This document shows, piece by piece, positions 1 through 64,000 of a DNA stretch of 64,000 nt. The DNA is taken from the NCBI GenBank assembly GCA_037310415.1, contig CP147780.1, positions 864,001-928,000 on the forward strand, written 5' to 3'. Each line of letters starts with the position of its first letter. Positions within the stretch are counted from its first letter, which is position 1. A program made the translations under genes and the position numbers. The notes beneath the pieces are model-generated. The model did not search any database, was not told the DNA's origin, and was given only the letters and a program-made list of their open reading frames with translations. Source of the DNA: Candidatus Atabeyarchaeum deiterrae (GTDB lineage: Archaea; Asgardarchaeota; Atabeyarchaeia; Atabeyarchaeales; Atabeyarchaeaceae).

Positions 1-299
1 AAGTTGAACGAATAGGCAAATTTGAAGAAATGTGCCGTGCATGTGGAAACTGCATCCTAGAGGAGACTGGTGGCATCTGCCCAATAACACGATGTGCAAA
101 GGGCCTGCTGAACGGTCCATGCGGCGGCATGAGCAAAGGCAAGTGCGAGGTAAAGAACTACACCAAGGACTGCGGATGGGTCCTGATCTATAATAAACTC
201 AAAGAACAGGGAAGACTCGACAAATTCAGACAATACAGAGAACCGCGTGATTACTCACTGTCAAGCTACCCAAGGAGCGTCGATACAAGGGCTGCTTAG
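1..299 (+). CDS. metV: MetV-type methylenetetrahydrofolate reductase Fe-S/Zn subunit, 5'-truncated by window edge
   Basis: CRACGNC..TGGICPITRCAKGLLNGPCGG..C..DCGW cysteine pattern; directly upstream of metF. Confidence 0.85.
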   Translation, partial: VERIGKFEEMCRACGNCILEETGGICPITRCAKGLLNGPCGGMSKGKCEVKNYTKDCGWVLIYNKLKEQGRLDKFRQYREPRDYSLSSYPRSVDTRAA

Positions 300-340
300 A
301 ACAAAGGGTAGCAAAATATAGAAGAGGTGTGTGATTCATA

Positions 341-1264
341 GTGCAAGCATATAGTAATCTTATGAAAGGTATCGTCGAGGGCAGGTTTGTGTACACCGGT
401 GAGTTAGAACCAGAGAAAACGACAGACATAGCCCAAGTAATAAACGATGCAAAAGAATTGACGGGCTACGCCATAGCCTGCAATGTTACCGACAACCCGA
501 AGTCATGTGGGTACGTAAGCAGCCTTGTAGCGTCTTACCTTGTTCAGCGTGATGCTGGCATGGAAACCGTTTATCAGCTCACCTGCCGAGACAGAAATAG
601 ACTGGCATTAATATCAGATCTCCTAGGAGCGGGCGCGCTTGGCATAAAGAACGTCTTAGCTCTGACCGGGGACCATACGATGGTAGGAGATAATCCAGCC
701 TCAAAACCCGTATTCGACCTTGACTCAGCGCAATTAACGTCCCTAATAAAAATGATGGATCAAAAAGAAGTGGATCTTGCTGGGAACAAGATTGAGCATC
801 CTCCTAAGCTCAACGTCGGCGTTGCTGCGAATCCGAATGCAGACCCTCTCGAACCAGAACTTCTGAAACTCGAGAGAAAGGCAAAGGCTGGGGCAGATTT
901 CGTGCAGACACAAGTAGTCTTCGATGTGGAAAAAGCCAAACAATTCGTAAACGAAGCGTCAAAATACAATGTTCCGCTTCTAATCGGGATCTTCCCTTTG
1001 AAGAGCTTTGCAATGGCGGACTTCTTCAACAAGAACGTTCCAGGATGCTCAGTACCAAACGACCTTCTTGATAGACTGAAGCAACTTAAGGACGGCATCC
1101 AAGACAAAGAGGAGAGGAAACGGAAGACGGACGAGTTGAACGTAGACTACTTCACCAGCTTCATCAAAGAGCTGAAAAAGACAAGAGGCTGCAAAGGGAT
1201 TCACGTAATGGCAGTGGGCTATGCCAGTGTGACCAAACAATTAATAGACAGAGTAGGACATTAA
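341..1264 (+). CDS. metF: Methylenetetrahydrofolate reductase, flavoprotein subunit
   Basis: TGELEP, VTDNP, LTCRDRNRLAL, LTGDH, KAKAGADFVQTQ and GIHVM motifs. Confidence 0.9.
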   Translation: MQAYSNLMKGIVEGRFVYTGELEPEKTTDIAQVINDAKELTGYAIACNVTDNPKSCGYVSSLVASYLVQRDAGMETVYQLTCRDRNRLALISDLLGAGALGIKNVLALTGDHTMVGDNPASKPVFDLDSAQLTSLIKMMDQKEVDLAGNKIEHPPKLNVGVAANPNADPLEPELLKLERKAKAGADFVQTQVVFDVEKAKQFVNEASKYNVPLLIGIFPLKSFAMADFFNKNVPGCSVPNDLLDRLKQLKDGIQDKEERKRKTDELNVDYFTSFIKELKKTRGCKGIHVMAVGYASVTKQLIDRVGH

Positions 1265-1311
1265 GTCCTATGTTATTCATTTTTTTAAACTCTGAAGAAC
1301 TGGCGTATTAA

Positions 1312-1851
1312 ATGAGAATCTGTGTTCCTCTCAACTCAACAACTAGCAACCTTAGAAAGTGGGTTGCCAAGGTCTTTCACAAGAATACACTAGCATTCTA
1401 CTCAGTAGGACCAAAGTTCGACGAAGTCTTGGCCGATGTTAAAGACAAAGCCGATACACACTTTCCAAACCTCACGAACCTAAAGAACCTTCAAGTAAAA
1501 CTTAGATGTCTCAGTCTTGCAGAGGTTGACATAAGCGAGGCCTTCATCGTCGACTATTTGGTCAAGTGCTCGCCTGACCGTGCGGGTGGGACTAAGTTCC
1601 CCCCGGAATTGACTTTGCCCCTTCAGATGACTTTATGTCCGGTGGTCGACCTTTACGATGAGGAACCATGGCTCTCAGACTGTAGAGCTATGTTGGCAAA
1701 GGAAGAGGCTTGCTACATCGCTAACGGCGGTCTATTAGGACCATACTCTACGGCAAAACTCAAAGAGGATGACAATGGAGAACTAGTTTGGAACGTTTCA
1801 TCAAGAACTGAGGGAAAGGAGCAATTGACGATAAGGTCCACCATTGACTAG
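1312..1851 (+). CDS. Hypothetical protein
   Basis: 179-aa ORF filling the gap between co-oriented genes; no motif recognised. Confidence 0.5.
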   Translation: MRICVPLNSTTSNLRKWVAKVFHKNTLAFYSVGPKFDEVLADVKDKADTHFPNLTNLKNLQVKLRCLSLAEVDISEAFIVDYLVKCSPDRAGGTKFPPELTLPLQMTLCPVVDLYDEEPWLSDCRAMLAKEEACYIANGGLLGPYSTAKLKEDDNGELVWNVSSRTEGKEQLTIRSTID

Positions 1852-1885
1852 CACTGCTATCAGAACGCCAAGTCAGCAATAAAAG

Positions 1886-2743
1886 GTGGTTCAAACGAAA
1901 TTCACAAGACGTCTGCGCAATGAGGAATTCACCACTTCAGCAGAACTCACATTCTCCAGAGGAATCGATAGAATGGCCTTCATGGATGAGGCCAGAAAGT
2001 TATCGCAATCTGTTGACGCAATCGTAATCTCAGATTATTCCTTTGGACTTCCGACAATGAATCCTATAGTGCCTGCGCTATGGTTGAATGAAGAGAACAT
2101 CGAATCTGTAATGGGATTCTACATAGAACACAGAAATCCGGAAGCGATTTACTCGGATGTGCTAGCGGCCGTAGAAAGCAACCTAACTAATGTGATAGTC
2201 TCTTCATATGAGAGCCCTAAAGATTACGCAACTTGCTTAGAATTAGCTGACGGGATAAAGGTCACTCTTGAGAAACAATCAAAGGCCAAGAAGAGTGAAC
2301 CGCACAAACTCATAAACCTCGGACTGACTTCCGGCTACATGATCGAAAGACCCGAAGACAGCGTGACCCTTGCAAGGAGATATGGGGCGGACTTTGTTTG
2401 CCCCCCCGAAACATACGATATCTCGGGCATTGTTGAACCGCTGGTAAAAAGAGCAAGATCCATTGGAATCCATACAATACTAAAGACTACTCTATATGCG
2501 TCAGTCAAAACGGTTAAGTTTGCCCGAAAATTCATTCCTGAGATGTTCATTCCACCCGAATTTGTGGAGGCAGTTGAAGGTTCATCTAATCCTCTGGAAG
2601 TGGGTCTGGAATTCGTAAGAGACTTCCTTGAGACTGCTAAGAGCCTTAAGGCATGTGGAGTGTGCTTGACTTTGCCGCAGAAATTTGAAGTTTACGAACG
2701 CATACCAGAAATAGTAGGCAAGAAATCCCCGGAAGTAGACTAA
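1886..2743 (+). CDS. Divergent MetF-like (MTHFR-fold) protein
   Basis: Follows the MetF pattern (FTTSAEL, VDAIVISD, HRN, GADF, IPPE) but lacks the GD and TQ motifs. Confidence 0.65.
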   Translation: MVQTKFTRRLRNEEFTTSAELTFSRGIDRMAFMDEARKLSQSVDAIVISDYSFGLPTMNPIVPALWLNEENIESVMGFYIEHRNPEAIYSDVLAAVESNLTNVIVSSYESPKDYATCLELADGIKVTLEKQSKAKKSEPHKLINLGLTSGYMIERPEDSVTLARRYGADFVCPPETYDISGIVEPLVKRARSIGIHTILKTTLYASVKTVKFARKFIPEMFIPPEFVEAVEGSSNPLEVGLEFVRDFLETAKSLKACGVCLTLPQKFEVYERIPEIVGKKSPEVD

Positions 2744-2744
2744 T

Positions 2745-3275
2745 CTACTGCTGTTGCACTTCTTCATGCTCTGGTTCCTCCACCTTCTTCGTGATTGGTA
2801 GGGGGACCACTGGTGTTCCTTCGACCTTGAGAGGCCGAAGAGCTATGCAGCTGTTTATGGATAAGATGCCCTTAACTAATCTCAGGCTTTCAATGAACCT
2901 GGTGAGCTCACTTAAGTTTCCTGTTTCTACCTTCAACCATATCCCACATTTTCCACTCATCCAGTAAGCTTCAGAGACGAGTGGAGATTCCACAAGCATC
3001 TCTATGATGTCACTCTCATGCCTCGAAGATGTGCTGACAGTTATGTACGCTATGATGGATTTCCCCGTTTTCTCTGGGTTTAGCGCTATCGTGAATCGTT
3101 CGATCACCTTATCTCTAATAAGTTTCTCAACACGTTTGCGAACTGCGGACTCTGAGAGACCAACATTGCCGGCGATATCTCCATAGGGTGCTCGGCCGTC
3201 CCTGAGCAGGCAATCCAGAATCTTCCTATCTTTCTTGTCTATGCCGTACATATAGCTCAATGTCTCCACCTCCAA
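2745..3275 (-). CDS. Lrp/AsnC family transcriptional regulator
   Basis: IDKKDRKILDCLLRDGR..GLSESAVRKRVEKL HTH plus C-terminal RAM-like domain. Confidence 0.9.
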   Translation of the reverse strand: MEVETLSYMYGIDKKDRKILDCLLRDGRAPYGDIAGNVGLSESAVRKRVEKLIRDKVIERFTIALNPEKTGKSIIAYITVSTSSRHESDIIEMLVESPLVSEAYWMSGKCGIWLKVETGNLSELTRFIESLRLVKGILSINSCIALRPLKVEGTPVVPLPITKKVEEPEHEEVQQQ

Positions 3276-3582
3276 GGACTACTTTTTACTGTTTCACCGC
3301 ATTATAAAAACCTTTTCACTGTTCATTAATCTCTCTTCGACTGATACCGCATCCCAGAAATAGGAGATATCCTCTTTTAGTCGACAAGAAGACTGGTTCC
3401 CGCGTCTCGAAGTGCATTTTAGTGCGGTGGACGCCCCAAATAGTCTCGATTTTGCTGAAGTGACGCTCGTTTCCACAGTTTTCGGTTATTTTCTGCTGTG
3501 GATTCATCAATTATCAACCACTTTGTCGGCGTTTTCATTACTTCTTCATCACAGCAACTAGTTATTTCCGTTCATCCAATGA

Positions 3583-3957
3583 GTGGATCAATATCATAAC
3601 CAAATATTCGGAGGAGATGTGGACTTGCCTCAAAGACACCTTAAGGAAATTGCCTTGGTTGCTCTCGCAAAGGAGCTTCCAGCCGTAGCAAGATCAATAA
3701 GCACTGAAAAAAGGGAAATGATAAGTGAGGATTCAATAGACCTAATTTTGAAGTCTCAGAGCAATCCGCTACCGCAGGGTTTAGCGTGGTCAATAATACG
3801 CTTGATGGGCTACGAGAAACAGACCACTGACGCCGGTATGGAGAAACTGCTTGAGGCTGGCATGATGGTGGAGCCTGAGCAGACTATAGAGCTTCTCGAT
3901 AAGCATGGCGAGAGAGAAGCAGCTAATGCCCTGAGGAGAATCATTTCAAATAGATGA
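3583..3957 (+). CDS. Hypothetical protein
   Basis: 124-aa ORF directly upstream of mer, same strand. Confidence 0.55.
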   Translation: MDQYHNQIFGGDVDLPQRHLKEIALVALAKELPAVARSISTEKREMISEDSIDLILKSQSNPLPQGLAWSIIRLMGYEKQTTDAGMEKLLEAGMMVEPEQTIELLDKHGEREAANALRRIISNR

Positions 3958-3984
3958 ATTTCGTGGAGAAGAAATCAGGAAGGT

Positions 3985-4983
3985 TTGATGGCTATGAAGT
4001 TTGGCGTGGAACTTGTTCCCAACAACCCGATAGACGAGGTTCTGAAGTGGGCCTCAGTGGCTGAGCAGAAGAAGTTCGACTACATCTGGGTAACGGATCA
4101 CTTCAACAATCGAAACACGTACGTTACACTAACTTCGATTGCTCTAAAGACAACGTCGGTGAGAATAGGACCAGGTGTAACTAACCCGTATCTTATCAAC
4201 CCAGCTTGGACTGCTTCTGCCATGGCCAGCCTTAGTGAAGTATCTAAGGGGAGGGCTGTTCTTGGGATTGGGGCGGGAGACCGAACCACTTTGGGATACC
4301 TCGGATTAGAACAGAAGAGCCCTGTTGCTGCCTTAGCTGAATGCGTAAGCATCATAAGAGGGTTGCTGAAAGGGGATGAGGTCAAGCTCCCAGGTAAGGT
4401 GTTCAATGTCTCGGGCGCCCGATTGAGCTATCAACCGGACTTCGTTCCAATCTACTTGGGTGTGCAGGGACCAAAGATGCTTCACCTTGCAGCGCAGATA
4501 AGCGATGGTGTCTTAGTGAATGCGTCTGATCCAGCGGAAATCTCATTGGCTGTGAGGGAAGTGAGAAGCGGGCTCGATGAAGCTAGTAGACCCTCTTCGG
4601 ACTTTGACATAGCTGCTTACACAAGCTTCTCCGTTGATACGGATCCCGCTATAGCGATGAAACTCGCTAGACCAGTAGTAGCGTTTATAGCTGCGGCCTC
4701 TCCCGATTCTGTACTCGAACGCCATGGGATCTCTCCTGAGTTGATTCAAACCATCAGAACGGCTCTCGGAAAGGGACAATTCAAAGAGGCGTTCAAGGCA
4801 GTTAATGACGAACTACTTGAAGTCTTTTCAATAACTGGAACACCATCCCAGGTCACTGAGAAAATATCTGCAATACTCAAGGAAGGAGTCTCTCAGCTGG
4901 TTATAGGCTCACCGATCGGGGTAGACAAGGTCAAGACACTGGAGTCGGTAGGCTCAGAAATAATTCCTCATTTTCTCCAGTGA
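3985..4983 (+). CDS. mer: F420-dependent 5,10-methylene-H4MPT reductase
   Basis: MKFGVELVP, WVTDHFNNRN, IGPGVTNPY, GIGAGD, QGPKML, NAS, IGSPIG. Confidence 0.9.
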   Translation: MMAMKFGVELVPNNPIDEVLKWASVAEQKKFDYIWVTDHFNNRNTYVTLTSIALKTTSVRIGPGVTNPYLINPAWTASAMASLSEVSKGRAVLGIGAGDRTTLGYLGLEQKSPVAALAECVSIIRGLLKGDEVKLPGKVFNVSGARLSYQPDFVPIYLGVQGPKMLHLAAQISDGVLVNASDPAEISLAVREVRSGLDEASRPSSDFDIAAYTSFSVDTDPAIAMKLARPVVAFIAAASPDSVLERHGISPELIQTIRTALGKGQFKEAFKAVNDELLEVFSITGTPSQVTEKISAILKEGVSQLVIGSPIGVDKVKTLESVGSEIIPHFLQ

Positions 4984-5126
4984 GTGTTCAAAGAACCTGA
5001 CAAGAGCACCCAACTGGAATCCCTTCCTTTATTGTTCTCTTGTTCTTGGTCTTCTTTAAGTCAGCTTAGAGTCTAAATGAGAATATAGGATTCGGAAAAG
5101 AAGCGGCAGGACTCTAGTTTCTCGCA

Positions 5127-6056
5127 TTACTGGGATCGCGCGCTTAGGACATCAAGCTTAGTAGATACGATGTTGCAGCCGGAGACCCCTTTAACTGCTT
5201 TTAACTCCTTGACAAGCATGCTTACCAGATTCCGATTGATCTCAGAGATCTCCTTGCTTCTCGTTTCTGTATTCACGCTCTTCTTTTCTGCCTCTTTAAT
5301 TCTTTCGACGAGGTCTTCTGGCGGTTTAGAACTCGGATAGAGTTTATTAATCCAGTTGGAAGTCTCAACCGAGTCAATAGGATAAAGAGTAACAATCAAG
5401 GGAATGCCTATCTTACATGCCAAGTCTGCAGTCATTTTCGCTTTTTCACTATCATAGACTGGCAATGTGATGAGGTATGAAGCACCAGCATGTTTTTCCT
5501 TCTGGATCATCGATTCTGCCATCTCAGGTCGCGAGTGATCGAATCCAACAACTGCACCGATATCAAAACTCGCCGGCTTTATGACTTCTCCTGTGAAAGC
5601 CTTTCCAACACTCATCTGCTTAATCATCGTTATCAATTGAACAGTATCAACATCGAAAACAGGTTTCGCCTTGGTGTACGTACTTGTTGTCGTGTGAGCC
5701 CCAGCTGCGACGACGATGTCAGTCAATCCAAGTTGACCTGCAGTTAGTATATCCGAGAAGAGCCCCAGCCTGTTCCTGTCTCTGCTGTCCAAGCAGTATA
5801 TGGACTGGATCTTCAGTTTTTCCTTGATCAAGTAACTAGGAACTAGTGTGTTAAGGTAGAGCGAAGCCTTCGGGTCTCGGCCTACGATCACGGCATCGAC
5901 CAAGTTCTGTATTTTCTTCGCTTTTTCCAGTAACTTCTCAATCGAAGTCTGGCTGTCAACCTCAAGTTCCGCCATTGTAACGAACTTGCTCTCTTTGAGC
6001 TTGCCAACGACGCCACTACTCGAGCTCCTTGGCATTAGAACTGCAACCTCCAACAA
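5127..6056 (-). CDS. Divergent MetF-like protein, paired with second MetV
   Basis: RDRNRLGLFSDIL and AKPVFDVD shared with metF, but GD replaced by GA and TQ by TL. Confidence 0.75.
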   Translation of the reverse strand: MLEVAVLMPRSSSSGVVGKLKESKFVTMAELEVDSQTSIEKLLEKAKKIQNLVDAVIVGRDPKASLYLNTLVPSYLIKEKLKIQSIYCLDSRDRNRLGLFSDILTAGQLGLTDIVVAAGAHTTTSTYTKAKPVFDVDTVQLITMIKQMSVGKAFTGEVIKPASFDIGAVVGFDHSRPEMAESMIQKEKHAGASYLITLPVYDSEKAKMTADLACKIGIPLIVTLYPIDSVETSNWINKLYPSSKPPEDLVERIKEAEKKSVNTETRSKEISEINRNLVSMLVKELKAVKGVSGCNIVSTKLDVLSARSQ

Positions 6057-6071
6057 TCATCCCTATATTCT

Positions 6072-6719
6072 CTAATCTGTCCACACCACTTCCCCAAGAG
6101 TAGCTCTCAGGGATCCATCTCTTTCAGGTTGATACTTCTTCAGGTCTTCAAGTCTTCCAAGTTGTTTCATCCTATCGCATATCTGAACCCAGACACAGTC
6201 GTTCTTCCATCCTCCAACCTCGCATTTCCCATCGGAAACCATCTCGCACGGTCCGTTTAGAAGTTCCTTCGGGCATCTAGATATGGCGCATATACCTCCT
6301 GTATCAAACAAGGTACATGATCCACACATTCTACATCTCTCATAGAATCGACCGAGTCTCTCAACCATTCCCAAGAACTTGGTATCAAGTGCCGGAACAA
6401 CTGTCTTCCTGGTCAGATCAGCGATAGACTGCACTCCTACGCCACAAGTCATTGCCAATATGGCATCTGCTTCTTCGATCTGTTTCTGCACGGTCCTGAG
6501 ATCCCTTTTTGATATCCTTAAGTCGCAGGGGGACTCGACGGCGACTGTTGCCAGAATTTGCTTCTTGTCTTTGAGTCTTTCTACCATTTCCTTGATTTCT
6601 TCTTCGCCGCCAGTTTGACACAACGCCGAGCATGTGTTGCATCCCACTATCACAATCTTGTCATAACCTTCAAGCATCTTCACGATGTCTTCGAGCGATT
6701 TCTGCTCGGTAATTATCAA
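6072..6719 (-). CDS. metV: MetV-type MTHFR Fe-S subunit, second copy
   Basis: MIITEQK, VGCNTC..C.TGG, CGVGVQ, CRMCGSC..TGGIC..RCPKELLNGPC. Confidence 0.85.
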   Translation of the reverse strand: MIITEQKSLEDIVKMLEGYDKIVIVGCNTCSALCQTGGEEEIKEMVERLKDKKQILATVAVESPCDLRISKRDLRTVQKQIEEADAILAMTCGVGVQSIADLTRKTVVPALDTKFLGMVERLGRFYERCRMCGSCTLFDTGGICAISRCPKELLNGPCEMVSDGKCEVGGWKNDCVWVQICDRMKQLGRLEDLKKYQPERDGSLRATLGEVVWTD

Positions 6720-6774
6720 ACTTAATCACCTCAACATCATTTCCTGATCTAAACCCTGATCTTGATCTTTTCCC

Positions 6775-7401
6775 TTACTTTGCAACCTCACTCATGCCAA
6801 TTTCAAGCCCTTTCATAAGTTGCGGAGTGTTATCTCCTCCTTCTTCCTCTAATAGCTCCTTAACTTCATTAACCTCTATAGGCAGCTTGCTTGTCCCTAG
6901 CGCAGCGCCCAGCATTACGATATTTGACATTGCAAAATCGCCGAACTCTCTCTTGGCTATCTCATTGGCTTTTACCCCTCTCACGTCCGGAGAAAAGGCC
7001 TTCATGATCTTGATAACTTCATCAAAAGGCGCTCCCTTCCAATTCTCAGACACTGCTTGAGGTGGGAGAATCTCATATTGGTTAACCAGTACGCATGTCT
7101 TCTCAGATGCAAACTTTGCGTTTCTAAGTGCCTCGTTAGTCTCCATGGCGATCAACATGTCTGCTCCAGCTTGTGGAACCAAGGGAGCGATTACGCTTGT
7201 TCTCTCATTTCGTTGTTCGCCAGCTTCATACATAACGTATCTTATGGAGTTGTCTACGGATCCTTCACGTTGCGAAGCCCCACGTGTCTCAGTTCCGACA
7301 ACGATCCACCCCTTCCTCTGTCCTATCTTCTTCAAGATATTCCCGGTTGTCATTATTCCTTGCCCGCCGACTCCTACTATTAGGATGCTGTATTTCCTCA
7401 A
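6775..7401 (-). CDS. iorB: Indolepyruvate/2-oxoacid:ferredoxin oxidoreductase beta subunit
   Basis: GVGGQG, ETRGASQREGSV, NIVMLGA. Confidence 0.9.
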   Translation of the reverse strand: MRKYSILIVGVGGQGIMTTGNILKKIGQRKGWIVVGTETRGASQREGSVDNSIRYVMYEAGEQRNERTSVIAPLVPQAGADMLIAMETNEALRNAKFASEKTCVLVNQYEILPPQAVSENWKGAPFDEVIKIMKAFSPDVRGVKANEIAKREFGDFAMSNIVMLGAALGTSKLPIEVNEVKELLEEEGGDNTPQLMKGLEIGMSEVAK

Positions 7402-7424
7402 TCATGGTTCCTCCCGATGAATCG

Positions 7425-9374
7425 TCACTCAATGTGCGGGTTGACTGTTGTCTTTGTTATTGCCATTCCACTCCTACAGATCTCCTTGCAAGCGCCACAA
7501 AGGGTGCACCTTGCGTCTTCTATATATGCGAATTCCTTCCCATTTTCCTCTTTTCTTATTAGGGCTGGGCAAGCGAAGCGCCTATAACACTCCTCGCAGT
7601 TCTGGCAACGATCGGATTCTATAGCGTAGTATGAGTATTTCCCTTTCTCCCGTTCAGCTTCTATAATAGGTTCCATTCTTCTTTTTGCAGGCAACGCGCA
7701 CTCACGTTGCGAGATGAGCACCCTCACACCCTTTTCTTCCAATCCTTCGGTGATTACTTGAATTGCATGACGGATACTGTATGGATCAAACACCTTCACA
7801 TACTTCACTCCACAAGCCTTAACTATATCTCTCAAGTTCACCGCGGGCTCAGCTTCCTCACGTAAGCTGTCAACACCAGTAGCAGGAGTAGGCTGCCCAC
7901 CAGTCATTCCAACCCACTTGTTATCCATTATAACAACAAGAACGTTTGCATTGTTATACACGGCACTTATCAACCCGGGAATTCCTGCATGTAGGAAGGT
8001 GCTGTCGCCGATCAAACCGACCATAGTGTCTTTGACTTTGAAACTCATCCCCGCAGCTATGTTGAAGCCCGCACCCATGGCTACAACCCAGTCCTGCATA
8101 GAGTATGGAGGAAGAGCGAGGGTAGCGTAACAGCCAATGTCTCCTCCAAAGATCACCTGACCTTTGCCTTTGCTTTCTATATAATGCTGTGCCGCTTTCT
8201 TCAACGCATATGCTGTAGCTCTGTGTGGACATCCTGGGCACAGGCTCGGATTCCTCTGTAAAGCTTTCGCCACGGCTTTGCTATACTTGGTCTGGATGCC
8301 TGCGTAGTCCACAGGTTCCTTCACACCAGTTGCCTTGCTAATGCCTCTTATCACAAGGTCGGTGTTTAGCTCGCCAACTGCAGGGAACAAATCTTTGCCG
8401 CGTACTTCTCTGAGCATCTTCTTGTCGAATAGTATTCTCTTCACTTCTGCTTCCATGAAGCCTTCTAACTCTTCAACCACAATTATCTTCTCAAGACCTT
8501 GGGCAAACTTCTCTATCAATTCAGGGTTGATGGGATAAGCGATGCCAAGCTTAAGGATGGGAAAATCATGAATTCCCAGCGAGTCCAGTGCCTCCATTGT
8601 GTAATTGAACGAACTGCCGGCTGTTATGACGCCCGTCTTCGCCTGACCTGATATAACCCTATTGAGCTCAGGCATATCGCCAGCAGCTTTCTCGGCTCTT
8701 TGAATTCGGCTTAGCAATCTTCCTTTGTTGCCCACAGCCACAAGGGTGGCGGATACATACTTACCAGGTGCCTTCTTGAATTGACCTTCTGCCTTAGCAG
8801 GATTAAGTTTTCCTAGAGCTACCTCCCCAATTCCATGGAGTGTTCTTGGAACCGCATATAACATTACAGGCAAGTCAAACTTCTCTGAGAGCTCGAAAGC
8901 CTTCAAAGTGAAGTCCTTGCACTCTTGTGAGTTTGACGGTTCAAGACAAATAGTGTGAGCATGCAATGCATAGTACCTATTGTCTTGTTCATTGGTCGAA
9001 CTTATGCAGCCTGGATCTCCTCCATTGACCAGCACGAGGCTACCAGGTTGAACTCCTATGTAGCACAATGTGAAGAATGGATCTGCTGCGACGTTCATGC
9101 CAACATGCTTCATCGCACACAGCGATCTCACGCCAGACCAGGCGCCACCAACTGCATTCTCGAGTGCTACGGCCTCGTTTACGGAGTATTGAAAATGCAG
9201 CCCCGGTACGTCTTTCGCGACTTCACATATAGTGTCTCCAACTTCCGAGGCGGGCGTGCCAGGATAAGTTGTGACCATACTGACGCCCGCTTCTAAAGCT
9301 CCACGGGCTATGGCCTCGGCGCCAAGCATTAACAGTTTTTCGCCTGTTTTGTCCGAGAGTATCTCTTTGGTAAT
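7425..9374 (-). CDS. iorA: Indolepyruvate:ferredoxin oxidoreductase alpha subunit (start uncertain; ATT at 9374 follows GGAGG)
   Basis: EAIARGA, YPGTPASE, MKHVGMNVAAD, CPGCPH, GDIGC, IGDSTFLH, C-terminal ferredoxin motifs. Confidence 0.92.
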   Translation of the reverse strand: MTKEILSDKTGEKLLMLGAEAIARGALEAGVSMVTTYPGTPASEVGDTICEVAKDVPGLHFQYSVNEAVALENAVGGAWSGVRSLCAMKHVGMNVAADPFFTLCYIGVQPGSLVLVNGGDPGCISSTNEQDNRYYALHAHTICLEPSNSQECKDFTLKAFELSEKFDLPVMLYAVPRTLHGIGEVALGKLNPAKAEGQFKKAPGKYVSATLVAVGNKGRLLSRIQRAEKAAGDMPELNRVISGQAKTGVITAGSSFNYTMEALDSLGIHDFPILKLGIAYPINPELIEKFAQGLEKIIVVEELEGFMEAEVKRILFDKKMLREVRGKDLFPAVGELNTDLVIRGISKATGVKEPVDYAGIQTKYSKAVAKALQRNPSLCPGCPHRATAYALKKAAQHYIESKGKGQVIFGGDIGCYATLALPPYSMQDWVVAMGAGFNIAAGMSFKVKDTMVGLIGDSTFLHAGIPGLISAVYNNANVLVVIMDNKWVGMTGGQPTPATGVDSLREEAEPAVNLRDIVKACGVKYVKVFDPYSIRHAIQVITEGLEEKGVRVLISQRECALPAKRRMEPIIEAEREKGKYSYYAIESDRCQNCEECYRRFACPALIRKEENGKEFAYIEDARCTLCGACKEICRSGMAITKTTVNPHIE

Positions 9375-9753
9375 TGGCGATCGCCTCCAACTAGCCACTA
9401 AAGTGGAATATCGACTCATATCGTACCGAGTAAATAAAATGACCCGAATCAACAAGGGTGACCAGTTCTGTCTGTTTTTTAGATGAATGAAAAGCATCTT
9501 ATAATGTTATCTAATGTCCAGTTTGCACAGAGAGATAAGCACATCCGACATATTTATTTGGTGAAGCAAAAACTCCTATCTATTCTAGGTCATCAGGGTG
9601 TTATGTCATGAAAGAGACGGATGGCACTTTGGGATCTGGGGACAATCAATCGGTTCCTTGCTCGATCCACGAACATGTAACTTTGGTTGTGTCGGAGGGC
9701 GACTAAGAATGGTGCATTCTCTAAGCAGTGACTCCCACACTTCACGGAGTGAA

Positions 9754-11178
9754 TTGTGCGCAGGCGGGTTTAGCCTGATTGAGAAGTTCTTTTCACCAAG
9801 AAGCATAGCCGTTGTCGGTGCGTCAAACAACCCAAACAGGTTTGGCTACAACGTGATGACGAATCTCATCGAAGCAGGCTTTGACGGGGATGTTTTTCCC
9901 GTGAGTCTGAAAGAAAGCATAGTATTTGACAGGGTAGCATACAAGAGCATACTAGACGTACCTGGAGCTGTAGATCTGGCTATCATGATCATACCAGCAA
10001 CCACAGTTCCCAGCGCTGTTGAGGAGTGCGGCAAAAAGGGAATCAAGGCAATTAGCATACTTTCTGGCGGTTTCAGTGAGGTCGGAAGAGAGGGAACTGA
10101 ACTCGAAGAGGAAGTCACGAATACTGCTAAACGATGCGGAATAAGAGTAGTCGGTCCCAACTGCGTCGGAACAATGAACACCCGCAAGAATCTAAACGCC
10201 TCCTTTGTAATGCGATCCATCAAAGGAAACATGGGACTCATCACTCAAAGTGGTGCACTTGGTGCATCATGTGCATATGTATCTAAGAGAGAAATGCTCG
10301 GCTTCAGCAAATTTGTCAACTTAGGCAATGCTTCTGACGTATCCGTCCCCGAAATCATACGATACTATACGCAGGATCCTGAAACCCGCGTGATCGGAAT
10401 ATACTTGGAAGGAGTAAAAGACGGTCGAAAATTCTTGGACGCTATCGGCGAAGCCACACCCATAAAGCCAATAGTGATTGTTAAAGCGGGCCGAACCGAA
10501 CAAGGTGCAAGAGCAGCATCGTCGCACACGGGATCACTTGCAGGATCAGACAAGATCTACAAAGCAATATTCAAGCAAAAAGGAGTAACGAGAGTCGGCT
10601 CATTATTCGAGTTAATCGACGTGGCCAAAGCTTTTACCAAACAACCCCTACCAAAAGGAAAACGCGTAGGAATAATAACCAACGCAGGCGGCGCGGGGGT
10701 ACTCGCTACAGATGCGTCCTCAGATTACGGCTTAACCATCTCATCATTAACACAGGAAACTGTAAAGTCCCTTAGAGCATTCCTGCCAGACGTTGCCATC
10801 CTCAACAATCCGGTCGACATCATTGCAAGCGCCAACAAAGATTGCTACCGCAAAACTACGGAAACTGTGGCTTCTGACGTGAATACTGATGCGTTGATTG
10901 TCAACTGTGTTGTTCCAACTTTCTTGGGCATGAAGCCTAGTGAGCATGCTGAAGGTGTTGTGGAAGCTTATAATAATTCAGTCAAAAGGCAGGGCAAGCT
11001 CCTCGTTTGTTGCTGGATGGCAGGGGAGCTAGCTGACCCCGGAAGAGAGATCCTTGAAAACGTAGGTATACCGGCGTACTCCTCTCCAGAAAGAGCAGCC
11101 CTAGCGGTCTCATGCTTGGCGAATTACAATGAATTCGCAACTAGGATCAAGAAACAGAGGAAAGAAAGAGATGGTTAG
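9754..11178 (+). CDS. acdA: ADP-forming acyl-CoA (acetate-CoA) ligase alpha subunit (start uncertain)
   Basis: PRSIAVVGAS, VVGPNCVG, QSGALG, ASSHTGSLAGS phospho-His loop, TNAGGAG, NPVD. Confidence 0.9.
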   Translation: MCAGGFSLIEKFFSPRSIAVVGASNNPNRFGYNVMTNLIEAGFDGDVFPVSLKESIVFDRVAYKSILDVPGAVDLAIMIIPATTVPSAVEECGKKGIKAISILSGGFSEVGREGTELEEEVTNTAKRCGIRVVGPNCVGTMNTRKNLNASFVMRSIKGNMGLITQSGALGASCAYVSKREMLGFSKFVNLGNASDVSVPEIIRYYTQDPETRVIGIYLEGVKDGRKFLDAIGEATPIKPIVIVKAGRTEQGARAASSHTGSLAGSDKIYKAIFKQKGVTRVGSLFELIDVAKAFTKQPLPKGKRVGIITNAGGAGVLATDASSDYGLTISSLTQETVKSLRAFLPDVAILNNPVDIIASANKDCYRKTTETVASDVNTDALIVNCVVPTFLGMKPSEHAEGVVEAYNNSVKRQGKLLVCCWMAGELADPGREILENVGIPAYSSPERAALAVSCLANYNEFATRIKKQRKERDG

Positions 11179-12208
11179 AGATCATTTGCCAGTCTTCAGA
11201 GAAGGAGATTTTCTCGAAACCCGCGACAACTTGATTTTCGACGTAAAAGGACTTCTTCACCCGCATGATAGAGTAATCGCTTTTCTCAGGTACTACCCCT
11301 CCGAAGACGGCGAAAGGATAAGAGAAGGGGTAAGATATCGAAAGGTATACTCTCTAGATGAAAGATTCAGTGTTCTCAAAGACAAGTTTCCTTCATACGT
11401 TTACTTCGACAAGGTCTATGACTCAATAATGCAAGGCGTACCAGTGAACGATGTAGCACGCCTGTACCAACCAACTGAGAAACTGACAGAGATGTCAAGC
11501 AACCGCGCAACTCTAGACAAATTCGAAAGAGACTCATTGGAGTTCTGTGAAATCCTTTCTGGCTGTGCTTCTGTCAACATCAATAGACTGGGTTTGAGCG
11601 GCTCAATTCTAGTAGGTCTACACAACTTAAAATCAGACATTGACATAATTGTCTACGGTTCTGAGAGCTGTCTCGCAGTATATGGAGCGTTGAATAATCT
11701 TTACAGTAATGCAGACTCCTCAATAAGACCTTACAACGACGCAGAACTGAAAAAATTGTTCAGCTTCAGGTCAGCTGATACTGTTACTAGGTGGGAATCC
11801 TTCCTAAGAACTGAGAGAAGAAAGCGGCTTCAAGGAAAATTCAAAAACTACGAGTACTTCCTGCGGTTCATCAAAGACTGGAAGGAATTGAAGCTGAACT
11901 ATGGAGATCTAACCTACAGATCTCTCGGAAAGGTAACCATCAAAGCCGAAGTCGCCGACGATAGTGAAGCGCTCTTCACCCCATGTATCTACAAGATCAA
12001 GAATGCTGAAATAGTCGAGGAACAAGAAGCGAGAGAACTCATCATAGACGAAATTGCCTCTTTTCGAGGAAGATTTTGTGAAGTTGCTCGGAATGAAGAG
12101 CCCATAAGTGCTAGAGGAAAACTGGAACTTGTTATCGACAAGTCTGGCAACACTCATCATCGCGTTATCGTTGGCGGAGAGAAAGATGATTTTCTGACGC
12201 TATCATAG
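11171..12208 (+). CDS. Predicted archaeal nucleotidyltransferase (COG1665-like), copy 1
   Basis: FDVKGLLHPHDR..LRYYP, GLSGSILVG..SDIDIIVYG (GS..DxD NTase motif). Confidence 0.75.
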   Translation: MVRDHLPVFREGDFLETRDNLIFDVKGLLHPHDRVIAFLRYYPSEDGERIREGVRYRKVYSLDERFSVLKDKFPSYVYFDKVYDSIMQGVPVNDVARLYQPTEKLTEMSSNRATLDKFERDSLEFCEILSGCASVNINRLGLSGSILVGLHNLKSDIDIIVYGSESCLAVYGALNNLYSNADSSIRPYNDAELKKLFSFRSADTVTRWESFLRTERRKRLQGKFKNYEYFLRFIKDWKELKLNYGDLTYRSLGKVTIKAEVADDSEALFTPCIYKIKNAEIVEEQEARELIIDEIASFRGRFCEVARNEEPISARGKLELVIDKSGNTHHRVIVGGEKDDFLTLS

Positions 12209-12252
12209 TCAGGGTGAGAGACCTGACAATTCGAAAAGGAATGTGAAACCCA

Positions 12253-13329
12253 TTGAGAAAACCCAAAGATCGCGATTTCATAAGGACGACAGAAGACCTC
12301 TTATTTTGTGTTGTCGGTTGCCTCCATCCGCATGACAGATTGTTATCTTACCTCAAGTATATCCCAAGTGACAGCGGGATTTGGGCTTCAGGAGATCTGC
12401 ATTTTAAGAGAATGATACCATACTATTCTGCCAAGTCCGTTATCGACACTCACTCGTTTCTCAAGGAAGAATACCCCAAGTACCTGTTCTACAGCCGGGT
12501 GAACGACATAACTTTTCCAGCGGTTCCTCGCTCTGAGATCAAGGAATACTATGAGCCAGAAGTCAGGTTGAAAGAGTTAGTGGGAAGAAAAGGTGAACTT
12601 GATGAACTTCAGCGTAAGGCAGTGGAATTGGCTGAGTATCTCTCTAGTAGAAGTGGGGTTCCTCTTGATAGATTTGGGGTCACTGGCTCCATCCTGCTGG
12701 GGATTCACAATGTGTCAATCTCTGACGTTGACCTCACGATCTATGGACACGAGAATGCATTGCTTGTGAAACAGGCTCTAATTAGAGAATTCGAGAACAC
12801 TGAAAACCCATCAAGGTTAAGGCAACTCAACGAAAGTGAAGCAGAGGACTGGTGCACAAGGAAAACCAGACAATTCTCAATCGATTATGGATTTGCGGCG
12901 GCGATTTTGAGGAAGAAGTGGAATTTCGGATTCTATGAGGAAAAGTTCTTCTCTATTCATCCAATCAAACTTGACTCTGAGATAACTGAAATATACGGTG
13001 AAAAAGAATTTACGAGCAAAGGCACAGTGGAGATTATTGCAGACGTTGCTGATAGCACGGAGGCGCTATTCAACCCTGCGTCCTATAAAGTGAATGAAGT
13101 TCGGATACTAGAAGGGTTGAAGGTTAACGACATAGAAGAAGTAGTTTCCTTCGAAGGCTTCTTTTCTGACCTTGCTTCAAACAATGAATCGATCAGGGTG
13201 AAAGGGAATCTTGAAACTGTCACAGGCGTCAGAAGTGGGAAGAAGTACCACAGAGTAGTTGTCGGTTCGAAGAACGTCTCTTCCCCTGAGTATATAATCC
13301 CCATATCCCAACTAAAAGAAGAGATATAG
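12253..13329 (+). CDS. Predicted archaeal nucleotidyltransferase (COG1665-like), copy 2
   Basis: KDRDFI, HPHDR..LKYIP, GVTGSILLG..SDVDLTIYG; colinear with the preceding paralog. Confidence 0.75.
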   Translation: MRKPKDRDFIRTTEDLLFCVVGCLHPHDRLLSYLKYIPSDSGIWASGDLHFKRMIPYYSAKSVIDTHSFLKEEYPKYLFYSRVNDITFPAVPRSEIKEYYEPEVRLKELVGRKGELDELQRKAVELAEYLSSRSGVPLDRFGVTGSILLGIHNVSISDVDLTIYGHENALLVKQALIREFENTENPSRLRQLNESEAEDWCTRKTRQFSIDYGFAAAILRKKWNFGFYEEKFFSIHPIKLDSEITEIYGEKEFTSKGTVEIIADVADSTEALFNPASYKVNEVRILEGLKVNDIEEVVSFEGFFSDLASNNESIRVKGNLETVTGVRSGKKYHRVVVGSKNVSSPEYIIPISQLKEEI

Positions 13330-13338
13330 AATACATAA

Positions 13339-13378
13339 ATCACAGGATAAACTGGTTAATCCAGTCTATCTTGCTCAT
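13339..13378 (-). promoter_or_regulatory. Eukaryote-like SECIS element (distal) of vhuU
   Basis: AUGAG-CAA-GAUAGACUGG-AUUAA-CCAGUUUAUC-CUG-UGAU: UGA/GA core, 10-bp stem, AA in apical loop. Confidence 0.75.
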
Positions 13379-13412
13379 CCGCAAAGGGGTTCAAATGACC
13401 TTTGCAAAGGTT

Positions 13413-13458
13413 GTCCCCACCGGCCACCTTTTTTGAGGCTTTGCGCCGGCTGGTTCAT
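13413..13458 (-). promoter_or_regulatory. Eukaryote-like type-II SECIS element (proximal) overlapping the vhuU stop codon
   Basis: AUGAA-CCAGCCGGCGC-AAA-GCCU(CAAAAA)AGGU-GGCCGGUGG-GGAC; same architecture as the selD element. Confidence 0.75.
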
Positions 13459-13604
13459 CCGCTTCCAATCTGAACCTCTTTCTTGAGTATCTCCTTGTTG
13501 TTTTCGTCTAAGACAAGGAGATGTGCTGCACACGAAAGTCAACAGTCGTAGCAGCGGACGACCATCTCCAACAGGTTAAGCACTTTCTCATCTACATCGG
13601 GCAT
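13455..13604 (-). CDS. vhuU: Selenocysteine-containing small subunit of F420-non-reducing hydrogenase (49 aa; Sec UGA at 13539-13541)
   Basis: [49 protein letters not shown]; supplies the C-terminal Ni-ligand motif absent from the upstream large subunit; missed by the ORF track. Confidence 0.93.
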
Positions 13605-13632
13605 GTTTTTCTACCTCTTGTTTCTAGACAAA

Positions 13633-15000
13633 TTAGATTTTGATCATCGGCTTTGGTAACTTCAGCGTCTCATACACTTTGTCTTCAATTACCTGCTTGG
13701 CAATAATCTTCAGCGACTTCTCTATCGCCCCGACATTGTTATTAGTGGCAACTATGAGGTTTGCCTTGGTTATGATTCCTTCCTTGTTCGTCCAGTAGTT
13801 GTGGACTAGTAGTCCTCTTGGTGCTTCCACAACGCCAGCGCCGACCCCTTCCCGTGGCTCAACTGTTTCAAGTTTGTAGTCTTTGCTCACGATATCGGGA
13901 TCTTCAAGCAACTTCTTGGCTTTTCCTATGGCGTCGAGTAGCTCAATGACTCTCGCCCAGTGATAAGCAAATGTAGCATGGCACGGCCTTCCGACCTTGT
14001 CTCTGAACTGTTTCAGAGCTTCGTTTCCTCGGGGTGTTGCCATTCGGTCCGCTACATTTATTCTTGCCAATGGCCCGCCTCTCCACAATCCATTTGGGTA
14101 GCCAGCTGGTTTGTAGAATACATGTGTTGCGTAGCAGTGTGGAACAACCTGTTCCCCGACGACATCCATGTATTTCTGGGTCGGAGTGTCTGACTCGATC
14201 TTGCCTAATGGAGACACCACTCTGATGTTACCGTCATAGAAGTTGTGTTCCCCATTCTGGGTCAGTCCGACATAGTATGTCTCGAACACTCCAATTTTGG
14301 TTATGACATCCCAATAGTCTTCAACGATCTTCAACAAGAGTCCAGCAGTGAACTCACCAAGCTCCATGGCTCTATCCATTCTCTTGAGCCACTCATCTCT
14401 CTTCCCCTCAGTGAGTCCCTTGGTCATTCCTCCAGGAATTGCTGTGACTGGGTGAACAGACTTCCCTCCGATTTCCGCGCAAAGTTCTTGGCCGTGTTTC
14501 ATAAGTTCAATGGCCTTCTTGCCCGCGTCTGGCATTTTGTTGATTACAGTCACAACATTACGAACCTCTGGTGGCGCGAAGGGTCCCAAGAGAAAATCTG
14601 GGGCTGCAAGCACGTAGAGGTGGAGTGCGTGACTGCTAATCTGCTTTGCTAGCAAGAGCAGTTCTCTTAGCTTCTTCGCCGGTTCCGGCGGGTTAATATC
14701 CCAGGCGGCTTCAACCGCTTTCACAGATGCTAGGTGGTGTGGCTCAGGACAAATACCACAGATGCGAGGTGCTATTATACGCGCATCTTCAGCAAGCCTC
14801 CCTTCGAGGAACTTCTCGAAGAACCGAGCAGAAGTCACGTTGAATTGAACGTCAGAGACCTTACCTTTAGTAAGCTTGATTGTGATCGAACCATGCCCTT
14901 CCAGTCGAGTAACAGGATCGATCTTGATGATCTCGCTTTCTTTTTCGGCCTTCGTTGAGCTAACTTTCTCAGCTTTGATTGGGCTCGCTTTGCTTTTCAT
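13633..15000 (-). CDS. vhuA: Group 3c [NiFe(Se)] hydrogenase large subunit lacking C-terminal CxxC
   Basis: IDPVTRLEGH, RICGICPEPH, EAPRGLLVH, ANLIVATNNN; ends before the L2 motif. Confidence 0.92.
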   Translation of the reverse strand: MKSKASPIKAEKVSSTKAEKESEIIKIDPVTRLEGHGSITIKLTKGKVSDVQFNVTSARFFEKFLEGRLAEDARIIAPRICGICPEPHHLASVKAVEAAWDINPPEPAKKLRELLLLAKQISSHALHLYVLAAPDFLLGPFAPPEVRNVVTVINKMPDAGKKAIELMKHGQELCAEIGGKSVHPVTAIPGGMTKGLTEGKRDEWLKRMDRAMELGEFTAGLLLKIVEDYWDVITKIGVFETYYVGLTQNGEHNFYDGNIRVVSPLGKIESDTPTQKYMDVVGEQVVPHCYATHVFYKPAGYPNGLWRGGPLARINVADRMATPRGNEALKQFRDKVGRPCHATFAYHWARVIELLDAIGKAKKLLEDPDIVSKDYKLETVEPREGVGAGVVEAPRGLLVHNYWTNKEGIITKANLIVATNNNVGAIEKSLKIIAKQVIEDKVYETLKLPKPMIKI

Positions 15001-15908
15001 TTCTTCTTTACACTCCTAAGCTTAGATAGAGATGATGAGGCATACGTGAACTTGTACAGTTGTCCAGCAGGATCTTTGAATGAATCGAGCATTTTCTGTG
15101 GTTCCATATCTGCTATACCCCCAAAGGTTCCGATGAGTCTTGACCCTTGGTCAACCACGCCATCGGGAGGACCGCTGCATCCCTTGCACGGATGGTTAGC
15201 GGTTGGGCATTGAGCTCCACAGCCAGCCCTTGTTCCAGGACCCATGCAGATATAACCTTGATTCAAAAGGCATTTCTCCATGTCAGGTCTGCCTTCAAAA
15301 TCTCGTTTGAACTCCTTTACATTCTTCTCCTCTTTCTTCCTCTCACATTCGTCGCATATAGTCTTAATCGAGTGTTCAAGGGGCTTTCCAGTGAGGACAC
15401 ACAAGGCAGCATTCGCGATTTCCTCAGAGGTCGGTGGACAACCGGGGAGGCAAACGTCAACTTTGACTAATTGGTCGTTTCGCGGCACAAAATTGGTTAT
15501 CGGCGGCACGTTCTCAGAAGGAATCGTGTCTCTGTTTGAGAGTGTTTCAGCCTTCAAGTATTTCCTTTCTAGAAGTTCTCTCTTGGGGTAAAGATTAGCT
15601 ATGCTCGGTACTCCTCCAAAGCAAGAACATGAGCCCAATGCCACCAGAGCCTTAGCCTTTTCTCTGCATAATTTGAGAAGATGAACATCTTCTTCAGTTC
15701 GACACAGACCCTCAATGAACGCAGCGTCAATCGAACCTTTTGGCATTTTCTCAAGATGATCAAGTTTGAAATCTACAGCCGCAACCCAGTATTGGATGTC
15801 GATGAGGGGCAAGATGTCAAGCAATTTCTCGTGAAGGTCTAGGAGTGACTGATGACAGCCCCAGCAACTTGACAGTTGCATGAAGACAACTTTCTTCTTG
15901 TCGGCCAT
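14997..15908 (-). CDS. vhuG: F420-non-reducing hydrogenase small (Fe-S) subunit
   Basis: SSCWGC, GSCSCFGG, PGCPP, CDEC, CLLNQGYICMGPGTRAGC..CP..PCKGC. Confidence 0.92.
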   Translation of the reverse strand: MADKKKVVFMQLSSCWGCHQSLLDLHEKLLDILPLIDIQYWVAAVDFKLDHLEKMPKGSIDAAFIEGLCRTEEDVHLLKLCREKAKALVALGSCSCFGGVPSIANLYPKRELLERKYLKAETLSNRDTIPSENVPPITNFVPRNDQLVKVDVCLPGCPPTSEEIANAALCVLTGKPLEHSIKTICDECERKKEEKNVKEFKRDFEGRPDMEKCLLNQGYICMGPGTRAGCGAQCPTANHPCKGCSGPPDGVVDQGSRLIGTFGGIADMEPQKMLDSFKDPAGQLYKFTYASSSLSKLRSVKKK

Positions 15909-15910
15909 GT

Positions 15911-16396
15911 TTACTTCACTTCCACGCTATAAAGTTCCTTCTCGTCAAGGCCTTGTTTTCCTTTGCTATCCTTGAGAGGGTTCGGACCGATCTTTTTCAG
16001 AACCTTCACGTAATCCTTGATGACTTCTGCAAGCTTACTTCCCTCACTTGCTGATATCCATTCAAGACGAATACGCTGCGGCTCTAATCCCGCTTGCTCG
16101 ACGAGCTTCCTGAGAAGATGTATTCGCCGTTCTGTCTTGTAATTACCGTTGACATAGTGACAGTCGCCAGGGTGACAACCTGAGACAAGGACTCCGTCAG
16201 CACCCAACTCCAACCCTTTCATCACATACTCTGGGGCAAGGCGACTCGTACACATAACTCTGACAAGTCGCAGGTTAGGTGGGTATTGAATTCTGCTGGT
16301 TCCCGCCATATCGGCACCTGCATAAGTGCACCAGTTGCAGACAAGTCCAAGAATGTATGGCTCAAATTCGTCATTCTTCTCGTTGCTGTGACTCAT
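15911..16396 (-). CDS. mvhD: Hydrogenase/Hdr [2Fe-2S] delta subunit (Cys form)
   Basis: CNWCTYAGADMAG, RVMC, GCHPGDCHY, WISASEG. Confidence 0.93.
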   Translation of the reverse strand: MSHSNEKNDEFEPYILGLVCNWCTYAGADMAGTSRIQYPPNLRLVRVMCTSRLAPEYVMKGLELGADGVLVSGCHPGDCHYVNGNYKTERRIHLLRKLVEQAGLEPQRIRLEWISASEGSKLAEVIKDYVKVLKKIGPNPLKDSKGKQGLDEKELYSVEVK

Positions 16397-16420
16397 GAGA
16401 CAATTCCTCCCCTATTTGCT

Positions 16421-18370
16421 CTACCTCTCTGCCAGTAATGCTTCAATTTGGGCAAGGATCTGTGAATCTTTGAAGTGGTTCTGGGTTATCGAGCCACTCG
16501 GGCATGTAGCGACACAGCACCCGCATCCCTTGCACAACACATTGTTTATCTTCGCTTTTCCATCTTCAATTGATATTGCACCAAAGGGACACATTGCTAT
16601 GCATGACAAGCAGCCGCTGCACTTGTCAGTGTTGACGATGCTGTAGAATGGCTCTACCTCAACTTTACCTTTAGACATAAGTGATGCGGCACTTGATGCG
16701 GCTCCTTTTGCCTGCGCGACTGCATCAGGAATGTCTTTCGGTCCCTGTACAACTCCAGCTATAAAGACTCCATCAGTAAGAGTGTCAACTGGTCTGAGCT
16801 TCGGGTGAGCCTCAAGATAGAAACCATCGGTGCTACGTGATATCTTAAGTAGGTGTTGGACTTCCTCCACATCATTTCTTGGCACGAGACCCACACTGAG
16901 GACAACAAGGTCAGCTTCAACTTCAACTGGTCTTCCAAGCTCAGTGCTCTCTGCACGAACAAATAGGTTCTTAGTCTTGGGATCCTCCAAGACCTCAGCT
17001 GCTCTGCCTCGAATATAGTTGACGCCGTACTCCCTTTGAGCGCGCTCATAGAATTCTTCATAGCCTTTGCCGAACGCACGGACATCCATGTAGAGCACAT
17101 AGGTGGCTGTATCTGGATGATGTTCCTTAAGTTGTCTAGCATGTTTCATTGCGTACATGCAGCAAACGCGAGAACAGTACGCATTCTTTCTCACGTTTCT
17201 CGATCCGACGCATTGGATGAAAACTACTCGCTTAGGTACTTTCAAGTCGGAGGGTCTGACAACTTCGCCTCCTGTGGCTCCAAATGCACTAAGCATTCGT
17301 TCTACTTGCATACCGGTCACGACATTGTCAAATGTTCCGTATCCGTATTCTCCCGTAGGATCATAAGGGTCGTAGCCAGTCGCAGCTATGACTGTTCCAA
17401 CCTCAACCTCTTCTTCGGTTGGCTGCTGGTTGAAGTCAATAGCTTCGGGTTCGCACGCCTTAACGCAGAGTTTGCATTTCACACATTTATCCATGTCAAT
17501 AGTGTACTTGTTGGGTACGGCTTGAGGAAAAGCCATGTAGATAGCCTTCCTAGGCTTAAGTCCTAATTCAAATTCGTTGGGAACGTAAACGGGGCACACC
17601 TCTTCGCATTTGCCGCATCCATTACACTTGGATTCAATGACATATCTTGGCTTTTTCTCTATCTTCGCTTTGAAGTTTCCAACATACCCCTCTATGCTTT
17701 TGACTTCTGAATAGGCATGGAGTTTTATGTTTGGATGACGACCTACTTCAGTCATCTTAGGGGTGAGAATGCATGCTGAGCAGTCCATGGTTGGGAAAGT
17801 CTTATCGAGTTGGATCATTCGTCCGCCGATCGTGGTGTTCTTCTCAACTAGGTGAACTTCAAAACCCGCCTCTGCGAGATCCAAGGCAGCCGAGATCCCC
17901 GCTATTCCTCCGCCTATTATCAAGGAACTTCTCTTCACAGGGACTTCGATTACTTGTAGCGGTTCTATCTTTGAGGCTTTGGCTACAGCAGACCGTATGA
18001 GATCCTTTGCTATTTGAAGAGCTTTCTCAGGCTCGTGCATATGGCACCAAGTGTCGTGCTCCCTGATATTGGCTTGTTCAAATAGATAGGGATTAATGCC
18101 TGCACCTTTGATAGCATTTCTAAACGTCGGCTCATGCATCAGTGGGCTGCACGCTGCCACTACTACTCTATTCAGTTTCTGCTCCTTGACGTCATTTTTT
18201 ATCATTTCCTGACCAGGATCGCTACACATGAACCTGTAATCCTTAGCTAGCACAACATTGGGCAATTTCGAAGCATAATCTGCGAGCCCTTTGACGTCAA
18301 CAACGCCAGCGATATTCGTGCCACAGTGGCAAACATAAACTCCTATTCGAAGCTCTGATTCATCTGCCAT
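16421..18370 (-). CDS. hdrA: Heterodisulfide reductase subunit A (Cys form)
   Basis: RIGVYVCHCGTNIAG, AACSP, GGGIAG, LDKTFPTMDCSACIL, CVGSR, CSRVCC, EAHPKLRPVD. Confidence 0.96.
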   Translation of the reverse strand: MADESELRIGVYVCHCGTNIAGVVDVKGLADYASKLPNVVLAKDYRFMCSDPGQEMIKNDVKEQKLNRVVVAACSPLMHEPTFRNAIKGAGINPYLFEQANIREHDTWCHMHEPEKALQIAKDLIRSAVAKASKIEPLQVIEVPVKRSSLIIGGGIAGISAALDLAEAGFEVHLVEKNTTIGGRMIQLDKTFPTMDCSACILTPKMTEVGRHPNIKLHAYSEVKSIEGYVGNFKAKIEKKPRYVIESKCNGCGKCEEVCPVYVPNEFELGLKPRKAIYMAFPQAVPNKYTIDMDKCVKCKLCVKACEPEAIDFNQQPTEEEVEVGTVIAATGYDPYDPTGEYGYGTFDNVVTGMQVERMLSAFGATGGEVVRPSDLKVPKRVVFIQCVGSRNVRKNAYCSRVCCMYAMKHARQLKEHHPDTATYVLYMDVRAFGKGYEEFYERAQREYGVNYIRGRAAEVLEDPKTKNLFVRAESTELGRPVEVEADLVVLSVGLVPRNDVEEVQHLLKISRSTDGFYLEAHPKLRPVDTLTDGVFIAGVVQGPKDIPDAVAQAKGAASSAASLMSKGKVEVEPFYSIVNTDKCSGCLSCIAMCPFGAISIEDGKAKINNVLCKGCGCCVATCPSGSITQNHFKDSQILAQIEALLAER

Positions 18371-18622
18371 ACGTACTTACCTTCCAGACTTGTTGTAGTA
18401 AACAAATGAGCCGAGTGATATGATAACGTGTTCATGTTAACCGATATTAATCATTTATATATTTTCGTGCTTAACTTTGATGTTCAAGCAATCCATACAA
18501 TCAGCAGTTCTCGATTCTATCGTTCTGCAGCGTTATCCCTTGTTGTCTGTCTTTGATTGTCGCATAAATAGGTTTTGAAACAGACAACTAGTTTTACGTT
18601 TCATACAGACGAGAGAAACTTA

Positions 18623-19519
18623 TCACTCGTTGGGAAGTAGCAAGAACATTTTGTCAATTAGGTTCTTGGTCTTCACTTTATGTGTTCCCAGTCCTAGCTC
18701 GTCGGAATTCATCCCAAATGCTATTCCAAGCAATTCGGGTAGATATACAACAGGTAGGTTGGAATCTACCTTCTTAGAGCCGCGTAGTTCAATTTGACCG
18801 GTATCGTACTGTAAGAAGCAAGTTGGACAAATAGTGAGCAGGCAATCAGCACCGGAGCGTTTCGCTTTTTCAATTTTCTCGTAAGTGAGATCCAACGACT
18901 CATCTTTATTCATGCTTCTGACCGCTGCCCCGCAGCACAACATTTTTCTCATGTATGGTATGCTACGTGCACCAGTAGCTTCTACTAGATCGTCGAGGAT
19001 GTGTGGTTCTTCCGGGTCGTCAACTTTGAGAATCGAACTCGGTCTCAGAACATGGCAGCCGTAGTGTGTGGCAACGTTTATACCAGTTAGGCTAGTAACA
19101 ACGTTCTCCCTTATCTTCCTGACACCAACTTCCTTGTACAAGACTTCAATCAGGTGCTTGACATCGATACTTCCTTTGAAGCTTCTACCTATCTTCCCGA
19201 GTACGGCATTTACTCTTTCTTTCAGTTTTCCATTATTTTTCAAAGTCTCATTCGCGGTCTTGAGCGTTTCAAAGCAACCATTACATAAAGTGAGTATATT
19301 GCGACCCATATCCTCGGCTATCGATAAGTTTCTCGCTGCCAGGGATAACCATGTGGCATAATCAAGGGACTGGATTGCCTCAGGATCAGGGCAGCAGCTA
19401 GCTTCTTTCATGTCTATTAGCTTAACATCTAGCGCTTCCAGTACTCTTCTCGCTGCAGCCTCTAGATTTGGCAACCGGAGAGGAATCATGCAACCAAGGA
19501 ATAGCGCATATTCTGTCAT
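18623..19519 (-). CDS. hdrB: Heterodisulfide reductase subunit B
   Basis: FLGC, SCCP, LAARNL, CNGC, HYGCH, CCG, CPTCFLQYD (two CCG domains). Confidence 0.92.
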   Translation of the reverse strand: MTEYALFLGCMIPLRLPNLEAAARRVLEALDVKLIDMKEASCCPDPEAIQSLDYATWLSLAARNLSIAEDMGRNILTLCNGCFETLKTANETLKNNGKLKERVNAVLGKIGRSFKGSIDVKHLIEVLYKEVGVRKIRENVVTSLTGINVATHYGCHVLRPSSILKVDDPEEPHILDDLVEATGARSIPYMRKMLCCGAAVRSMNKDESLDLTYEKIEKAKRSGADCLLTICPTCFLQYDTGQIELRGSKKVDSNLPVVYLPELLGIAFGMNSDELGLGTHKVKTKNLIDKMFLLLPNE

Positions 19520-20055
19520 CCCTCTGCTCCCCCATTTTCACATTCAGCTACCAGTTTGTCTAATCCCATCGCCTTGATGATCTTTCGTACTTCCTCTACG
19601 TTAGCGGTGGGGGCAGGGGAGAGACCAAGCGACTCCCTTCTCTTGGTTATTGCTGGCATCAGTGGAATTGACCAACCAGTAGAATATATCTGATTCAGCT
19701 CAGCTTTGATGTGCTCTTTAACGTCTCCATTTTGGGTTGCCTTATTCCGTAAGGCTAGTATTACATGTGACGGTTTGACTTGTTGAGGGCATCGTTCCAC
19801 ACAGGCGTGGCAGAGTAGGCATAACCATATGCTGGACGGTGAAATCTTGTCTTCTTTTTTCAGTAGAAATCTTTGCACGATCTTCCTAGGATTGAAGTCA
19901 GCATTTCTCTTGGCTATGGGACACCCACCTGTGCAGATGCCGCACTGATAACAAGGTTTCACCATGTGCTGGGCTTCCGCTTCTAGAGTATCATCTGTAA
20001 CGTCGAAAGGCTTGCTGGGTTTGGGGGTATCAGCGCTTGCTTCTTGTTGTTGCGT
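19516..20055 (-). CDS. hdrC: Heterodisulfide reductase subunit C (first ATG at 19965; possible ACG start at 20055)
   Basis: CYQCGICTGGCP and WLCLLCHACVERCP; open frame extends back to an ACG 9 nt after GGAGG. Confidence 0.88.
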   Translation of the reverse strand, partial: TQQQEASADTPKPSKPFDVTDDTLEAEAQHMVKPCYQCGICTGGCPIAKRNADFNPRKIVQRFLLKKEDKISPSSIWLCLLCHACVERCPQQVKPSHVILALRNKATQNGDVKEHIKAELNQIYSTGWSIPLMPAITKRRESLGLSPAPTANVEEVRKIIKAMGLDKLVAECENGGAEG

Positions 20056-20091
20056 ATATCTCTGCCTCCGTTCGCTGCGGCGCGCGTTAGC

Positions 20092-20862
20092 TCAATTTAG
20101 CAGTGGCTCTTCTAATAGTATCTTTCTAACTGCTTGAAATGCTTTTGAGTTTTCAGGTAGCTCAAGCAATGAACGTCCTTCCATATTGTATTTTGCCACC
20201 AACTCATCGCTAGGTACAATTCCACCGTAGTCAGCTCCTATCTCTTCAGCTTTTTTTCTAATCATGTCCCCAAGTTCCTCTGGCAGACGATTACCCAGAA
20301 GAACCATTCTCTCAATCTTATTTCCCTCAATCTTCTCGGTAAACTTCTTTATCCTTGCGGCGGTTTCTAGACCCATACGTGATGAATCAGTAAGAACATA
20401 CATCAGATCAACGCTACGAGAAGTCCTCCTTGTTATGTGTTCAAGTCCAGCTGGGAGATCCATGATTACCAAGCGGTAGTTCTTTGCAAGTGTATCAACT
20501 ATATTGGCCAGCATAACATTGGGCATGCAGAAGCATCCCTCTTTCTCCACTGCTCCCATCACAAGGAGATCAAACTGTTCTCCTTCGTGAAGTAAGCCGA
20601 ATATTTTTGTCTCAAGGAATGCGTCCTTGTTGAAGTCTTTGGGTAGACTATCAATCTTATCCTTCATATCATGGACAGCCATAGCTACCGTTCCCTTAAC
20701 GTCGACATTGAGAACTTCACGCATATTGGCATCAGGATCGGCATCAACAACCAGGATTCTGTCCAATCCATTAGACAGGAATGATTTCAATACTAGGGCC
20801 ATAAATGATGTTTTGCCCACGCCGCCTTTGCCGGATGAAGCAATAGTAATGCCATCTTTCAA
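20092..20862 (-). CDS. cooC: CooC/AcsF-type nickel-insertion ATPase
   Basis: GKGGVGKT, VDADP, GCFC, D.PAGLEH. Confidence 0.85.
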   Translation of the reverse strand: MKDGITIASSGKGGVGKTSFMALVLKSFLSNGLDRILVVDADPDANMREVLNVDVKGTVAMAVHDMKDKIDSLPKDFNKDAFLETKIFGLLHEGEQFDLLVMGAVEKEGCFCMPNVMLANIVDTLAKNYRLVIMDLPAGLEHITRRTSRSVDLMYVLTDSSRMGLETAARIKKFTEKIEGNKIERMVLLGNRLPEELGDMIRKKAEEIGADYGGIVPSDELVAKYNMEGRSLLELPENSKAFQAVRKILLEEPLLN

Positions 20863-21210
20863 TCAACTCACCAGTCAAATGACCGTCTTTAGGCATGATT
20901 AGTCGATGAAATGACTTAGCGAGATGGATTCTTTTAAACATAATCCTTACTCGAAGAGCGCATACACCTCAGCATATTGCCATGTCATTATCATCAAGAG
21001 TTCGTCGACTGGATTAGAGTCTGGCAAGTAACTTTGTTAACTACCACGGCTCAATACTAATTCCATTTGCCTGCACGAAGCACCATTCGTTTTTTTGAAT
21101 AGGTCTGCTACAACATAAAGACTCATTAATGAATCCTTAATCTTATAACATCTGAGAGTCAAAACTCAGTAGCTCCTTGTTATAACGGCAAAGCTAGAGA
21201 TGTTGACAAG

Positions 21211-22512
21211 GTGAATCGTTTCTTGAAAGCAGTAATAATGGCTGCTGGCGAAGGCGTTAGATTACAACCGCTGAGTCTTACCAGACCCAAAGTGATGTTG
21301 CCTGTTGCAGGTAAGCCAATCCTGCAGATTATCGTTGAGTCGCTAAAAGAATCTGGAATTGACGACATCTGTATGATAGTTGGTTATCTTCAGGAGAAGA
21401 TAAGTGCCTTTTTTGGCAATGGTTCTCAACTTGGAGTTAGAATTGAATATATTGAGCAGAAGAAAGCTCGTGGCACCGCAGATGCAGTGTCTTTGACGGA
21501 GGATTTCGTTGATGGTGAAGACTTCTTGCTGTCTAACGGAGACGTTCTCATCAAGTGTAATGAGTATGGAAAGCTACTTGAGCGTCACAAGAAAGAATCC
21601 GCTGATGTTACAATGGCTGTATTTCAGGTGAATGATCCGACGCAGTTCGGAATAGCTGAGGTTACAGGCGACGGCGAAGTCACGAGGATCATTGAAAAAC
21701 CAGCTCCAGATCAAACAACGAGCAGTCTGGCAAATTGTGGTGTCTATGTCCTCTCGAGCAGAATGTTCGACGCGATAAGGAAGACAGAAAAATCGACGAG
21801 AGGAGAATACGAGATAACAGAGTCAATACAGTACCTTATAGATCAAAGAAGTGGAAGAGTAACTGCACACAGAATCAGTGATTGGTGGTTGCACATAGGC
21901 AAACCATGGGATCTGCTAGAAGCAAATGAGTTACTGGTCAAAGAGCAGAGCGGTGAATACCATCTTGAGGGAAAAACCGAGAACTTCGTGACCATAAAAC
22001 CACCAGTAGGGCTTGGCAAAGACTCCATTCTCCGGGCAGGAACATACATAGAGGGACCTGTAATCATAGGACAGAATTGCGACATCGGACCCAACGTCTT
22101 CATTCGACCTTTTACATCAATAGGAAACAAGTGTCGCATAGGAAACGCATGCGAAATAAAAAACAGCATAATCATGAATAACAGTCGGATCCCCCACCTG
22201 TCGTATGTTGGAGACAGCATAATTGGCGAGAACGTGAATTTGGGGGCGGGCACGATAACTGCAAATCTCCGACTCGATGAAAAGCCTGTATTCGTAACAG
22301 TGAAAGGCCAACGCGTCAACAGCGAAAGAAAAAAGTTGGGCGCCTTAATAGGAGATAACGTCAAAACTGGCATAGGAGTGACAATAATGCCTGGTGTTAC
22401 AGTAGGACCTGACAGTGCAATAGGTGCAAATACCATAGTGGATTTCGATGTTCCAAGAGGTACCTTCGCATACACGAAAAAGGAAGTAGTAAACAGAAAC
22501 TGGGAAACCTGA
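21211..22512 (+). CDS. glmU: Bifunctional sugar-1-P nucleotidyltransferase/acetyltransferase
   Basis: AAGEGVRLQPL..RPK, RGEYEIT, hexapeptide repeats, HLSYVGDS, GAGTITANLR. Confidence 0.9.
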   Translation: MNRFLKAVIMAAGEGVRLQPLSLTRPKVMLPVAGKPILQIIVESLKESGIDDICMIVGYLQEKISAFFGNGSQLGVRIEYIEQKKARGTADAVSLTEDFVDGEDFLLSNGDVLIKCNEYGKLLERHKKESADVTMAVFQVNDPTQFGIAEVTGDGEVTRIIEKPAPDQTTSSLANCGVYVLSSRMFDAIRKTEKSTRGEYEITESIQYLIDQRSGRVTAHRISDWWLHIGKPWDLLEANELLVKEQSGEYHLEGKTENFVTIKPPVGLGKDSILRAGTYIEGPVIIGQNCDIGPNVFIRPFTSIGNKCRIGNACEIKNSIIMNNSRIPHLSYVGDSIIGENVNLGAGTITANLRLDEKPVFVTVKGQRVNSERKKLGALIGDNVKTGIGVTIMPGVTVGPDSAIGANTIVDFDVPRGTFAYTKKEVVNRNWET

Positions 22513-22521
22513 GAAAGTGAC

Positions 22522-22966
22522 TCAGATGTAGTCATCAAGCTTGACATTTTCTTCTCCCGGGATTCTTATTCTCTCGAAGTTCTGTTTGGGTTTAGACAGC
22601 GGTATCGTCGCGTCGATTCCTACCTTGGTCGTTGACAAGGTTATCTGGTCAGCTGATGGGTCTAAGCTCGAGCCTCTTGCTACCGAGAATACTATTAGTC
22701 CCTTGTCACCTTGGAGTCTTGTTGCCATGGCATACTCGACATCCGAAGGATCATCCACATTAATGTCATCATCAACAGCTGTGGCTGTCTTTAGGGATGG
22801 ATGAGCTGCAAAAGCAGCTATTATGGCGTTTTTCCCATCGCCTTCGGTCCAGCTTGCTTAGTAGTGCGGCTGCCTCGAACTTGGGTGAAACTTACCTCTT
22901 GATTCGGACTAAATCACTTTCATCAATTGTCTCAAGGAAGCCCCTCAGACTCGAATTGCTCGTCAT
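22522..22966 (-). pseudogene. UbiD-family decarboxylase (probable anhydromevalonate-phosphate decarboxylase) remnant
   Basis: N-terminus MTSNSSLRGFLETIDESDLVRIKR*VSPKFEAAALL (TAA at 22892-22894) joined out of frame near 22848 to C-terminus EGDGKNAIIAAFAAHPSLK..VDDDINVDDP..VEYAMATR..GSSLDPS..KVGIDAT; most of the middle is missing. Confidence 0.88.
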
Positions 22967-23085
22967 TTAACATCAACTGCCATCTAACCCGTTGATAGAT
23001 TAATCATATCACACAATCCAATATTATTGTTGGAGCCAATAACCTTCTTCGAACATGGTTATTTAGTGACTCCTATGTATAATAA

Positions 23086-24297
23086 TTGACGGGGACGAGA
23101 GACCTTTTGCATTTGACGACAATCGAGGAGAAGATGCTTAGAGGGGAGTTCGGACGTGCAGTCGAGAAGTCAATGCAACTTCTCATAGTTTTGGGCGAAG
23201 CCTTCGGAGCCGAGGCGCTAATTCCAGTTGACAGTGTTCAGATCTCAGGGGTATCTTATCAGAACATTGGTGACGCTGGACTGGAGTACCTTGAAGACCT
23301 AGCTAGAATCGGAGGCAAAGTCTCTGTCAACTCCACTCTTAACCCTGCAGGCATAGATATCTTGAATTGGAAGGAAATGAAGGTCCCAGGGGATTTCGCT
23401 GAGAAGCAAACTAAGATTCTCGAAGCATATGAGTCGATAGGAGCAACTCCAAGTTGCACATGCACGCCTTACATTGCCGGTAACCTTCCAAGATGTGGTC
23501 AGCATATAGCTTGGGCCGAATCGTCTGCTGTTGTATTCGCCAACTCAGTAGTGGGAGCGTACACGAATAGAGAAGGAGGGCCTTCAGCTCTCGCATCAGC
23601 TATAACTGGAAGAACTCCCTTCTTCGGGTATCACTTAGAGGATGAACGCCAGCCAACCCATTTAATCAGTATTGAAACCCAGCTTGACACGACCACTGAT
23701 TACAGTAAGTTGGGATACTATGTGGGGAAACGGATAGGTCGAGGCGTCCCACTCCTTAGGAATCTACATAGTTCTGACTGGGATAATTTGAAAGCCCTCT
23801 CGGCAGGTCTAGCTACCTCAGGCGGAATAGCCATGTTCCTGCCATTCCAACCAAACAGGCATAGTAAAATGGAGAAGCACCTAGAAAAGATTGCGGTTGA
23901 CAGCAAGGAACTAGATTCATCGGTTGGTATGTTTTCAAAGGACGATAGTGAGGCAGAGCTAGTTTGCGTAGGGTGCCCACACTTCAGCCCAATGGAACTG
24001 AATAATCTTAGTAAAGCGATCGAAGGAAGGAAAGTAAAGGATGGAATCGACTTTTGGGTATGCACGTCCGGTTACGTTGCACGGGAAGTAATCAGCCATG
24101 ACATTGTAAAGCAACTTTCAAGAGCTGGTGTCAGAATCGTTTCAGACACGTGCTTCGTGGCTTCTCCTTTGAAAGAAATGGGTTACAGAAACATTGTAAC
24201 AAATTCATGCAAAGGAGCCCACTACTTGTCTTCGTCGTTCAACGTTGGACTCAGAACCCTGAGTGAAATCGTAAGAACCTTCACAGACACCTGCTGA
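23086..24297 (+). CDS. Aconitase X catalytic subunit / phosphomevalonate dehydratase large subunit
   Basis: QISGVSY, TLNPAG, TCTPY, AWAESSA, TNREGGPSAL, GCPH, DTC. Confidence 0.88.
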   Translation: MTGTRDLLHLTTIEEKMLRGEFGRAVEKSMQLLIVLGEAFGAEALIPVDSVQISGVSYQNIGDAGLEYLEDLARIGGKVSVNSTLNPAGIDILNWKEMKVPGDFAEKQTKILEAYESIGATPSCTCTPYIAGNLPRCGQHIAWAESSAVVFANSVVGAYTNREGGPSALASAITGRTPFFGYHLEDERQPTHLISIETQLDTTTDYSKLGYYVGKRIGRGVPLLRNLHSSDWDNLKALSAGLATSGGIAMFLPFQPNRHSKMEKHLEKIAVDSKELDSSVGMFSKDDSEAELVCVGCPHFSPMELNNLSKAIEGRKVKDGIDFWVCTSGYVAREVISHDIVKQLSRAGVRIVSDTCFVASPLKEMGYRNIVTNSCKGAHYLSSSFNVGLRTLSEIVRTFTDTC

Positions 24298-24726
24298 CTG
24301 TGCTGTTCAGTTCTCCTATGAATTCTCACCAATCCCTTATCACCTACGACTTCAACGTAGTCCCCCGTCCTTATTGCCTGAGTAGGATCCTTGTTAAGTC
24401 TATCCACTAACGGAATCTCTGCAATGACAGCTCCGACCGTTATTATGGTCTCTGCTTCTCTGTTGACTATAGCTACGGGCGCAGTCTTCATCTTCGCCAT
24501 AGGGTAGATGATATAAGAGCCAACGGTCGACCCCTTGCCGTGACGGAACACCAAGACTCTTCCAGCTATGTTTACGCCTTCGAGTTCATGCCCCTTCTCT
24601 ATTATGATTCCTGACTTTGAGTCAACTCCACCCAAGAAAGAGATGGGCTCTCTAGTCACCACGGCGAATCCCTTCCCCGTTTGCCTTGACCAGCCCTCGC
24701 CCCTTCAATGTGACAATGCCACTCAT
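24222..24726 (-). pseudogene. Aconitase X swiveling (DUF126) / phosphomevalonate dehydratase small subunit, frameshifted
   Basis: ATG at 24726 gives MSGIVTLKGRGLVK then TAG; the conserved VVTREPISFLGGVD..GKGSTVGS lies in the +1 frame (extra base near 24680); C-terminus runs into the opposite gene. Confidence 0.75.
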
Positions 24727-24916
24727 GGACTCAGCCCTCTCAACTCGCAGACTTAATAGCCACACTAAGATGCTTTTATAAGTACATATACAACTTCTAT
24801 TCATTCACGAATAGTAATATCAACCATGTCAGATGGAATGCCTTCCAACCACTCAGCGAATCACTTCCTAATCCTTAGGCCTGGACGCATAGGATGGGCG
24901 GGAGAAGTCTTCTCTT

Positions 24917-25597
24917 TTGGAACGAAAAATGATCAAACTTGAAGACGTCTCGAAAATCTACCTTTTCGGCAAGAGAAAGATAGTAGCTTTGAGCAACATC
25001 GACCTAGAGGTCGAAGAAGCAGAATTCCTTGCAATCAAAGGACCATCCGGAGCTGGCAAAAGCACTCTTCTCAATATCATCGCTGGGCTAGATACCCCAA
25101 CAACTGGAAAAGTGAAAGTCCTAGACGAGGAGATGGAAACCGCTAGTGAAGACTTCCTTTCAGCATTCCGTTCCGCTAATTTGGGATTCGTTTTTCAAAA
25201 CTACAACCTGATTTCAACGTTCACAGCCATCGAGAACGTGGAGTTTCCTCTCGAGATAAGTGGGAAGAGTTTCGAGCAGTCTGCGAGAGTAGCTAAAACC
25301 CTTCTGCGGCGCATGGGCTTGGAGCATAGAGCTCTGCATCTTCCAGCGCAACTTAGCGGTGGAGAACAGCAACGGCTGGCTTTTGCCAGAGCAATAGCCA
25401 ACGACCCTCCGATTTTGCTTGCCGATGAACCAACTGGAAATCTGGATGAGGCATCAGAGCAGAAAATCGTTGATATTCTTGCTGGACTCAAGCGACATGG
25501 TAAGACGATCATTGCATCAACACATGATGAGAATATTCTGAGATTAGCCGACCGAATTGTCTGTCTCAAGGATGGGAGGATCAGTAATGCCCGTTAG
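24917..25597 (+). CDS. LolD/MacB-type ABC transporter ATPase
   Basis: GPSGAGKS, LSGGEQQR, LLADEPTGNLD, THD. Confidence 0.93.
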   Translation: MERKMIKLEDVSKIYLFGKRKIVALSNIDLEVEEAEFLAIKGPSGAGKSTLLNIIAGLDTPTTGKVKVLDEEMETASEDFLSAFRSANLGFVFQNYNLISTFTAIENVEFPLEISGKSFEQSARVAKTLLRRMGLEHRALHLPAQLSGGEQQRLAFARAIANDPPILLADEPTGNLDEASEQKIVDILAGLKRHGKTIIASTHDENILRLADRIVCLKDGRISNAR

Positions 25598-27473
25598 CTC
25601 TCTGCAAGATCTTTGGCGGTCAAAGAACCGCTACTCCTCCAGCATAGCTGCAGCCACGACATCTTTTGCTACTGCCACCTTCACAATCATGTTGGGCACC
25701 TCTATAGGCGTACGCATTGACCTGACCTCCCTTTCCAAGGCATCCGTCGGATTTAGAGGCATATTCTCATCATTCATCCTCATAACCATAGTCTTCTCTT
25801 TCATACTTTCCTTGATAACTTTCACAAACCTGACGGCAACCATGATGAACAATCGATCAAAAGACATTGCCATTCTCAAGGCGTCAGGTGGAAGCATTCA
25901 CAAAATCTATTCCCACTTCATAACCCAGGTTATTGAATTATCACTTATTGTCGGCGGCCTTAGCATATTCATTGGCGTGTTGATATATAGTTTCGTCTAC
26001 TTCATCCTGAACTACTTGCTTGGACTCAGCCTGCAGTTCTCAATACCATCTTTCCAGCTACTCGCTACACTTTTGATACTAATCGTGTCTTGCATCATCT
26101 TTAGCCACAGATATGTTGCTAGAGCTGCAAGAGTCCGAGTAGCTGAGACGTTATCACCTCAGATCCGCAACATCGAAATTCTGAGCACCGAAGGATGGTT
26201 TGAGAGAAGAATCAGTAAGCCTGGGTCGCCAGCTAGAATAGCTTTTAGGAACGTCAAAAGAACAAAACCCTTCGCTCTGAGATTAGCCGCATGCATTTTT
26301 CTTTCAATGATCATAACAACGTCAATAACGGTAGGCGGAGTTGTAGGAGACCAAACTACTGTCAGTTACGTTCGCCGTGCCATCAGTGAAGACTTCATCT
26401 TTGTCGGACACCAAGAAATGTGGGTCCAGTATTCGAGCTTGGTTGGTTTCCAAACATCACCAGCATACAACCCCAACTTCAACTATACGAGAATTGAGTA
26501 CGAGATGAACGCATCAACCATAGCCAATATAGCATTATTGCCTGGTGTGACTGGAGTTGATCCACGTCTCATTTGCGAAACAACCCTCCGCGAACTGAAA
26601 GTTCCAGTGATAACTGGAGAGAATCAATACCAGATGGTTGGCGATGACAGGAGCGCAAAAGTCCTAGTGAGTGGTGTTGAACCAGACAAAGTAATCAGTG
26701 ATTGGCTTATTTCGGGCAGATTCATCAATTCAAGTGATTACCCAAATGTCCCAAGAGCATTCTCAAGAATAGCGATTGGAGACTCACTGGAGACAATCTT
26801 CGAAGACACCACTATTGAGAAGGCCAGCATCCTCGGAAAAGAATTCACCATTGCAGGTTCAGTGCTAGACCCGATAAACTCGGGTTGGACCGTGTATATG
26901 CTGCACAGTGCTCTCGCCAACACAACGCCGACATTTCAAGCATATAATGGATACAACATGGCACTAGTGAGGTGTAATCCTAATAGTTATGCTAGCACGC
27001 TTTCAATCATCCAGAATAACCTTACAAAGTATGGCCTCTCAGCCTTTCCAATGAGACCAGTCGTGCTCGACTTGATCGACTACGTGCATTCAACGTGGCT
27101 GACAGCCCTCGTGCCTGCTATACTCCTAATCTTAACACTGATTCTAAGCGTAATAAGCTACATCAACCTCACTTTTGAGACGGAGAAACGAGACTTCGGC
27201 GTGATGCGAGGAATTGGTGCTACACCGAGACACATTAGGAAGACAATAATGACGCAAGGCATAGTCGTGTCAGCATGGCCCGGCGTCGCTGGGATCCTCA
27301 CAGGTCTAATAATCTCGCTGTGGTTCTTGGTTCCAGCGGCAACGGCGTCCCTCTTGTCAATCATATTGTCAATAGCTCTGCTGTTAGCGCTACTATTCTC
27401 AGCTAGCGTGCTCGCCTCATCAATTATCTCAAGACGTACGTCCCGAAAACCAACTATGGAGATCATTAGATGA
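25587..27473 (+). CDS. FtsX/MacB-like ABC permease
   Basis: Two FtsX-type repeats (R..DIAILKASG; KRDFGVMRGIGA), multiple TM segments, follows the ATPase. Confidence 0.85.
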   Translation: MPVSSLQDLWRSKNRYSSSIAAATTSFATATFTIMLGTSIGVRIDLTSLSKASVGFRGIFSSFILITIVFSFILSLITFTNLTATMMNNRSKDIAILKASGGSIHKIYSHFITQVIELSLIVGGLSIFIGVLIYSFVYFILNYLLGLSLQFSIPSFQLLATLLILIVSCIIFSHRYVARAARVRVAETLSPQIRNIEILSTEGWFERRISKPGSPARIAFRNVKRTKPFALRLAACIFLSMIITTSITVGGVVGDQTTVSYVRRAISEDFIFVGHQEMWVQYSSLVGFQTSPAYNPNFNYTRIEYEMNASTIANIALLPGVTGVDPRLICETTLRELKVPVITGENQYQMVGDDRSAKVLVSGVEPDKVISDWLISGRFINSSDYPNVPRAFSRIAIGDSLETIFEDTTIEKASILGKEFTIAGSVLDPINSGWTVYMLHSALANTTPTFQAYNGYNMALVRCNPNSYASTLSIIQNNLTKYGLSAFPMRPVVLDLIDYVHSTWLTALVPAILLILTLILSVISYINLTFETEKRDFGVMRGIGATPRHIRKTIMTQGIVVSAWPGVAGILTGLIISLWFLVPAATASLLSIILSIALLLALLFSASVLASSIISRRTSRKPTMEIIR

Positions 27474-27507
27474 AACCTAGTAGATATTACGTTGGGTGTG
27501 ACCAGAA

Positions 27508-28875
27508 ATGGTGAAGTTGACCACTTACGGTGGAGTCTTTGAGATAGGTGGAAACAAGATACTCCTCCAAGATAGAGGTACAAGAGTCTTCCTGGACTTT
27601 GGTGTGAGCTTTTCTTCCGAAGCCAAGTACTTCAATGGTGGCATAGCTGCGCGCGGCGTGAATGGGGTAGGAGACTACCTAGAGTTCGACTTGCTACCAA
27701 GACTGGAGGGACTATACGCTGAAGAACAAATCAAGCCAACAACGATCCCCTACAAATCCCCAGAATATCAAGGCATACTCATCTCCCACGCACACATAGA
27801 TCACGTTGGCCATACGGATTTCTTGGATGAATCCATTCCAATCTACTGTGGTGAAACATGCAAGAGAATCCTCAGCGCTCTCGAGGAATCGAGTGCCTAC
27901 AAGTACAACTTGGCATCAACAAGATGTTTCAGAACGGGTGACAAGATACGAATAGACGACATTGAGATCGAGCCAATTCACGTCGACCATTCAATTCCCG
28001 GTGCTTACGGATTCATAATTCATACTTCGGAAGGGTGCGTCGTTTACACTGGTGACCTGAGAGTTCACGGAACGGCTGCCCACATGACTGAAGACTTCAT
28101 ATCGAAAGCAGAAGGAGAACGCCCACTAGTCTTGCTGTGCGAGGGAACAAGAGTTGAGCAAAAGGAACAACACAAACTGCATAGTGAATTGGAAGTGCGG
28201 AACAATGCAAGCGAGGTAGTAGCTAACTCCTCAAAACTGATAGCGACGTCATTCTATGGTAGAGACATCGACAGATTAAACACCTTCTACTCTATCGCCG
28301 TAGCCAACCATCGCAAGTTTGCAATACCACTGAAAACGGCGCTTCTACTAAGCAAACTTAAAGGAGACATTCACCTCAAGATCCCTGATGTTGGACACGA
28401 TGATAACGTACTCATCTATAAGAAGAGAAAGAAATCTGGAACATATGATAAGAAAGACTACTTCAACTGGGAGAGACAATTCCTTGACACAGCGGTCGAC
28501 CACAAATGGATCCATGAGAACCAATCAAAAATAATCCTCGCCATCGAACCCCGAGACTTCACAGAACTGATAGACATCAGACCAGAGGCAGGTGGACACT
28601 TCATCTACTCCATGAGCGAGGCTTACACAGAAGTAGAAGCGGTAAATGATGAGGTCCAAAAGAACTGGCTCAATCACTTCAAGATAGAATTCCATCAAAT
28701 CCACGCTTCAGGACATGCTCCACCCGAGGAAATAGGCATGATAATCAAACGCATAAAACCAAAGACGGTAATTCCGATTCACACAGAACACCCAGAGAAA
28801 TTCCAGGAGCTAATACCCAAGGACTCTTCAAGAATCGTGATCTTGAGGATATCAGAGAGCTATAATATGCCGTGA
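27508..28875 (+). CDS. MBL-fold beta-CASP nuclease (RNase J-like)
   Basis: GGVFEIGGN, SHAHIDH, VDHS, YTGDLR, HASGH, PIHTE. Confidence 0.87.
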   Translation: MVKLTTYGGVFEIGGNKILLQDRGTRVFLDFGVSFSSEAKYFNGGIAARGVNGVGDYLEFDLLPRLEGLYAEEQIKPTTIPYKSPEYQGILISHAHIDHVGHTDFLDESIPIYCGETCKRILSALEESSAYKYNLASTRCFRTGDKIRIDDIEIEPIHVDHSIPGAYGFIIHTSEGCVVYTGDLRVHGTAAHMTEDFISKAEGERPLVLLCEGTRVEQKEQHKLHSELEVRNNASEVVANSSKLIATSFYGRDIDRLNTFYSIAVANHRKFAIPLKTALLLSKLKGDIHLKIPDVGHDDNVLIYKKRKKSGTYDKKDYFNWERQFLDTAVDHKWIHENQSKIILAIEPRDFTELIDIRPEAGGHFIYSMSEAYTEVEAVNDEVQKNWLNHFKIEFHQIHASGHAPPEEIGMIIKRIKPKTVIPIHTEHPEKFQELIPKDSSRIVILRISESYNMP

Positions 28876-29134
28876 CCCTTCAGCCTTTTAAAGAAGCAAC
28901 TACAATGGATTCTCTTCTAGGATGTGAAGTTTGTCACGTTGCGCGTCCCTTTCTCGACCTAATCTAGAAACCAGTTGGAGAGACAATTGGAGATACTCGA
29001 AACGCCCGAGTCAGGGGGCTATTCATATAACCTGGCAACAAATCTCGTCAGTGTTAGATTGTTTTAAATACCTTGACAATTTAACCTTTCATCGATTCTA
29101 GTCAAAATCAAAGTCTTGGAGGATTAATTTCAAC

Positions 29135-30358
29135 ATGAAGCTGAACCGTAGTGTTGCTGTGGTAGGCGCGGGCATGACGAAGTTCGGGCGTCACGCTGAC
29201 CTATCTTCCAGAGAACTCTTTGTTGAAGCGTTCAACAAAACGATTGCCTCAGTTGATCGCAATCTTGAACAAAAGATGATCCAAGCGCTGTTCGTCGGAA
29301 ACTTCACAAGTGATCTGTTTGAACATCAAGGCCACACTGCACCACTGATGGCGGACTGGGCCGGTCTCTGTCCAATTCCAGCAACAAGAGTCGAAGGCGC
29401 ATGCGCATCAGGCGGCCTAGCTTTCCGGATGGGAGTACTCGCGATAGCATCTGGACTCTACGACGTCGTTTGTGTAGGCGGATACGAGAAGATGACCGGA
29501 CTTTCGACACCGGCAGCAACCGACGCGCTAGCTTGTGCTAGTGACACATCCTATGAAGGGATCCCAGGCGCAACCTTCCCAGGGCTATATGCCATGATGG
29601 CTGTCGCACATATGAAAAAGTACGGAAGCACGTGGGATATGCTTGCTAAGATCAGCCTCAAGAACCACCGAAACGGTTCGATAAACCCATTAGCGCAGTT
29701 CAACAAATCAATCGAAGACATTGCAAAAGGTAAAGGCTTCACAGATGTGATGAAATTCCTAAATGACATCAAGTCTAACCCTGTTGTAGCTTGGCCCTTA
29801 AGATTGTTTGATTGTAGCCCAATATCGGACGGAGCTGCCGCAGCGATCTTGGTTGCAGCGGACAAAGCAAAGACGTTCACAGACGCACCAGTCTATATTA
29901 TCGGAACGGGTCAAGGTTCAGCCTCAATGGGAATACACGACCGCGAAAACTTCACAACACTACCTTCAGCTATTGAAGCAAGCAAACAAGCATACAGGAT
30001 GGCGGGGGTAACACCAAAAGACATCCAGATAGCTGAAGTTCATGACTGCTTCACTATTGCAGAACTGATCGCTACGGAAGACCTCGGATTCTTCTTAAGG
30101 GGAGAAGGTGGAAAGGCAGCTGCCGAAGGGAGAACTGCAAGAGAGGGCGACAAACCGATTAACACGTCAGGCGGACTCAAATGCAAAGGTCACCCAGTCG
30201 GTGCTTCAGGCGTTGCTCAAATGGTCGAACAATTCGAACAACTCCGAGGAACAGCTGGCGGACGACAAGTGCCTGATGTAGAACTGAGCCTAACGCACAA
30301 TGTTGGAGGAAGTGGGGCCACAGCTGTCGTTCATATTCTTTCAAGAAACAAGCCTTAA
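29135..30358 (+). CDS. Thiolase (archaeal acetyl-CoA acetyltransferase type)
   Basis: EGACASG, DCSPISDGAAA, EVHDCF, KGHPVGASG, HNVGG. Confidence 0.93.
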   Translation: MKLNRSVAVVGAGMTKFGRHADLSSRELFVEAFNKTIASVDRNLEQKMIQALFVGNFTSDLFEHQGHTAPLMADWAGLCPIPATRVEGACASGGLAFRMGVLAIASGLYDVVCVGGYEKMTGLSTPAATDALACASDTSYEGIPGATFPGLYAMMAVAHMKKYGSTWDMLAKISLKNHRNGSINPLAQFNKSIEDIAKGKGFTDVMKFLNDIKSNPVVAWPLRLFDCSPISDGAAAAILVAADKAKTFTDAPVYIIGTGQGSASMGIHDRENFTTLPSAIEASKQAYRMAGVTPKDIQIAEVHDCFTIAELIATEDLGFFLRGEGGKAAAEGRTAREGDKPINTSGGLKCKGHPVGASGVAQMVEQFEQLRGTAGGRQVPDVELSLTHNVGGSGATAVVHILSRNKP

Positions 30359-30385
30359 TAACAAGAGAATGGAGGTCTTAGAGCG

Positions 30386-30784
30386 TTGATAGAAACACAA
30401 CCGAGTTTCTCAGTTCAATCATTTTACGATTTCCTCAGCAAGCGGAAACTCATGGGCGTGAAATGTTTGAAATGCAGCACGGTCTTCACACCGCCAAGAC
30501 CAACTTGCACTCACTGCAGTTCAACGAGACTCCGGTGGACAGAACTAAGTGGAAAAGGAAAACTTGCGACCTTCACCGTGATCCATGTGGGACCAGCCGA
30601 GCTGGCTAGTGAGACACCATACATAGTTGGAGTAGTGCAGCTTGACGAAGGACCAAAAGTGTCATGCAGAGTCATAGGATTAGCTACAGACAAGCCTGAA
30701 TCAATAAGAATTGGATCACCGATGCTCGTCGACTTCATAATAAAGGGTGAAAAGGTTGTCCTAGCTTTTCGCCCAGCAATCTGA
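30386..30784 (+). CDS. DUF35 Zn-ribbon/OB-fold thiolase partner
   Basis: CLKC..PPRPTCTHC, G.L.TFT, PY.VG.V.L; follows the thiolase. Confidence 0.9.
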   Translation: MIETQPSFSVQSFYDFLSKRKLMGVKCLKCSTVFTPPRPTCTHCSSTRLRWTELSGKGKLATFTVIHVGPAELASETPYIVGVVQLDEGPKVSCRVIGLATDKPESIRIGSPMLVDFIIKGEKVVLAFRPAI

Positions 30785-30856
30785 AAGCAGGCAAGCTATC
30801 GACGGAAAGCTAGCTAGGAGAATAGAGAACAAAAGGAGTCACTATGGCCTGTTTCC

Positions 30857-31990
30857 CTAGCCCAACTCACCGCGAGAGACTATTAATCTCTGAATTTCTG
30901 ACGTTCCTTCGGCGATTTCAGCCATCTTTGCATCACGCATGTGTCTCTCAACTTCATACTCTTTGCTGTACCCGTACCCACCGTGGATCTGGACGGCCTT
31001 AGTCGTTGTTCTTAGTGCCATCTCCGCTGCAAAGATCTTAGCCATTGCAGCTTCCGCGGTGAACTTTTCACCTTTATCCATGAGCCATGCTACCCTATAG
31101 GTGAGTAGACGCGAAGCATCGATCTCGGTTGCCATGTCAGCTATCATGAATTGTATTGCTTCTTGTTTTGCTATCGGCTGTCCGAATTGAACCCGCTCCT
31201 TGGAGTATTTCTTAGCTTTGTCAAATGCTGCTCTTGCTATACCTGTAGCCATCGCTGCAACGCCAACTCTTCCCGCCTCGAAAGCCATCATGGCGACCTT
31301 GAATCCATCTTGGCTCAACAGGTTCTCTTTGGATACTTCGCAATCTCTGAATATCAGCTCACCCGTTGAGCACCCGCGGACTCCCATCTTATCTTCAATC
31401 TTCCCAAATGAGAATCCTGGCGTGTCCTTCTCAACGATAAACGCCTGTATCCCTTTGTGTTTCTTTTCTGGATCAATTGTTGCAAAAACTAGGTAGATAT
31501 CAGCTTCGCTGGCGTTAGTTATGAATGTCTTAGTCCCATTGAGCACATACTTTCCGCCACGTAGTGCCACCTTGGTCTGAATTGCAGCTGCATCAGAACC
31601 AGCCGCGGGCTCCGTGTAACCTATCGCGCCGATCTTCTCACCTTTGGCAAGTGGAGTCAGATATTTTTTTTTCTGATCGCTGTTTCCGAAAATGTAGATT
31701 GGATTCGCGGCGGCCAGAGCGTGCACAGACACTATGAACCCTGTTGAGGCACAGGCATATGACAGTTCCTCGACTGCCAAGATCATACTAAGGTAATCCG
31801 CTCCAGCTCCACCGAACTCAGTGGGAAAGGGGACTCCCATTAGACCTTTGTCAGCGATCTTCCTGGTGTTCTCACGTGGAAATGCGCCGGTTGAATCAAT
31901 CTCCGCGGCATTTGGATATATCTCCTTCTGAGCAAACTCCCGAACCATTTCCCTCATCATCTTCTGCTCCTCAGTAAGGCCGAAATCCAT
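30857..31990 (-). CDS. Acyl-CoA dehydrogenase
   Basis: TEPAAGSDA, NGTKTFITN, KMGVRG, R.QFG, QIHGGYGY, EIAEGTSEIQR. Confidence 0.95.
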   Translation of the reverse strand: MDFGLTEEQKMMREMVREFAQKEIYPNAAEIDSTGAFPRENTRKIADKGLMGVPFPTEFGGAGADYLSMILAVEELSYACASTGFIVSVHALAAANPIYIFGNSDQKKKYLTPLAKGEKIGAIGYTEPAAGSDAAAIQTKVALRGGKYVLNGTKTFITNASEADIYLVFATIDPEKKHKGIQAFIVEKDTPGFSFGKIEDKMGVRGCSTGELIFRDCEVSKENLLSQDGFKVAMMAFEAGRVGVAAMATGIARAAFDKAKKYSKERVQFGQPIAKQEAIQFMIADMATEIDASRLLTYRVAWLMDKGEKFTAEAAMAKIFAAEMALRTTTKAVQIHGGYGYSKEYEVERHMRDAKMAEIAEGTSEIQRLIVSRGELG

Positions 31991-32204
31991 TCTACACTCA
32001 ACTCCTTTGATAGTACCACAACACAAACATGATTCCTTATTTCTATTTGATTACCTGCGCTATCTTATAAACTATGAAGAGACCAGTCTCCAAGGAACAG
32101 AGCGCAGCCTACAAACTAGTGCTATATCAGAATTAAGCTATGACGCACTGAAATATAGCATGGAAGGTTCTAAAAATATAGAAGTAAGGGCGAGTTGCAT
32201 AGCC

Positions 32205-33398
32205 CTAACGGTTTCCAGGCAAGGTTTCCTTCGTGTAGAACTCTGCTGAGTATTTCTTGAGCTCAGCTTCACTCCAAATCCAGCCTTTCTCCCTCTTGCC
32301 GTCTACAAAGATCATTCTATCGGTGCAGCTGAAACATGGGTCAATAGCAGCCAGAACGATTGGTATGTCTGCCAAATATCCTCCTTTCAACATCTCACAG
32401 ACAGCAAGAATATTCCCCAAAGTCGGAGCTCTGACCTTAACTCTCTCAGGCTTGTCTGAACCGTTTGATTTTACATAGTGGATGAGCTCACCACGAGGCG
32501 CTTCAATCCTGCTAACAACTTCCGCAGGAGGTATTTTCCTAATGAGTTTTGTTCTATAATCACCTTTGGGCAAGTTTTCAAGAAGCCATTTGCATATGTG
32601 AATGGCTTGAACTGTTTCACCAACTCTCACGATAACTCTTCCTGCTACATCACACATATCACTTGTAATGACCTCAAATGGCACCTCATCATAGGCAGCA
32701 TAAGGATCGTCGCGTCGCACATCTGACTTTATTCCACTGGCTCGCAGAGTTGGACCCACAGCACACAGGGATCTTGCAACTTCGGGCTTCAGTATTCCTA
32801 CTCCAACTGCCCTAGATAGCAGAGTCTTTTCAGTCAAAGCTACCTTCGTGTAATATTTCGTACGATCCTCAAGGACTTTAAGCCACTTGGTTAGCTTACT
32901 CACTTGTTCTGGCGTGATATCTCTGCGGACTCCGCCAATGGTGTTGATAGCATAGTTGACACGATTGCCCGTCAACATTTCGAGAGCTTCCATTATGACT
33001 TCCCTGTCCCTCCAGACGTACATTAGGAATGTGTCCCAGCCAATCTCGTGTCCAGCTACACCTAACCAGAGCAAATGGCTATGAATCCTGTTCATTTCCG
33101 CTACTAGTGTTCTAAGATAGATTCCCCTAGGAGGCGCCTGGATGTTTCCACACTCCTCTACTGCTTGGCAAAAAGTGGTGGTGTGAGCATGTGAACAGAT
33201 ACCGCAGATCCTCTCGACCAGGTAAATGTCTTGAAGGTAGGTTCTGCTCTCACAAGCCTTCTCTATACCCCTATGATTATAACCAACCCTCGGGGTGACG
33301 TTAACAACGTATTCGCCCTCAACATCGAAGGTAAAGTTGGCAGGTTCCTTTAATGCAGGGTGTTGCGGCCCAATCGGAACTTTGAAGGTTGTAACCAA
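32205..33398 (-). CDS. Group 4 membrane-bound [NiFe] hydrogenase large subunit (NuoD-like)
   Basis: GPQHP, HRGIEK, ERICGICSHAH (L1), EAPRGE, DPCFSCTDR (L2) plus C-terminal extension. Confidence 0.92.
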   Translation of the reverse strand: MVTTFKVPIGPQHPALKEPANFTFDVEGEYVVNVTPRVGYNHRGIEKACESRTYLQDIYLVERICGICSHAHTTTFCQAVEECGNIQAPPRGIYLRTLVAEMNRIHSHLLWLGVAGHEIGWDTFLMYVWRDREVIMEALEMLTGNRVNYAINTIGGVRRDITPEQVSKLTKWLKVLEDRTKYYTKVALTEKTLLSRAVGVGILKPEVARSLCAVGPTLRASGIKSDVRRDDPYAAYDEVPFEVITSDMCDVAGRVIVRVGETVQAIHICKWLLENLPKGDYRTKLIRKIPPAEVVSRIEAPRGELIHYVKSNGSDKPERVKVRAPTLGNILAVCEMLKGGYLADIPIVLAAIDPCFSCTDRMIFVDGKREKGWIWSEAELKKYSAEFYTKETLPGNR

Positions 33399-33487
33399 TT
33401 AGCTTAATCCCTCCACGGATGGTACTTATATGCCTGTAATCTTCAGATTTGAGATTTCGTTTTTAACTTCTTGTATTGTCGTGGTGA

Positions 33488-34006
33488 TTAATCAGCAGGT
33501 TCCTCAGGTTTCCAATCCTTTCGGAGTGGGTAGACCCCCTTTGGCCAGTCATCTGGCAGTTCAAGTTTTTCCAGGTTCGGGTGTCCCTTGAACTCGATTC
33601 CGAACAGGTCGTGAACTTCCCTTTCATATACGTTTGAGCCTGGGATAAGATCGGTTATTGTGTCTATCTTGGGCTTATTGCGTGGGACCTCGGCTCTGAG
33701 GTTCACTGCAACATTCTTTGCGAAGAAGTGGAAGATGACTTCCAGGTTATCGCCAAGGTCTACTCCAGTTATGGTCGAGAGATGGTACAATCCCCAGTTA
33801 TCCTTCATATACTGGACGGCTTTCTTGTGTGCCCCGGGCTTTACCTTCACAAATATTCTTCTAGCCCTTGGAATCTTGGACTCAATCAGATCCTCACCGA
33901 GTGCTTTCTGAAGTTCTTCAACCATAGCTGTTTCAGCTTCGATTTTCTGCGGCGGAACAGGTTGAGTGACAGTCTTCTGCGGAGCAACCTTCTTCTCTTC
34001 ACTCAT
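33488..34006 (-). CDS. NuoC-like subunit
   Basis: HLSTITGVD, YEREVHDLFGIEFKGHP, YPLRKD. Confidence 0.9.
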   Translation of the reverse strand: MSEEKKVAPQKTVTQPVPPQKIEAETAMVEELQKALGEDLIESKIPRARRIFVKVKPGAHKKAVQYMKDNWGLYHLSTITGVDLGDNLEVIFHFFAKNVAVNLRAEVPRNKPKIDTITDLIPGSNVYEREVHDLFGIEFKGHPNLEKLELPDDWPKGVYPLRKDWKPEEPAD

Positions 34007-34026
34007 GATTTCTGAACCCTCCTCGT

Positions 34027-34458
34027 CTAACTGGCCTGTATCTTGGCCAGTAACTTCGCTACACCGTCTATAATCGCCTCTGGCTTTGCAGCACATCCAG
34101 GAACGTACATATCCACAGGTATCACTTTGTCTATTCCCCCCATGCAGTTGTAGAGACCTCTGAATACTCCTCCAGACGTGCCACACGTGCCAACGACAAG
34201 AACGAACTTCGGGTCAGGCATCTGCTCATAGATCCTTTTCAGTCTGGGAGCTGATTGTCGTGTTGCGGGTCCCGTGACCACGAGCACGTCTGCATGTCTA
34301 GGAGAACCTTTCAAGACAGCGCCGAAGCGCTCAATGTCATATTTCGGAGTAAGCGCAGCAATGATCTCAATGTCGCACCCATTGCACGATCCGCTGTTGA
34401 AGTGCAAGAGCCACGGTGATTTCACACGAGCCCACTTAATGAGTCTTTGTCCAACCAT
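34027..34458 (-). CDS. NuoB-like hydrogenase small subunit
   Basis: SCNGCDIE, PRHADVL, PDPK, GTC, PGC. Confidence 0.92.
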   Translation of the reverse strand: MVGQRLIKWARVKSPWLLHFNSGSCNGCDIEIIAALTPKYDIERFGAVLKGSPRHADVLVVTGPATRQSAPRLKRIYEQMPDPKFVLVVGTCGTSGGVFRGLYNCMGGIDKVIPVDMYVPGCAAKPEAIIDGVAKLLAKIQAS

Positions 34459-34620
34459 GTTTTCTCCCTTCAATAAGAATCTCTGTCAGATCGACACTCG
34501 CTATGACCTTCATACTTCATGAGCTATTTATTCCTATTACTGTTCAACTTACATCAATCATCTTATTGCTGATGATTATCCCACTGCAGTGCTTCCAGCT
34601 TTATGGTTCCGGGGCGATCT

Positions 34621-35001
34621 CTACCATTCTCTTTCTTCTCCAGCTTTCCATATGGGGACGGCGATTACCGCAACGAACAACAGGAGTGTGTAGAGTAACA
34701 CAAGAATCAAGCCAACTGGAGTGATAGCGCCGCCTGTTATTCCAGTGAATATCATGAACGCACCGGATTCGAAAATGATGAAGAAGACGGCGTAGTAGAA
34801 CCTATGGATATAGAACTGGACGTTGCCCGATGGCACATCTTCGCCGCAGGCATATGTTGACTCCTTCTCCTTGCTCTTCTTACCTTTCGGAGCCATTCTA
34901 CGCCCTACGTAGTAAAGGAGAAGCGCGAATCCAAGACAGAAGAAAAACGCTATTACGGGAATACCAAGTATCTCGGTCGGCATCTGAGCCAATGAAACCA
35001 T
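34621..35001 (-). CDS. NuoA-like membrane subunit
   Basis: 3 TM helices, YACGE loop, FFIIFE. Confidence 0.85.
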   Translation of the reverse strand: MVSLAQMPTEILGIPVIAFFFCLGFALLLYYVGRRMAPKGKKSKEKESTYACGEDVPSGNVQFYIHRFYYAVFFIIFESGAFMIFTGITGGAITPVGLILVLLYTLLLFVAVIAVPIWKAGEEREW

Positions 35002-35243
35002 ACCTCTTTAGCTGTAGAATAACTACAATGTGTGTAGAGTGAGATTTCCCCCCATATAATAAGCTTACGCTTTCCATGATAAGAGTGGGAAACAAGAGTC
35101 CAGAATTACTTAACTCGCTTGCATAATTGCTCGTGTCACAATCTGATGAAGCGTCTCTAGCCCCATACTTTTTATTTCAACAATACTCATAAAGTGGTTT
35201 GCCTCATATCTGGTCTGACGAATTACGAAAGGAGGGATAATGC

Positions 35244-36278
35244 TTAGAGAGATTTAGGTTAACCAAGTCAGTTAGAGAGCATGGTTGAAGCTGCAAGATA
35301 CCTCAGAATGAGTTGACCCATCTCCTAGAACGGGCTGGTCTCTCGCAGATCGTCGCCGGTGAGAACATTCTCGCGGGGCCGCTACCAGCTGAAGACGCAG
35401 CCATTATCAAGATAAACGAAGAAACCTGCCTTGTGCAATCACTCGACTTCTTTACACCAATCGTTGATGAACCAATAACCCAAGGAGAGATCACTGCGTG
35501 CAATGTCACTAATGACCTCTATGCCAAAGGTGCCATAAACGTCCTTGGCGTTCTGGTCATCATGGGTTTTCCACCAGAGATGCCCAAGCCGATTGCCGTG
35601 GATCTTCTCAAGGGATTCAGCAACTTCTGTCAAAGACTCGGGACTCAAGTGATTGGCGGCCATACCATAACAAATCCCTGGCCCATTCTTGGAGGAGCAG
35701 CGACTGCGTCAATGAGAATTCGAGACGTAGCATACAAGAAGGGAGTAGAAGCCGGAGATAACTTGATACTTACAAAACCACTCGGAGTTCAACCAGTAAT
35801 GGCTGCATACCGATTGCTTAAGGAAGAAGTTCTCAACGAGGAACTTCTAAGTACAATGTCCCGCAAGACTATCAACGAAGCAATCAAGAAGACGATCAAC
35901 TTGATGACAACGAGTAACAAACCTGTTGCCGAGGCAATGCAGGAAGTCAAGGTAAATGCAGCAACAGACGTGACTGGGTTCGGTCTCGTAGGACATGGAT
36001 CGGAGTTGGCTGAGCAGAGTCACGTCGACTTGGAAATTACGACAATGCCATTGGTGAAGGGGAGCATGCAGATATCGGACATCCTCGGCTACTCGCTCAG
36101 GGATGGGCGCGCTCACGAAACTGCCGGTGGCATGCTGCTTTCTCTCTCGCCTGAGAAAACCGAACAGTTTGTTGAAGTTCTACGTGAGCGCCGGGTTACT
36201 CCCTTCTTGATTGGAAAAGCAAGGGTCGGAACAGGTAAAGTCAAACTCGCTAAGGATCTGCAATATCTAGAAGTCTGA
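35244..36278 (+). CDS. selD: Selenide, water dikinase, Sec-containing (UGA at 35286-35288); start codon non-canonical or uncertain
   Basis: Upstream in-frame LERFRLTKSVREHG-U-SCKIP (UxxK motif), EDAA, DFFTPIVD, DLYAKG, GGHT, LTKPLG, TDVTGFGL.GH, ETAGG. Confidence 0.93.
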
Positions 36279-36289
36279 AGCAGCACTCG

Positions 36290-36332
36290 ATGAAGGGAGA
36301 AAGCAAACTACGAAAGTAGATTTCTTCCTGAA
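36290..36332 (+). promoter_or_regulatory. Eukaryote-like type-II SECIS element in the selD 3' UTR
   Basis: AUGAA-GGGAGAAA-GC-AAA-CUAC(GAAA)GUAG-A-UUUCUUCC-UGAA; outer GAAGCAGC/GCUGCUUC helix. Confidence 0.88.
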
Positions 36333-36592
36333 AGAAGCCAGAAGCGGGCTGGCTGCTTCACAGAACTGTTGTGAGAGATGGGAACCACGCTACCTGGTTA
36401 AATGAACAAAAGCTTCCCAACTTCTCACCAGATTGAGCAACGTTTAAATATTACATGCAATCTTCAACTTCAATCGTTCAACGTCAGGAGAGAAAGCACT
36501 GCATCGGATACTCTGAACGCGGATTAGATCTTTCACGCGTGTTAAGTTCTTACGCAGAACACACACATTCACCGTGGGGTTGAGAAGGAGAA

Positions 36593-36847
36593 ATGGATCC
36601 AGTTGCTCTGATCTTGGAAATCATCCTACTTGCCTTCACCGTGGTATTCGCTGTTCTGGCAGTTGAATTGAAACGCTTGATATATGCAGCTGTTTCCCTT
36701 GCTTTGATGAGTATTTCTATCGCACTCATATTTTTCCTGCTCTCAGCGCCATATGTGGGTGTGTTTCAGTTGCTAATCTATGCTGGGGCAATAACCATAC
36801 TCTTCCTTGCCACAATCAGTTTGACTAAAGGAGAGGAAGAAGAATGA
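36593..36847 (+). CDS. NuoJ N-terminal-like membrane subunit
   Basis: LSAPYVGVFQLLIYAGAI. Confidence 0.85.
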   Translation: MDPVALILEIILLAFTVVFAVLAVELKRLIYAAVSLALMSISIALIFFLLSAPYVGVFQLLIYAGAITILFLATISLTKGEEEE

Positions 36848-37158
36848 CCGAAAGAAGCTGGTTCATCGCAAGAATTACGGGAGCATTGCTCGCTGCAATT
36901 CTCTTTGCTATCATATCTACAATTGTTTTAACACGGATAGTTCCTTTCGAGCTTGACCAGTTTGAGACCGTTATCTCTAGCTCACTTATTCCGGTCGGTG
37001 ATTATGTGACTGCCGGCGTGAACGCAGTGAGAGAGTTGTGGGCTTATCGTGGAATAGATGCATTACTAGTGGGAATTGTCTTGGTAGTAGCTGCGATAGG
37101 CGCGGCAACCCTTTTCAGACTTGAGAAGGGAAGAGAGGAGGAAGCCCAGGAGGACTAG
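36844..37158 (+). CDS. NuoJ C-terminal/MnhB-like membrane subunit
   Basis: LWAYRGIDAL motif, 2 TM segments, operon context. Confidence 0.7.
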   Translation: MTERSWFIARITGALLAAILFAIISTIVLTRIVPFELDQFETVISSSLIPVGDYVTAGVNAVRELWAYRGIDALLVGIVLVVAAIGAATLFRLEKGREEEAQED

Positions 37159-37163
37159 AATCT

Positions 37164-37487
37164 ATGACCGTTGATTTGGGTCTTGAGTTGTATTTGGGCG
37201 TTGCAGCTTTCTTGTACGCCCTTGGAATATACTGTTTGGCTACGAAGAGAAATCTGATTAAGGTCACAATAGGCATAGAAATCCTGCTAAGCGCAGGAAA
37301 CCTTAACCTCATGGCGTTTAGCGCATTTCGAGTCTTGAGCTTCGTCGATCCACTCCCCCAAGCCCTAGCCATTCTGTCAATTGTGATCGGAGGGCTTGTT
37401 GCCGCAATCGCACTTTCGATAGTAATCAACGTTTACAGACACTACGGCACATTAGATACCCGAAAAATCAAGAAACTAAAATGGTAG
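37164..37487 (+). CDS. NuoK/MnhC-like subunit
   Basis: KRNLIK..IGIEILL, DPLPQAL, YRHYGT. Confidence 0.88.
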   Translation: MTVDLGLELYLGVAAFLYALGIYCLATKRNLIKVTIGIEILLSAGNLNLMAFSAFRVLSFVDPLPQALAILSIVIGGLVAAIALSIVINVYRHYGTLDTRKIKKLKW

Positions 37488-37513
37488 CCTAGTCCAGCGG
37501 AGGTAAAAAGACA

Positions 37514-39511
37514 ATGTTACTACCCCCATTCGACCCGTGGCTTGTCTGGGTAATGCCTTTAATTGGAGCCTTGATCGTACCGGTGATTGGCCGTTTTACA
37601 AAATCTGAAGGCAGCAGAAAGATCAGGGACATCGTTGCTGTCGCCTTCTCAGCGTTGGCAGTCATATTCGCCATTTCCATGATTCCTGATGCTTCAACCA
37701 GTCACGATTGGCAGATCCCATGGATCTCAGCCATAGGTATAAACGCAGGGGTTTTGGTCGATCCTCTAAGTGTTTTCGTGGCCAACGTTGCCGCTGACAT
37801 TGGCTTCCTCATAATGCTCTACAGTGTTGGCTACATGAAGAAGGAGGAGGATATGGATCGGTACTGGTTCTTCATGTTGTTCTTCATCGGCGGAATGATT
37901 CTTCTAGTCATGGCAGACAACCTTCTGCAAATGTTCCTCGGCTGGGAAATCGTAGGTATGTGTTCATGGGGGCTAATCGGATACTGGTACAAGAAGAGCC
38001 GAGACTATGATGACCCATGGATAGGCGTAATGCCAGAAGGTGATTACAATGCCCATGCGGGAATGAAAGCATTTATAACAACCCGCATAGGAGATATAGC
38101 CCTCCTCACATCTATCCTAATAATCTACTTCTACACTGGGACATTCAATTACATAGCCTTAAGCAGCGGTTCAGCTTGGACAGCTCTGTCAGTAGCTGGT
38201 CTACTTGTTCCCACAGCGTTACTATTCTTCGGAGGACCAATTGGCAAGTCGGCGCAGTTCCCGCTTGATGTCTGGCTTATGGAGGCGATGGCTGGTCCCA
38301 CGACCGTTAGCGCACTCATCCATGCCGCTGCAATGGTTAAAGCAGGCGTATACCTAGTGGCGAGATTCATACCCATTTTCTTTGCCGCTTCACTGCTGTT
38401 CCATGAAATGACGTTGTTCTTCACGGTGGTGGCGGTGATTGGAGCATTCACAGCATTTCTCGCCGCAACGATGGGCTGTGTACAACGTGAATTAAAAAAG
38501 GTGCTTGCCTGCTCAACCATAAGCCAACTTGGATACATGTTCCTAGCCTTAGGTGTGGGTGGTCTATCAATCTATGCGGGTTACGGAGCGGGCCTCGTTG
38601 CTGCAGCTTTGCTCCTAGCTGTTCATGCAATCTTCAAGGCACTTCTCTTCTTAGGCGCTGGCGCTGTTCTCCACTCGGTTGAGTCGATCTATATGGACGA
38701 CATGGGTGGTCTAAGGAAGAAAATGCCGATCACATTCATCTGCATGCTGATAGGCGTACTGTCACTCTCTGGTATACCGCCTTTCGCAGGTTTCTTTGGA
38801 AAGGAAAACTTGTTCGACCTTCTTTGGACCGGAGGGCAAGGCAGTATTCTAATAATGGTGCTGTTCGTCATGGCGGCTTTGACTGCGGTCTTCACAGTCT
38901 TCTATAGTTTCAGAATGATCGGTTTGACATTCTTTGGTCCCCAAAGTAAACACATCAAGGAACTTGAGCATGAAGGGCACGAAGTCCACGAGGCGCCTTT
39001 AGTGATGTGGATCCCCCTAGTGATACTAGCACTATTCACAATGTTCTTTGGGGCTCTGGGCCCGTATTTCATGACCTACATGGGTTACCCCGTAAGCTAC
39101 GCTGAATTCCTAACAGAGATATTCACACCTGTTACCTTCAGCTTGACCATAATAATAATAGTTGTGGGGTTCCTTCCTGCATTCTTCCTCTACTTCAGGG
39201 GAAGAGCCAATGCTGGAAAACCTGGAAGACAAGGCGGCGGGCTCGGCGCAGTCCGTAAATTCTTCTTTAACAGGTGGTATATCAACGCCTTCTACTACAA
39301 GGTCTTTGTTAGTGGTTTCCTAGGGTTGTGCAGAAAGATTCGCAGCGTAGTTGAGGAGAAGATCATAGACCGATTCAACTATGTTGCAGCCCGAGGTTTC
39401 GGGCGCGTAAGTAACGGTCTGAGGAAGATCCACACTGGAATACTATCTGTGAACATAATTTACATAGCAGCGGGGATAGTTCTGTTCCTTCTCATACTGC
39501 TACTGGCTTAA
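37514..39511 (+). CDS. NuoL/MrpA-like antiporter subunit
   Basis: FLGWEIVG, KAFITTRIGD, GKSAQFPL..WL.EAMAGPTTVSALIHAA. Confidence 0.92.
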   Translation: MLLPPFDPWLVWVMPLIGALIVPVIGRFTKSEGSRKIRDIVAVAFSALAVIFAISMIPDASTSHDWQIPWISAIGINAGVLVDPLSVFVANVAADIGFLIMLYSVGYMKKEEDMDRYWFFMLFFIGGMILLVMADNLLQMFLGWEIVGMCSWGLIGYWYKKSRDYDDPWIGVMPEGDYNAHAGMKAFITTRIGDIALLTSILIIYFYTGTFNYIALSSGSAWTALSVAGLLVPTALLFFGGPIGKSAQFPLDVWLMEAMAGPTTVSALIHAAAMVKAGVYLVARFIPIFFAASLLFHEMTLFFTVVAVIGAFTAFLAATMGCVQRELKKVLACSTISQLGYMFLALGVGGLSIYAGYGAGLVAAALLLAVHAIFKALLFLGAGAVLHSVESIYMDDMGGLRKKMPITFICMLIGVLSLSGIPPFAGFFGKENLFDLLWTGGQGSILIMVLFVMAALTAVFTVFYSFRMIGLTFFGPQSKHIKELEHEGHEVHEAPLVMWIPLVILALFTMFFGALGPYFMTYMGYPVSYAEFLTEIFTPVTFSLTIIIIVVGFLPAFFLYFRGRANAGKPGRQGGGLGAVRKFFFNRWYINAFYYKVFVSGFLGLCRKIRSVVEEKIIDRFNYVAARGFGRVSNGLRKIHTGILSVNIIYIAAGIVLFLLILLLA

Positions 39512-39528
39512 GATGGTGAGATTTCAAA

Positions 39529-41031
39529 ATGGTGTTATTTGATGCCTTGGGTGTAGCTCCTAGCTCAATATTACTGTTCTCATTTCTGTTAATCTTTGCC
39601 GGCGCCATCCTTGTCTACGGACTTGGACGATCCACTAAGAAATATACAGGTTGGATAGCAGCAATAATCTCGCTAGTCTCAACTCTTCTGGTCATAGACG
39701 TAATTGTGCCCGCCACATCGGTTTCAGGCGTCATGGCAGGGCCGTATAGCTGGATCCCCCAGTTCCTGAATGTTGGACTATATGCAGATAGACTGAGTTA
39801 CCCTATTCTCCTGTTGATAAGCGCTCTCGGAACAATTACTCTGCTGTACTGTGCAGTTGACGCGAAAGAGATGGAAAACCCGGCGGCCTTCTATGCGAAT
39901 ATGTTACTGTTCATAGGTGGCATGCTCGGGGTACTGTTGTCTACGAACCTAATAGAATTCCTCCTGTTCTGGGAAGTAATGTTGCTTCCATCCTTCCTAC
40001 TTATCTCGATGTTTGGGGTGACGATCGAGAGAAAAGCTAGCGCCCTGAAGTACTTCCTGTACACCCATTTTGGGAGTGTCTTTCTATTCGCCGGAGTTTT
40101 CTTGATCGGATTACTTACAAATACATTCGATCTATACACTGGCCCTGCAGTATCTCCGATTAGAGCATTCTTGCCGACTGTAGCCCAAGCTGTGTTTGTC
40201 AGTGCCGTTGCCTTGATTCTTGTAGCATTCGTTGTGAAGATGGCAATTTTCCCTCTGCACACATGGCTCCCTTCGGCATACTACGACGCTCCGATTCCAG
40301 TGACGTTACTGCTCAGTTCAGCTATGACGAAGACGGCCGCGTATGGAATCGTGAGGATACTCTTGCTATTTCTCGCTCCACAGTTGCTCGACCTCAGACT
40401 CGGACTGCTGATAGTGGCTCTGATAACGATGTACTATGGCGGTATACTTGCATTGGCTCAAGATAACCTGAAAAGTATGCTTGCATACTCGAGCATGAGT
40501 CAAATGGGATACATACTGTTTGGATTTGCAGCGCTCAGCGTCTATGGTGTAAGTGGAGCTTTGTTCCACGTGATAAATCACGGTATAGCAATGGCCATAA
40601 TGTGGATCGCCTGTGGCATTCTCTTGAAGCAAGCGGGGACATTTGAATTCAGCAAACTAAGAGGGCTTGGCGCAAAGATGCCAATAACCACAATGTGCGT
40701 TGTGATAGCCGGACTGGGAATAGCTGGAACACCGCCATTGGCGGGCTTCTGGAGTGAATTACTGATCTTCTTGGGTGGGGTCTATTACAGCGCGATCTTG
40801 GTTCTTCTGGCTATTATAGCAACCGCCCTAACAGCAGGATACTATCTGTGGGCGATAAGGAGAATCTTCTTCGGCCCCATAAAAGCAAACTTGAAGAATG
40901 TCAAGGATGCCCCAGTGAAGATACAGTTACTCATGCTAGTGCTTGCATTCTTTGTTGTTATCTTCGGAATCTTACCAAACCTAGTCTTGGGAGTGTTAAC
41001 TCCAATCTACACGCCTCCTCCGTTGGCATAA
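39529..41031 (+). CDS. NuoM/MrpD-like antiporter subunit
   Basis: FWE, KYFLYT, VKMAIFPLHTWLP, LAYSSMSQMG. Confidence 0.9.
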   Translation: MVLFDALGVAPSSILLFSFLLIFAGAILVYGLGRSTKKYTGWIAAIISLVSTLLVIDVIVPATSVSGVMAGPYSWIPQFLNVGLYADRLSYPILLLISALGTITLLYCAVDAKEMENPAAFYANMLLFIGGMLGVLLSTNLIEFLLFWEVMLLPSFLLISMFGVTIERKASALKYFLYTHFGSVFLFAGVFLIGLLTNTFDLYTGPAVSPIRAFLPTVAQAVFVSAVALILVAFVVKMAIFPLHTWLPSAYYDAPIPVTLLLSSAMTKTAAYGIVRILLLFLAPQLLDLRLGLLIVALITMYYGGILALAQDNLKSMLAYSSMSQMGYILFGFAALSVYGVSGALFHVINHGIAMAIMWIACGILLKQAGTFEFSKLRGLGAKMPITTMCVVIAGLGIAGTPPLAGFWSELLIFLGGVYYSAILVLLAIIATALTAGYYLWAIRRIFFGPIKANLKNVKDAPVKIQLLMLVLAFFVVIFGILPNLVLGVLTPIYTPPPLA

Positions 41032-41048
41032 AGGGGTGAAATTGAACA

Positions 41049-42608
41049 ATGGTTCCCGACCCATATGTAATGCTACCGATAATAATCTCAGCCGTCTCAG
41101 CGATAGTAACATTCACCTTGGGATCACTAGGTGAGCGATACAAGGTCAGAGGAATACCCGAAGTCATAAGTTTCATTGGGCTAGGTGCGACGTTCTGCTC
41201 CGTCATTTTCCTCATTTCCAGGTCTTGGTTCCAAGTGATCACCTTCTCTTACCTTGGTTTCGGACCTCCTTCTGGCGCTCTCATCGAGGCTGATGCCCTC
41301 AGTCTCTTCATGGCAATAATCTTCTCCGGGCTAGGTCTGATAGTCTCAATATACTCGATCGGCTACATGAAACATGACACGGGATTGCCAAAATATTATT
41401 CATTGTTGCAGCTTCTTGTCATGGGAATGATTGGGGTAGTCTTCGCAGGCGACCTCTTCACGCTATTTGTCTTCTTCGAAATGATGGCGATCGCCACCTA
41501 TGTCCTCGTCTCCTTCAGAAAATCGCAATGGGAACCGGTCGAAGCCGGAATGAAGTATCTATTCATGGGTGCCGTAGGCAGTACCACAGTCCTTTATGCA
41601 ATATCATTCCTATACGGAATCACTGGAACCCTCAACATTGCAGACATCGGCAAAGCGATGCAAGGAATGGATCTTGCAACTAAGCTGTCGACGACCCCAT
41701 TGATTGTTTTCTTGATTGTTCTACTCGTTGTAGGCTTTGGTGTGAAAGCAGCCATTGTTCCGTCTCACACATGGCTGATAGATGCACACCCAGCTGCTCC
41801 GAGTGGAATATCGGCGATGTTGTCTGGAGTGGTCATCAAGGTAGCAGCCATTGCACTTTTCAGAGTGTTGTTCGTGGTGTTCTACCCAATTGCAGTAGGT
41901 CCAGAAGTTGCGATCCTAGATTGGCGCCCGCTTATCGGGTTCATAGCAATAATCACAATGATTGTTGCCTCAATCTCGGCGCTAGTGCAGAGTGACTTAA
42001 AACGGCTGCTCGCATATTCCAGCATCTTGAACATGGGATATATTTTCATAGGTTTTGCTGTAGTGTCCTCTACTGACAGTTATTTGGGTGTAACGGCAAG
42101 TCTATTCCAGATCCTTAATCACGCTATTGCTAAAGGGCTCCTCTTCTTATGCGCAGGAGCATTCCTTCACGCAGCGAAAACGAGAGACTTAACGGAGCTG
42201 AGTGGCATTGGCAAGAAGATGCCTCTGACTGCACTGGCTTTTGGCATTGGAGCTTTCGCAATAGCTGGGGTTCCTCCGCTCAACGGTTTCTACAGCAAGA
42301 TACTCCTGCTTTGGTCAGCCGCACAGTTTGGAGGATTTCTGGGATACTCCCTGTTGGCATTCGGATTGTTCAGCAGCGCTATCGCGGTCTACTTCTATCT
42401 TAGAATCGTCCAGGTGATCGCTTTCGGAGACCCGTCAAGAAAAGTGGCGAATGTGAAGGAGACTCCAAGATCAATGCTAATAGCCATATGGACGCTCGCA
42501 GCATTATGCATAATAATAGGCGTATTTCCAAAGCCGTTCTTCGACTTCGTCCAACAAGCAGCCACGGCACTTACCGGGATATGGAGTTATATTGGCGCGG
42601 TCCCTTAG
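41049..42608 (+). CDS. NuoN/MrpD-like antiporter subunit
   Basis: FFE, EAGMKY, VKAAIVPSHTWLIDAH, KRLLAYSS, PPLNGFYSK. Confidence 0.9.
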   Translation: MVPDPYVMLPIIISAVSAIVTFTLGSLGERYKVRGIPEVISFIGLGATFCSVIFLISRSWFQVITFSYLGFGPPSGALIEADALSLFMAIIFSGLGLIVSIYSIGYMKHDTGLPKYYSLLQLLVMGMIGVVFAGDLFTLFVFFEMMAIATYVLVSFRKSQWEPVEAGMKYLFMGAVGSTTVLYAISFLYGITGTLNIADIGKAMQGMDLATKLSTTPLIVFLIVLLVVGFGVKAAIVPSHTWLIDAHPAAPSGISAMLSGVVIKVAAIALFRVLFVVFYPIAVGPEVAILDWRPLIGFIAIITMIVASISALVQSDLKRLLAYSSILNMGYIFIGFAVVSSTDSYLGVTASLFQILNHAIAKGLLFLCAGAFLHAAKTRDLTELSGIGKKMPLTALAFGIGAFAIAGVPPLNGFYSKILLLWSAAQFGGFLGYSLLAFGLFSSAIAVYFYLRIVQVIAFGDPSRKVANVKETPRSMLIAIWTLAALCIIIGVFPKPFFDFVQQAATALTGIWSYIGAVP

Positions 42609-42766
42609 GGACCACCACATCCCTCTTTTGTGCGTCAAGACCATTTTGAGCCGATCCAGGAAGGTTAATTGCCGATCTTGGGCAGGTTGTAATCTGCTAA
42701 GCAGTCAGAAGGCAGTTTCTGCGAACAAAAAGTTGGATCATTATCTGCATATGAAGTACTGGGACT

Positions 42767-43084
42767 GTGGCGTTAATTACCTTGAGCAAGAAACCGCGTC
42801 GTTCACGACGGCAAGTCCAAATACCAAGTATCTACAGATATTTCGTTCTCGGTCTTCTCCTTCCAGCGATGGTGATTGTCTGCATGATTCTTGGCTACAA
42901 GTATGGTCTAGCGTTCAGCGGGTTCTACGCCGCAGTGTATGCCGCACTGGGAAGCGTGGTGGGCCTAGTTATAGCGACCGCGATAATTGTCGAGACGGTT
43001 CTCTATTGGGACAAGCACATGTTGGCTACCATTAAGCAACGCCAAGTAAGAAAGTCAGTAGCAAGGAAATACAAGCGCGAATAA
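42767..43084 (+). CDS. Small 2-TM membrane protein
   Basis: Two hydrophobic helices flanked by basic termini. Confidence 0.55.
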   Translation: MALITLSKKPRRSRRQVQIPSIYRYFVLGLLLPAMVIVCMILGYKYGLAFSGFYAAVYAALGSVVGLVIATAIIVETVLYWDKHMLATIKQRQVRKSVARKYKRE

Positions 43085-43086
43085 TA

Positions 43087-43106
43087 TGGTGGGGCTCGGG
43101 GCTTGA
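43087..43106 (-). other. Degenerate tRNA-3'-end-like sequence (possible att scar)
   Basis: Minus strand reads TCAAGCCCCGAGCCCCACCA, ending in CCA, at the left edge of the AT-rich islet. Confidence 0.35.
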
Positions 43107-43242
43107 TAAGAGCGATTGTCACTCTTCACGAAATCAACTTGATAATTAGACAATTTATAAATAAGTAGAGACGAGAAAAGGGAAATTTATATATTCTGGA
43201 GCGGCTTCTGAGCGCGCGCTCTTGTTAATTTCCTTTGTTTTT

Positions 43243-43450
43243 TCATTTTGCAAACTCCAGCGCTTGTTTTATGAAGTATCGGAGTGCGTCTTTGTTTACA
43301 TCTTTTAGATCTTTGATTTTCACGTGTTTTGATACTTTTCCTACTCCCTGAAGCAAGCCATATTTGTCCTCAAACTCCGCACCCCGCGAAAAAGCAAAGA
43401 TAATGTCTTTCTTGGTTGGGCTTATGACAGCGAGTATCCGGTAGGTAAAA
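43243..43450 (-). pseudogene. 5'-truncated DUF1801/YdhG-like fragment (5' boundary approximate)
   Basis: ISPTKKDIIFAFSRGAEFEDKYGLLQGVGKVSKHVKI..LRYFIKQAL resembles the DUF1801 C-terminal half; N-terminus absent. Confidence 0.6.
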
Positions 43451-43607
43451 TGAATCAAAACCTTTGTAGTAATCCTATGGCTCTGCGCTGACAGGAACAC
43501 AACAGCGCACTATTCTTTGATCCATTTTTGTACCCACCTGCCCAGCTTCCATACACAGATAGTTGTTATAGGAGAGTAAATGTTATGTTAAGAAGGTGAT
43601 TGATATT

Positions 43608-43691
43608 ATGGTTAGAAAATGCAAACCTAGGAAAGGTGAAAGCAAAGCAAATCTTAAGTTGAGAAATCTTAGGAGAAAACAGCGCGCATAA
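43608..43691 (+). CDS. Basic 27-aa micro-protein
   Basis: AAGGTGAT SD-like site, then MVRKCKPRKGESKANLKLRNLRRKQRA. Confidence 0.4.
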   Translation: MVRKCKPRKGESKANLKLRNLRRKQRA

Positions 43692-43906
43692 CGCGTGAAT
43701 GATTCTCGTTTTCTGTTACTGGAACGCTTTTATGCTGTGGGCGAGTTCTGGTCTATTCATCTTGTGGGCTGTTATGGCTGCGGCTAGGATGACGCGCGCG
43801 TGTACTCACTATCAAGCAAAAATACGAGCCATAGCTAGTTAGCTTCTATCTTTGTGTATGGAAATTTATGCAGATAATGTTTCTGCAACTTTAAGAGGGG
43901 ATAGGT

Positions 43907-44044
43907 ATGATTGAAAAGAAAGAGGATAGTAAGAAAAAGGAAAGAAGAAAGCATGATCAGCGTAGGTGGCGAGACTCAGCAGATTATCGTAGGGGAAAGC
44001 AACATACTGATTATCGTAAAGGAAAGAGATCATCTTGTAGGTGA
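43907..44044 (+). CDS. Basic 45-aa micro-protein with internal repeat
   Basis: GAGGGG SD-like site; MIEKKEDSKKKERRKHDQRRWRDSADYRRGKQHTDYRKGKRSSCR. Confidence 0.4.
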   Translation: MIEKKEDSKKKERRKHDQRRWRDSADYRRGKQHTDYRKGKRSSCR

Positions 44045-44050
44045 ATTGAT

Positions 44051-44197
44051 ATGACTAAGAAGAAGGGGAAAAAAACTTATAAGAACGGTAACAAGACGTG
44101 TTGGGAGGTATGTCGTGATCCCGATAAGCCGAAGGCTGGGGAATGTACTACCGTAGGGGGAGAGGTAGTATGTATTCCTGAGATGGAAACTAGATAG
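44051..44197 (+). CDS. 48-aa Cys-containing micro-protein
   Basis: AGGTGA SD overlapping the previous stop; MTKKKGKKTYKNGNKTCWEVCRDPDKPKAGECTTVGGEVVCIPEMETR. Confidence 0.45.
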   Translation: MTKKKGKKTYKNGNKTCWEVCRDPDKPKAGECTTVGGEVVCIPEMETR

Positions 44198-44370
44198 TAT
44201 ATAGTGGTATCATTAAGAGGGGGATAGAGGGCTATCTGAGAGGGTTATCTTAATGGGCTTAAGGCTATAGGCTTAATAAAACTACTAAGTTGGTTGAAGG
44301 CTATATCAAGGGGGGAGGGTATTAATGGGACGGGGATAAGCGATGGCGCGCGCTTAGAGGTGTGCATAAT

Positions 44371-44568
44371 ATGCAACCTAAGATAAAATACAAATGTCTT
44401 AACTGTTCGAGGGTGTGGGGAGATTTGGATAAGTATGATGTAGAGGTTGATCGATATTACTGTTCTAAGTGTTCGGATTACACGGATGAAATGAGTGACG
44501 GTCATGTGAGTAGAGTAGGGGATAGCCCCAAAATTCCTAGTGCGCGCTCAAATAATAATGACCATTGA
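44371..44568 (+). CDS. Small Zn-ribbon protein
   Basis: GAGGTG SD; YKCLNC...YYCSKC two CxxC pairs. Confidence 0.55.
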   Translation: MQPKIKYKCLNCSRVWGDLDKYDVEVDRYYCSKCSDYTDEMSDGHVSRVGDSPKIPSARSNNNDH

Positions 44569-44922
44569 CTTACTAAGGCATCTGTCCAATTCTTCTTTCG
44601 AGGTACCAAGATCAGCCACAAGCTTTCTGACGACGTCTTTAAACTTTTCATCTATCAAATGCCTTCTTAAACATTCATCATCTACTTTTACAGAACCACC
44701 GTAGTCGAGATAGCATGGATACATTACACATTGGAGAGGTCTGAAGGACTGATCATTTGCAAAACATCTTTTATTCACATAATAAGGGCAGTCACTTTAG
44801 AATCATACACCTTCTCTCTGGAACACAGCATCTTCAAAATAGATGATCTTCCACTCTTCACCTGTAAAGAAAGAACCATGGAGTTCGTCTTCGCAATGGC
44901 TATCACAATTGAACTTTTCCAT
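44548..44922 (-). pseudogene. YkgJ-like cysteine-cluster protein pseudogene
   Basis: MEKFNCDSHC...EGV*F*SDCPYYVNKRC..RPLQCVMYP; two in-frame stops. Confidence 0.6.
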
Positions 44923-45280
44923 CTACAAACTCACCAAGATTATGCTGAATATCCCGAACACGATATTGACGTCGTTTACCATTTATGAATCCTCCCCAAC
45001 ACGCCAATGATCAAGTTCACGACATTTATGATCGACACCGAGGTTGACAGGTAACCGAATTTCAGTTGGAACATCCAAAACACCGTACCAATGAAATAGA
45101 TAGCACAACTTTTCTCTTGAACCTCTTTGCGATCTCATCTAATTCTCTCTTGGTGAATCTGCCTTCATATTGGATCCTCGCTTTGGCTGTGTCCTTAATA
45201 TTGTCTCCATTGATCATCCATATCTTCCATGTTTTGACTTTCCTATGTATCGACATTTCGACACTCTGAATAGAAAAAGG

Positions 45281-45298
45281 GAGTAGCATATGCTACTC
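45281..45298. repeat. Perfect 18-bp palindrome
   Basis: GAGTAGCATATGCTACTC, upstream of alba at the right edge of the islet. Confidence 0.8.
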
Positions 45299-45453
45299 AG
45301 CTCACGACGAGGAGCTAGATACTAAGCTATTACAGCAATATCCGTGAGAGTTAGGAATCGCCCGTGCATTTTAGTTACCGGAGAATTTCAATGGTGTTTA
45401 AAAGCGAGGGTCGCCTATTGTCCTTGCTAAAACCGACAACGAGGAAGTTAGAT

Positions 45454-45741
45454 TTGTCCAGAGAATCAAATATCATATACGTGGGTACAAACCCCCCGAT
45501 GGATTACGTCTTGTGGATTATTAGAGGTTTCAGCGGGCCAAACGTCAAAGAAGTCACTGTGAAGGCGAGAGGACACGCGATATCTACTGCAGTCGACGCT
45601 GTCGAGATAACCAGAAACAGATTGATGGAAGGCTTGGAGATAAGCAATATCACTATAGGTACCGAAGAAATGCCGCCCAGAGAAGGCGAAGGCAGAGCCA
45701 GGATGGTTTCAACGATCCAAATCATTCTGACACGAAAGTAG
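45454..45741 (+). CDS. albA: Alba chromatin/RNA-binding protein (divergent)
   Basis: IIYVG..P.MDYV, VKARGHAISTAVD, IGTEE, VSTIQI. Confidence 0.9.
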   Translation: MSRESNIIYVGTNPPMDYVLWIIRGFSGPNVKEVTVKARGHAISTAVDAVEITRNRLMEGLEISNITIGTEEMPPREGEGRARMVSTIQIILTRK

Positions 45742-46443
45742 ACTGAATAGTACATACTTGGTAAGATACTTCTTCAATTCCTTCTCGTTAAACCTCTTGT
45801 CGAATCGATTCGGCTTGACAAACTTGTGGCCTGCACTGTCTCAAGGAAATTCCAAAAAACCATACATAAGAAGCAAACACTCATCCTATGACCGAGCCAA
45901 GTAATAGCTCACTCAGAGAACACCTGAGTATTATCAAGTACCAGATTCAGTATGCCAAAATGAAACTCAATCACTGCAATTGCCTCGCCGATTACAACAG
46001 CTATCAGTCGCAAATAGAGCCTCTTCAAGAAGAGCTCAAGCTACTAAAATAGGTGTCTTGACTGCCTTCTCCCTATTTAGATAGAACTAGAATAGCAGGA
46101 GACTCTTAGATTAGTACCATCCGTTCTCTTTCTTTGCCATCCGCTGTGTCACGTATATCCATGTACCTGTTGATCTCCTTCCAGCGGGCGTGTGGTGCGG
46201 ACTCACACTAACGCGTTTAGGACCAGTTTGAAGTGTGATCGAAACTTCTTTCCAACCCCATACCCTTAAATATCTGAAAAAGCTTTGAGGGACAGGTTGC
46301 TGAAGGCACGTTCTCTTTCTAGAAAGGCTCGGAAACCTTGCGGAAATGTGATGCAGGATGTTCTTTGATGCCTTTTTCAGGAGAAGAGTGTACTCTACAG
46401 CTTGCATAAAGAAAAACGAACTGAGTAAGGTGTGAAGAAAAAG

Positions 46444-46755
46444 ATGTCTTACAGAAGAGGTTCAGGCGGCGGCTTCCGCGGTGGTTACGGCGGTGGCGAA
46501 GGCAGGTCTTTCGCACCCAAACCCGTCGAAGTGGGCAAAGTATACGACCTTGAAGTAACCGACACCAGTAAACGTGGTGAAGGTGTAGCGAAATACGAGG
46601 GACTCGTGGTTTTCATCCCAGGCGCGAAACCTGGACAGAAACTTAAGGTTAAGATAACCCGAGTTGGCCAACGCTTTGCCATCGGCGAACCGGCTGGAGC
46701 TGGCGGAGAAGAAGAAGCCGAGGAAACCGGCGTTAAGACAGCAGAAGATGAGTAA
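46444..46755 (+). CDS. Single-TRAM-domain RNA-binding protein with RGG-rich N-terminus
   Basis: PVEVGKVYDLEV..RGEGVAKYEGLVVFIPG..GQKLKVKITRV..FAIGE. Confidence 0.9.
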   Translation: MSYRRGSGGGFRGGYGGGEGRSFAPKPVEVGKVYDLEVTDTSKRGEGVAKYEGLVVFIPGAKPGQKLKVKITRVGQRFAIGEPAGAGGEEEAEETGVKTAEDE

Positions 46756-47446
46756 GCTCTCTAGAACCAAGGCTTGCGAGAGCAACTCTCAGTAGGTTGT
46801 GAAGGTAAGGCGATACGGCGAATTCTCTTTTTTGACCGGCAACCTTACTATTTTTTTTGAGACCCTGCTGGCTAAGATGACCCCATAGGTAAATATGACT
46901 TTGATTGAAGTTTAGTGGTTTGAGATTCGATAACGTGTCTATGTGAAGTCCTATTATCTTACTCTTTCCTCTACGCATGGACTCCTCTACTCTCTTTTTC
47001 ATTCCTCGCTGATGTTGTGAAGGGCACGCGCCTATTCGCCCACCCAAGGAGCACTATGGCTTCGCATCTAGACCATCCTCGATCGCGCTAAGCGCGCGAT
47101 TAGCGCGCTTATAAAGTGTTCAAGGGTCCGCGATTTCTTGCTACAGTCAAAAAATCAATAGCATCAAGAGCGCTAAGAATAACTCTATCTGCAAGTAAAG
47201 AAATTGTGATAGCGCACACCAATTAGCTGACGCGAGATACTCTCTTCGATCTTTCCGAGCCGGTTATTACGCGAGTAATAAAAGAGTGGAGACCCCCATA
47301 CTAAGAAGCAGACTGGGTGCGTGTTTCAAAGCAAGTTTCTTCGATGTCGATAATATCGCGTTTCCCAGAGCTTATAAATAGGTAACAATCACTATCTCAA
47401 TACGTCACCGCCAGATCCGTAGAGGCCGCAGGAGGCCACAAGGAGA

Positions 47447-48514
47447 TTGTACATCAGAAACCCACGAAGATACGCCTACCTGAATGCGAAAATCAGGGCA
47501 TTGATCTCCAAGATGCTGAGCGCAGGAGACTACGAAAAAATCTTGCAGGCGGACTCGTTTGAGGAAAGCATGAGATCACTAGGTGCGACACCTACTGGTG
47601 GCGAACTTGTTGAGGTGCTGACGAAGACACCAGTGGACCTATTCGAGATTGACCAAGCTTTGACCAAGGCTCTTGTTTCAACCTTCAACATGATCTGCCG
47701 GTATACTCCGACCCAAGCTAGGCGTTTCTTGGAGACCTACATTAAGAAGATTGACATAGATGGGTTGAAGACAGTCATTCGAGCAGTTCAAAACAGAATA
47801 CCGAAAGCCGAAGCTATGAAATCGATTATAACTACCTCGACAAAGACAAGCGATGAATTCGGAAAGCTGCTGGATTCACAGTCAATCGTACAGCTTATCG
47901 AAGAAGTTCAGGATCGATCTCTAAAAGCAGCACTCACCAAAGCGCTTCCCGCATATGAATCCACTCATTCAACAGTTCCTCTGGAATCAGCACTTGACAA
48001 AGTCCTCTACAAATCGCTCTGGCTACTGATCAAGAAGAAACTTGGGCAAATAGACAGAACTCACGCTCAGAACCTGATTGGCGCAAGGGTTGATCTGAGC
48101 AACATGGTAGTCGCCCTTCGTTGGAAGCAGCTGAGCTTGCCGCCCACTGTGCTGGAGTTTCTCATAATACCAATGAAGCACAAGCTTCGTCTTAATCTAG
48201 ACGAAATGGCGAAAGCACGCACCGTCGGTGAGCTTCTCAACACATTTGCCTCAACTGGATACAAAGAAGTAGTTCAACAGGCGCGCGAGCTATATGAGAA
48301 AGAACCTGATTTGACTCAGGTTGAGAGCTTGGCTGACCGTTATATTGCCCATCGGAGTTTCAAAGAGTTTACAGGTTACTCTTTTCACATCGGAATTGCA
48401 TTGGCATACCTAAACCTTAAATTCTATGAGCTACGTAACATCAAAGCGGTGATAATCGGTAAGTATGAGAAAATCCCGATTCAAAAGATACGAAATATCT
48501 TAACGTTCTTCTAG
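47447..48514 (+). CDS. atpC: A/V-type ATP synthase subunit C (d-like)
   Basis: YAYLNAKIRA, LESALDK, AYLNLKFYELRNIKA. Confidence 0.87.
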   Translation: MYIRNPRRYAYLNAKIRALISKMLSAGDYEKILQADSFEESMRSLGATPTGGELVEVLTKTPVDLFEIDQALTKALVSTFNMICRYTPTQARRFLETYIKKIDIDGLKTVIRAVQNRIPKAEAMKSIITTSTKTSDEFGKLLDSQSIVQLIEEVQDRSLKAALTKALPAYESTHSTVPLESALDKVLYKSLWLLIKKKLGQIDRTHAQNLIGARVDLSNMVVALRWKQLSLPPTVLEFLIIPMKHKLRLNLDEMAKARTVGELLNTFASTGYKEVVQQARELYEKEPDLTQVESLADRYIAHRSFKEFTGYSFHIGIALAYLNLKFYELRNIKAVIIGKYEKIPIQKIRNILTFF

Positions 48515-48567
48515 GACAAGTATGCAAGCCTCTGATTGCGGCACAAGTAGGAGGTGTAGGAAAAACA

Positions 48568-48918
48568 ATGAAAAATAAGGGAAAGAACACTAAACCCTTC
48601 ATTACACGGAGAACTTTGATATTGCTGTCGGCGTCAGTCTTGTTGACCACAATATCGGCGACCTTCGTCTTAGTTAATGCCCAGACCCCTGGAGACACCA
48701 TGTATAAAGGTCTGATCGGTGTCGGAGTCGGATTAGCAATGGGTCTGGCTGGTCTCGGTGCTGGATTGGGCATGGGATCAGCTGGTGCAGCTGCGGTCGG
48801 TGCTATAAGTGAGCGTCCAGAAGTCTTCGGTAAAGCGATGATCTTCATTGTATTCATTGAAGCCATCGGTATCTACGGTCTTCTGATCGCATTCTTGCTC
48901 ATCGGACAGATGGCCTAG
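48568..48918 (+). CDS. atpK: A/V-type ATP synthase proteolipid subunit K/c
   Basis: GLAGLGAGLGMG, ERPEVFGK, FIEAIGIYG; signal-like N-terminus. Confidence 0.92.
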   Translation: MKNKGKNTKPFITRRTLILLSASVLLTTISATFVLVNAQTPGDTMYKGLIGVGVGLAMGLAGLGAGLGMGSAGAAAVGAISERPEVFGKAMIFIVFIEAIGIYGLLIAFLLIGQMA

Positions 48919-49040
48919 ATTGTAGGTCATTCCTTCCCCTTTTTGGTGGGTTCTATTTTTCGATTTCGACTTGAACGCTCTAAATAGAGAACATGGCAAG
49001 AATGTAAACCGTGTGAATGAAAGTGGCTATAAGAACAAGC

Positions 49041-49721
49041 CTACTCGAACAATACCTTAGCCACTCTAATCCTGATGTTTCGGATTATTCGTTCAATTCT
49101 GCCCTCGAAAGTATTATCAATCATGATACTTCCGTCGGCTTTTCTGACAATCGCCCCACCAATCGAACTGGAAGCACCTTGGGCGAGCTTTATCGCCGTG
49201 CTCTTTCCTGTTGACTTCTCCACACGCTTGGCAATACTGGCTAGGTCGACACTGACTTTGGTCCCCTTTCCTGCGACGACCACCTCTAATTCTCCACCGC
49301 CTAAACCCTCTGCACCTTCCTCTATCAATTTGCCAAGAACATCAATGTATTCCCTAGAAGATGTCAATCCGTGTAGCTTCTCTTTGGTTTTCAGGATAGC
49401 CTCATTGATTAGGTCCTCTCTTGCTGCAATAATAATCTGTTTTGCTTTTAGCCTAGCTTCGGCCGCTTTCTGCCTCTTTAGCGAGTCAGCTTCCTCTGTC
49501 CCACTACGAGTGATTTTGTCGGCTTCGATTTCCCCTTCTTTCCTCTTATCCTCCAAAATCTGTTTTCTCGCCTTCTCGGCCTCTTTGGTGATCTCTCGAG
49601 CTTTTTCTTCTGCTTCATCCATGATTCTTTTCTCGATTTTCTTCAGTCGCTCGGGTTCGCCTACGACTTCCATCTTATTGATCTTGCCTTCAATCGATTC
49701 AGCTGTCTCTGTCTTGCTCAT
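49041..49721 (-). CDS. atpE: A/V-type ATP synthase subunit E
   Basis: Charged coiled coil followed by IGGAIV..DGSIMIDNTFEGR. Confidence 0.9.
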   Translation of the reverse strand: MSKTETAESIEGKINKMEVVGEPERLKKIEKRIMDEAEEKAREITKEAEKARKQILEDKRKEGEIEADKITRSGTEEADSLKRQKAAEARLKAKQIIIAAREDLINEAILKTKEKLHGLTSSREYIDVLGKLIEEGAEGLGGGELEVVVAGKGTKVSVDLASIAKRVEKSTGKSTAIKLAQGASSSIGGAIVRKADGSIMIDNTFEGRIERIIRNIRIRVAKVLFE

Positions 49722-49740
49722 GATTCCTCACCAAACAAGT

Positions 49741-50085
49741 CTATTCGCCTATAACCATCTTAACTACAGCGTCGGCGGCACTTGGTAAGTGGGACGAGGT
49801 TTTACTCTTGAATTCATCGACTTCCTTTTTCGCTTTATTGATTATGTCCACGCTTTCTTTCTCGATCTCTTTCTCTTTCTTCTTTCTATAGTCAAACACC
49901 TTCTTGTGGGCATCGTCAATCGATTGCTTCTTCGTTACGTCCCCTTCTTCGACTGCTTTTTTCTTGCTAGACTCGGCCTTCTTTGTAGCGTTTCTGATGA
50001 TTTCATCGGCCCGGCTTTCAATTTCTCTTATTGCTTCCAAGGCGTTTGGCAACGTGATCACCCTTTCAGCCCTCGGCGTGTTCAA
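49741..50085 (-). CDS. A/V-type ATP synthase subunit H/G (peripheral stalk)
   Basis: LEAIREIE..ADEII..A coiled coil; adjacent to atpE. Confidence 0.8.
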   Translation of the reverse strand: MNTPRAERVITLPNALEAIREIESRADEIIRNATKKAESSKKKAVEEGDVTKKQSIDDAHKKVFDYRKKKEKEIEKESVDIINKAKKEVDEFKSKTSSHLPSAADAVVKMVIGE

Positions 50086-50293
50086 CGACTCAGAATATCT
50101 TATTTGATCTATTTATAAGTTTTTCAGCTGACATTGGCAAATGATAGGGCGAAAAGGCAGCATCTTTCGAACTTGCATGCAGAAAGCTTAAATCTTAATT
50201 ATTATCGACATGATAACGCTTCAATGACTGATTATGCATATTTCGGAACACCTAACGAGAGCCTTCTCGAACCCAACACGGAGCGAATCCAAT

Positions 50294-52564
50294 ATGTTCA
50301 GATCATCAGAGATGTACATTGCAAAAATAATCTGCCACAAGGATGCTGAGAGGGGACTCGTTAGATCCCTTCATGAGAGTGGTCTGGTTCAACTCATTGA
50401 TGTGGAGAAGAGAGAGGGCTTCGCTTCTCGTACGTTGGAGCATGAGAAAGAGATTTCATCACTTATTGCACGGATCGCTAGAATAAACGACTTCCTGAAA
50501 ACTGAAAAGACAGTGGCACCTACTCTCAAGAAATCTACCAGCGTCTCTGACGAGACTGTCGATGGAGTTAGAAGATACGCGGAGGAAACTTGCCAGAAGG
50601 TTGAACAGAAGATTGAAGAGCTTCGCGTGTCGCTTTCGAGGGTTCAGCAAGAGAAGGAGGAACAGACAGGTCTGCTGAAGGTCGCGCAGGCGCTGGAGCC
50701 TCTAGGTATCGATCTCTCTCACTTGGGAGGTGGACGAGATCTTTATGCCGTAGCGGGGATCGTCAAGTCCCTGAGAGTAAGGAGACTCGAATGGAACATA
50801 AAAGAGGCAACAGATGACGCTTACATATTCAACGAGGTTTCTATTGGAAAATCAGAAAGTGTCGTTATTGTGGGAGTCCTCAATGAGAAGAGAGACATCT
50901 TGGACAGGATTCTCACATCCTTCAGTTTTCAGGAGTTTCGCCTTCCTCAGACTGCCAAAGGAACTGCCAAGCAAGTTATCTCAGCTTCCCAAAAGAGACT
51001 CGCTGAGCTTGATGGAGAGAGCACAGACATCGAAGAACAAGGCGCCAAGCTTGGCAAGAAGTCTGGCAAGGAGCTACTCGTTGCTCAGGAGCTACTGCTC
51101 ATTGAAAGAGACAGGATGGAAGCGGAACGCCTATTCCGAGAGACACCTAGCACGATCGAGATTTGGAGTTGGGTACCGAAGAAGTCCAGAGAGAAGCTGA
51201 AAATGATAGTGGAGAGTTCAACAGCCAACGCCGCCATAATCAGTTTCAATAAACCGGATTTCGCTCCTGAAGAATACCCTTCAAAAATGCAGGACCCAAC
51301 GATCGCCAGCTCCTACGCGTTTCTTGTAAAGGCTTATGGAACCCCATCGTACAATGAAATAGATCCTACTAGTTTCTTTCTAATCACATTTCCAATTATC
51401 TTTGGTATCATGTTTGCGGACATGGGTCACGGCTTCATCATTCTGATGGTAGGTATTATAGGCTACACCCTGAAAAAGATCAAGTACCGAGCTGGCGAGT
51501 ATGTCAACTACATGCTACGAGCCAGCTATCTTCTCATACCATGTGGGTTAGCAGCGATGATAGGCGGATTACTTCTTGGCTCAGCCTGGGGCTCTCACTT
51601 TCCCGCGTGGTGGTTCAGCCCTGAAAACAAAGCTGGGCAAGTCTATTTGATTGAGCTCGCCGTATGGATTGGCGTTTTTCAGATCTCATTTGGCTTGGTT
51701 CTAAACCTTATAAATAGATTGATAGAGCGCAAACGGACTGAAGCATTCTTCGTTCCAGGTTTGCTATTAGTTACTTATTGGTCTGCCGCACTCCTAATTT
51801 TCGGCGTGGGTACCCACGTTCAGGACGGGGTCAACTTCATAAATTGGTTCAGTCCTACCCCTCTCACGCTCAAGGTGTTATGGTATAGAGTGCCTTTGCC
51901 ACCCTTTTTTAACGCCCTGGGAGTTTTCGTTGTTGGTCTGATTGTCCCAGTAGTGATCTTCATGATCTTTGAAATGAAACATCACGGAACGGAGGGATTT
52001 GGAGAAGCTCTCGATTACGTCATCTCACTTCTCAGCAACTCAGTTTCTTTCGCCCGAATATTCGCATTGAACCTTGTTCATGCTGTCATCAGCCTACTTT
52101 GTCTCCAACTAGGGATGGTGTTAGCAACGGGTGAAGACCCAGGCTCCCAGATGAGCACATATATCGGATTTGGGATCTTCCTAGCATTCTTCATCGCTCT
52201 TCTCACGCGGTTCCGCATAGGCTTCAAGAAAGGACTCCTGCTCGGACTGATAATAGGACTGCCAACCGCGTATGCCTTAGTGACAACACAGCTGCTCCCC
52301 ACTGTGCTCCCTGCTCCGGTTTTCTTCCCAACTATTACTAACCCCGGTGATATGCGGCTGCCGAGTGAGACCTTGCCCCTGAGCTTCATCGGAGTCCTTA
52401 TCGCAATAGTCGCTGTAATCCCGTTTGAAGGTTTGCTAGCGTTCCTCCACACCTTGCGACTACACTGGGTCGAGTTCTTCAGCAAGTTCTACATGGGTTC
52501 AGGCGTGGAATTCAAGCCATTCAAGACTGAACGTCGCTTCACTCAAGCATCCATCAAGAAGTAG
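50294..52564 (+). CDS. atpI: A/V-type ATP synthase subunit I/a
   Basis: YGTPSYNEIDP, FGIMFADMGHG, SNSVSFARIFAL, HTLRLHWVEFFSKFY. Confidence 0.93.
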   Translation: MFRSSEMYIAKIICHKDAERGLVRSLHESGLVQLIDVEKREGFASRTLEHEKEISSLIARIARINDFLKTEKTVAPTLKKSTSVSDETVDGVRRYAEETCQKVEQKIEELRVSLSRVQQEKEEQTGLLKVAQALEPLGIDLSHLGGGRDLYAVAGIVKSLRVRRLEWNIKEATDDAYIFNEVSIGKSESVVIVGVLNEKRDILDRILTSFSFQEFRLPQTAKGTAKQVISASQKRLAELDGESTDIEEQGAKLGKKSGKELLVAQELLLIERDRMEAERLFRETPSTIEIWSWVPKKSREKLKMIVESSTANAAIISFNKPDFAPEEYPSKMQDPTIASSYAFLVKAYGTPSYNEIDPTSFFLITFPIIFGIMFADMGHGFIILMVGIIGYTLKKIKYRAGEYVNYMLRASYLLIPCGLAAMIGGLLLGSAWGSHFPAWWFSPENKAGQVYLIELAVWIGVFQISFGLVLNLINRLIERKRTEAFFVPGLLLVTYWSAALLIFGVGTHVQDGVNFINWFSPTPLTLKVLWYRVPLPPFFNALGVFVVGLIVPVVIFMIFEMKHHGTEGFGEALDYVISLLSNSVSFARIFALNLVHAVISLLCLQLGMVLATGEDPGSQMSTYIGFGIFLAFFIALLTRFRIGFKKGLLLGLIIGLPTAYALVTTQLLPTVLPAPVFFPTITNPGDMRLPSETLPLSFIGVLIAIVAVIPFEGLLAFLHTLRLHWVEFFSKFYMGSGVEFKPFKTERRFTQASIKK

Positions 52565-52581
52565 TTTGCTGAAGTTCAGCC

Positions 52582-53367
52582 TTACTCTTTTATCAAAGCC
52601 TTTCGTGCGAACGTCATGTAACCTGTATGCCCCACCATAAAAGTCTCTGGACGCGTCTTTCCTTCTCTAACGAGTATCTTCCTCACTAGAGATTCGAATG
52701 TTTGAACATCTCGGAACAAGTTGTCTTCCAGCGCCTTAACTGTCTTCTGAGTCTGCTCTATTGTGGGAGAGTAAGACAAGAGAGATCCGCCTCCCTTCAA
52801 TGCCTCTCTGGCAGATTGAATAAACAACCAAGGAGTGGCCAAATCCAGAATCACAGCATCTACATCCTTTTCGTCAATCCCGTTGCCTATATCCCTATTC
52901 TTGATCTCGACCCATTCCGATACACCAGTACGCTCTATATTCTTCTTGGCTAGATTGATGAAATCCTCTCTGACTTCATAAGTGTAGACGCGACCCGTTG
53001 GTTTGACATAGCTCGCTAGCATGGTTGTCAATGAGCCGCTTCCTGTGCCAGCTTCAACGACAATACTACCAGGAACTATTCCGCAGTTTATTACTATTAG
53101 TGCTGAGTCCTTAGGATAGACTATTTGAGTCTGCCTAATGATCTTAAGCAACGCCATGTCTGCCATTGTAGGTTTGAAAACAGTAAACTCCGTCTTCGCG
53201 CTCTCCACAATAGTGCCGAACTCTCGTCCGATCAAGTTGTCGAACTTGACTATTCCCTTATGCGTGTGGAGGTCGCCACCTGCTTCCGCTTTCACTATCC
53301 ATCTTCTCTTGTCATCCAAGACAACCAGTAAGTAGTTGCCATCACGAATAATATTGTCTTCTCTCAT
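52582..53367 (-). CDS. trmI: tRNA (adenine-57/58-N1)-methyltransferase
   Basis: RQTQIVYPKD, EAGTGSGSLT, LDLATPW, YSPTIEQ, RP..VGHTGY. Confidence 0.93.
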   Translation of the reverse strand: MREDNIIRDGNYLLVVLDDKRRWIVKAEAGGDLHTHKGIVKFDNLIGREFGTIVESAKTEFTVFKPTMADMALLKIIRQTQIVYPKDSALIVINCGIVPGSIVVEAGTGSGSLTTMLASYVKPTGRVYTYEVREDFINLAKKNIERTGVSEWVEIKNRDIGNGIDEKDVDAVILDLATPWLFIQSAREALKGGGSLLSYSPTIEQTQKTVKALEDNLFRDVQTFESLVRKILVREGKTRPETFMVGHTGYMTFARKALIKE

Positions 53368-53510
53368 AGTGCATCATTCAACAAGAGCTGAATCTGATGG
53401 CTTCAAGAACATATCTACCGCATGGATGAAGCTTCTAACCCTAAAGAATGTTGCCATAGGAGAAGAATATGGAACAATCAGCCGTTTTGAAGATTCTTGT
53501 GAATGTCATG

Positions 53511-54011
53511 CTATTTAGGCTCGCCAATTACTAACATGTCGACCATCTCGCTTTCCCATTCTGCATCACTGAAGACCCAGACTTTCTTCCCGAGCCCAAG
53601 GTTGGCTTTCTTAATAATCTCTTTGGCTTGAGATGCCCCACTGACGTCGGGAAACACTATGACAATGCCTTTCATGGAGAGATTGTCCTTGATTGCCTCT
53701 AGCCATTCACTGACCTTCTTGGTCATTGCGTCTTCATTTACAGGCTCAAACCAGTACTGTAACATGTAAATGTCTCTGTGTTCCATAGACTCAAGGAAAG
53801 CTTCACAGCAAAAACCGTTGGTAAATACTCTTCCTTCGCAGTCCCAGGCCCTGAATGTTATGGGATCCAGCCTGCAGCGTGAACTGAGGTCTTGGCTGTA
53901 GTACCTGCAATCACCTTTCTCGGAAGAGTAGTCTTTGATCAAAGCCCAGATTCTATCTTCTTTAACCCTTGCATCGGGCTTTTCCCTCTCCTTGTCATTG
54001 GGCTTTGACAT
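53511..54011 (-). CDS. Hypothetical Cys-containing protein
   Basis: 166-aa ORF with GAGG upstream; five Cys in the N-terminal half. Confidence 0.55.
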   Translation of the reverse strand: MSKPNDKEREKPDARVKEDRIWALIKDYSSEKGDCRYYSQDLSSRCRLDPITFRAWDCEGRVFTNGFCCEAFLESMEHRDIYMLQYWFEPVNEDAMTKKVSEWLEAIKDNLSMKGIVIVFPDVSGASQAKEIIKKANLGLGKKVWVFSDAEWESEMVDMLVIGEPK

Positions 54012-54185
54012 TGACCTCGGATCTCCGCAACTTTCGATGATCCATATCCCCCACCATCTCTAGGTGCTCAATAACCGAGTGCTCCGACTTGTTCGTCGTT
54101 ATAAGATCACTTGCATCCATTAACTTATATCTATTCATTTAATATCTTTGCTCATGGCTTTCGAATCTGCAAATGAATATATCGC

Positions 54186-55006
54186 CTATATCCTTCCTTG
54201 ATGGTTTCTTGGGTTGTTGAGTGATACTGCATTTCCCTGCAAGCATTTCCCTCGTATTCCTATTCTGTAGTGGCAATCGGGGCAGGTATTGTCTATCTGA
54301 TCAATTGCACAATATGCTATGCTCAGTCCACTGCGCTCTATCAAGAGATTGTTGCATATTGGGCAATAAGTATTCTCTCCTGGGTGCCCAGGCACATTTC
54401 CGAGGTAAACGTATCTCAAGCCTTCTTCTAGACCGATCTCCCTTGCTCTTTCCAGAGAGCTGATCGGAGTCTGCTGGGATAGACCAAGTGCCAATGCCTT
54501 GTGTGCAGCATAATATCTTGTGCAGTGCCATGGCACTTCAGCGCCCAGTTCATTTCTCATCCTAGACGCAATCAATCTAAGTATGGTTTCCTTGTCGTTG
54601 ACAGTGGGAATAACCAAAGTGACTACTTCGATGTGTTTCCCATACTTCTTCAATTCTCTCAGATTTCGCCAGACTATTTCGGCATCTACTCCGCAATACT
54701 TCCTTACGGCAATTGCGTCACCTTTTACATTCACACAGAAAGCATCACAGCCACTATTAACTATGAGTCTGAGCGCTTCTAATGTTGAATAGAGATTCGT
54801 TACATAGGTATTGTAAAGTCCCTTCTCCTTAGCTCTTCTCATCACGTCGAGGGAGTACTCGAAAAGAGATGTAGACGGTTCATTGAAAGAGAAGGATGTT
54901 CCATTGGAATGGGATCTCTTTGCTAGACTTACAAGTGTCTCTGGGTCTATGTAATTCGCATTGGAAGGGCTCGGGGGAGATTTGCTGACATCGAAATTCT
55001 GACACC
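54186..55006 (-). CDS. AmmeMemoRadiSAM/PflA-like radical SAM enzyme, exon 2
   Basis: (W)CQNFDVS..SFSFNEPS..VTN..VNVKG..YVYLGNVPGHPGENTYCPIC; frame continuous with exon 1 only after the intron is removed. Confidence 0.88.
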
Positions 55007-55059
55007 TTGCCCGTCAAGATGCAACTTTCCGAAGGATGCACTTTGTCGCATCCTTGACT
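55007..55059 (-). other. 53-nt archaeal bulge-helix-bulge intron in a protein-coding gene
   Basis: ACAU-GCCC-AU|A-GUCAAG...CUUGAC-GGGC-AA|G-GUGU: 4-bp central helix, two 3-nt bulges, flanking helices; splicing gives UGC CCA UGG UGU (CPWC). Confidence 0.9.
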
Positions 55060-55381
55060 ATGGGCATGTGAGATTACACCCGTAGCTCCCCACGGTCAAC
55101 GCCAAGCTTCCTGGCCAGAAATGAAAGAGCGGCTTCTTCTCAATTGGGTTCACGCTCATAGTTGAAATATCGCCGTATGTAACTGAATATAGTGTACCTT
55201 CGACGTTCATCTTAGTTCTACAGAAGCCTGCTTTTCCCTTGTCTATCGTACACCTTCGCTCACAGACGCCACATCTGACCCTTCCCCTTGACAAGCGCTC
55301 GTATAGCGGTGATTCTCTTACCCATTCTCTCTCAGTGAGACCTCTGTCCAAGCCCAAGAGTCTATTGCTCCTAATCTTCAC
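55060..55381 (-). CDS. AmmeMemoRadiSAM/PflA-like radical SAM enzyme, exon 1
   Basis: VRCGVCERRC..GFC, PIEKKPLFHFWPG, GCNLTCP; spliced CDS 322+821=1143 nt (380 aa). Confidence 0.88.
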
Positions 55382-55881
55382 TTCCTGATTATTCTTAGAT
55401 CCTGAAGGATCAGTTCCGCAACCTTGTCGACAGTCTCTCTGATCTCTCTGCTGAGCTCAGCCGAGTACATTTTCAGTTCCGTTATTTCGATCCCGTATAT
55501 GATGATCTTCTTTGGCATTTCGTCGGGGTAGACCGACTTTCCAATTTTTATCATTTCGGGCAAGCCGACATCGTGGGCGGAAGTTGGGTGAAGTGATGTC
55601 TTGACTTTAGTATCGATGTCGTTACCAGTTAATCGGTGAATTCTCCCAGGTGTATCACCTGCCAAAGAGTCTATGAATATGGCCCAGTCGAAGCCCTTAA
55701 CATTGTCAAGAAGAGCTAAGCCGCCGACTCCCCCTTCAACAAGCTCAACCCCTTTGGGCAAACGCGCAGAGCGCAACTTGTTTAAAACGTGTACCCCCAC
55801 ACCCTCGTCTCCAAGCAAAGTATTCCCTATGCCTACTATCACTACCTGTTTCATTTCTATCCCTCGCTTTCTTGGAGTCAT
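55378..55881 (-). CDS. Hydrogenase maturation endopeptidase
   Basis: GIGNTLLGDEGVG, EGG, ID, SAH. Confidence 0.92.
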   Translation of the reverse strand: MTPRKRGIEMKQVVIVGIGNTLLGDEGVGVHVLNKLRSARLPKGVELVEGGVGGLALLDNVKGFDWAIFIDSLAGDTPGRIHRLTGNDIDTKVKTSLHPTSAHDVGLPEMIKIGKSVYPDEMPKKIIIYGIEITELKMYSAELSREIRETVDKVAELILQDLRIIRK

Positions 55882-55965
55882 ATTAAGGAAAGAAACCGAA
55901 TCAAAGATTGCACTCTCCTTGTTAGATTTGGTCTACTGCATCACGGATCGTCTGCTTTAAGGTCA

Positions 55966-57012
55966 CTATTTCGGTCTGACCTTGAGATAACTTATGAAAT
56001 ACATTAGCAGGAATAACCCAGCGGCGCTAAACACTGCTATAGATGCTGCATCTGGAGTAGGATTAGCCAAGGTGAATACGTAGAGTGCTAGGAATGCCAT
56101 CAGGAAAATGAGTCCCCAAACTGAGCTCCTACCCCGTGTTCTCTTGAGCCCTTTGAAGGTTGATACCAAGAATATGACTCCCACAATCCCTAAGCAAACA
56201 ATGTTGATTAAGTTGAGAGTAGAGGAAGATCCTGGAAGTGGGAGTGAAGGAGTTAAGAAGTATTGGAGACCAATGACGACGAAAATCGCGAAGACTATGG
56301 CTTCGAACAACCATATCAGTTTCGCGGGTGGTTTCGAGATGCGCAGGCCGTATGCTTGAAATTCAAACTCGGCTGCTCCAGCGTAGATGAACCATAGTAG
56401 GGAACCGACTGCCAAAGCGTCTCCAATGCAAAGGGTAAAAGCATAAATATTCTGAATAATGCTGGACCAGAAAGACGTGATCACATAGTACAGTCCAATA
56501 TACCTTGATAGGAAATAGATCAAGATGATGGTTGGGGTACCACCGAAGATGATAAGAAGGAGGAATATGAGAAACGCCCTGGCACGTCGGCTTTTCTTTC
56601 TTATGGATTCAGCCCCATAGTAGATTCTGCCTACAAGTATAATTCCGCCTATGACCGCCAAGACTGGGGAGAGGAATGGAAGTCCAAAGACTAGCAACAC
56701 TATTAGAGTATTGAAACCATAGAATATCCTCCATCTCACTGGTATGATGTATGACGTCTCCGTCATGTGTTTGATTGAAGCACTCAACCTGTCTCTGCCA
56801 AGGTATATGAAAAGAATCCATGGGATTGAGAAGAATAATGGCGCAGCAAAGTATTGGGTTAGCGCAAAGAGGACAGGATTGGCAATCTGAAACTTAACAT
56901 CTGGAGGAACAATAAAAAGGAGAACCCACAAGTACAAGGGGATCGTTGTGATCCCGACTGCAACTCCAAGTCTTGAATAATCCATATTGCCACTTGCCTC
57001 CAACCCCAACAA
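55966..57012 (-). CDS. Polytopic membrane protein of unknown function
   Basis: About 9 hydrophobic segments; no motif recognised. Confidence 0.7.
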   Translation of the reverse strand: MLGLEASGNMDYSRLGVAVGITTIPLYLWVLLFIVPPDVKFQIANPVLFALTQYFAAPLFFSIPWILFIYLGRDRLSASIKHMTETSYIIPVRWRIFYGFNTLIVLLVFGLPFLSPVLAVIGGIILVGRIYYGAESIRKKSRRARAFLIFLLLIIFGGTPTIILIYFLSRYIGLYYVITSFWSSIIQNIYAFTLCIGDALAVGSLLWFIYAGAAEFEFQAYGLRISKPPAKLIWLFEAIVFAIFVVIGLQYFLTPSLPLPGSSSTLNLINIVCLGIVGVIFLVSTFKGLKRTRGRSSVWGLIFLMAFLALYVFTLANPTPDAASIAVFSAAGLFLLMYFISYLKVRPK

Positions 57013-57178
57013 TAATGGAACGGCTATCTACTGAGTGGAATATATAATCAGTTGTCATGCACAACTGTTTTATATTGCCTATGTTCCCCTTAACTCTTCT
57101 CATTATGGATTGGCCGCATTGCTTAATTGAAAGACGAACATAAGAATAAGAAATGAATGTTTGAGGGGTGCTTGTAGC

Positions 57179-57508
57179 ATGTCTCAGAATATTACTCTTA
57201 GCGATTTTCAGAAGTTTGAGATAAAGGTCTGCAGGATCAAAGTTGCGGAAAAACTTGCTTCTTCAAAGAAGCTAATCAAATTGAAGGTTGATCTGGGCAA
57301 CGAGATTCGAGAAGTGGTTGCCGGAGTAGCGGAATACTACAGCTCGGAGGATCTAGAAGACAAAAACGTGATCGTACTGGCTAACTTGGAACCTAGGAAA
57401 CTCATGGGTGTTCAAAGTCAAGGGATGTTACTTGCTGCAGATGTCGATGGAAGACCATACTTGATCTTTGCAGATCCATCGATCCCTCCAGGCACCAAAG
57501 TCAGGTGA
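57179..57508 (+). CDS. tRNA-binding OB-fold protein (MetRS C-terminal/Trbp111/CsaA-like)
   Basis: ITLSDFQK, KLIKLKVDLG, NLEPRKLMGVQSQGMLLA. Confidence 0.9.
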   Translation: MSQNITLSDFQKFEIKVCRIKVAEKLASSKKLIKLKVDLGNEIREVVAGVAEYYSSEDLEDKNVIVLANLEPRKLMGVQSQGMLLAADVDGRPYLIFADPSIPPGTKVR

Positions 57509-57512
57509 ATTC

Positions 57513-58328
57513 TCACCCAACGTTCAATATGATATTCCTGCAAAGACTGCGATTAGCTGCGGCGATAAATGATAATTTTGAGGTGGGGAGCAACTCTACG
57601 TTAACCTCAGCACCATTTCTGCCGACCATTACGCCGCCAGCTTCCTCTAAGACCAGATAAGCGGCAGCAATGTCAGTGACTCTAGCTATCCCTCTCAAGT
57701 CAATGAATGCATCATATTTCCCAGATGCGACAAAGCAGATCTCCAATGCGTTCGTCCCAAGGTATCTCTTCCTTTTTGCAACATTGAGAACCCGCAAGAT
57801 TCTTTTCATATAGACGCGCAAGTCCACGATGTTCAAATCTGCACTGATCATGCTCTCAGAAAGTCTCTCAACCTTGGATGGCGAAATACTAATACCGTTA
57901 CATTTGGCCCCTTTCCTGAATTCACCTTCGTAATATTCTCCTCTTGCCAGATCGACCACGAGAGCCTCATGAACATCGCTTAAACATTTGCCAGTGGCAG
58001 CAGCTATTGAGAAAGAATATGCTGGGATTCCGCGAATTGCATTAGCGCTGCCATCAATCGGATCAAGGATTATGGTGGTTTCACTCTTGCATTTGCCAAA
58101 GAAGCTTCTGCCTGATTCTTCACTGACTAAACTGAAATCCATGCCGCTGTCCTCGAGAGCTTTGACGGCGGCTTCCTCAGCCAGGTCATCTACTTTGCTA
58201 GTTACATCACCTTCCGTCTTGACTGTCACGACTTCGCCGGCGTCAGCAGTTCCAATGAGTGGCTTAACAACCCTCCTAACGTTTTCAGCTGCGCGTCTGA
58301 AAACAGGCATCCAACTCTCTAGAGTCAT
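57513..58328 (-). CDS. suhB: Inositol monophosphatase / FBPase (SuhB family)
   Basis: VSEESG, LDPIDGSAN, DIAAAYLVLEEAGG. Confidence 0.88.
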   Translation of the reverse strand: MTLESWMPVFRRAAENVRRVVKPLIGTADAGEVVTVKTEGDVTSKVDDLAEEAAVKALEDSGMDFSLVSEESGRSFFGKCKSETTIILDPIDGSANAIRGIPAYSFSIAAATGKCLSDVHEALVVDLARGEYYEGEFRKGAKCNGISISPSKVERLSESMISADLNIVDLRVYMKRILRVLNVAKRKRYLGTNALEICFVASGKYDAFIDLRGIARVTDIAAAYLVLEEAGGVMVGRNGAEVNVELLPTSKLSFIAAANRSLCRNIILNVG

Positions 58329-58479
58329 AAGAGAACCACCACGACATCCTCCATCGCATCGACATGAATAAATCGAGGGCATGACACAATTTATGAGTCA
58401 TAGGGCCATAATCACTAGAACTCATTGGCTACATTTATCTATATGCAGGGGCTACTGAAGGGGAGAGAGCGGATGCCAC

Positions 58480-59292
58480 ATGCACAACAGCTCAAAAAGT
58501 TTCAGGCAGGTACTCGATGAGAGTTCAGCCTCCCGGGCGACAAGAATAGTACTGGCTCTCGATGTCTCTGAAAGGCTGCCTCAAGGGCGCCTCGACGAGG
58601 TCCGCAACCATTTGCTTGAGAAGGCTCTCTATATTCTCGAAGCAACCAACGAATATGTGGCTGCTCTGAAGATCAATCACCAACTTCTGCTGCCATTGGG
58701 TCTCTATGACCTCATGCAAACCATCATCAAGAAGGCAAAGTCCTACTCTCTTCCTCTGATAATGGACTGCAAAGCAAATGACGTTGAACACACAAACAGA
58801 TGGATAGCCACACACTACTTCGACGCTGGATTCGACGCTATAATCGCAAACCCCTTTGTAGGCTGGGAAGGTGGAATAGAGCCAATAATGACTCTGTCAA
58901 GGGAACAAGGAAAAGGGGTCATATTGTTAACCTACATGTCCCACAGAGGGTCGATCGAAGGCTACGGCCAACAAGTACTATCAGAAGAGTCTGCGAAACC
59001 AAGACCACAATACATGGTTTTTGCTGAGAAAGCGGCGAGATGGAAAGCTGACGGGATAGTAGTTGGAGCAACCTACCCAGAGAAGATCAGAGAGATCTAT
59101 AGGGCAATAAGAGATCAGGTTCCGATTTACTCGCCGGGCATCGGAGCCCAAGGAGGCGAAATAAGAGAGGCATTTGATGCAGGCTGCAAATACGCCATAA
59201 TAGGGCGTTCTATATATGAATCCGAAGATCCGTCCAGAGCCGCGAACGAAATGCGACAGAAGATAAATGGCGTGCTGAAGGGAGCATTGTAA
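58480..59292 (+). CDS. pyrF: Orotidine-5'-phosphate decarboxylase
   Basis: LALD, K, DCKANDVEHT, VVGATYP, PGIGAQGG, IIGRSIY. Confidence 0.93.
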   Translation: MHNSSKSFRQVLDESSASRATRIVLALDVSERLPQGRLDEVRNHLLEKALYILEATNEYVAALKINHQLLLPLGLYDLMQTIIKKAKSYSLPLIMDCKANDVEHTNRWIATHYFDAGFDAIIANPFVGWEGGIEPIMTLSREQGKGVILLTYMSHRGSIEGYGQQVLSEESAKPRPQYMVFAEKAARWKADGIVVGATYPEKIREIYRAIRDQVPIYSPGIGAQGGEIREAFDAGCKYAIIGRSIYESEDPSRAANEMRQKINGVLKGAL

Positions 59293-59444
59293 CGAACTTC
59301 AGGTACTGTCGGACAATTCTGGTGCTTTGAACGACCTTTCAAGAGACTGGCGGGTCAAGAAAGTGCAGATGCTTCAAATCAATAGCTGAGAAATATACTT
59401 CTCAAAGTCCCAGATGAAGCCAGTCGAACCAAGGTTCTGTCTAC

Positions 59445-59606
59445 TCAAGTTCCTTTGGGGCGACCCGTACCCCAGAGTTCCTTTTTCAACATGTCTCTTA
59501 TCGCAATTCTTATTACTTCACTGCGATTCGGGTAGATTCCTGACTCGATGAGTTCATCGATACCGCTGAGGAAAGCCTCTGGGAGCTTCACGGTAACTAG
59601 TTTCAA
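59445..59606 (-). CDS. Ribbon-helix-helix (CopG/Arc) regulator, 53 aa
   Basis: TTG start; [40 protein letters not shown]; missed by the ORF track. Confidence 0.88.
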
Positions 59607-59809
59607 GAGGTACCGCCCTCATACATAGTAATCTGTGGTATCATGTGGGTAACACTAATAGACTGTGTTCGTAGCTGATAATAAGATTTTCCTAAGAGAA
59701 TTCCTGAGTGGGGTTTCTCGGAAAGGTTTTGACCCAATGTTAAAATAGTATGAAACCAATATCTTGATTCACCGACCTTGGTGGCACGAAACGAGAAGGG
59801 GTTAACCAT

Positions 59810-60613
59810 ATGACTGCTGATTCTTCTAAAGAAATGGGTTACTTTAAGACAGGAATAAAAGCTTTAGATTTCTCTCTTCCTGAGGGGGTTCCGCGGAACA
59901 GCTTTACATTGATATCTGGTGAGGGAGGTACCGGGAAGTCTGTACTTCTTACTCAGTTAATCTATGAACGTCTTAAGGCGGGAGAGCCGTGTATTCTGGT
60001 TTGCCTTGATGATTCACCTGTTGGGGTTATGCAGCAATTAACGAGTTTCGGTTGGTTTCCTGAGCCGTACATAAAGAAGAATCTATTACATTTTATTGAC
60101 TGTTTTTCTTTCAGAATGAAGCCTGATGAATCGTCAATCCCTGATTATGTAACCTATGTCAAATCGCCAACAGAGCTAGATGATCTCACCTCAAGGATTG
60201 CTGAGGTGGTTGACAGATTCGGGCTGCATAATCGTGGAGCTATGTTCATTGATTCGATAACCGAGCTTTGGTTCCTTAACCTCAAAGAGCCATATCGAAC
60301 AGTTGAATATGTGAAAACTTGGAGGGCAGAGCTTTCGAAAGAACGTCTTCTACCAGTTTTCTGTTCACACCATTACGGGTTGAAAGTCTTCGAGATATAC
60401 GAGGAACTCCTCGAGTACATTGTTGACGGGATTATAGACCTACGCTACGAGCCAAACTTAATGAAGGTTGGTTTGTTAGTGAAGCAGTTCAGGGTGAGGA
60501 AACTGAAGGGTGTGCACCATGACTCCAATTGGGTGTCTTTCACAATTACTGGCGAAGGAATCGACTTGCTCAGAATAAAAGTCAAGCCGCCCGAGAAGGC
60601 AGAAGATGAATAG
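59810..60613 (+). CDS. KaiC/RAD55-like RecA-superfamily ATPase
   Basis: TGIKALD, GEGGTGKS, FIDS, VDGIIDL, RVRKLKG. Confidence 0.88.
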   Translation: MTADSSKEMGYFKTGIKALDFSLPEGVPRNSFTLISGEGGTGKSVLLTQLIYERLKAGEPCILVCLDDSPVGVMQQLTSFGWFPEPYIKKNLLHFIDCFSFRMKPDESSIPDYVTYVKSPTELDDLTSRIAEVVDRFGLHNRGAMFIDSITELWFLNLKEPYRTVEYVKTWRAELSKERLLPVFCSHHYGLKVFEIYEELLEYIVDGIIDLRYEPNLMKVGLLVKQFRVRKLKGVHHDSNWVSFTITGEGIDLLRIKVKPPEKAEDE

Positions 60614-60856
60614 TAGGGATCTCGTTGGCTGAAGTATCTTCTGGTACGCTTAGCAGAGATACTAATAGAGTTCTAGGCGATTCAGATTCCGAGTATGAGA
60701 AATATGGAAACTGATTTATATTCAGGAGCGACCCTCGTCTTATCTGCAGTTCGGAAGCTACAAAGGCTCATATGTTGAAACTGCCAAGGATTCTATTCTC
60801 AAGAATCGAATCTAGTACACGTAGGAATCTGATGAATCAATAAATGTTTTCGAGGA

Positions 60857-62404
60857 GTGAGTAATATGTCATGTTCAGGTACGCTTTCTCTGCCACATAC
60901 TACAAAGAGCGTATGCCCAGAGTGTCTCAAGGTTATTGACGCTGAGATCAAGGAGAAGAACGGAAAAGTAATTATTGAGAAGACATGCAAAGAGCACGGG
61001 ACCTTCACCGACACCTACTGGTCAGACGCTAATTACTTCAAGAGGGCCACAGAGCAAGACTACCCCGGGTGCGGGGTCGAAAATCCTAGAACCGAAACCA
61101 AGAAAGGATGTCCTTATGATTGTGGATTGTGCCCTAATCACAAGTCTCACACAGCTCTAGCTTTGATTGATGTTACGAACAGATGCAACCTTCGTTGTCC
61201 CATCTGCTTCGCTAACGCCGCCCATGCTGGCTACGTCTATGAACCCTCACTAGACGAGATACGCCAAATCCTCGTTAACTTTAAGAGTAACATGCCAGTG
61301 CCAGCCCCCGCTGTCCAGTTTGCTGGTGGTGAGCCAACCATAAGAAAAGACTTCCCAGAGATAGTCAAGATTGCTAGACAAGTTGGATTCAGTCACGTTG
61401 AGATCGCGACGAACGGAATAAGAATCGCGCAAGACTTTAATTTTGCCAAGGCCGTGAAAGAGGCTGGACTAAGCACCCTCTATCTGCAGTTTGATGGTGT
61501 GACACCTGAACCATTCATAGCTGCTAGAGGAAGGAATCTGCTACCGATGAAATTGAAAACCCTGGAGAACTGTAGAAAAGCAGGACTACATAGCATAGTT
61601 CTAGTTCCAACAATAGTAAAGGGAGTAAACGACCATCAAATCGGTGACATAGTTCGTTTCGCCATCAAAAACAAGGACATCGTTAGGGGAATAAACTTCC
61701 AGCCTGTCTCGATAACGGGGCGCATCGATAAAGAAGAAAGAGAAAAAATGAGGATTACAATACCAGACGTCTCAAAGCTTATGGAGCAACAGACAAATGG
61801 CATGATTAAGGCGGAAGACTTCTACACTTGTTGCTCGACTGTTCCACTAAGCAGAGTTCTTGGGCCACTTACAGGCAAGCAGGGAGTTGAGTTCTCATGT
61901 CACCCAGCATGTGGAGTTGCAACATATCTCTTCATTGAGGAGGATGGCACCGTCAACCCCATAACACACTACGTCGACTACATCGGATTAATAAAGGAGC
62001 TAAACAAGCGCCAGCAGGAGGGAACACTCGAAGGTCAACTTCTTGACGTCGTAGAAAAATTCGTCAAAGACGAGTCGATCGCAGATATGTTACAAACTAT
62101 ATTTACAGACCCTTCATATGAAGCACTAGGAAAGTATAGTCGATCAGCAATACTAGTCGGTTCAATGCACTTCATGGATCCATTCAATTTTGACGGCGAG
62201 AGAGTCTGCAGATGCGTCATACACTATGGTGTCCCTGCCAAAAAGGGTGTTCCCGGACCAATAATACCCTTCTGTGCAATGAACTCGATCCACCGCCCAG
62301 TAGTCGAGAAAGCTCTGGGAACCCCAATTGACCAATGGGTGAAAAGTCACAAAGGCGTTACTGTCGGTCCAAGTGAAGTGGGCGGGATTGTAGAAAAGGC
62401 ATAG
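60857..62404 (+). CDS. tes: Tetraether lipid synthase (GDGT macrocyclase) family radical SAM enzyme
   Basis: N-terminal CPEC..CKEHG, CPYDCGLCPNH, VTNRCNLRCPICFANA, FQPVS, CHPACG, CVIHY..IPFC. Confidence 0.85.
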   Translation: MSNMSCSGTLSLPHTTKSVCPECLKVIDAEIKEKNGKVIIEKTCKEHGTFTDTYWSDANYFKRATEQDYPGCGVENPRTETKKGCPYDCGLCPNHKSHTALALIDVTNRCNLRCPICFANAAHAGYVYEPSLDEIRQILVNFKSNMPVPAPAVQFAGGEPTIRKDFPEIVKIARQVGFSHVEIATNGIRIAQDFNFAKAVKEAGLSTLYLQFDGVTPEPFIAARGRNLLPMKLKTLENCRKAGLHSIVLVPTIVKGVNDHQIGDIVRFAIKNKDIVRGINFQPVSITGRIDKEEREKMRITIPDVSKLMEQQTNGMIKAEDFYTCCSTVPLSRVLGPLTGKQGVEFSCHPACGVATYLFIEEDGTVNPITHYVDYIGLIKELNKRQQEGTLEGQLLDVVEKFVKDESIADMLQTIFTDPSYEALGKYSRSAILVGSMHFMDPFNFDGERVCRCVIHYGVPAKKGVPGPIIPFCAMNSIHRPVVEKALGTPIDQWVKSHKGVTVGPSEVGGIVEKA

Positions 62405-62771
62405 GCGACCGGTTCGAGGAGAAGAACTGGAACACCCTTAACCCTTTTTGGTCTGATCTTGGTTTTCTTACGGTTGGAGCTATTTCCTGCTAGAATTCAC
62501 CTGTTTTGATCGAGCAGCTGAGACGGAGTTGAAGGTGACATGACTTTCTTGGAAATCAGATGCACTTTTGTTCTTTTTGATGATTCCAATCTTCAGTTGT
62601 TCAAAATGTCGGATGAAAAACCATCCCCATTAGAGAAGATCTTGGAAAACTTAGCGGTTTCAAGGTTGTATCTAAATAGCCACGATTTTGGCCTTCGCGC
62701 ATGATCAAATATATGTACGAAAGCACATTACACATATCTTCAATACATAGCAACAGAGGTGCTCCCCAACT

Positions 62772-63713
62772 TTGCTGGTCACTGCGCTGAGCGGCGGTGT
62801 CGGAGGCGCCAAACTCGTACTCGGTTTATCGAAACTCCTAGAGCGTGGGGAGTTAGTGGTCGTCGGGAATACTGGTGACGACTTTGATCTTTTCGGTTTG
62901 CACATTTCGCCTGACCTCGATATTCTGATGTACACATTAGCTGGGATAGCCGATGAAGTGAACGGCTGGGGAGTCAAAGATGACACTTTCAACTGTCTGG
63001 TTGCTCTGAATGAGAATTTTGGCCTGGAGAAATGGTTTAATCTCGGGGACAAAGACCTTGCCACCCATATCTATCGAACTGAGCTCCTGAAAGGAGGCTA
63101 CAAACTCTCGCGAACAACAGAGACACTTTGCTCGTCACTACATGCTAACAATGTGAGAATAATTCCTATGACCGATGATAAGGTTGAGACATTAGTTAAG
63201 CTACAAGATGGGTCAATAGTTCACTTTGAAGAATACTTCGTTAAGAGACGTTCTAGCGAGCCAATCACGGGAGTCACATACAATGGTTCAGAGTCAGCTC
63301 GACCTGCCAAGGGCGTTCTGGAAAGTATAGCGCGATCCGATGTTATAGTCGTATGTCCGAGCAATCCAATCGCTTCGATAGGACCGATACTGTCGATCAA
63401 GGCGATAAGAAAAGCATTAAGCAATACGAAGTCCCCTGTTGTTGCGGTAAGTCCGATAATTGGTGGGATGCCTCTGAAAGGTCCTGCAGATAAGTTCATG
63501 AGGGGACTAGGGCTAGAAGTCTCAGCCTTGGGCGTAGCCAAGCTTTACATGGACATCTTAACCCACTTCATAATCGATGATAAGGATGCCCCACTAAAAG
63601 AAGCGATAAACTCAATTGGTTTAAGCACGATTGTGACAAATACTATTATGAACACTCTAGAAGACAAAGTCAGATTGGCTAGAGCTATCCTCAACTTGGT
63701 TCAAAAGAGTTGA
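62772..63713 (+). CDS. cofD: 2-phospho-L-lactate transferase (F420 biosynthesis)
   Basis: LSGGVGGAK, NTGDD, PDLD, LGDKD, PSNP..SIGPIL, KGPA. Confidence 0.94.
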   Translation: MLVTALSGGVGGAKLVLGLSKLLERGELVVVGNTGDDFDLFGLHISPDLDILMYTLAGIADEVNGWGVKDDTFNCLVALNENFGLEKWFNLGDKDLATHIYRTELLKGGYKLSRTTETLCSSLHANNVRIIPMTDDKVETLVKLQDGSIVHFEEYFVKRRSSEPITGVTYNGSESARPAKGVLESIARSDVIVVCPSNPIASIGPILSIKAIRKALSNTKSPVVAVSPIIGGMPLKGPADKFMRGLGLEVSALGVAKLYMDILTHFIIDDKDAPLKEAINSIGLSTIVTNTIMNTLEDKVRLARAILNLVQKS

Positions 63714-63718
63714 GATTA

Positions 63719-64000
63719 TTGATTCCACATGCAGATGTAGTCATTCCTGTGAAGAAGCTAACACAGTCGAAAACCCGCCTCTCAGACACTCTTAGCTTGG
63801 AACAAAGAGAGGAACTCGTACTGGTCATGCTGGAGGATGTACTAGCTTCTCTACACAAATCAAACCTCATAGACCAGATAGTCGTAGTGACCCCAGACAG
63901 AATTGTTGCGGATCATGCAACAGACTTTGATGCCAAAACCATTATCGACTCAGACAGCTACGACATCAACGAATCACTGGCGAAGGTCAGAACGAGAGGT
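63719..64000 (+). CDS. cofC: 2-phospho-L-lactate guanylyltransferase, 3'-truncated by window edge
   Basis: VIPVKKLTQSKTRLS..L..R..LV..MLEDVL; follows cofD. Confidence 0.85.
   Translation, partial: MIPHADVVIPVKKLTQSKTRLSDTLSLEQREELVLVMLEDVLASLHKSNLIDQIVVVTPDRIVADHATDFDAKTIIDSDSYDINESLAKVRTRG

Follow-up and report, generated by a model that had tools for sequence, protein, structure and literature searches.

The small open reading frame at positions 13604-13455 (minus strand) of the window, the 64,000-nt stretch of Candidatus Atabeyarchaeum deiterrae DNA analysed here, is best explained as the gene of the selenoprotein VhuU followed by one type II SECIS element that overlaps its stop codon, with the hairpin further downstream being a lineage-specific feature and not a second SECIS. 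We give this reading as a whole a probability of about 0.85. The recoding of the Sec codon of vhuU is accordingly predicted to be directed by one SECIS, at 13458-13414. The host genome consists of a single contig of 2.76 Mb, and its closest named relative is SRVP18_Atabeyarchaeia-1 (85% identity in VhuA), which places the host among the Asgard archaea, in the class Atabeyarchaeia.

According to its translation, vhuU opens with an ATG at 13604 and comprises 49 codons and a terminal UGA (13457-13455). An in-frame UGA at codon 22 (13541-13539) falls inside the Ni-ligand motif DCUxxCxxH and is predicted to be read as selenocysteine, which would be the first C-terminal Ni ligand. The gene follows vhuA (13633-15000, minus strand; 455 aa), which encodes the large subunit of a [NiFe(Se)] hydrogenase (Pfam NiFeSe_Hases), after a gap of 28 nt, and closes a same-strand series in the order hdrCBA-vhuDGA-vhuU, in which vhuG, vhuD, hdrA, hdrB and hdrC were assigned by Pfam and lie upstream. 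Both hdrA and vhuD were examined for an in-frame UGA and contain none, and the operon is therefore regarded as having a single Sec codon. Among solved structures, VhuA is matched best by the large chain (9sfi_g) of a split enzyme. Residues 4-29 of VhuU align to 9sfi_M, the solved 27-aa VhuU chain of this split enzyme, and also to residues 423-457 at the C terminus of the fused MvhA (DPCLSCATH in MvhA). Because the open reading frame aligns to both of these chains and VhuA matches 9sfi_g, sequence comparison provides a sound identification of the small open reading frame as VhuU, a peptide that corresponds to the separated C terminus of the large subunit in an Hdr-linked [NiFeSe] hydrogenase. 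VhuA carries the N-terminal RICGIC motif at residue 79 and lacks the C-terminal DxCxxCxxH Ni-ligand motif, and the DCUxxCxxH motif is kept in 109 distinct Asgard vhuU homologues. These results support the claim of the preliminary description that VhuU, with its in-frame UGA, supplies the Ni-ligand motif missing from VhuA.

The 21 residues that follow His28 of VhuU are absent from the solved mature chain 9sfi_M. Hydrogenase large subunits usually undergo C-terminal cleavage, and the missing VhuU tail fits that pattern; the tail is therefore probably a cleaved extension. In comparison with the VhuU of Methanococcales, the large subunit is split in the same way, the Sec residue has the same position and a SECIS lies in the 3'UTR, but the euryarchaeal SECIS (GAA_A bulge type) represents another structural type. 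In all split, Sec-containing Asgard VhuU sequences that were examined (13530-13553 of the window, minus strand, and 109 related loci), a Cys stands beside the Sec residue (D-C-U), and the residue before this motif is often also Cys (R-C-Y-D-C-U). The fused Cys-type homologues differ in having D-P-C in place of D-C-U.

The SECIS arm was located at 13458-13414 (minus strand) from its predicted fold, a family covariance model and covariation in 94 homologues. Its AUGA (13458-13455) encloses the stop codon UGA at 13457-13455. After one A, the nine positions of helix II pair 13453-13445 with 13424-13416 (CC-A-GCCGGC with GGCCGG-U-GG). The unpaired AAA bulge (13442-13440) lies 12 nt after AUGA and leads into a 4-bp ministem, GCCU/AGGU (13439-13436 with 13429-13426), and the core is completed by GA at 13415-13414. 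The preliminary description had proposed both a type II SECIS at this site and an AUGA core that contains the gene's own stop codon, and both proposals are borne out.

The comparative evidence comes from 109 distinct Asgard vhuU 3' ends collected from genomes and metagenomes, 94 of which were used to build an alignment (A1) and a covariance model (R1), with the window's own sequence excluded. In A1, all nine pairs of helix II covary and 89.6% of the cells are paired, a result reached by none of 500 shuffles, and sliding the partners by a single column makes the pairing collapse. Of the three bases of the AAA bulge, one is invariant across the 94 homologues and the other two are at least 90% kept, again 12 nt after AUGA, and the AAA of the window sequence aligns to these columns. 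The ministem likewise covaries in the vhuU family, reading CCCU/AGGG in the relative L138 and GCCCC/GGGGG in L020. The top match of R1 in the 64-kb window spans 13386-13464 (22.9 bits, E=0.0023). An Rfam scan of 12000-21000 with E values up to 10 matched no eukaryotic SECIS family. Overall, the sequence evidence points to a genuine, eukaryote-like type II SECIS at 13458-13414, which is predicted to work like a eukaryotic SECIS, yet is no member of an Rfam SECIS family by score.

As in eukaryotic type II elements (e.g. that of SEPHS2), the vhuU element has the AUGA/GA quartet, helix II, an AAA bulge 11-12 nt after AUGA, a ministem and a location in the 3'UTR with a distance requirement to the UGA. 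It differs from them in its shorter helix II (9-10 positions versus 12-15), in overlapping the coding sequence and in lacking a match to the Rfam SECIS models. It resembles the Asgard lokiSECIS in its AUGA...GA core, its stem of ∼9 bp, its A-rich apical start and its position at the end of the gene. However, a ministem (type II) is present here and in other Atabeyarchaeia, whereas type I has been reported as the major form in the family.

Much of this agrees with published work. The selenoprotein VhuU and eukaryote-like SECIS elements of Asgard archaea have been described (PMC4989117, PMC11227280), as have SECIS types I and II across these archaea (PMC4989117, PMC11227280), and VhuU is listed among the selenoproteins of each Atabeyarchaeia genome (Valentin-Alvarado 2024, PMC11291895). 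The overlap of AUGA with a UGA stop was noted for Loki VhuU.1 by Mariotti et al. 2016 (PMC4989117). Of the 109 Asgard vhuU genes, 102 use UGA as their stop codon, and in 95 the stop codon falls within AUGA. The view that a stop codon within the core is unusual is therefore not upheld, given that most of the family shares the arrangement and that it was described in 2016.

The preliminary description had further proposed that a second, type I-like SECIS lies in tandem with the first. A hairpin is indeed present at 13378-13340 (minus strand) and is stable (-15.8 kcal/mol, z=-3.8, no shuffle as good). Its AUGA (13378-13375) is followed by a stem that pairs 13374-13361 with 13355-13342 around a 5-nt loop, AUUAA, and then by U-GA, with the GA at 13341-13340. 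The existence of the hairpin, with its AUGA and GA, thus stands, but its role as a type I-like SECIS does not, and its core is not kept. The helix spans 14 positions (13 bp and one A.C mismatch) compared with 9-10 in Asgard eukaryote-like SECIS elements. At the distance where the family keeps its unpaired AAA, this hairpin has none, and its bases 13-15 nt after AUGA are either paired or AU. R1 aligns only the flanks of the hairpin (GCGGAUGA and the U-rich tail) and skips its core (10.9 bits, E=1.2). At the site of the distal AUGA, the three nearest relatives read GGAUUAAG (L138), AGAUUAAG (L142) and UGAUUGAG (L019, Atabeyarchaeia-1), i.e. AUUA or AUUG. Because all three have U at the position in question, the G needed for a sheared G.A pair is specific to this genome. 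The alignment of vhuU 3' regions across Asgard genomes therefore divides the two elements: the proximal arm is kept with covariation, and the distal AUGA is not kept in the nearest relatives. Failing on the AAA, the helix length, the covariance model and the conservation of AUGA in the nearest relatives, the distal hairpin does not sustain the claim of two tandem SECIS elements. Two AUGA..GA hairpins in one 3'UTR would resemble the arrangement in vertebrate SELENOP and Metridium MsrB, but those genes contain many UGA codons and two conserved elements, whereas vhuU has a single UGA and a second hairpin that does not pass the defining tests.

The surroundings of the distal hairpin suggest a different role. 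Ten nucleotides separate it from the stop codon of a convergent gene (12253-13329, plus strand; 358 aa), which was taken from the open reading frame list and bounds the 125-nt intergenic space. This gene matched no Pfam family, and its orthologue occupies the same position in Atabeyarchaeia-1. In a consensus scan the hairpin is marked as terminator-like. Behind it comes a U-rich tract, AUUCUAUAUCUCUUCUUUU (13335-13314, minus strand), which matches the pyrimidine-rich 3' end of R1 and overlaps the convergent gene at its end. At the equivalent place, Atabeyarchaeia-1 has a different hairpin, of at least 10 bp. Most likely, as judged from the sequence, the distal hairpin is a lineage-specific, terminator-like structure and not a second SECIS, and our best guess is that it acts in transcript 3'-end formation or stability. 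Archaeal termination is not known to require hairpins. As a separate observation, the plus strand at 11129-13329 carries two tandem genes of ∼358 aa that have no Pfam family and are convergent with vhuU.

Two other readings of the distal hairpin were weighed against this one. If it were a functional second SECIS, recently acquired in this lineage and boosting or backing up Sec insertion at the single UGA, the U.U, G.A, A.G quartet could arise from its AUGA and (U)GA flanks, and its sharing of GCGGAUGA with the proximal element would be accounted for. It would also fit the loosest published type I model (stem of 7-15 bp, loop of 8-20 nt; PMC11227280), provided that its two top pairs were opened. 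The loose pattern AUGA-helix-GA is frequent (953 occurrences in the genome versus 590 in a shuffled copy), but only 5 of the 1182 stable hairpins in the genome have both AUGA and GA flanks, an uncommon coincidence for the distal motif, and we therefore keep a small probability for a second SECIS. Against it stand the 14-position helix, where 9-10 would be expected, the core skipped by the covariance model and the lack of an unpaired AAA 11-12 nt after AUGA, a motif present in 94 of 94 homologues and in the genome's own selD SECIS. The G of AUGA is replaced by U in the three nearest relatives, in which the shared GCGGAU is ancestral. Moreover, second matches to the SECIS pattern occur in 5 of 73 vhuU 3'UTRs of 300 nt, near the chance rate of 1 per 5.8 kb, and neither hdrA nor vhuD offers a UGA that could use the distal element. 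We consider a second SECIS very improbable.

The hairpin might instead have no function and be a neutral palindrome between convergent genes, its AUGA and GA flanks being coincidental. Its sequence is not kept even within the family (the homologous stretch of L138 forms no hairpin in its minimum-free-energy fold), and it occurs as a single copy in the genome, both of which this explanation would accommodate. It accounts less well for the stability of the hairpin, matched by no shuffle, for the hairpin of at least 10 bp at the equivalent place in Atabeyarchaeia-1, for the stable hairpin that likewise follows the SECIS of selD and for the U-rich tract; absence of function is thus rather unlikely, if a more serious contender than a second SECIS. 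Further candidates were rejected: a repeat family or mobile element, given the single copy; a C/D-box sRNA or canonical K-turn, by reading, with neither a RUGAUGA/CUGA pair nor a C-stem; and a SECIS serving hdrA or vhuD, neither of which has an in-frame UGA.

Between the SECIS arm and the distal hairpin, the preliminary description had placed a third hairpin, GCAAAGG/CCUUUGC. This middle hairpin (13405-13381, minus strand; -9.2 kcal/mol, z=-2.4) does occur in the minimum-free-energy fold, but its pairing is not supported by the homologues. It uses bases of two other structures, a small hairpin and a long helix that we call helix I, and so represents an alternative fold. The small hairpin, ACCUU-UGCA-AAGGU (13411-13398, minus strand), lies directly 3' of the SECIS arm and is aligned as a hairpin by R1. 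Across the 94 homologues its stem is paired in 92% of cells and its loop reads YGCA(A). Stem variants include GGCG/CGCC, CUC/GAG and CCCC/GGGG, with a closing pair of A-U, G-C or G-U; the stem shows little covariation because it is mostly CCC/GGG. The small hairpin is nearly universal in Asgard vhuU, as is complementarity between a segment of the 3'UTR and the last codons. In the window, this complementarity forms the proposed helix I, in which 13 of 14 positions pair between AAAGAGGUUCAGAU (13481-13468, minus strand), within the coding tail at codons K-E-V-Q-I, and AUUUGAACCCCUUU (13396-13383, minus strand), in the 3'UTR.

Support for helix I comes from several kinds of comparison. In the relatives L138 and L020, the coding tail pairs with the respective homologous segment, UCUGAAUCUCUUU and GAACCUCUUUG. 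Of 12 diverse relatives, 11 are predicted to form an equivalent helix, and the consensus fold calculated for 35 Heimdall-type sequences also contains one (GUUGGCUU/AAGCCAAC). Among Thor-type sequences, changes match on both strands (AAGGAAC/GUUCCUU versus GGAAGGAG/CUCCUUCC, and AGUGC..GGGC/GCCCGCACU versus GUGAC.GGCG/CGC.GGUCGC). Coding tails pair better with their own UTRs than with those of other sequences, the mean best helix being 10.2 bp compared with 8.7 ± 0.14 bp in permutations, none of 2000 of which reached the observed value, and at least six long-range pairs are found in 89% of cases compared with 60% of composition-preserving shuffles. These statistics are weakened because purine-rich coding tails face pyrimidine-rich UTRs. 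RNAduplex energies between coding tail and UTR have a high background, helix I was absent from the RNAalifold predictions for the Thor-type and "other" alignments, and a fixed-anchor diagonal scan for coding tail/UTR pairing gave no runs.

The selenophosphate synthetase gene, selD, on the plus strand of the same window, offers a comparison. It has an in-frame UGA within HG-U-SCK (∼35286-35288) and a stop UGA at 36276, and its SECIS (36290-36331) is of type II with a design as in vhuU: AUGA-A-GGGAGAAAG-C-AAA-CUAC-GAAA-GUAG...GA. A 9-bp helix, GAAGCAGC/GCUGCUUC, encloses the SECIS arm and a small hairpin, GCCAG..CUGGC, and the region is predicted to fold into a three-part shape like that of vhuU (helix, SECIS arm and small hairpin). 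A second long, stable hairpin follows the selD SECIS.

We propose from these comparisons that the functional SECIS element in Asgard vhuU genes, and in selD here, is a three-way junction of helix I, the AUGA/GA arm and the hairpin with the YGCA(A) loop, which would switch itself off at its own stop codon; this is a tentative proposal, to which we give less than even odds. Helix I would be made of the last 15-40 nt of the coding sequence, i.e. of the cleaved C-terminal extension, and of the 3'UTR. A fold that lacks helix I and the small YGCAA hairpin, and in which GCAAAGG/CCUUUGC forms a spacer hairpin between the SECIS and the distal hairpin, would agree with the minimum-free-energy structure of the window sequence and with the z score of the middle hairpin (-2.4). 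However, it is favoured over the helix I fold of the whole region by only 0.5 kcal/mol (-37.3 versus -36.8 kcal/mol), and the relatives do not keep the middle pairing but keep the small hairpin and the tail-complementary 3' segment, and we regard this layout as improbable. For the VhuU (FrhA/MvhA) family, Huang et al. 2024 give only a 3-bp YGG_CYR lower stem (PMC11227280). This published stem uses bases of the small hairpin, and the small hairpin and the tail-complementary segment both overlap it. Neither PMC4989117 nor PMC11227280 describes the small hairpin 3' of the arm or the long helix I, and no description of the three-part architecture was found in the literature searched on Asgard SECIS elements; it is the only point of this analysis that is possibly new.

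The Sec machinery on which the preliminary description depended was found in the genome: SepSecS (487 bits), SelB (286 bits), a PSTK-like kinase, the Sec-containing selD and an intron-split tRNA-Sec. The PSTK-like gene (E=5e-49) scores below the curated cut-off, but it lies in the Sec gene cluster and is kept in the sister genomes. The tRNA-Sec gene (208758-208936 of the genome contig) belongs to the same cluster, 0.8 kb from SepSecS, where an Rfam scan gave a weak match of 25.9 bits, below the curated cut-off. By reading, its acceptor stem has 9 bp (GGCGCCCGA/UCGGGCGCC), its anticodon stem 6 bp, with CUUCAAA in the loop, and its T stem 4 bp; the discriminator is G73, CCA is encoded, and three introns interrupt the gene, in the D-loop, the variable arm and the T-loop. 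In two sister genomes the exon blocks are invariant and the inserts variable, with a change from U.G to C-G in the anticodon stem. Because of these introns, the gene was missed by three custom pattern scans of the genome, which found no tRNA-Sec gene. A search with RF01852 of the host genome and five relatives returned only intron-bearing tRNA-Val and similar genes, and the "tRNA-SeC" that ARAGORN places at 246125 was rejected as a tRNA-Arg(UCG) with an intron. With its intron mode off, ARAGORN reports no more than 7 tRNA genes for the entire genome of 2.76 Mb. The same Sec machinery is reported in the Atabeyarchaeia genome paper (Valentin-Alvarado 2024, PMC11291895). Elsewhere on the genome contig, at ∼459987 (plus strand), a candidate selenoprotein gene has an in-frame UGA within ..NVC-U-VGPV.. 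and an AUGA..AAA..GA element with a possible ministem ∼305 nt downstream of that UGA; this gene may encode the Prx-like protein that the genome paper lists.

Taken together, the proposed architecture suggests how two UGA codons of one short gene could be read differently. The SECIS would recruit SelB with Sec-tRNA to the UGA ∼83 nt upstream of its core. A ribosome at this Sec UGA would stand ∼57 nt short of helix I and the element would still be folded, whereas with a ribosome at the stop UGA helix I would be melted and the core covered, and the same triplet would terminate translation. In this way the element would serve the upstream Sec UGA but inactivate itself at its own stop codon. The VhuU tail, absent from the solved mature chain, would probably act as a cleaved extension, as the ∼83-nt spacer between Sec codon and core and as one strand of helix I. 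That a minimal distance might explain why the stop UGA is not recoded was put forward by Mariotti et al. 2016 (PMC4989117), and we infer that the self-melting model amounts to this idea with a structural reason added. No SBP2 is known in Asgard archaea (PMC4989117).

In conclusion, the finding as first put forward rediscovers published biology, and its sole unusual claim, that of tandem SECIS elements, does not hold. The conserved context of the vhuU element, namely the stop inside the core in 95 of 109 genes, the small hairpin and the pairing with the coding tail, is a lead possibly worth a specialist's look. If true, it would provide a concrete structural basis for the reading of one UGA as Sec and of the following one as stop, and it would add a piece to the transition from archaeal to eukaryotic SECIS elements.

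Follow-up and report, generated by a model that had tools for sequence, protein, structure and literature searches.

The 64,000-nt stretch of the Candidatus Atabeyarchaeum deiterrae genome analysed here (the window) contains a selD (SPS) gene that runs through one in-frame UGA and is followed directly by a folded RNA element (Table 1). The mechanical ORF of this gene begins at TTG 35313, 3′ of the catalytic loop, as the initial annotation had noticed, so that the called protein is cut short. Upstream of this TTG the frame reads CLERFRLTKSVREHG-TGA-SCKIPQNEL, and the passage through HG-UGA-SCK that had been proposed from the letters alone is indeed in frame. Profile searches identify the product as SelD (NCBIfam NF010705, 327 bits against a cut-off of 291; TIGR00476, 243.9 bits against 125), and human SEPHS1 (3fd5) is matched with E = 6e-44. 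The AIR-synthase-like N- and C-domains PF00586 and PF02769 are both present in the precomputed Pfam annotation of the window's protein (P0001). ATP-dependent synthesis of selenophosphate is its predicted function.

Table 1. Features of the selD locus and the tRNA-Sec gene. Positions are those of the window unless a contig is named.
Feature	Position	Strand	Basis or remark
Likely TATA box of the selD promoter, TTTTTATTT	35169..35177	+	Inference; A-T-rich, at a similar distance from the ribosome-binding site in window, L003 and L032
GGAGG, Shine-Dalgarno-like site of selD	35231..35235	+	AAGGAGG kept in window, L003 and L032
In-frame TAA closing the selD frame upstream	35238..35240	+	Same relative position: TAG in L003 and L032, TAA in L006
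TTA, putative non-canonical initiation site	35244..35246	+	Homologous start-codon position, 8 nt after GGAGG
selD / SPS coding sequence, one Sec codon	35244..36278	+	344 codons plus stop; profile, structure and substitution evidence
UGA read as selenocysteine (predicted), HG-U-SCK	35286..35288	+	In frame; conserved in Asgard copies; aligns with the SEPHS1 active-site position
Stop codon UGA of selD	36276..36278	+	The closing stem begins with these bases
Closing (outer) stem, 5′ strand, UGAAGCAGC	36276..36284	+	Pairs with 36352-36360; minimum-energy fold; also in L003 and L032
AUGA, 5′ half of the SECIS core (kink-turn quartet)	36290..36293	+	Invariant in the Atabeya trio
Helix II, 5′ strand, AGGGAGAAA	36294..36302	+	Pairs with 36321-36329
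Unpaired GCAAA bulge with conserved adenines	36303..36307	+	AAA invariant in the Atabeya trio
Mini-stem CUAC/GUAG with GAAA tetraloop (type II feature)	36308..36319	+	Fold and trio alignment
Helix II, 3′ strand, TTTCTTCCT (RNA: UUUCUUCCU)	36321..36329	+	Fold and trio alignment
GA, 3′ half of the SECIS core	36330..36331	+	UGA[AG]A kept in the Atabeya trio
Second hairpin AGCC-AGAAGCG-GGCU (third junction arm)	36336..36350	+	Minimum-energy fold
Closing stem, 3′ strand, GCUGCUUCA	36352..36360	+	Fold; L003 and L032
tRNA-Sec, intron-split	G000:C1, about 208758-208955	+	Kept in three genomes

The residue encoded by the UGA lies where a selenophosphate synthetase would be expected to carry its catalytic selenocysteine (Sec). 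In the alignment that the initial annotation had suggested as a check, the U falls at the Sec/Cys/Thr position of the solved SelD/SEPHS structures. The N-terminal loop G-[U/C]-x-C-K is present as HG-U-SCK at 35280-35297, opposite KG-T-GCK of human SEPHS1 (3fd5), and is invariant among orthologues. TGA occupies this codon without exception in the 21 selD copies read from Asgard genomes, which come from independent assemblies. TGT or TGC is found there in six of six orthologues from Bathyarchaeia and Thermoproteota MAGs. Compared with two relatives, the gene shows a non-synonymous difference of 0.15-0.17 and a synonymous difference of 0.71-0.79, which is saturated. The first 24 codons behave like the remaining gene, with a non-synonymous difference of 0.11-0.12; since this value is low despite saturated synonymous sites, the 24 codons upstream of 35313 are under purifying selection and are taken to be translated.

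These observations bear on the simplest rival explanation, in which the TGA is an assembly error or a true stop, the protein starts at TTG 35313 and the N-terminal part is a decaying remnant. Gene callers do place the starts of all database relatives after the TGA (close relatives have 281-321 aa), and no canonical in-frame start is found upstream of TGA 35286. A protein of this kind, however, would have no catalytic Sec/Lys loop, the part that matches solved structures in the alignment, and neither the recurrence of TGA in every Asgard copy read nor the constraint on the upstream codons fits this explanation. An assembly error is further opposed by the contig of the probable source sample, which is identical across the TGA. 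Public runs were compared as contigs, and independent runs cover selD only in parts; a short one spanning 35271-35307 derives from a relative and says nothing about the TGA. At the level of sequence, the TGA is independently confirmed by its conservation across genomes and not by the public-run contigs. The reading with a start at TTG 35313 is already largely refuted, and we grant it almost no probability.

The start of the gene is less conventional. The range given in the initial annotation begins at 35231, but this position is the GGAGG ribosome-binding site and no codon, and the ATG at 35240 is out of frame. A start further upstream in the selD frame is ruled out because of the in-frame TAA at 35238-35240. 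The homologous start position is occupied by TTA also in L003, by TCG in L032, by CTG in L006 and L007, by GTG in the Thor-like loci and by ATG in L033; near the start site neither L003 nor L032 contains ATG, GTG or TTG, whichever frame is read. Cys-type selD genes of Bathyarchaeia share this leader layout; their TTG, GTG or ATG stands one codon closer to the RLT motif. AAGGAGG is kept although synonymous sites between the selD genes of the window, L003 and L032 are saturated, and in Shine-Dalgarno-led genes of the genome the ATG follows the end of GGAGG at a distance of 8-12 nt. The most likely start of selD translation is a non-canonical codon, UUA in this gene, located 8 nt after a strong Shine-Dalgarno site.

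The out-of-frame ATG at 35240 also comes after the Shine-Dalgarno site, and selD could start there if the ribosome then made a programmed +1 slip at CUU-A, or if one base of the assembly were wrong. The CTT-AGA of selD resembles CUU-AGG, the +1 frameshift site of yeast Ty1. Yet the ATG is missing in L003 and L032 (GGAGGAATAGAAC), L032 has CTC-GGA instead of CTT-AGA, and the spacing of 4 nt lies outside the 8-12 nt usual in this genome. No indel is present in the contig from the probable source sample, which alone among the contigs compared covers the site. A start at ATG 35240 is for these reasons very improbable. Read-through from a mini-ORF at TTG 35199 over the TAA at 35238 was rejected, as L003 and L032 have no such in-frame ORF. 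A 5′ intron joining an upstream ATG to selD is unlikely: the TATA-like box leaves a leader of about 25-35 nt, and no conserved helix was seen. In the same genome, ACG is enriched behind Shine-Dalgarno sites, and a gene for an NYN-domain protein has the same GGAGG-TAG-AAC-TTA layout.

Initiation at UUA behind the Shine-Dalgarno site would have consequences for the gene and possibly beyond it. Both UUA and UCG are two substitutions away from AUG, and the codon at the start position is unconserved among the three Atabeya-clade sequences (TTA, TTA and TCG). A tentative proposal, to which we give somewhat less than an even chance, is that selD of Atabeyarchaeia starts at a non-near-cognate codon (UUA in two cases, UCG in one) as part of a relaxed, position-driven choice of start. 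If this is true, standard gene finders shorten a class of conserved genes, and start-codon choice in the relatives of eukaryotes is looser than assumed. Initiation at UUA behind a strong Shine-Dalgarno site would also hold SelD output low. The lack of a canonical start codon is the sole odd point remaining at the locus and could matter more widely; a non-canonical selD start, if confirmed, bears on how the Asgard ribosome chooses its starts and on the number of Asgard proteins annotated too short.

The region behind the selD stop codon folds into the element that the initial annotation had described as AUGAA-stem-AAA-CUAC(GAAA)GUAG-stem-UGAA, and both its composition and its distance from the stop are borne out (36290-36331). 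A spacer of exactly 11 nt (36279-36289) separates the stop codon from the AUGA, which lies 1,004 nt from the Sec codon. Helix II comprises 9 bp with zero mismatches and one G-U pair in the minimum-energy fold; across the Atabeya trio (window, L003 and L032) three of its pairs change on one side and one on both (G-C to A-U). An unpaired A at 36320 separates the mini-stem from the 3′ strand of helix II, and in L032 the mini-stem is retained with GUUA as its loop. The AUGA is also found in the selD 3′ UTRs of G040, f7 and the Freya-like and Loki-like sequences.

Around this hairpin a closing stem and a second hairpin complete a three-way junction. The junction, with its closing stem beginning at the stop codon, is kept in four Asgard lineages with differing stem sequences; in relatives the closing stem is built from wholly different sequences, such as GACGG/CCGUC, AGCGGCA/UGCCGCU and UGAUG/CAUCA. 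The second hairpin occupies the same place in relatives, again with differing sequences, and shows compensatory changes in the Loki-like group. The 95-nt 3′ region of selD folds at -31 kcal/mol (z = -3.0), with none of 200 shuffles as good. Among three Atabeya-clade genes a 92-nt 3′ element has 88% identity per column despite saturated synonymous sites, and its pairing holds in 98.8% of cells, against 35-56% when the partners are slid. Covariation within these three close sequences is thin, with one compensatory pair, not above shuffles.

The element agrees with the Asgard type II model (Huang et al., 2024) in each of its parts. The model has a core 5′-GA...[G/A]A-3′, usually AUGA_GA, which is AUGA/GA here. 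Its upper stem, 7-15 bp long and allowing up to 2 mismatches, corresponds to the 9 bp without mismatch of helix II, and its bulge of 4-12 nt with unpaired adenines to the 6 nt of GCAAA plus A. For a mini-stem of 2-8 bp with an apical loop of 2-6 nt, selD has 4 bp and 4 nt. The model places the element at most 600 nt downstream of a Sec-UGA gene and conserved in orthologues; here it follows after 11 nt and recurs in L003 and L032. The AUGA_AA_GA signature of eukaryotic SECIS in a 3′-UTR stem-loop is likewise present. The label of a eukaryote-like type II SECIS given initially therefore holds as far as the Asgard model goes, but not for the Rfam model of the eukaryotic element: the Rfam SECIS family has no match at gathering score over the 64-kb window, and RF00031 has none at E <= 10 over 36200-36450. 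Equally, the claim of long-range 3′-UTR recoding as in eukaryotes is right about the distance, but acting from the 3′ UTR is usual for archaeal elements and no trait of eukaryotes alone.

Other selenoprotein genes of the genome carry related elements. The same architecture at vhuU, already proposed, is confirmed on the minus strand at about 13386-13465, where the stop codon lies inside the AUGA. The vhuU and vhuD elements share with selD the AUGA, the helix, G[CU]AAA and the GA. A sharper motif common to the three selenoprotein genes (AUGA, 8-11 nt, G[CU]AAA, a paired return strand and GA) occurs five times in 5.5 Mb, and two of these sites immediately follow selD and vhuD. Taken alone, the loose type II pattern from the literature is unspecific, with 32 genome matches against 15-25 in shuffles, and was too noisy for naming new selenoproteins. 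The same was true of a genome scan for a helix plus AA (81 matches) and of an RNAfold ranking of the genome (200 candidates). As to the covariance-model search suggested as a check, a model (R1) built from the three Atabeya sequences recovers these three and nothing further, being too sequence-specific for distant elements.

Could the 3′ structure be mainly a transcript-end or stability element made of terminator-like hairpins, with AUGA, AAA and GA coincidental and Sec insertion directed otherwise? The loose pattern's frequency in shuffled sequence means that a match to it says little, and the second hairpin of the junction has no known SECIS role. Against such a reading, core, adenines and mini-stem are either unchanged among relatives or covary, in sequences whose neutral sites are saturated, and the same motif stands behind both other selenoprotein genes checked (vhuU and vhuD). 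In four lineages this structure is found together with Sec-type selD, and no comparable fold was seen in the 3′ UTRs of the Cys-type orthologues (six Bathyarchaeia and Thermoproteota MAGs). No T-run follows the closing stem of the selD 3′ structure. We consider it highly improbable that the structure is mainly of this kind; a double role, as SECIS and as a transcript-end or stability element, may nonetheless apply. Sec insertion at the UGA is predicted to be directed by the selD 3′ hairpin.

The genome also encodes the machinery for such recoding. The presence of a tRNA-Sec, on which the initial reading depended, is established by an intron-split tRNA-Sec found together with EFSec (285.9 bits against a cut-off of 242), SepSecS (397 bits) and PSTK (114.6 bits in the profile search), whose genes lie 0.8-5 kb from it. 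A possible CTG start of EFSec is ambiguous, as a GTG is located 7 codons downstream. The tRNA-Sec has the UCA anticodon, 9-bp acceptor stem, 4-bp T stem and G73 of the archaeal 9/4 type. In the acceptor stem GGCGCCCGA pairs with UCGGGCGCC, followed by G (G73) and CCA; the anticodon arm is ACUGGA-CUUCAAA-UCCGGU, with a 6-bp stem, and the T arm reads GGAG-UUCGAUU...CUCC after a 25-nt insert is set aside, the T and D stems having been assigned by eye. With 25.9 bits the gene stays below the 47-bit gathering score of Rfam RF01852, since the model penalizes its inserts in the D loop, variable arm and T loop.

Automatic tRNA finders mislead in this genome: inserts interrupt the true tRNA-Sec gene, and a tRNA-Arg receives the label tRNA-SeC. 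An RF01852 match at G000:C1:549981 is a tRNA-Val(UAC) with an intron. The ARAGORN ‘tRNA-SeC(tca)’ at 246125-246215 was rejected as a tRNA-Sec or opal suppressor, being the twin of a ‘tRNA-Trp(cca)’ at 243848. In both twins a 13-nt intron at the canonical 37/38 site, with a central helix of CUCC or CUUC with GGGG and two 3-nt bulges, leads to the anticodons CCG and UCG, which belong to the pair of Arg isoacceptors otherwise missing among the 24 tRNAs listed by ARAGORN. A separate tRNA-Trp is encoded at 487340.

Taken together, the evidence supports an Asgard Sec-containing SelD with a type II-like, eukaryote-like SECIS. In the proposed mechanism, UGA 35286 would be read as selenocysteine by the intron-split tRNA-Sec brought by EFSec. 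The recoding signal would be the Asgard-type, eukaryote-like type II SECIS that begins 11 nt past the stop and would act from the 3′ UTR across 1 kb, like archaeal and eukaryotic SECIS. Its hairpin is one arm of the three-way junction; the closing stem contains the stop codon, and a terminating ribosome must therefore melt it. That selD of Atabeyarchaeia is a selenoprotein gene whose UGA is recoded in this way via a 3′-UTR type II SECIS, with a non-canonical start as the most likely one, appears very probable.

Non-AUG starts behind Shine-Dalgarno sites have precedents, such as the AUU of Escherichia coli infC, and near-cognate CUG and ACG starts are used in eukaryotes. By analogy, selD would share with infC a strong ribosome-binding site at normal spacing, a non-standard codon and a product of which little is needed. 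Unlike these starts, the UUA and UCG of selD are two positions off AUG, and the codon is unconserved in the Atabeya trio.

The main finding on selD adds no new biology and confirms published annotation: the reading as a Sec-SelD with a eukaryote-like SECIS is correct but already known (PMC4989117; PMC11227280; PMC11291895). The Atabeyarchaeia genome paper lists SPS/SelD as a selenoprotein with ‘multiple eukaryotic-like’ SECIS elements and reports Sec tRNA, EFSec, PSTK and SecS in the same genome (Valentin-Alvarado et al., 2024, PMC11291895); its main text neither describes the parts of the selD element nor comments on the start codon. Among archaea, Sec itself has been demonstrated only in methanogens (PMC9622424). 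What is added here are exact coordinates and anatomy for the selD SECIS of Atabeyarchaeia, a class missing from the 2024 Asgard survey, and the placement of the hairpin as an arm of a conserved three-way junction beginning at the stop codon.

Among known systems, the closest is the ‘SPS lokiSECIS’ or eSECIS-like Asgard element, type II-like and described for selD in 2016 (Mariotti et al., PMC4989117) and 2024 (Huang et al., PMC11227280). It likewise lies in the 3′ UTR directly behind Sec-selD and has in common with Atabeya selD the AUGA...GA core, unpaired adenines atop the main stem and an extra mini-stem. Atabeyarchaeia appear in neither survey, with no mention in PMC11227280. The bulge of Atabeya selD differs in being GCAAA, and a closing stem at the stop codon and a second hairpin find no mention in the accessible text of either paper.

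Euryarchaeal SECIS (Methanococcales, Methanopyrus) share with the selD element an archaeal host, a place in the 3′ UTR near the gene end and the use of PSTK, SepSecS and archaeal EFSec. The GAA_A bulge that separates the lower stem of these elements from their short G+C-rich upper stem is absent from the selD 3′ region, where GAA-GCCAG-loop-CUGGC is followed by U, not A. Eukaryotic type II SECIS (SEPHS2, RF00031) share the 3′-UTR place, action over about 1 kb, AUGA_AA_GA and the apical mini-stem. In contrast to these, the main stem of Atabeya selD is shorter, going by PMC4989117, the element is outside the reach of RF00031 as noted above, and Asgard genomes lack SBP2, sbp2 being reported in none of them (PMC11227280). 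The Atabeya selD element also stands apart from its eukaryotic counterparts by its position only 11 nt past the stop codon, within a three-way junction.

In the mechanical list of open reading frames, selD starts at TTG 35313, downstream of its catalytic motif, as the initial annotation had pointed out. Upstream of this codon the frame continues, with TGA read as selenocysteine (U), as C-L-E-R-F-R-L-T-K-S-V-R-E-H-G-U-S-C-K-I-P-Q-N-E-L, and translation confirms the in-frame TGA that had been proposed within HG-U-SCK. The 345-residue product scores 327 bits against NCBIfam NF010705 (SelD; cut-off 291) and 243.9 bits against TIGR00476 (cut-off 125). Its best solved-structure match is human SEPHS1 (3fd5; E = 6e-44), and alignment of RFRLTKSVREHG-U-SCKIPQNEL to the SEPHS1 segment, a check suggested at the outset, places U where the catalytic loop is known to carry Sec, Cys or Thr. 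Synonymous differences among the selD genes of the window, L003 and L032 (the Atabeya trio) are saturated at 0.71-0.79, while non-synonymous differences are 0.15-0.17 and only 0.11-0.12 over the 24 codons upstream of 35313. Low non-synonymous divergence beside saturated synonymous sites argues that this N-terminal part of selD is translated.

Features of selD (window positions) and of the Sec machinery (G000:C1, the contig holding the window)
Feature	Position	Strand	Basis
In-frame TAA closing the selD frame upstream	35238-35240	+	in-frame translation
Sec-codon TGA of selD	35286-35288	+	in-frame translation
selD stop TGA	36276-78	+	in-frame translation
Junction closing stem UGAAGCAGC/GCUGCUUCA	36276-84 with 36352-60	+	minimum-energy fold
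GA, 3' half of selD SECIS core	36330-31	+	sequence
Second hairpin of junction	36336-50	+	minimum-energy fold
PSTK-type kinase	G000:C1 203540-204241	-	114.6 bits
tRNA-Sec gene, ~197 nt	G000:C1 ~208758-208955 (L042:520-716)	+	alignment with G001, G002
SepSecS	G000:C1 209739-210863	-	397 bits
EFSec	G000:C1 211584-212486	-	285.9 bits, cut-off 242

Among 40 relatives searched, selD with one in-frame TGA occurs in G001, the sister genome (73% identity), and in 11 others, including G010 with two copies; two more genomes have only partial matches without an in-frame TGA. At the DNA level, TGA occupies the G-U-x-C-K codon in 14/14 selD copies, and likewise in two metagenome contigs and seven Thor-, Hod-, Odin- and Loki-type loci. 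In the same locus scan, the closest non-Asgard relatives came from five MAGs of Bathyarchaeia and one of Thermoproteota (L058-L063); these carry TGT or TGC at this position, and in their 3' UTRs a comparable SECIS-like fold was not found. These Cys-type proteins, encoded with canonical TTG, GTG or ATG starts, are 46-49% identical to the Atabeya protein; the Loki- and Thor-type Sec forms are lower (38-44%). When sequencing runs were compared at selD on assembled contigs, a contig from the probable source sample did not differ from the window over 35100-36450, an independent soil contig was identical across the SECIS, and RNA-library contigs spanned 35484-35751 and 36040-36279.

The 3' element begins with ATGA (36290-93), separated from the selD stop by 11 nt. 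Its 9-bp helix, AGGGAGAAA paired with UUUCUUCCU, contains zero mismatches and encloses, in order, a GCAAA bulge, the mini-stem CUAC-GAAA-GUAG and a single unpaired A; the layout first described, AUGAA-stem-AAA-CUAC(GAAA)GUAG-stem-UGAA, is exact to the base. The minimum-energy fold of 36276-36370 (-31 kcal/mol, z = -3.0, 0/200 shuffles as good) makes this hairpin part of a three-way junction, with the selD stop codon predicted to fall inside the closing stem. Across the trio, the element aligns over 92 columns with 88% identity per column, and under the proposed structure 98.8% of cells are paired, versus 35-56% with partners slid. Helix II shows one two-sided and three one-sided changes, which, with three sequences only, do not exceed shuffles.

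Predicted minimum-energy folds of 16 selD 3' UTRs give a common layout in the Atabeya trio, G040 (a relative's genome), a Freya-like pair and a Loki-like group: a closing stem from the stop codon or just after, an AUGA hairpin with A-rich bulge and mini-stem, and a second hairpin. The closing-stem sequences are wholly unlike among lineages (GAAGCAGC/GCUGCUUC, GACGG/CCGUC, AGCGGCA/UGCCGCU, UGAUG/CAUCA). For five Loki-like sequences, RNAalifold predicts these three helices and the mini-stem, six pairs being preserved via two-sided changes.

Rfam returns no SECIS family at the gathering score over the window, nor at E <= 10 over 36200-36450. A published loose type II pattern matches the genome 32 times versus 15, 19 and 25 times in shuffles, and is therefore not specific alone. 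The selD, vhuU and vhuD elements have in common AUGA, a 9-10-nt helix strand and G[CU]AAA, which bears out the support drawn from vhuU. A sharper motif (AUGA, 8-11 nt, G[CU]AAA, paired return strand, GA), searched on both strands, has five matches genome-wide, two of them directly behind selD and vhuD. The vhuD gene (G000:C1 827015-827383, -) contains two in-frame TGA codons, in CWKU and VGU. Two codons past it lies a type I element, AUGA-CUGUCACGA-GUAAACAAUUAUUUG-UCGUGAUGG-GA (G000:C1:826980, -). In the fifth match, AUGA-UGGGUAGAG-GCAAA...CCUUACCCA-GA (G000:C1:832899, -), the UGA ends a short ORF of ~53 codons, and no Sec codon was identified upstream.

Absence of tRNA-Sec would have spoken against the reading, and the gene is present, 0.8 kb from SepSecS. 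Its 9-bp acceptor stem (GGCGCCCGA with UCGGGCGCC), G73, CCA and anticodon arm (ACUGGA-CUUCAAA-UCCGGU) are conserved in the three Atabeya genomes. Three inserts appear to split the gene: one of ~38 nt within the D loop, another within the variable arm, and a third of 25 nt separating the T loop from the T-stem 3' strand. Because of these inserts its Rfam score is low (25.9 bits); standard finders do not detect it. Other candidates were rejected: one from the Rfam search is tRNA-Val, and with a 13-nt intron at 37/38 ARAGORN's tRNA-SeC (TCA) at G000:C1:246125-246215 (+) becomes tRNA-Arg(UCG) and its Trp(CCA) at G000:C1:243848-243938 (+) becomes tRNA-Arg(CCG). These twins differ at anticodon position 34 alone, and the anticodons given by the intron also dismiss an opal suppressor reading.

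The selD gene has no in-frame ATG, GTG or TTG from TAA 35238 to the Sec codon. ATG 35240 belongs to another frame, follows GGAGG by just 4 nt and is missing in L003 and L032; Shine-Dalgarno (SD)-led genes of this genome have 8-12 nt from the end of GGAGG to ATG. At 8 nt past GGAGG, the window and L003 have the codon TTA and L032 has TCG. In each case this codon follows a stop-NNN (TAA-TGC in the window, TAG-AAC in both others), the layout of Bathyarchaeia leaders (TGA-AAC-TTG, TGA-AAC-GTG). Relatives have GTG (Thor-like loci), ATG (L033) or CTG (Freya-like loci) at the homologous position, which therefore holds a non-start codon in 3/3 Atabeya-clade sequences. From this arrangement we infer that selD would initiate at or adjoining 35244. 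Among 52 ORFs of the genome with GGAGG at start-like spacing and without canonical start, ACG follows the SD in 10 (1.5 expected), TTA in 3 (0.9) and TCG in 4 (1.2), an excess that hints at non-canonical starts throughout the genome.

A selD-like leader, GGAGG-TAG-AAC-TTA, also precedes an NYN-domain gene (G000:C1 ~721408-721884, -; L138:1109-1585, -), whose Pfam domain begins at residue 21 and first canonical start (ATG) lies at ~residue 39. In EFSec (G000:C1 ~212504, -; L034), an in-frame CTG comes 9 nt after GAGGAGG. A GTG 7 codons past this CTG, just three residues ahead of GHVDHGKT, is the earliest canonical start, and the choice between CTG and GTG is ambiguous.

In five relatives (L005, L006, L007, L008, L033), selD carries a hairpin insert of 30, 30, 30, 31 and 34 nt after the N-D-V-Y codons, bringing an in-frame TAA or frameshift. 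Its 4-bp helix (GUGU paired to GCAU or GCAC), set between two 3-nt bulges, and its covarying 8-bp inner helix make it a probable bulge-helix-bulge intron of tRNA type in an mRNA; selD of the window is without it. Upstream of selD, ATATAATAAGCTTACGCTT (35054-35072) is almost unchanged in the trio despite saturated neutral sites. Lying ~55-70 nt upstream of a divergent membrane-protein gene (start 35001, minus strand), it is probably the promoter of that gene.

The genome is a single contig of 2,756,679 bp; complete genomes of two Atabeyarchaeia, 2,808,651 and 2,756,679 bp long, have been published (PMC11291895). The authors of that paper credit Atabeyarchaeia and Freyarchaeia with EFSec, Sec tRNA, PSTK, SecS and SPS and with 'multiple eukaryotic-like' SECIS elements, and list SPS, HdrA, Prx-like and VhuU among the selenoproteins per genome. 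Type II-like SECIS elements of Asgard selD were known from two earlier studies, of 2016 (PMC4989117) and 2024 (PMC11227280). The 2024 Asgard SECIS survey leaves Atabeyarchaeia unmentioned, and in the portions available of three papers on Asgard/Atabeyarchaeia selenoproteins no description of the three-way junction was found. The reading of a Sec-containing SelD with a eukaryote-like type II SECIS is therefore correct though already known: the feature is real, of a known kind and previously reported for this genome, with the absent start codon and the conserved junction as its remaining points of interest.

Follow-up and report, generated by a model that had tools for sequence, protein, structure and literature searches.

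For more than 20 years, no archaeal protein-coding gene other than cbf5 has had a tRNA-type intron confirmed within its coding region (PMC2738675, PMC7714728). The crenarchaeal cbf5 introns (Watanabe 2002; Yokobori 2009, PMC2738675) are short, measuring 16-44 bp, they are bounded by a motif of the bulge-helix-bulge (BHB) type, and their splicing has been shown experimentally. A study published in 2020 gave cbf5 as the one further archaeal BHB intron on record and itself added another from Haloferax volcanii, where the HVO_1309 mRNA is also cut by the splicing endonuclease at BHB sites, as confirmed in vitro (PMC7714728). In the Asgard archaea, EndA has been reported as an (αβ)2 enzyme of broad specificity, the latter being linked to a loop insertion, L1 (PMC5829648), and 92-95% of the tRNA genes of Atabeyarchaeia genomes carry introns, often several of them and at non-canonical positions (PMC11291895). 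Protein-coding introns are mentioned neither in the latter study, whose supplement gives per-KO counts that are 0 for these genes, nor in a 2026 preprint on Asgard tRNA introns (bioRxiv 10.64898/2026.10.13.758758).

We have examined a stretch of 64,000 nt of DNA from Candidatus Atabeyarchaeum deiterrae (hereafter, the window), in which a gene encoding a radical-SAM enzyme is broken by a 53-nt insert. A first-pass annotation, made from the letters of the sequence, had proposed that a BHB intron splits the CxxxCxxC motif of this radical-SAM mRNA. Our analysis upholds the proposal: nine orthologs with the insert, covariation, selection on the exons and the presence of EndA and RtcB make it highly probable that the insert is a BHB intron, excised from the pre-mRNA by the archaeal tRNA-splicing machinery. 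Like the cbf5 introns, it would be a short, BHB-bounded intron within a protein-coding region, located in phase 1 inside a codon of a catalytic or cofactor motif, with patchy gain and loss among relatives and a functional protein that requires its removal. It differs from the crenarchaeal cbf5 introns in the gene family, in the lineage (Asgard, Atabeyarchaeia), in its greater length of 48-53 nt, in a conserved two-part stem and in the presence of a UAG at the splice site in every copy; and whereas cbf5 splicing rests on experiment, that of the radical-SAM mRNA is deduced here from sequence. Unlike the radical-SAM intron, that of HVO_1309 lies in the 5′-UTR and leaves the coding frame uninterrupted (PMC7714728). 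With the tRNA introns of Atabeyarchaeia and Freyarchaeia (PMC11291895; bioRxiv 10.64898/2026.10.13.758758) the insert shares the group of organisms and, as may be presumed, the cut rule and the EndA/RtcB machinery, but its substrate is an mRNA, so that nucleotide precision sets the reading frame. Taken together, the locus looks like an instance of the cbf5 mechanism in a gene family and a lineage that are new for it, and like part of an apparent genome-wide set. The annotation knew of no report for this gene family, and our literature search, which covered a part of the journals, agrees with it: no prior report of a BHB intron in a radical-SAM gene or in any other Asgard protein-coding gene was found there.

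Results

The interrupted radical-SAM gene

In the ORF listing, the radical-SAM gene appears as two broken frames, 55058-55381 and 54186-54845 (Table 1). When the insert is retained, a TAG follows immediately after CCA and the frame is shifted. With cuts placed behind the second base of both bulges, 55059..55007 is lost and CCA-U becomes joined to GG-UGU, in a frame of 1143 nt, or 380 codons, reading ...GCNLTCPWCQNFDVS... / ...GSYGCNLTCPWCQNFDVSK..., to which exon 2 contributes an open frame of 272 codons. The CxxxCxxC [4Fe-4S] motif is present after splicing, as CNLTCPWC. This recomputed frame reproduces the 380-aa ORF with a restored CNLTCPWC that the first-pass annotation had described, and the letters and coordinates it had given for the insert and the BHB elements match the window sequence. 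Sliding both cuts by 1 nt in the window gene would create a TAG. Exon 1 starts either with the GTG at 55381 or with the TTG at 55357, the latter being the choice of the gene caller, whose product terminates at ...CNLTCP.

Table 1. Features of the interrupted radical-SAM locus and of the predicted BHB fold (window positions)
Feature	Position	Strand	Remarks
HycI-type hydrogenase maturation protease gene	55378..55881	-	ORF listing; upstream and co-oriented; stop overlaps the radical-SAM start by 4 nt
Exon 1, radical-SAM gene	55060..55381	-	ORF listing and TIGR04337 match; last base is the U of the Trp codon
In-frame UAG across the 5′ splice site	55058..55060	-	would end translation of unspliced RNA after 107 codons
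Predicted BHB intron, 53 nt	55007..55059	-	5′ end AG, 3′ end GGGCAA; excision restores frame and motif
Exon 2	54186..55006	-	begins GG-UGU (remainder of the Trp codon and third cluster Cys); stop 54186-54188
hBHBh′ motif	55002..55069	-	predicted cuts between 55060 and 55059 and between 55007 and 55006
Outer helix, 5′ strand ACAU	55069-55066	-	
Central helix, 5′ strand GCCC	55065-55062	-	
5′ bulge AUA	55061-55059	-	
Intron stem GUCAAG	55058-55053	-	
Intron stem CUUGAC	55018-55013	-	
Central helix, 3′ strand GGGC	55012-55009	-	
3′ bulge AAG	55008-55006	-	
Outer helix, 3′ strand GUGU	55005-55002	-	

The insert is genuine DNA and an artefact is excluded. DNA support, on which the annotation had made its proposal depend, was examined: contigs of four separate studies carry the insert, two of them covering the whole gene without any difference, while in two further studies contigs of 280 nt and 151 nt reach across the insert. 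Among named records, 'SRVP18_Atabeyarchaeia-1' and the MAG LC30, both Promethearchaeati, come closest; the host, which had been taken for a probable Asgard archaeon from the letters, is one, and its nearest named relative is Atabeyarchaeia-1. The neighbours of the gene encode the HycI-type protease and a TrmI-like methyltransferase. In four metagenomic relatives, HycI (PF01750) is likewise found directly upstream of the interrupted gene, with the arrangement of a 4-nt overlap kept. A search of the 2.76-Mb genome revealed no second copy of the insert, the best other match being of 20 nt (E = 0.03), and an origin of the insert as a repeat or a mobile element was rejected on this ground. Membership of an Rfam family was also rejected, as the sole match is a chance one on the opposite strand, with 15.8 bits against a gathering score of 80.

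Both exons match one protein profile. On NCBIfam TIGR04337 (AmmeMemoRadiSam system radical SAM enzyme), exon 1 covers profile positions 4-83 and exon 2 covers positions 86-329; the exons are colinear on the profile, with the junction residues alone missing and neither duplication nor loss. They score 82.9 and 144.3 bits, respectively, and the simple sum of 227 bits is only a rough guide when set beside the curated cut-off of 220 bits. Exon 2 matches in addition the Pfam family Radical_SAM (PF04055, 43.9 bits). The same genome contains an intact TIGR04337 paralog with 338 bits at G000:C1:2428720-2429709 (G000 being the window's genome). The interrupted copy is assigned to a divergent subfamily, and it need not be essential, because the genome has this better-scoring intact paralog.

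The bulge-helix-bulge fold

A canonical BHB had been described at the insert junctions, and each of its elements was found exactly in place. Two 3-nt bulges lie on opposite strands, with the 4-bp central helix GCCC/GGGC between them, and the flanking helices in the window are h (ACAU/GUGU, 4 bp including one G-U) and h′ (6-7 bp). The 53-nt intron contains a two-part stem, formed by GUCAAG/CUUGAC followed by AUGCGAC/GUUGCAU. In the fold of a 77-nt stretch, pair probabilities of 0.99-1.0 were obtained for both the central helix and the intron stem, and the canonical hBHBh′ fold (-24.2 kcal/mol) was 1.9 kcal/mol above the minimum free energy (-26.1 kcal/mol), from which it differed only in the register of the outer helix. 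The fold reached a z-score of -2.9, none of 200 shuffles folding as well, and simple arithmetic puts the chance of fourteen specified pairs in a fixed register at about 1e-6.

The genome-wide scan for BHB motifs between split ORFs that the first-pass annotation had suggested did not come out in its favour. Motifs joining open frames of at least 50 codons showed no excess over a pseudo-pairing control, and real pairing gave fewer hits at every stringency. The scan recovered the radical-SAM intron as a high-quality hit and missed the relaxed introns proposed below for cbf5, glyA, valS and rio2. Because real pairing gives fewer hits than pseudo-pairing, a scan based on structure plus open frames cannot count introns, and because there was no excess over the control, a BHB-like fold is weak evidence by itself. 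We take the case for the intron to rest on homology and covariation.

Orthologs of the insert and covariation of its stem

We surveyed 400 genomes of the phylum, 164 of which contain an ortholog at E <= 1e-55. Among these 164 orthologs, a short insert at the site was present, by an open-frame criterion, only in the window's genome, in G002 (LC30) and in G009, which belongs to another family, and the gene of Atabeyarchaeia-1 (G001) is uninterrupted at the site, where it reads CCC-TGG-TGT. The short frame of G037 was rejected as an insert, being due to a 1-nt change in a T run, and so were the short frames of G244, G277 and G315, which are due to contig ends. Exon 1 alone was also searched against a collection of 5.8 billion proteins, using a length window chosen to exclude intact proteins. 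Eight clusters terminated exactly at ...C-N-[FL]-[ST]-C-P followed by a stop, and the DNA of the clusters was examined. The intron-bearing sequences amount to nine distinct ones from at least seven samples, with insert lengths of 53, 52, 50, 48 (five sequences) and 29 nt.

All nine inserts are located at the identical phase-1 site after CCA-U. They all begin with AG, generating a UAG across the splice site (CCA-UAG) in every copy, and they all end with CGGG[C/U]A[A/G]. Applied to each of them, the standard BHB cut brings back the frame together with the motif C-x3-C-P-[W/Y]-C, with CP-W-C in five sequences and CP-Y-C in four, and the spliced frames measure 361-405 aa wherever the contig is long enough. 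The cluster motif of radical-SAM enzymes is expected to have the form CxxxCx(aromatic)C. The same BHB core is found in the eight other orthologs, the central helix varying between G-C and G-U only. The four orthologs of the Tyr type form only two of four pairs in the outer exon helix, which corresponds to the relaxed HBh′ form, so that an enzyme of relaxed specificity would be needed.

The positions of the outer and central helices that lie on the exon side give no covariation signal, because they are fixed by coding. Covariation was assessed in the intron stem (h′), where 49 of 54 cells are paired; in controls with the 3′ partner shifted by 1-3 nt, pairing drops to 15-26 of 54. Stem positions 2, 3, 4 and 6 show 3, 3, 4 and 5 standard pair types, respectively. 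On this alignment, the intron stem is kept by compensatory changes. The alignment of orthologs that the annotation had called for thus revealed nine inserts at one site with compensatory changes in the stem, together with an intronless sister gene in Atabeyarchaeia-1.

Splicing machinery and other interrupted genes of the genome

Two EndA proteins, 238 aa and 198 aa long, are encoded in the genome, in the regions of G000:C1:215557-215811 and 625628-625888, and both comprise an N-terminal and a catalytic domain (PF01974 + PF02778). RtcB is present as one gene (G000:C1:982706-984013). The first EndA is most similar to the solved crenarchaeal splicing endonuclease chains 3p1z_B, 3ajv_B, 2cv8 and 2zyz_B, and the second is more divergent; a two-gene EndA fits the Asgard (αβ)2 type.

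Several other genes of this genome seem to be interrupted in a similar manner. Removal of 41 nt from cbf5 (G000:C1:395677-395717), where the putative intron interrupts the codon for the catalytic Asp, restores GGTLDPRVTG, the exons corresponding to TIGR00425 positions 6-69 and 71-320. In glyA, removal of 41 nt (652709-652749) restores EGWPGERVYAGTKY, with exons at profile positions 3-50 and 52-403, and in valS, removal of 31 nt (457150-457180) restores FPMGIDRNGLPIE, with exons at positions 4-88 and 89-797. In rio2, GVGKE and SDVY are encoded 52 nt apart. A relaxed local search ranked by pair count gave wrong junctions for such genes, and the correct ones were obtained through conserved motifs and profile colinearity. 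A single locus of the genome lies above the family cut-off for valS. Because its only valS is interrupted, the organism must remove such inserts from mRNA, and the interrupted single-copy valS would be the strongest indirect argument for the removal of the radical-SAM insert.

We propose the following course of events. In the transcript, the GCCC at the end of exon 1 would pair with the GGGC at the 3′ end of the intron, and ACAU with the GUGU at the start of exon 2, the intron forming a stem of its own; this pairing would leave one 3-nt bulge on each strand, with 4 bp between them. A two-subunit EndA would cleave after the second base of each bulge. RtcB would then ligate the exons (junction GCCCAU-GGUGUC) and probably circularise the 53-nt intron, for which the predicted circle junction is GGGCAA-AGUCAAGG. 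The mature mRNA would be translated into a 380-aa TIGR04337-like radical-SAM enzyme with CNLTCPWC intact, the predicted junction-spanning peptide being TCPWCQNFDVSK. Translation of the unspliced RNA would stop at the UAG across the 5′ splice site and yield a truncated product, a 107-aa fragment without the third Cys, which accords with the earlier claim that unspliced RNA is non-functional. In this scheme, cleavage, ligation, circularisation and splicing efficiency are all read from the DNA letters.

A regulated form of this splicing is speculative: the intron would serve as a checkpoint, and the enzyme would be made according to EndA/RtcB activity or a stress signal, in a parallel, drawn by the annotation, with HAC1 and XBP1. 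The mRNAs of the latter undergo a non-spliceosomal splicing by IRE1 at cut sites defined by RNA structure, excision changes the frame, and RtcB is the ligase in metazoa. The radical-SAM intron would resemble HAC1/XBP1 in these non-spliceosomal, structure-defined cuts and in the change of frame, and it differs from them in that their endonuclease is IRE1 and not EndA, their motif consists of twin stem-loops and their splicing is regulated by stress. The location of the intron in the cluster motif and the UAG in nine of nine orthologs would make unspliced RNA strictly non-productive, a feature that speaks for a checkpoint. However, similar inserts occur in the constitutively needed valS, glyA and cbf5 of the same genome, the proportion of tRNA genes with introns (92-95%; PMC11291895) fits a highly active general removal, and the sister species manages without the radical-SAM intron. 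Hence, we regard regulated splicing as improbable. That tRNAs and housekeeping mRNAs of this genome have many introns of a similar kind speaks for the radical-SAM intron being removed constitutively.

Selection on the exons

We then compared the window gene with those of G002 and G001. In both exons, synonymous sites are saturated (pS 0.77-0.83) while pN is 0.15-0.20, and the intron-bearing pair is as constrained as either of its members versus the intronless gene. By this measure, both exons are under strong purifying selection. The gene has not been dead since the common ancestor, because both frames are still open.

These data bear on the possibility that the gene is a pseudogene, in which case the insert would be the inert scar of an insertion into a redundant paralog, and its resemblance to a BHB would be due to chance. 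The intact, higher-scoring TIGR04337 paralog at G000:C1:2428720-2429709 would be compatible with such redundancy, and chance BHB-like folds are common. Yet both exons have kept an open frame and are subject to purifying selection, even between lineages with saturated synonymous sites, and the start/stop overlap of 4 nt with HycI is retained. The annotation had named gene decay together with orthologous inserts devoid of BHB geometry as the outcome that would speak against it; what we found is that insert, fold and exon frames of full length are all preserved in the nine orthologs, and that the changes in the stem are compensatory. We therefore hold a pseudogene to be very improbable.

Could the insert instead stay in the mRNA? 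Ribosomes might bypass about 50 nt, as in T4 gene 60, or read through the UAG. As in gene 60, a stop codon is located right at the break and is followed by a hairpin, and in the five orthologs with an insert of 48 nt, a multiple of 3, read-through would maintain the frame. For bypass, however, the take-off codon CCA has no matching landing codon (no CCN) before UGU. With regard to read-through, inserts of 53, 52, 50 and 29 nt shift the frame, and 16 extra residues inside CxxxCxxC would break the required spacing of the Cys residues. Moreover, and against both, the Trp or Tyr codon exists only as two halves, which are joined exactly by the BHB cuts. Retention of the insert in translated mRNA is thus scarcely credible. 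Lastly, although gene callers predict two ORFs, the chance that exon 1 and exon 2 give two separate polypeptides that assemble, like the split genes of Nanoarchaeota, is practically negligible, as 54 codons of the exon 2 frame pass after the junction before a first start codon, the GTG at 54845, is reached, which leaves the third cluster Cys without an initiation site, and the aromatic codon would be divided between the pieces.

Discussion

If the radical-SAM mRNA is spliced as we propose, it would constitute the second gene family after cbf5 with full comparative support for a tRNA-type intron in the coding region, and this in those archaea that are most closely related to eukaryotes. Splicing of mRNAs that depends on proteins and not on a spliceosome would then be routine, and essential for gene expression, in at least one Asgard class. 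There is also a practical consequence. Standard gene callers split or truncate genes of this type (here into fragments of 99 aa and about 200 aa), so that metabolic reconstructions would miscount enzymes. In addition, the radical-SAM gene may offer a tractable system to study how introns enter and persist in coding sequences, since a single gene appears to combine gain, precise loss and recurrence at the same site.

As for how the intron arose, the tree unites the three Atabeyarchaeia genes in one clade (100/100), within which G001 and G002 are weakly supported sisters. The introns of the Atabeyarchaeia type can be aligned with one another and have in common an inner AUGC...GCAU helix. The simplest history for this class would be one old intron with a precise loss in G001. 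G001 would have lost the radical-SAM intron and not the splicing system, because its cbf5 is still interrupted. The G009 intron, which is 29 nt long, has a different GC-rich stem, and its gene is located elsewhere in the tree. A clade of Atabeyarchaeia plus G009 is rejected by the AU test (p = 0.011, for a group named after the tree had been seen), and this post hoc result opposes a single origin of all intron-bearing genes. The data on G009 suggest that an intron was gained here a second time, that there was a transfer, or that an ancient intron has been lost many times.

Overall, the radical-SAM intron looks like an old heritable passenger. For tRNA genes, it has been proposed that introns split the DNA targets of homing elements and are kept by selection for that reason. 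An extension of this idea to mRNA, according to which BHB introns in Asgard protein genes are selectively kept because they split the targets of homing elements at the most conserved motifs, and the Atabeyarchaeia have an obligatory, genome-wide mRNA splicing of the tRNA type shaped by conflict with mobile elements, is speculative and in our judgement rather unlikely.

The few bases around the intron site form a hot spot, other insertions having been observed there. The ortholog of G029 contains an intein of about 500 aa with a LAGLIDADG-like motif, placed between the Trp and the third Cys (...CNFTCPW/C...N/CQNW..., slashes marking the intein boundaries), 2 nt downstream of the intron site. 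The split gene of G040 had been considered as a case of a long intron or of a trans-spliced gene, and both were rejected: in G040 and in a second metagenomic sequence, an 8.1-kb element that encodes a tyrosine integrase and has a 15-nt direct repeat at its flanks is inserted 5 nt downstream of the intron site. Across Asgard lineages, three kinds of insertion, namely the putative BHB intron, the intein and the integrase-bearing element, are found within about 8 nt of this one site.

Other interrupted genes in the Candidatus Atabeyarchaeum deiterrae genome

In the genome that carries the interrupted radical-SAM gene (G000), inserts were located inside conserved motifs of valS, which is single-copy, glyA and rio2, and the protein profiles of valS and glyA are exactly colinear across the insert. 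The cbf5 gene of this genome contains a bulge-helix-bulge (BHB) insert within the codon of the catalytic Asp, at a position identical to that of the crenarchaeal cbf5 intron. A break at the same profile position is common to Atabeyarchaeia-1, LC30 and G040, a further genome of the same phylum; cbf5 is continuous in G009, which belongs to another Asgard family, and in G029.

Positions of inserts, variants and associated genes (G000, genome containing the window; L handles, fetched DNA stretches)
Feature	Location	Strand
valS insert, 31 nt	G000:C1:457150-457180; L081	+
glyA insert, 41 nt	G000:C1:652709-652749; L080	+
rio2 insert, 52 nt	about G000:C1:771192-771243	+
cbf5 BHB insert, 41 nt	G000:C1:395677-395717; L079	+
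Intact TIGR04337 paralog	G000:C1:2428720-2429709	+
HycI-type protease gene	window 55378-55881	-
Intein-containing ortholog, G029	L016:16-2286; L088:767-830	+
Insertion in G040 ortholog	L066:656-8751; G040 C6:751500-761300	
Tyrosine integrase, 449 aa	L066:6686-8035	-
Frame change, G037 ortholog	L017:2235-2240	
Replaced segment	window 54902-55058	

Other insertions and variants in orthologs of the radical-SAM gene

The G029 ortholog is an 882-aa frame with an intein that contains a LAGLIDADG-like motif. Within the cluster motif the intein separates Trp from the third Cys (...CNFTCPW/CVSPDT...FLVSN/CQNWEISK), and the BHB-intron site is 2 nt upstream of its insertion point. In G040 the ortholog is split by an 8.1-kb insertion that encodes a tyrosine integrase with HNH-associated repeats; a 15-nt stretch of the gene (codons QNCGI) is present at both ends of the insertion as a direct repeat. 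The gene is intact in G316, a congener of G040, and P0009, a protein sequence from another metagenome, shows the same read-through from the gene into such an element.

G037, a one-contig genome, has an ortholog with a 1-nt frame change in a six-T run that directly precedes the motif's second Cys. This change could be a genuine frameshift or a sequencing error in the homopolymer. In contigs of a diverged relative (runs X6 and X8), 155 letters of the window are exchanged for 152 unlike letters, which suggests that another strain exists whose insert is about equally long but has a different sequence.

Subfamily and genomic neighbourhood

The intact paralog scores 338 bits with TIGR04337, above the cut-off, versus a sum of about 225 bits for the interrupted gene, and by this comparison the interrupted copy appears to belong to a divergent subfamily, labelled by JGI as pyruvate formate lyase activating enzyme. 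Directly upstream of the interrupted gene lies a HycI-type hydrogenase maturation protease gene whose stop overlaps the radical-SAM start. This adjoining order is conserved in Atabeyarchaeia-like contigs (L071, L072, L074, L075), a hint that the radical-SAM subfamily is functionally connected with hydrogenase maturation.
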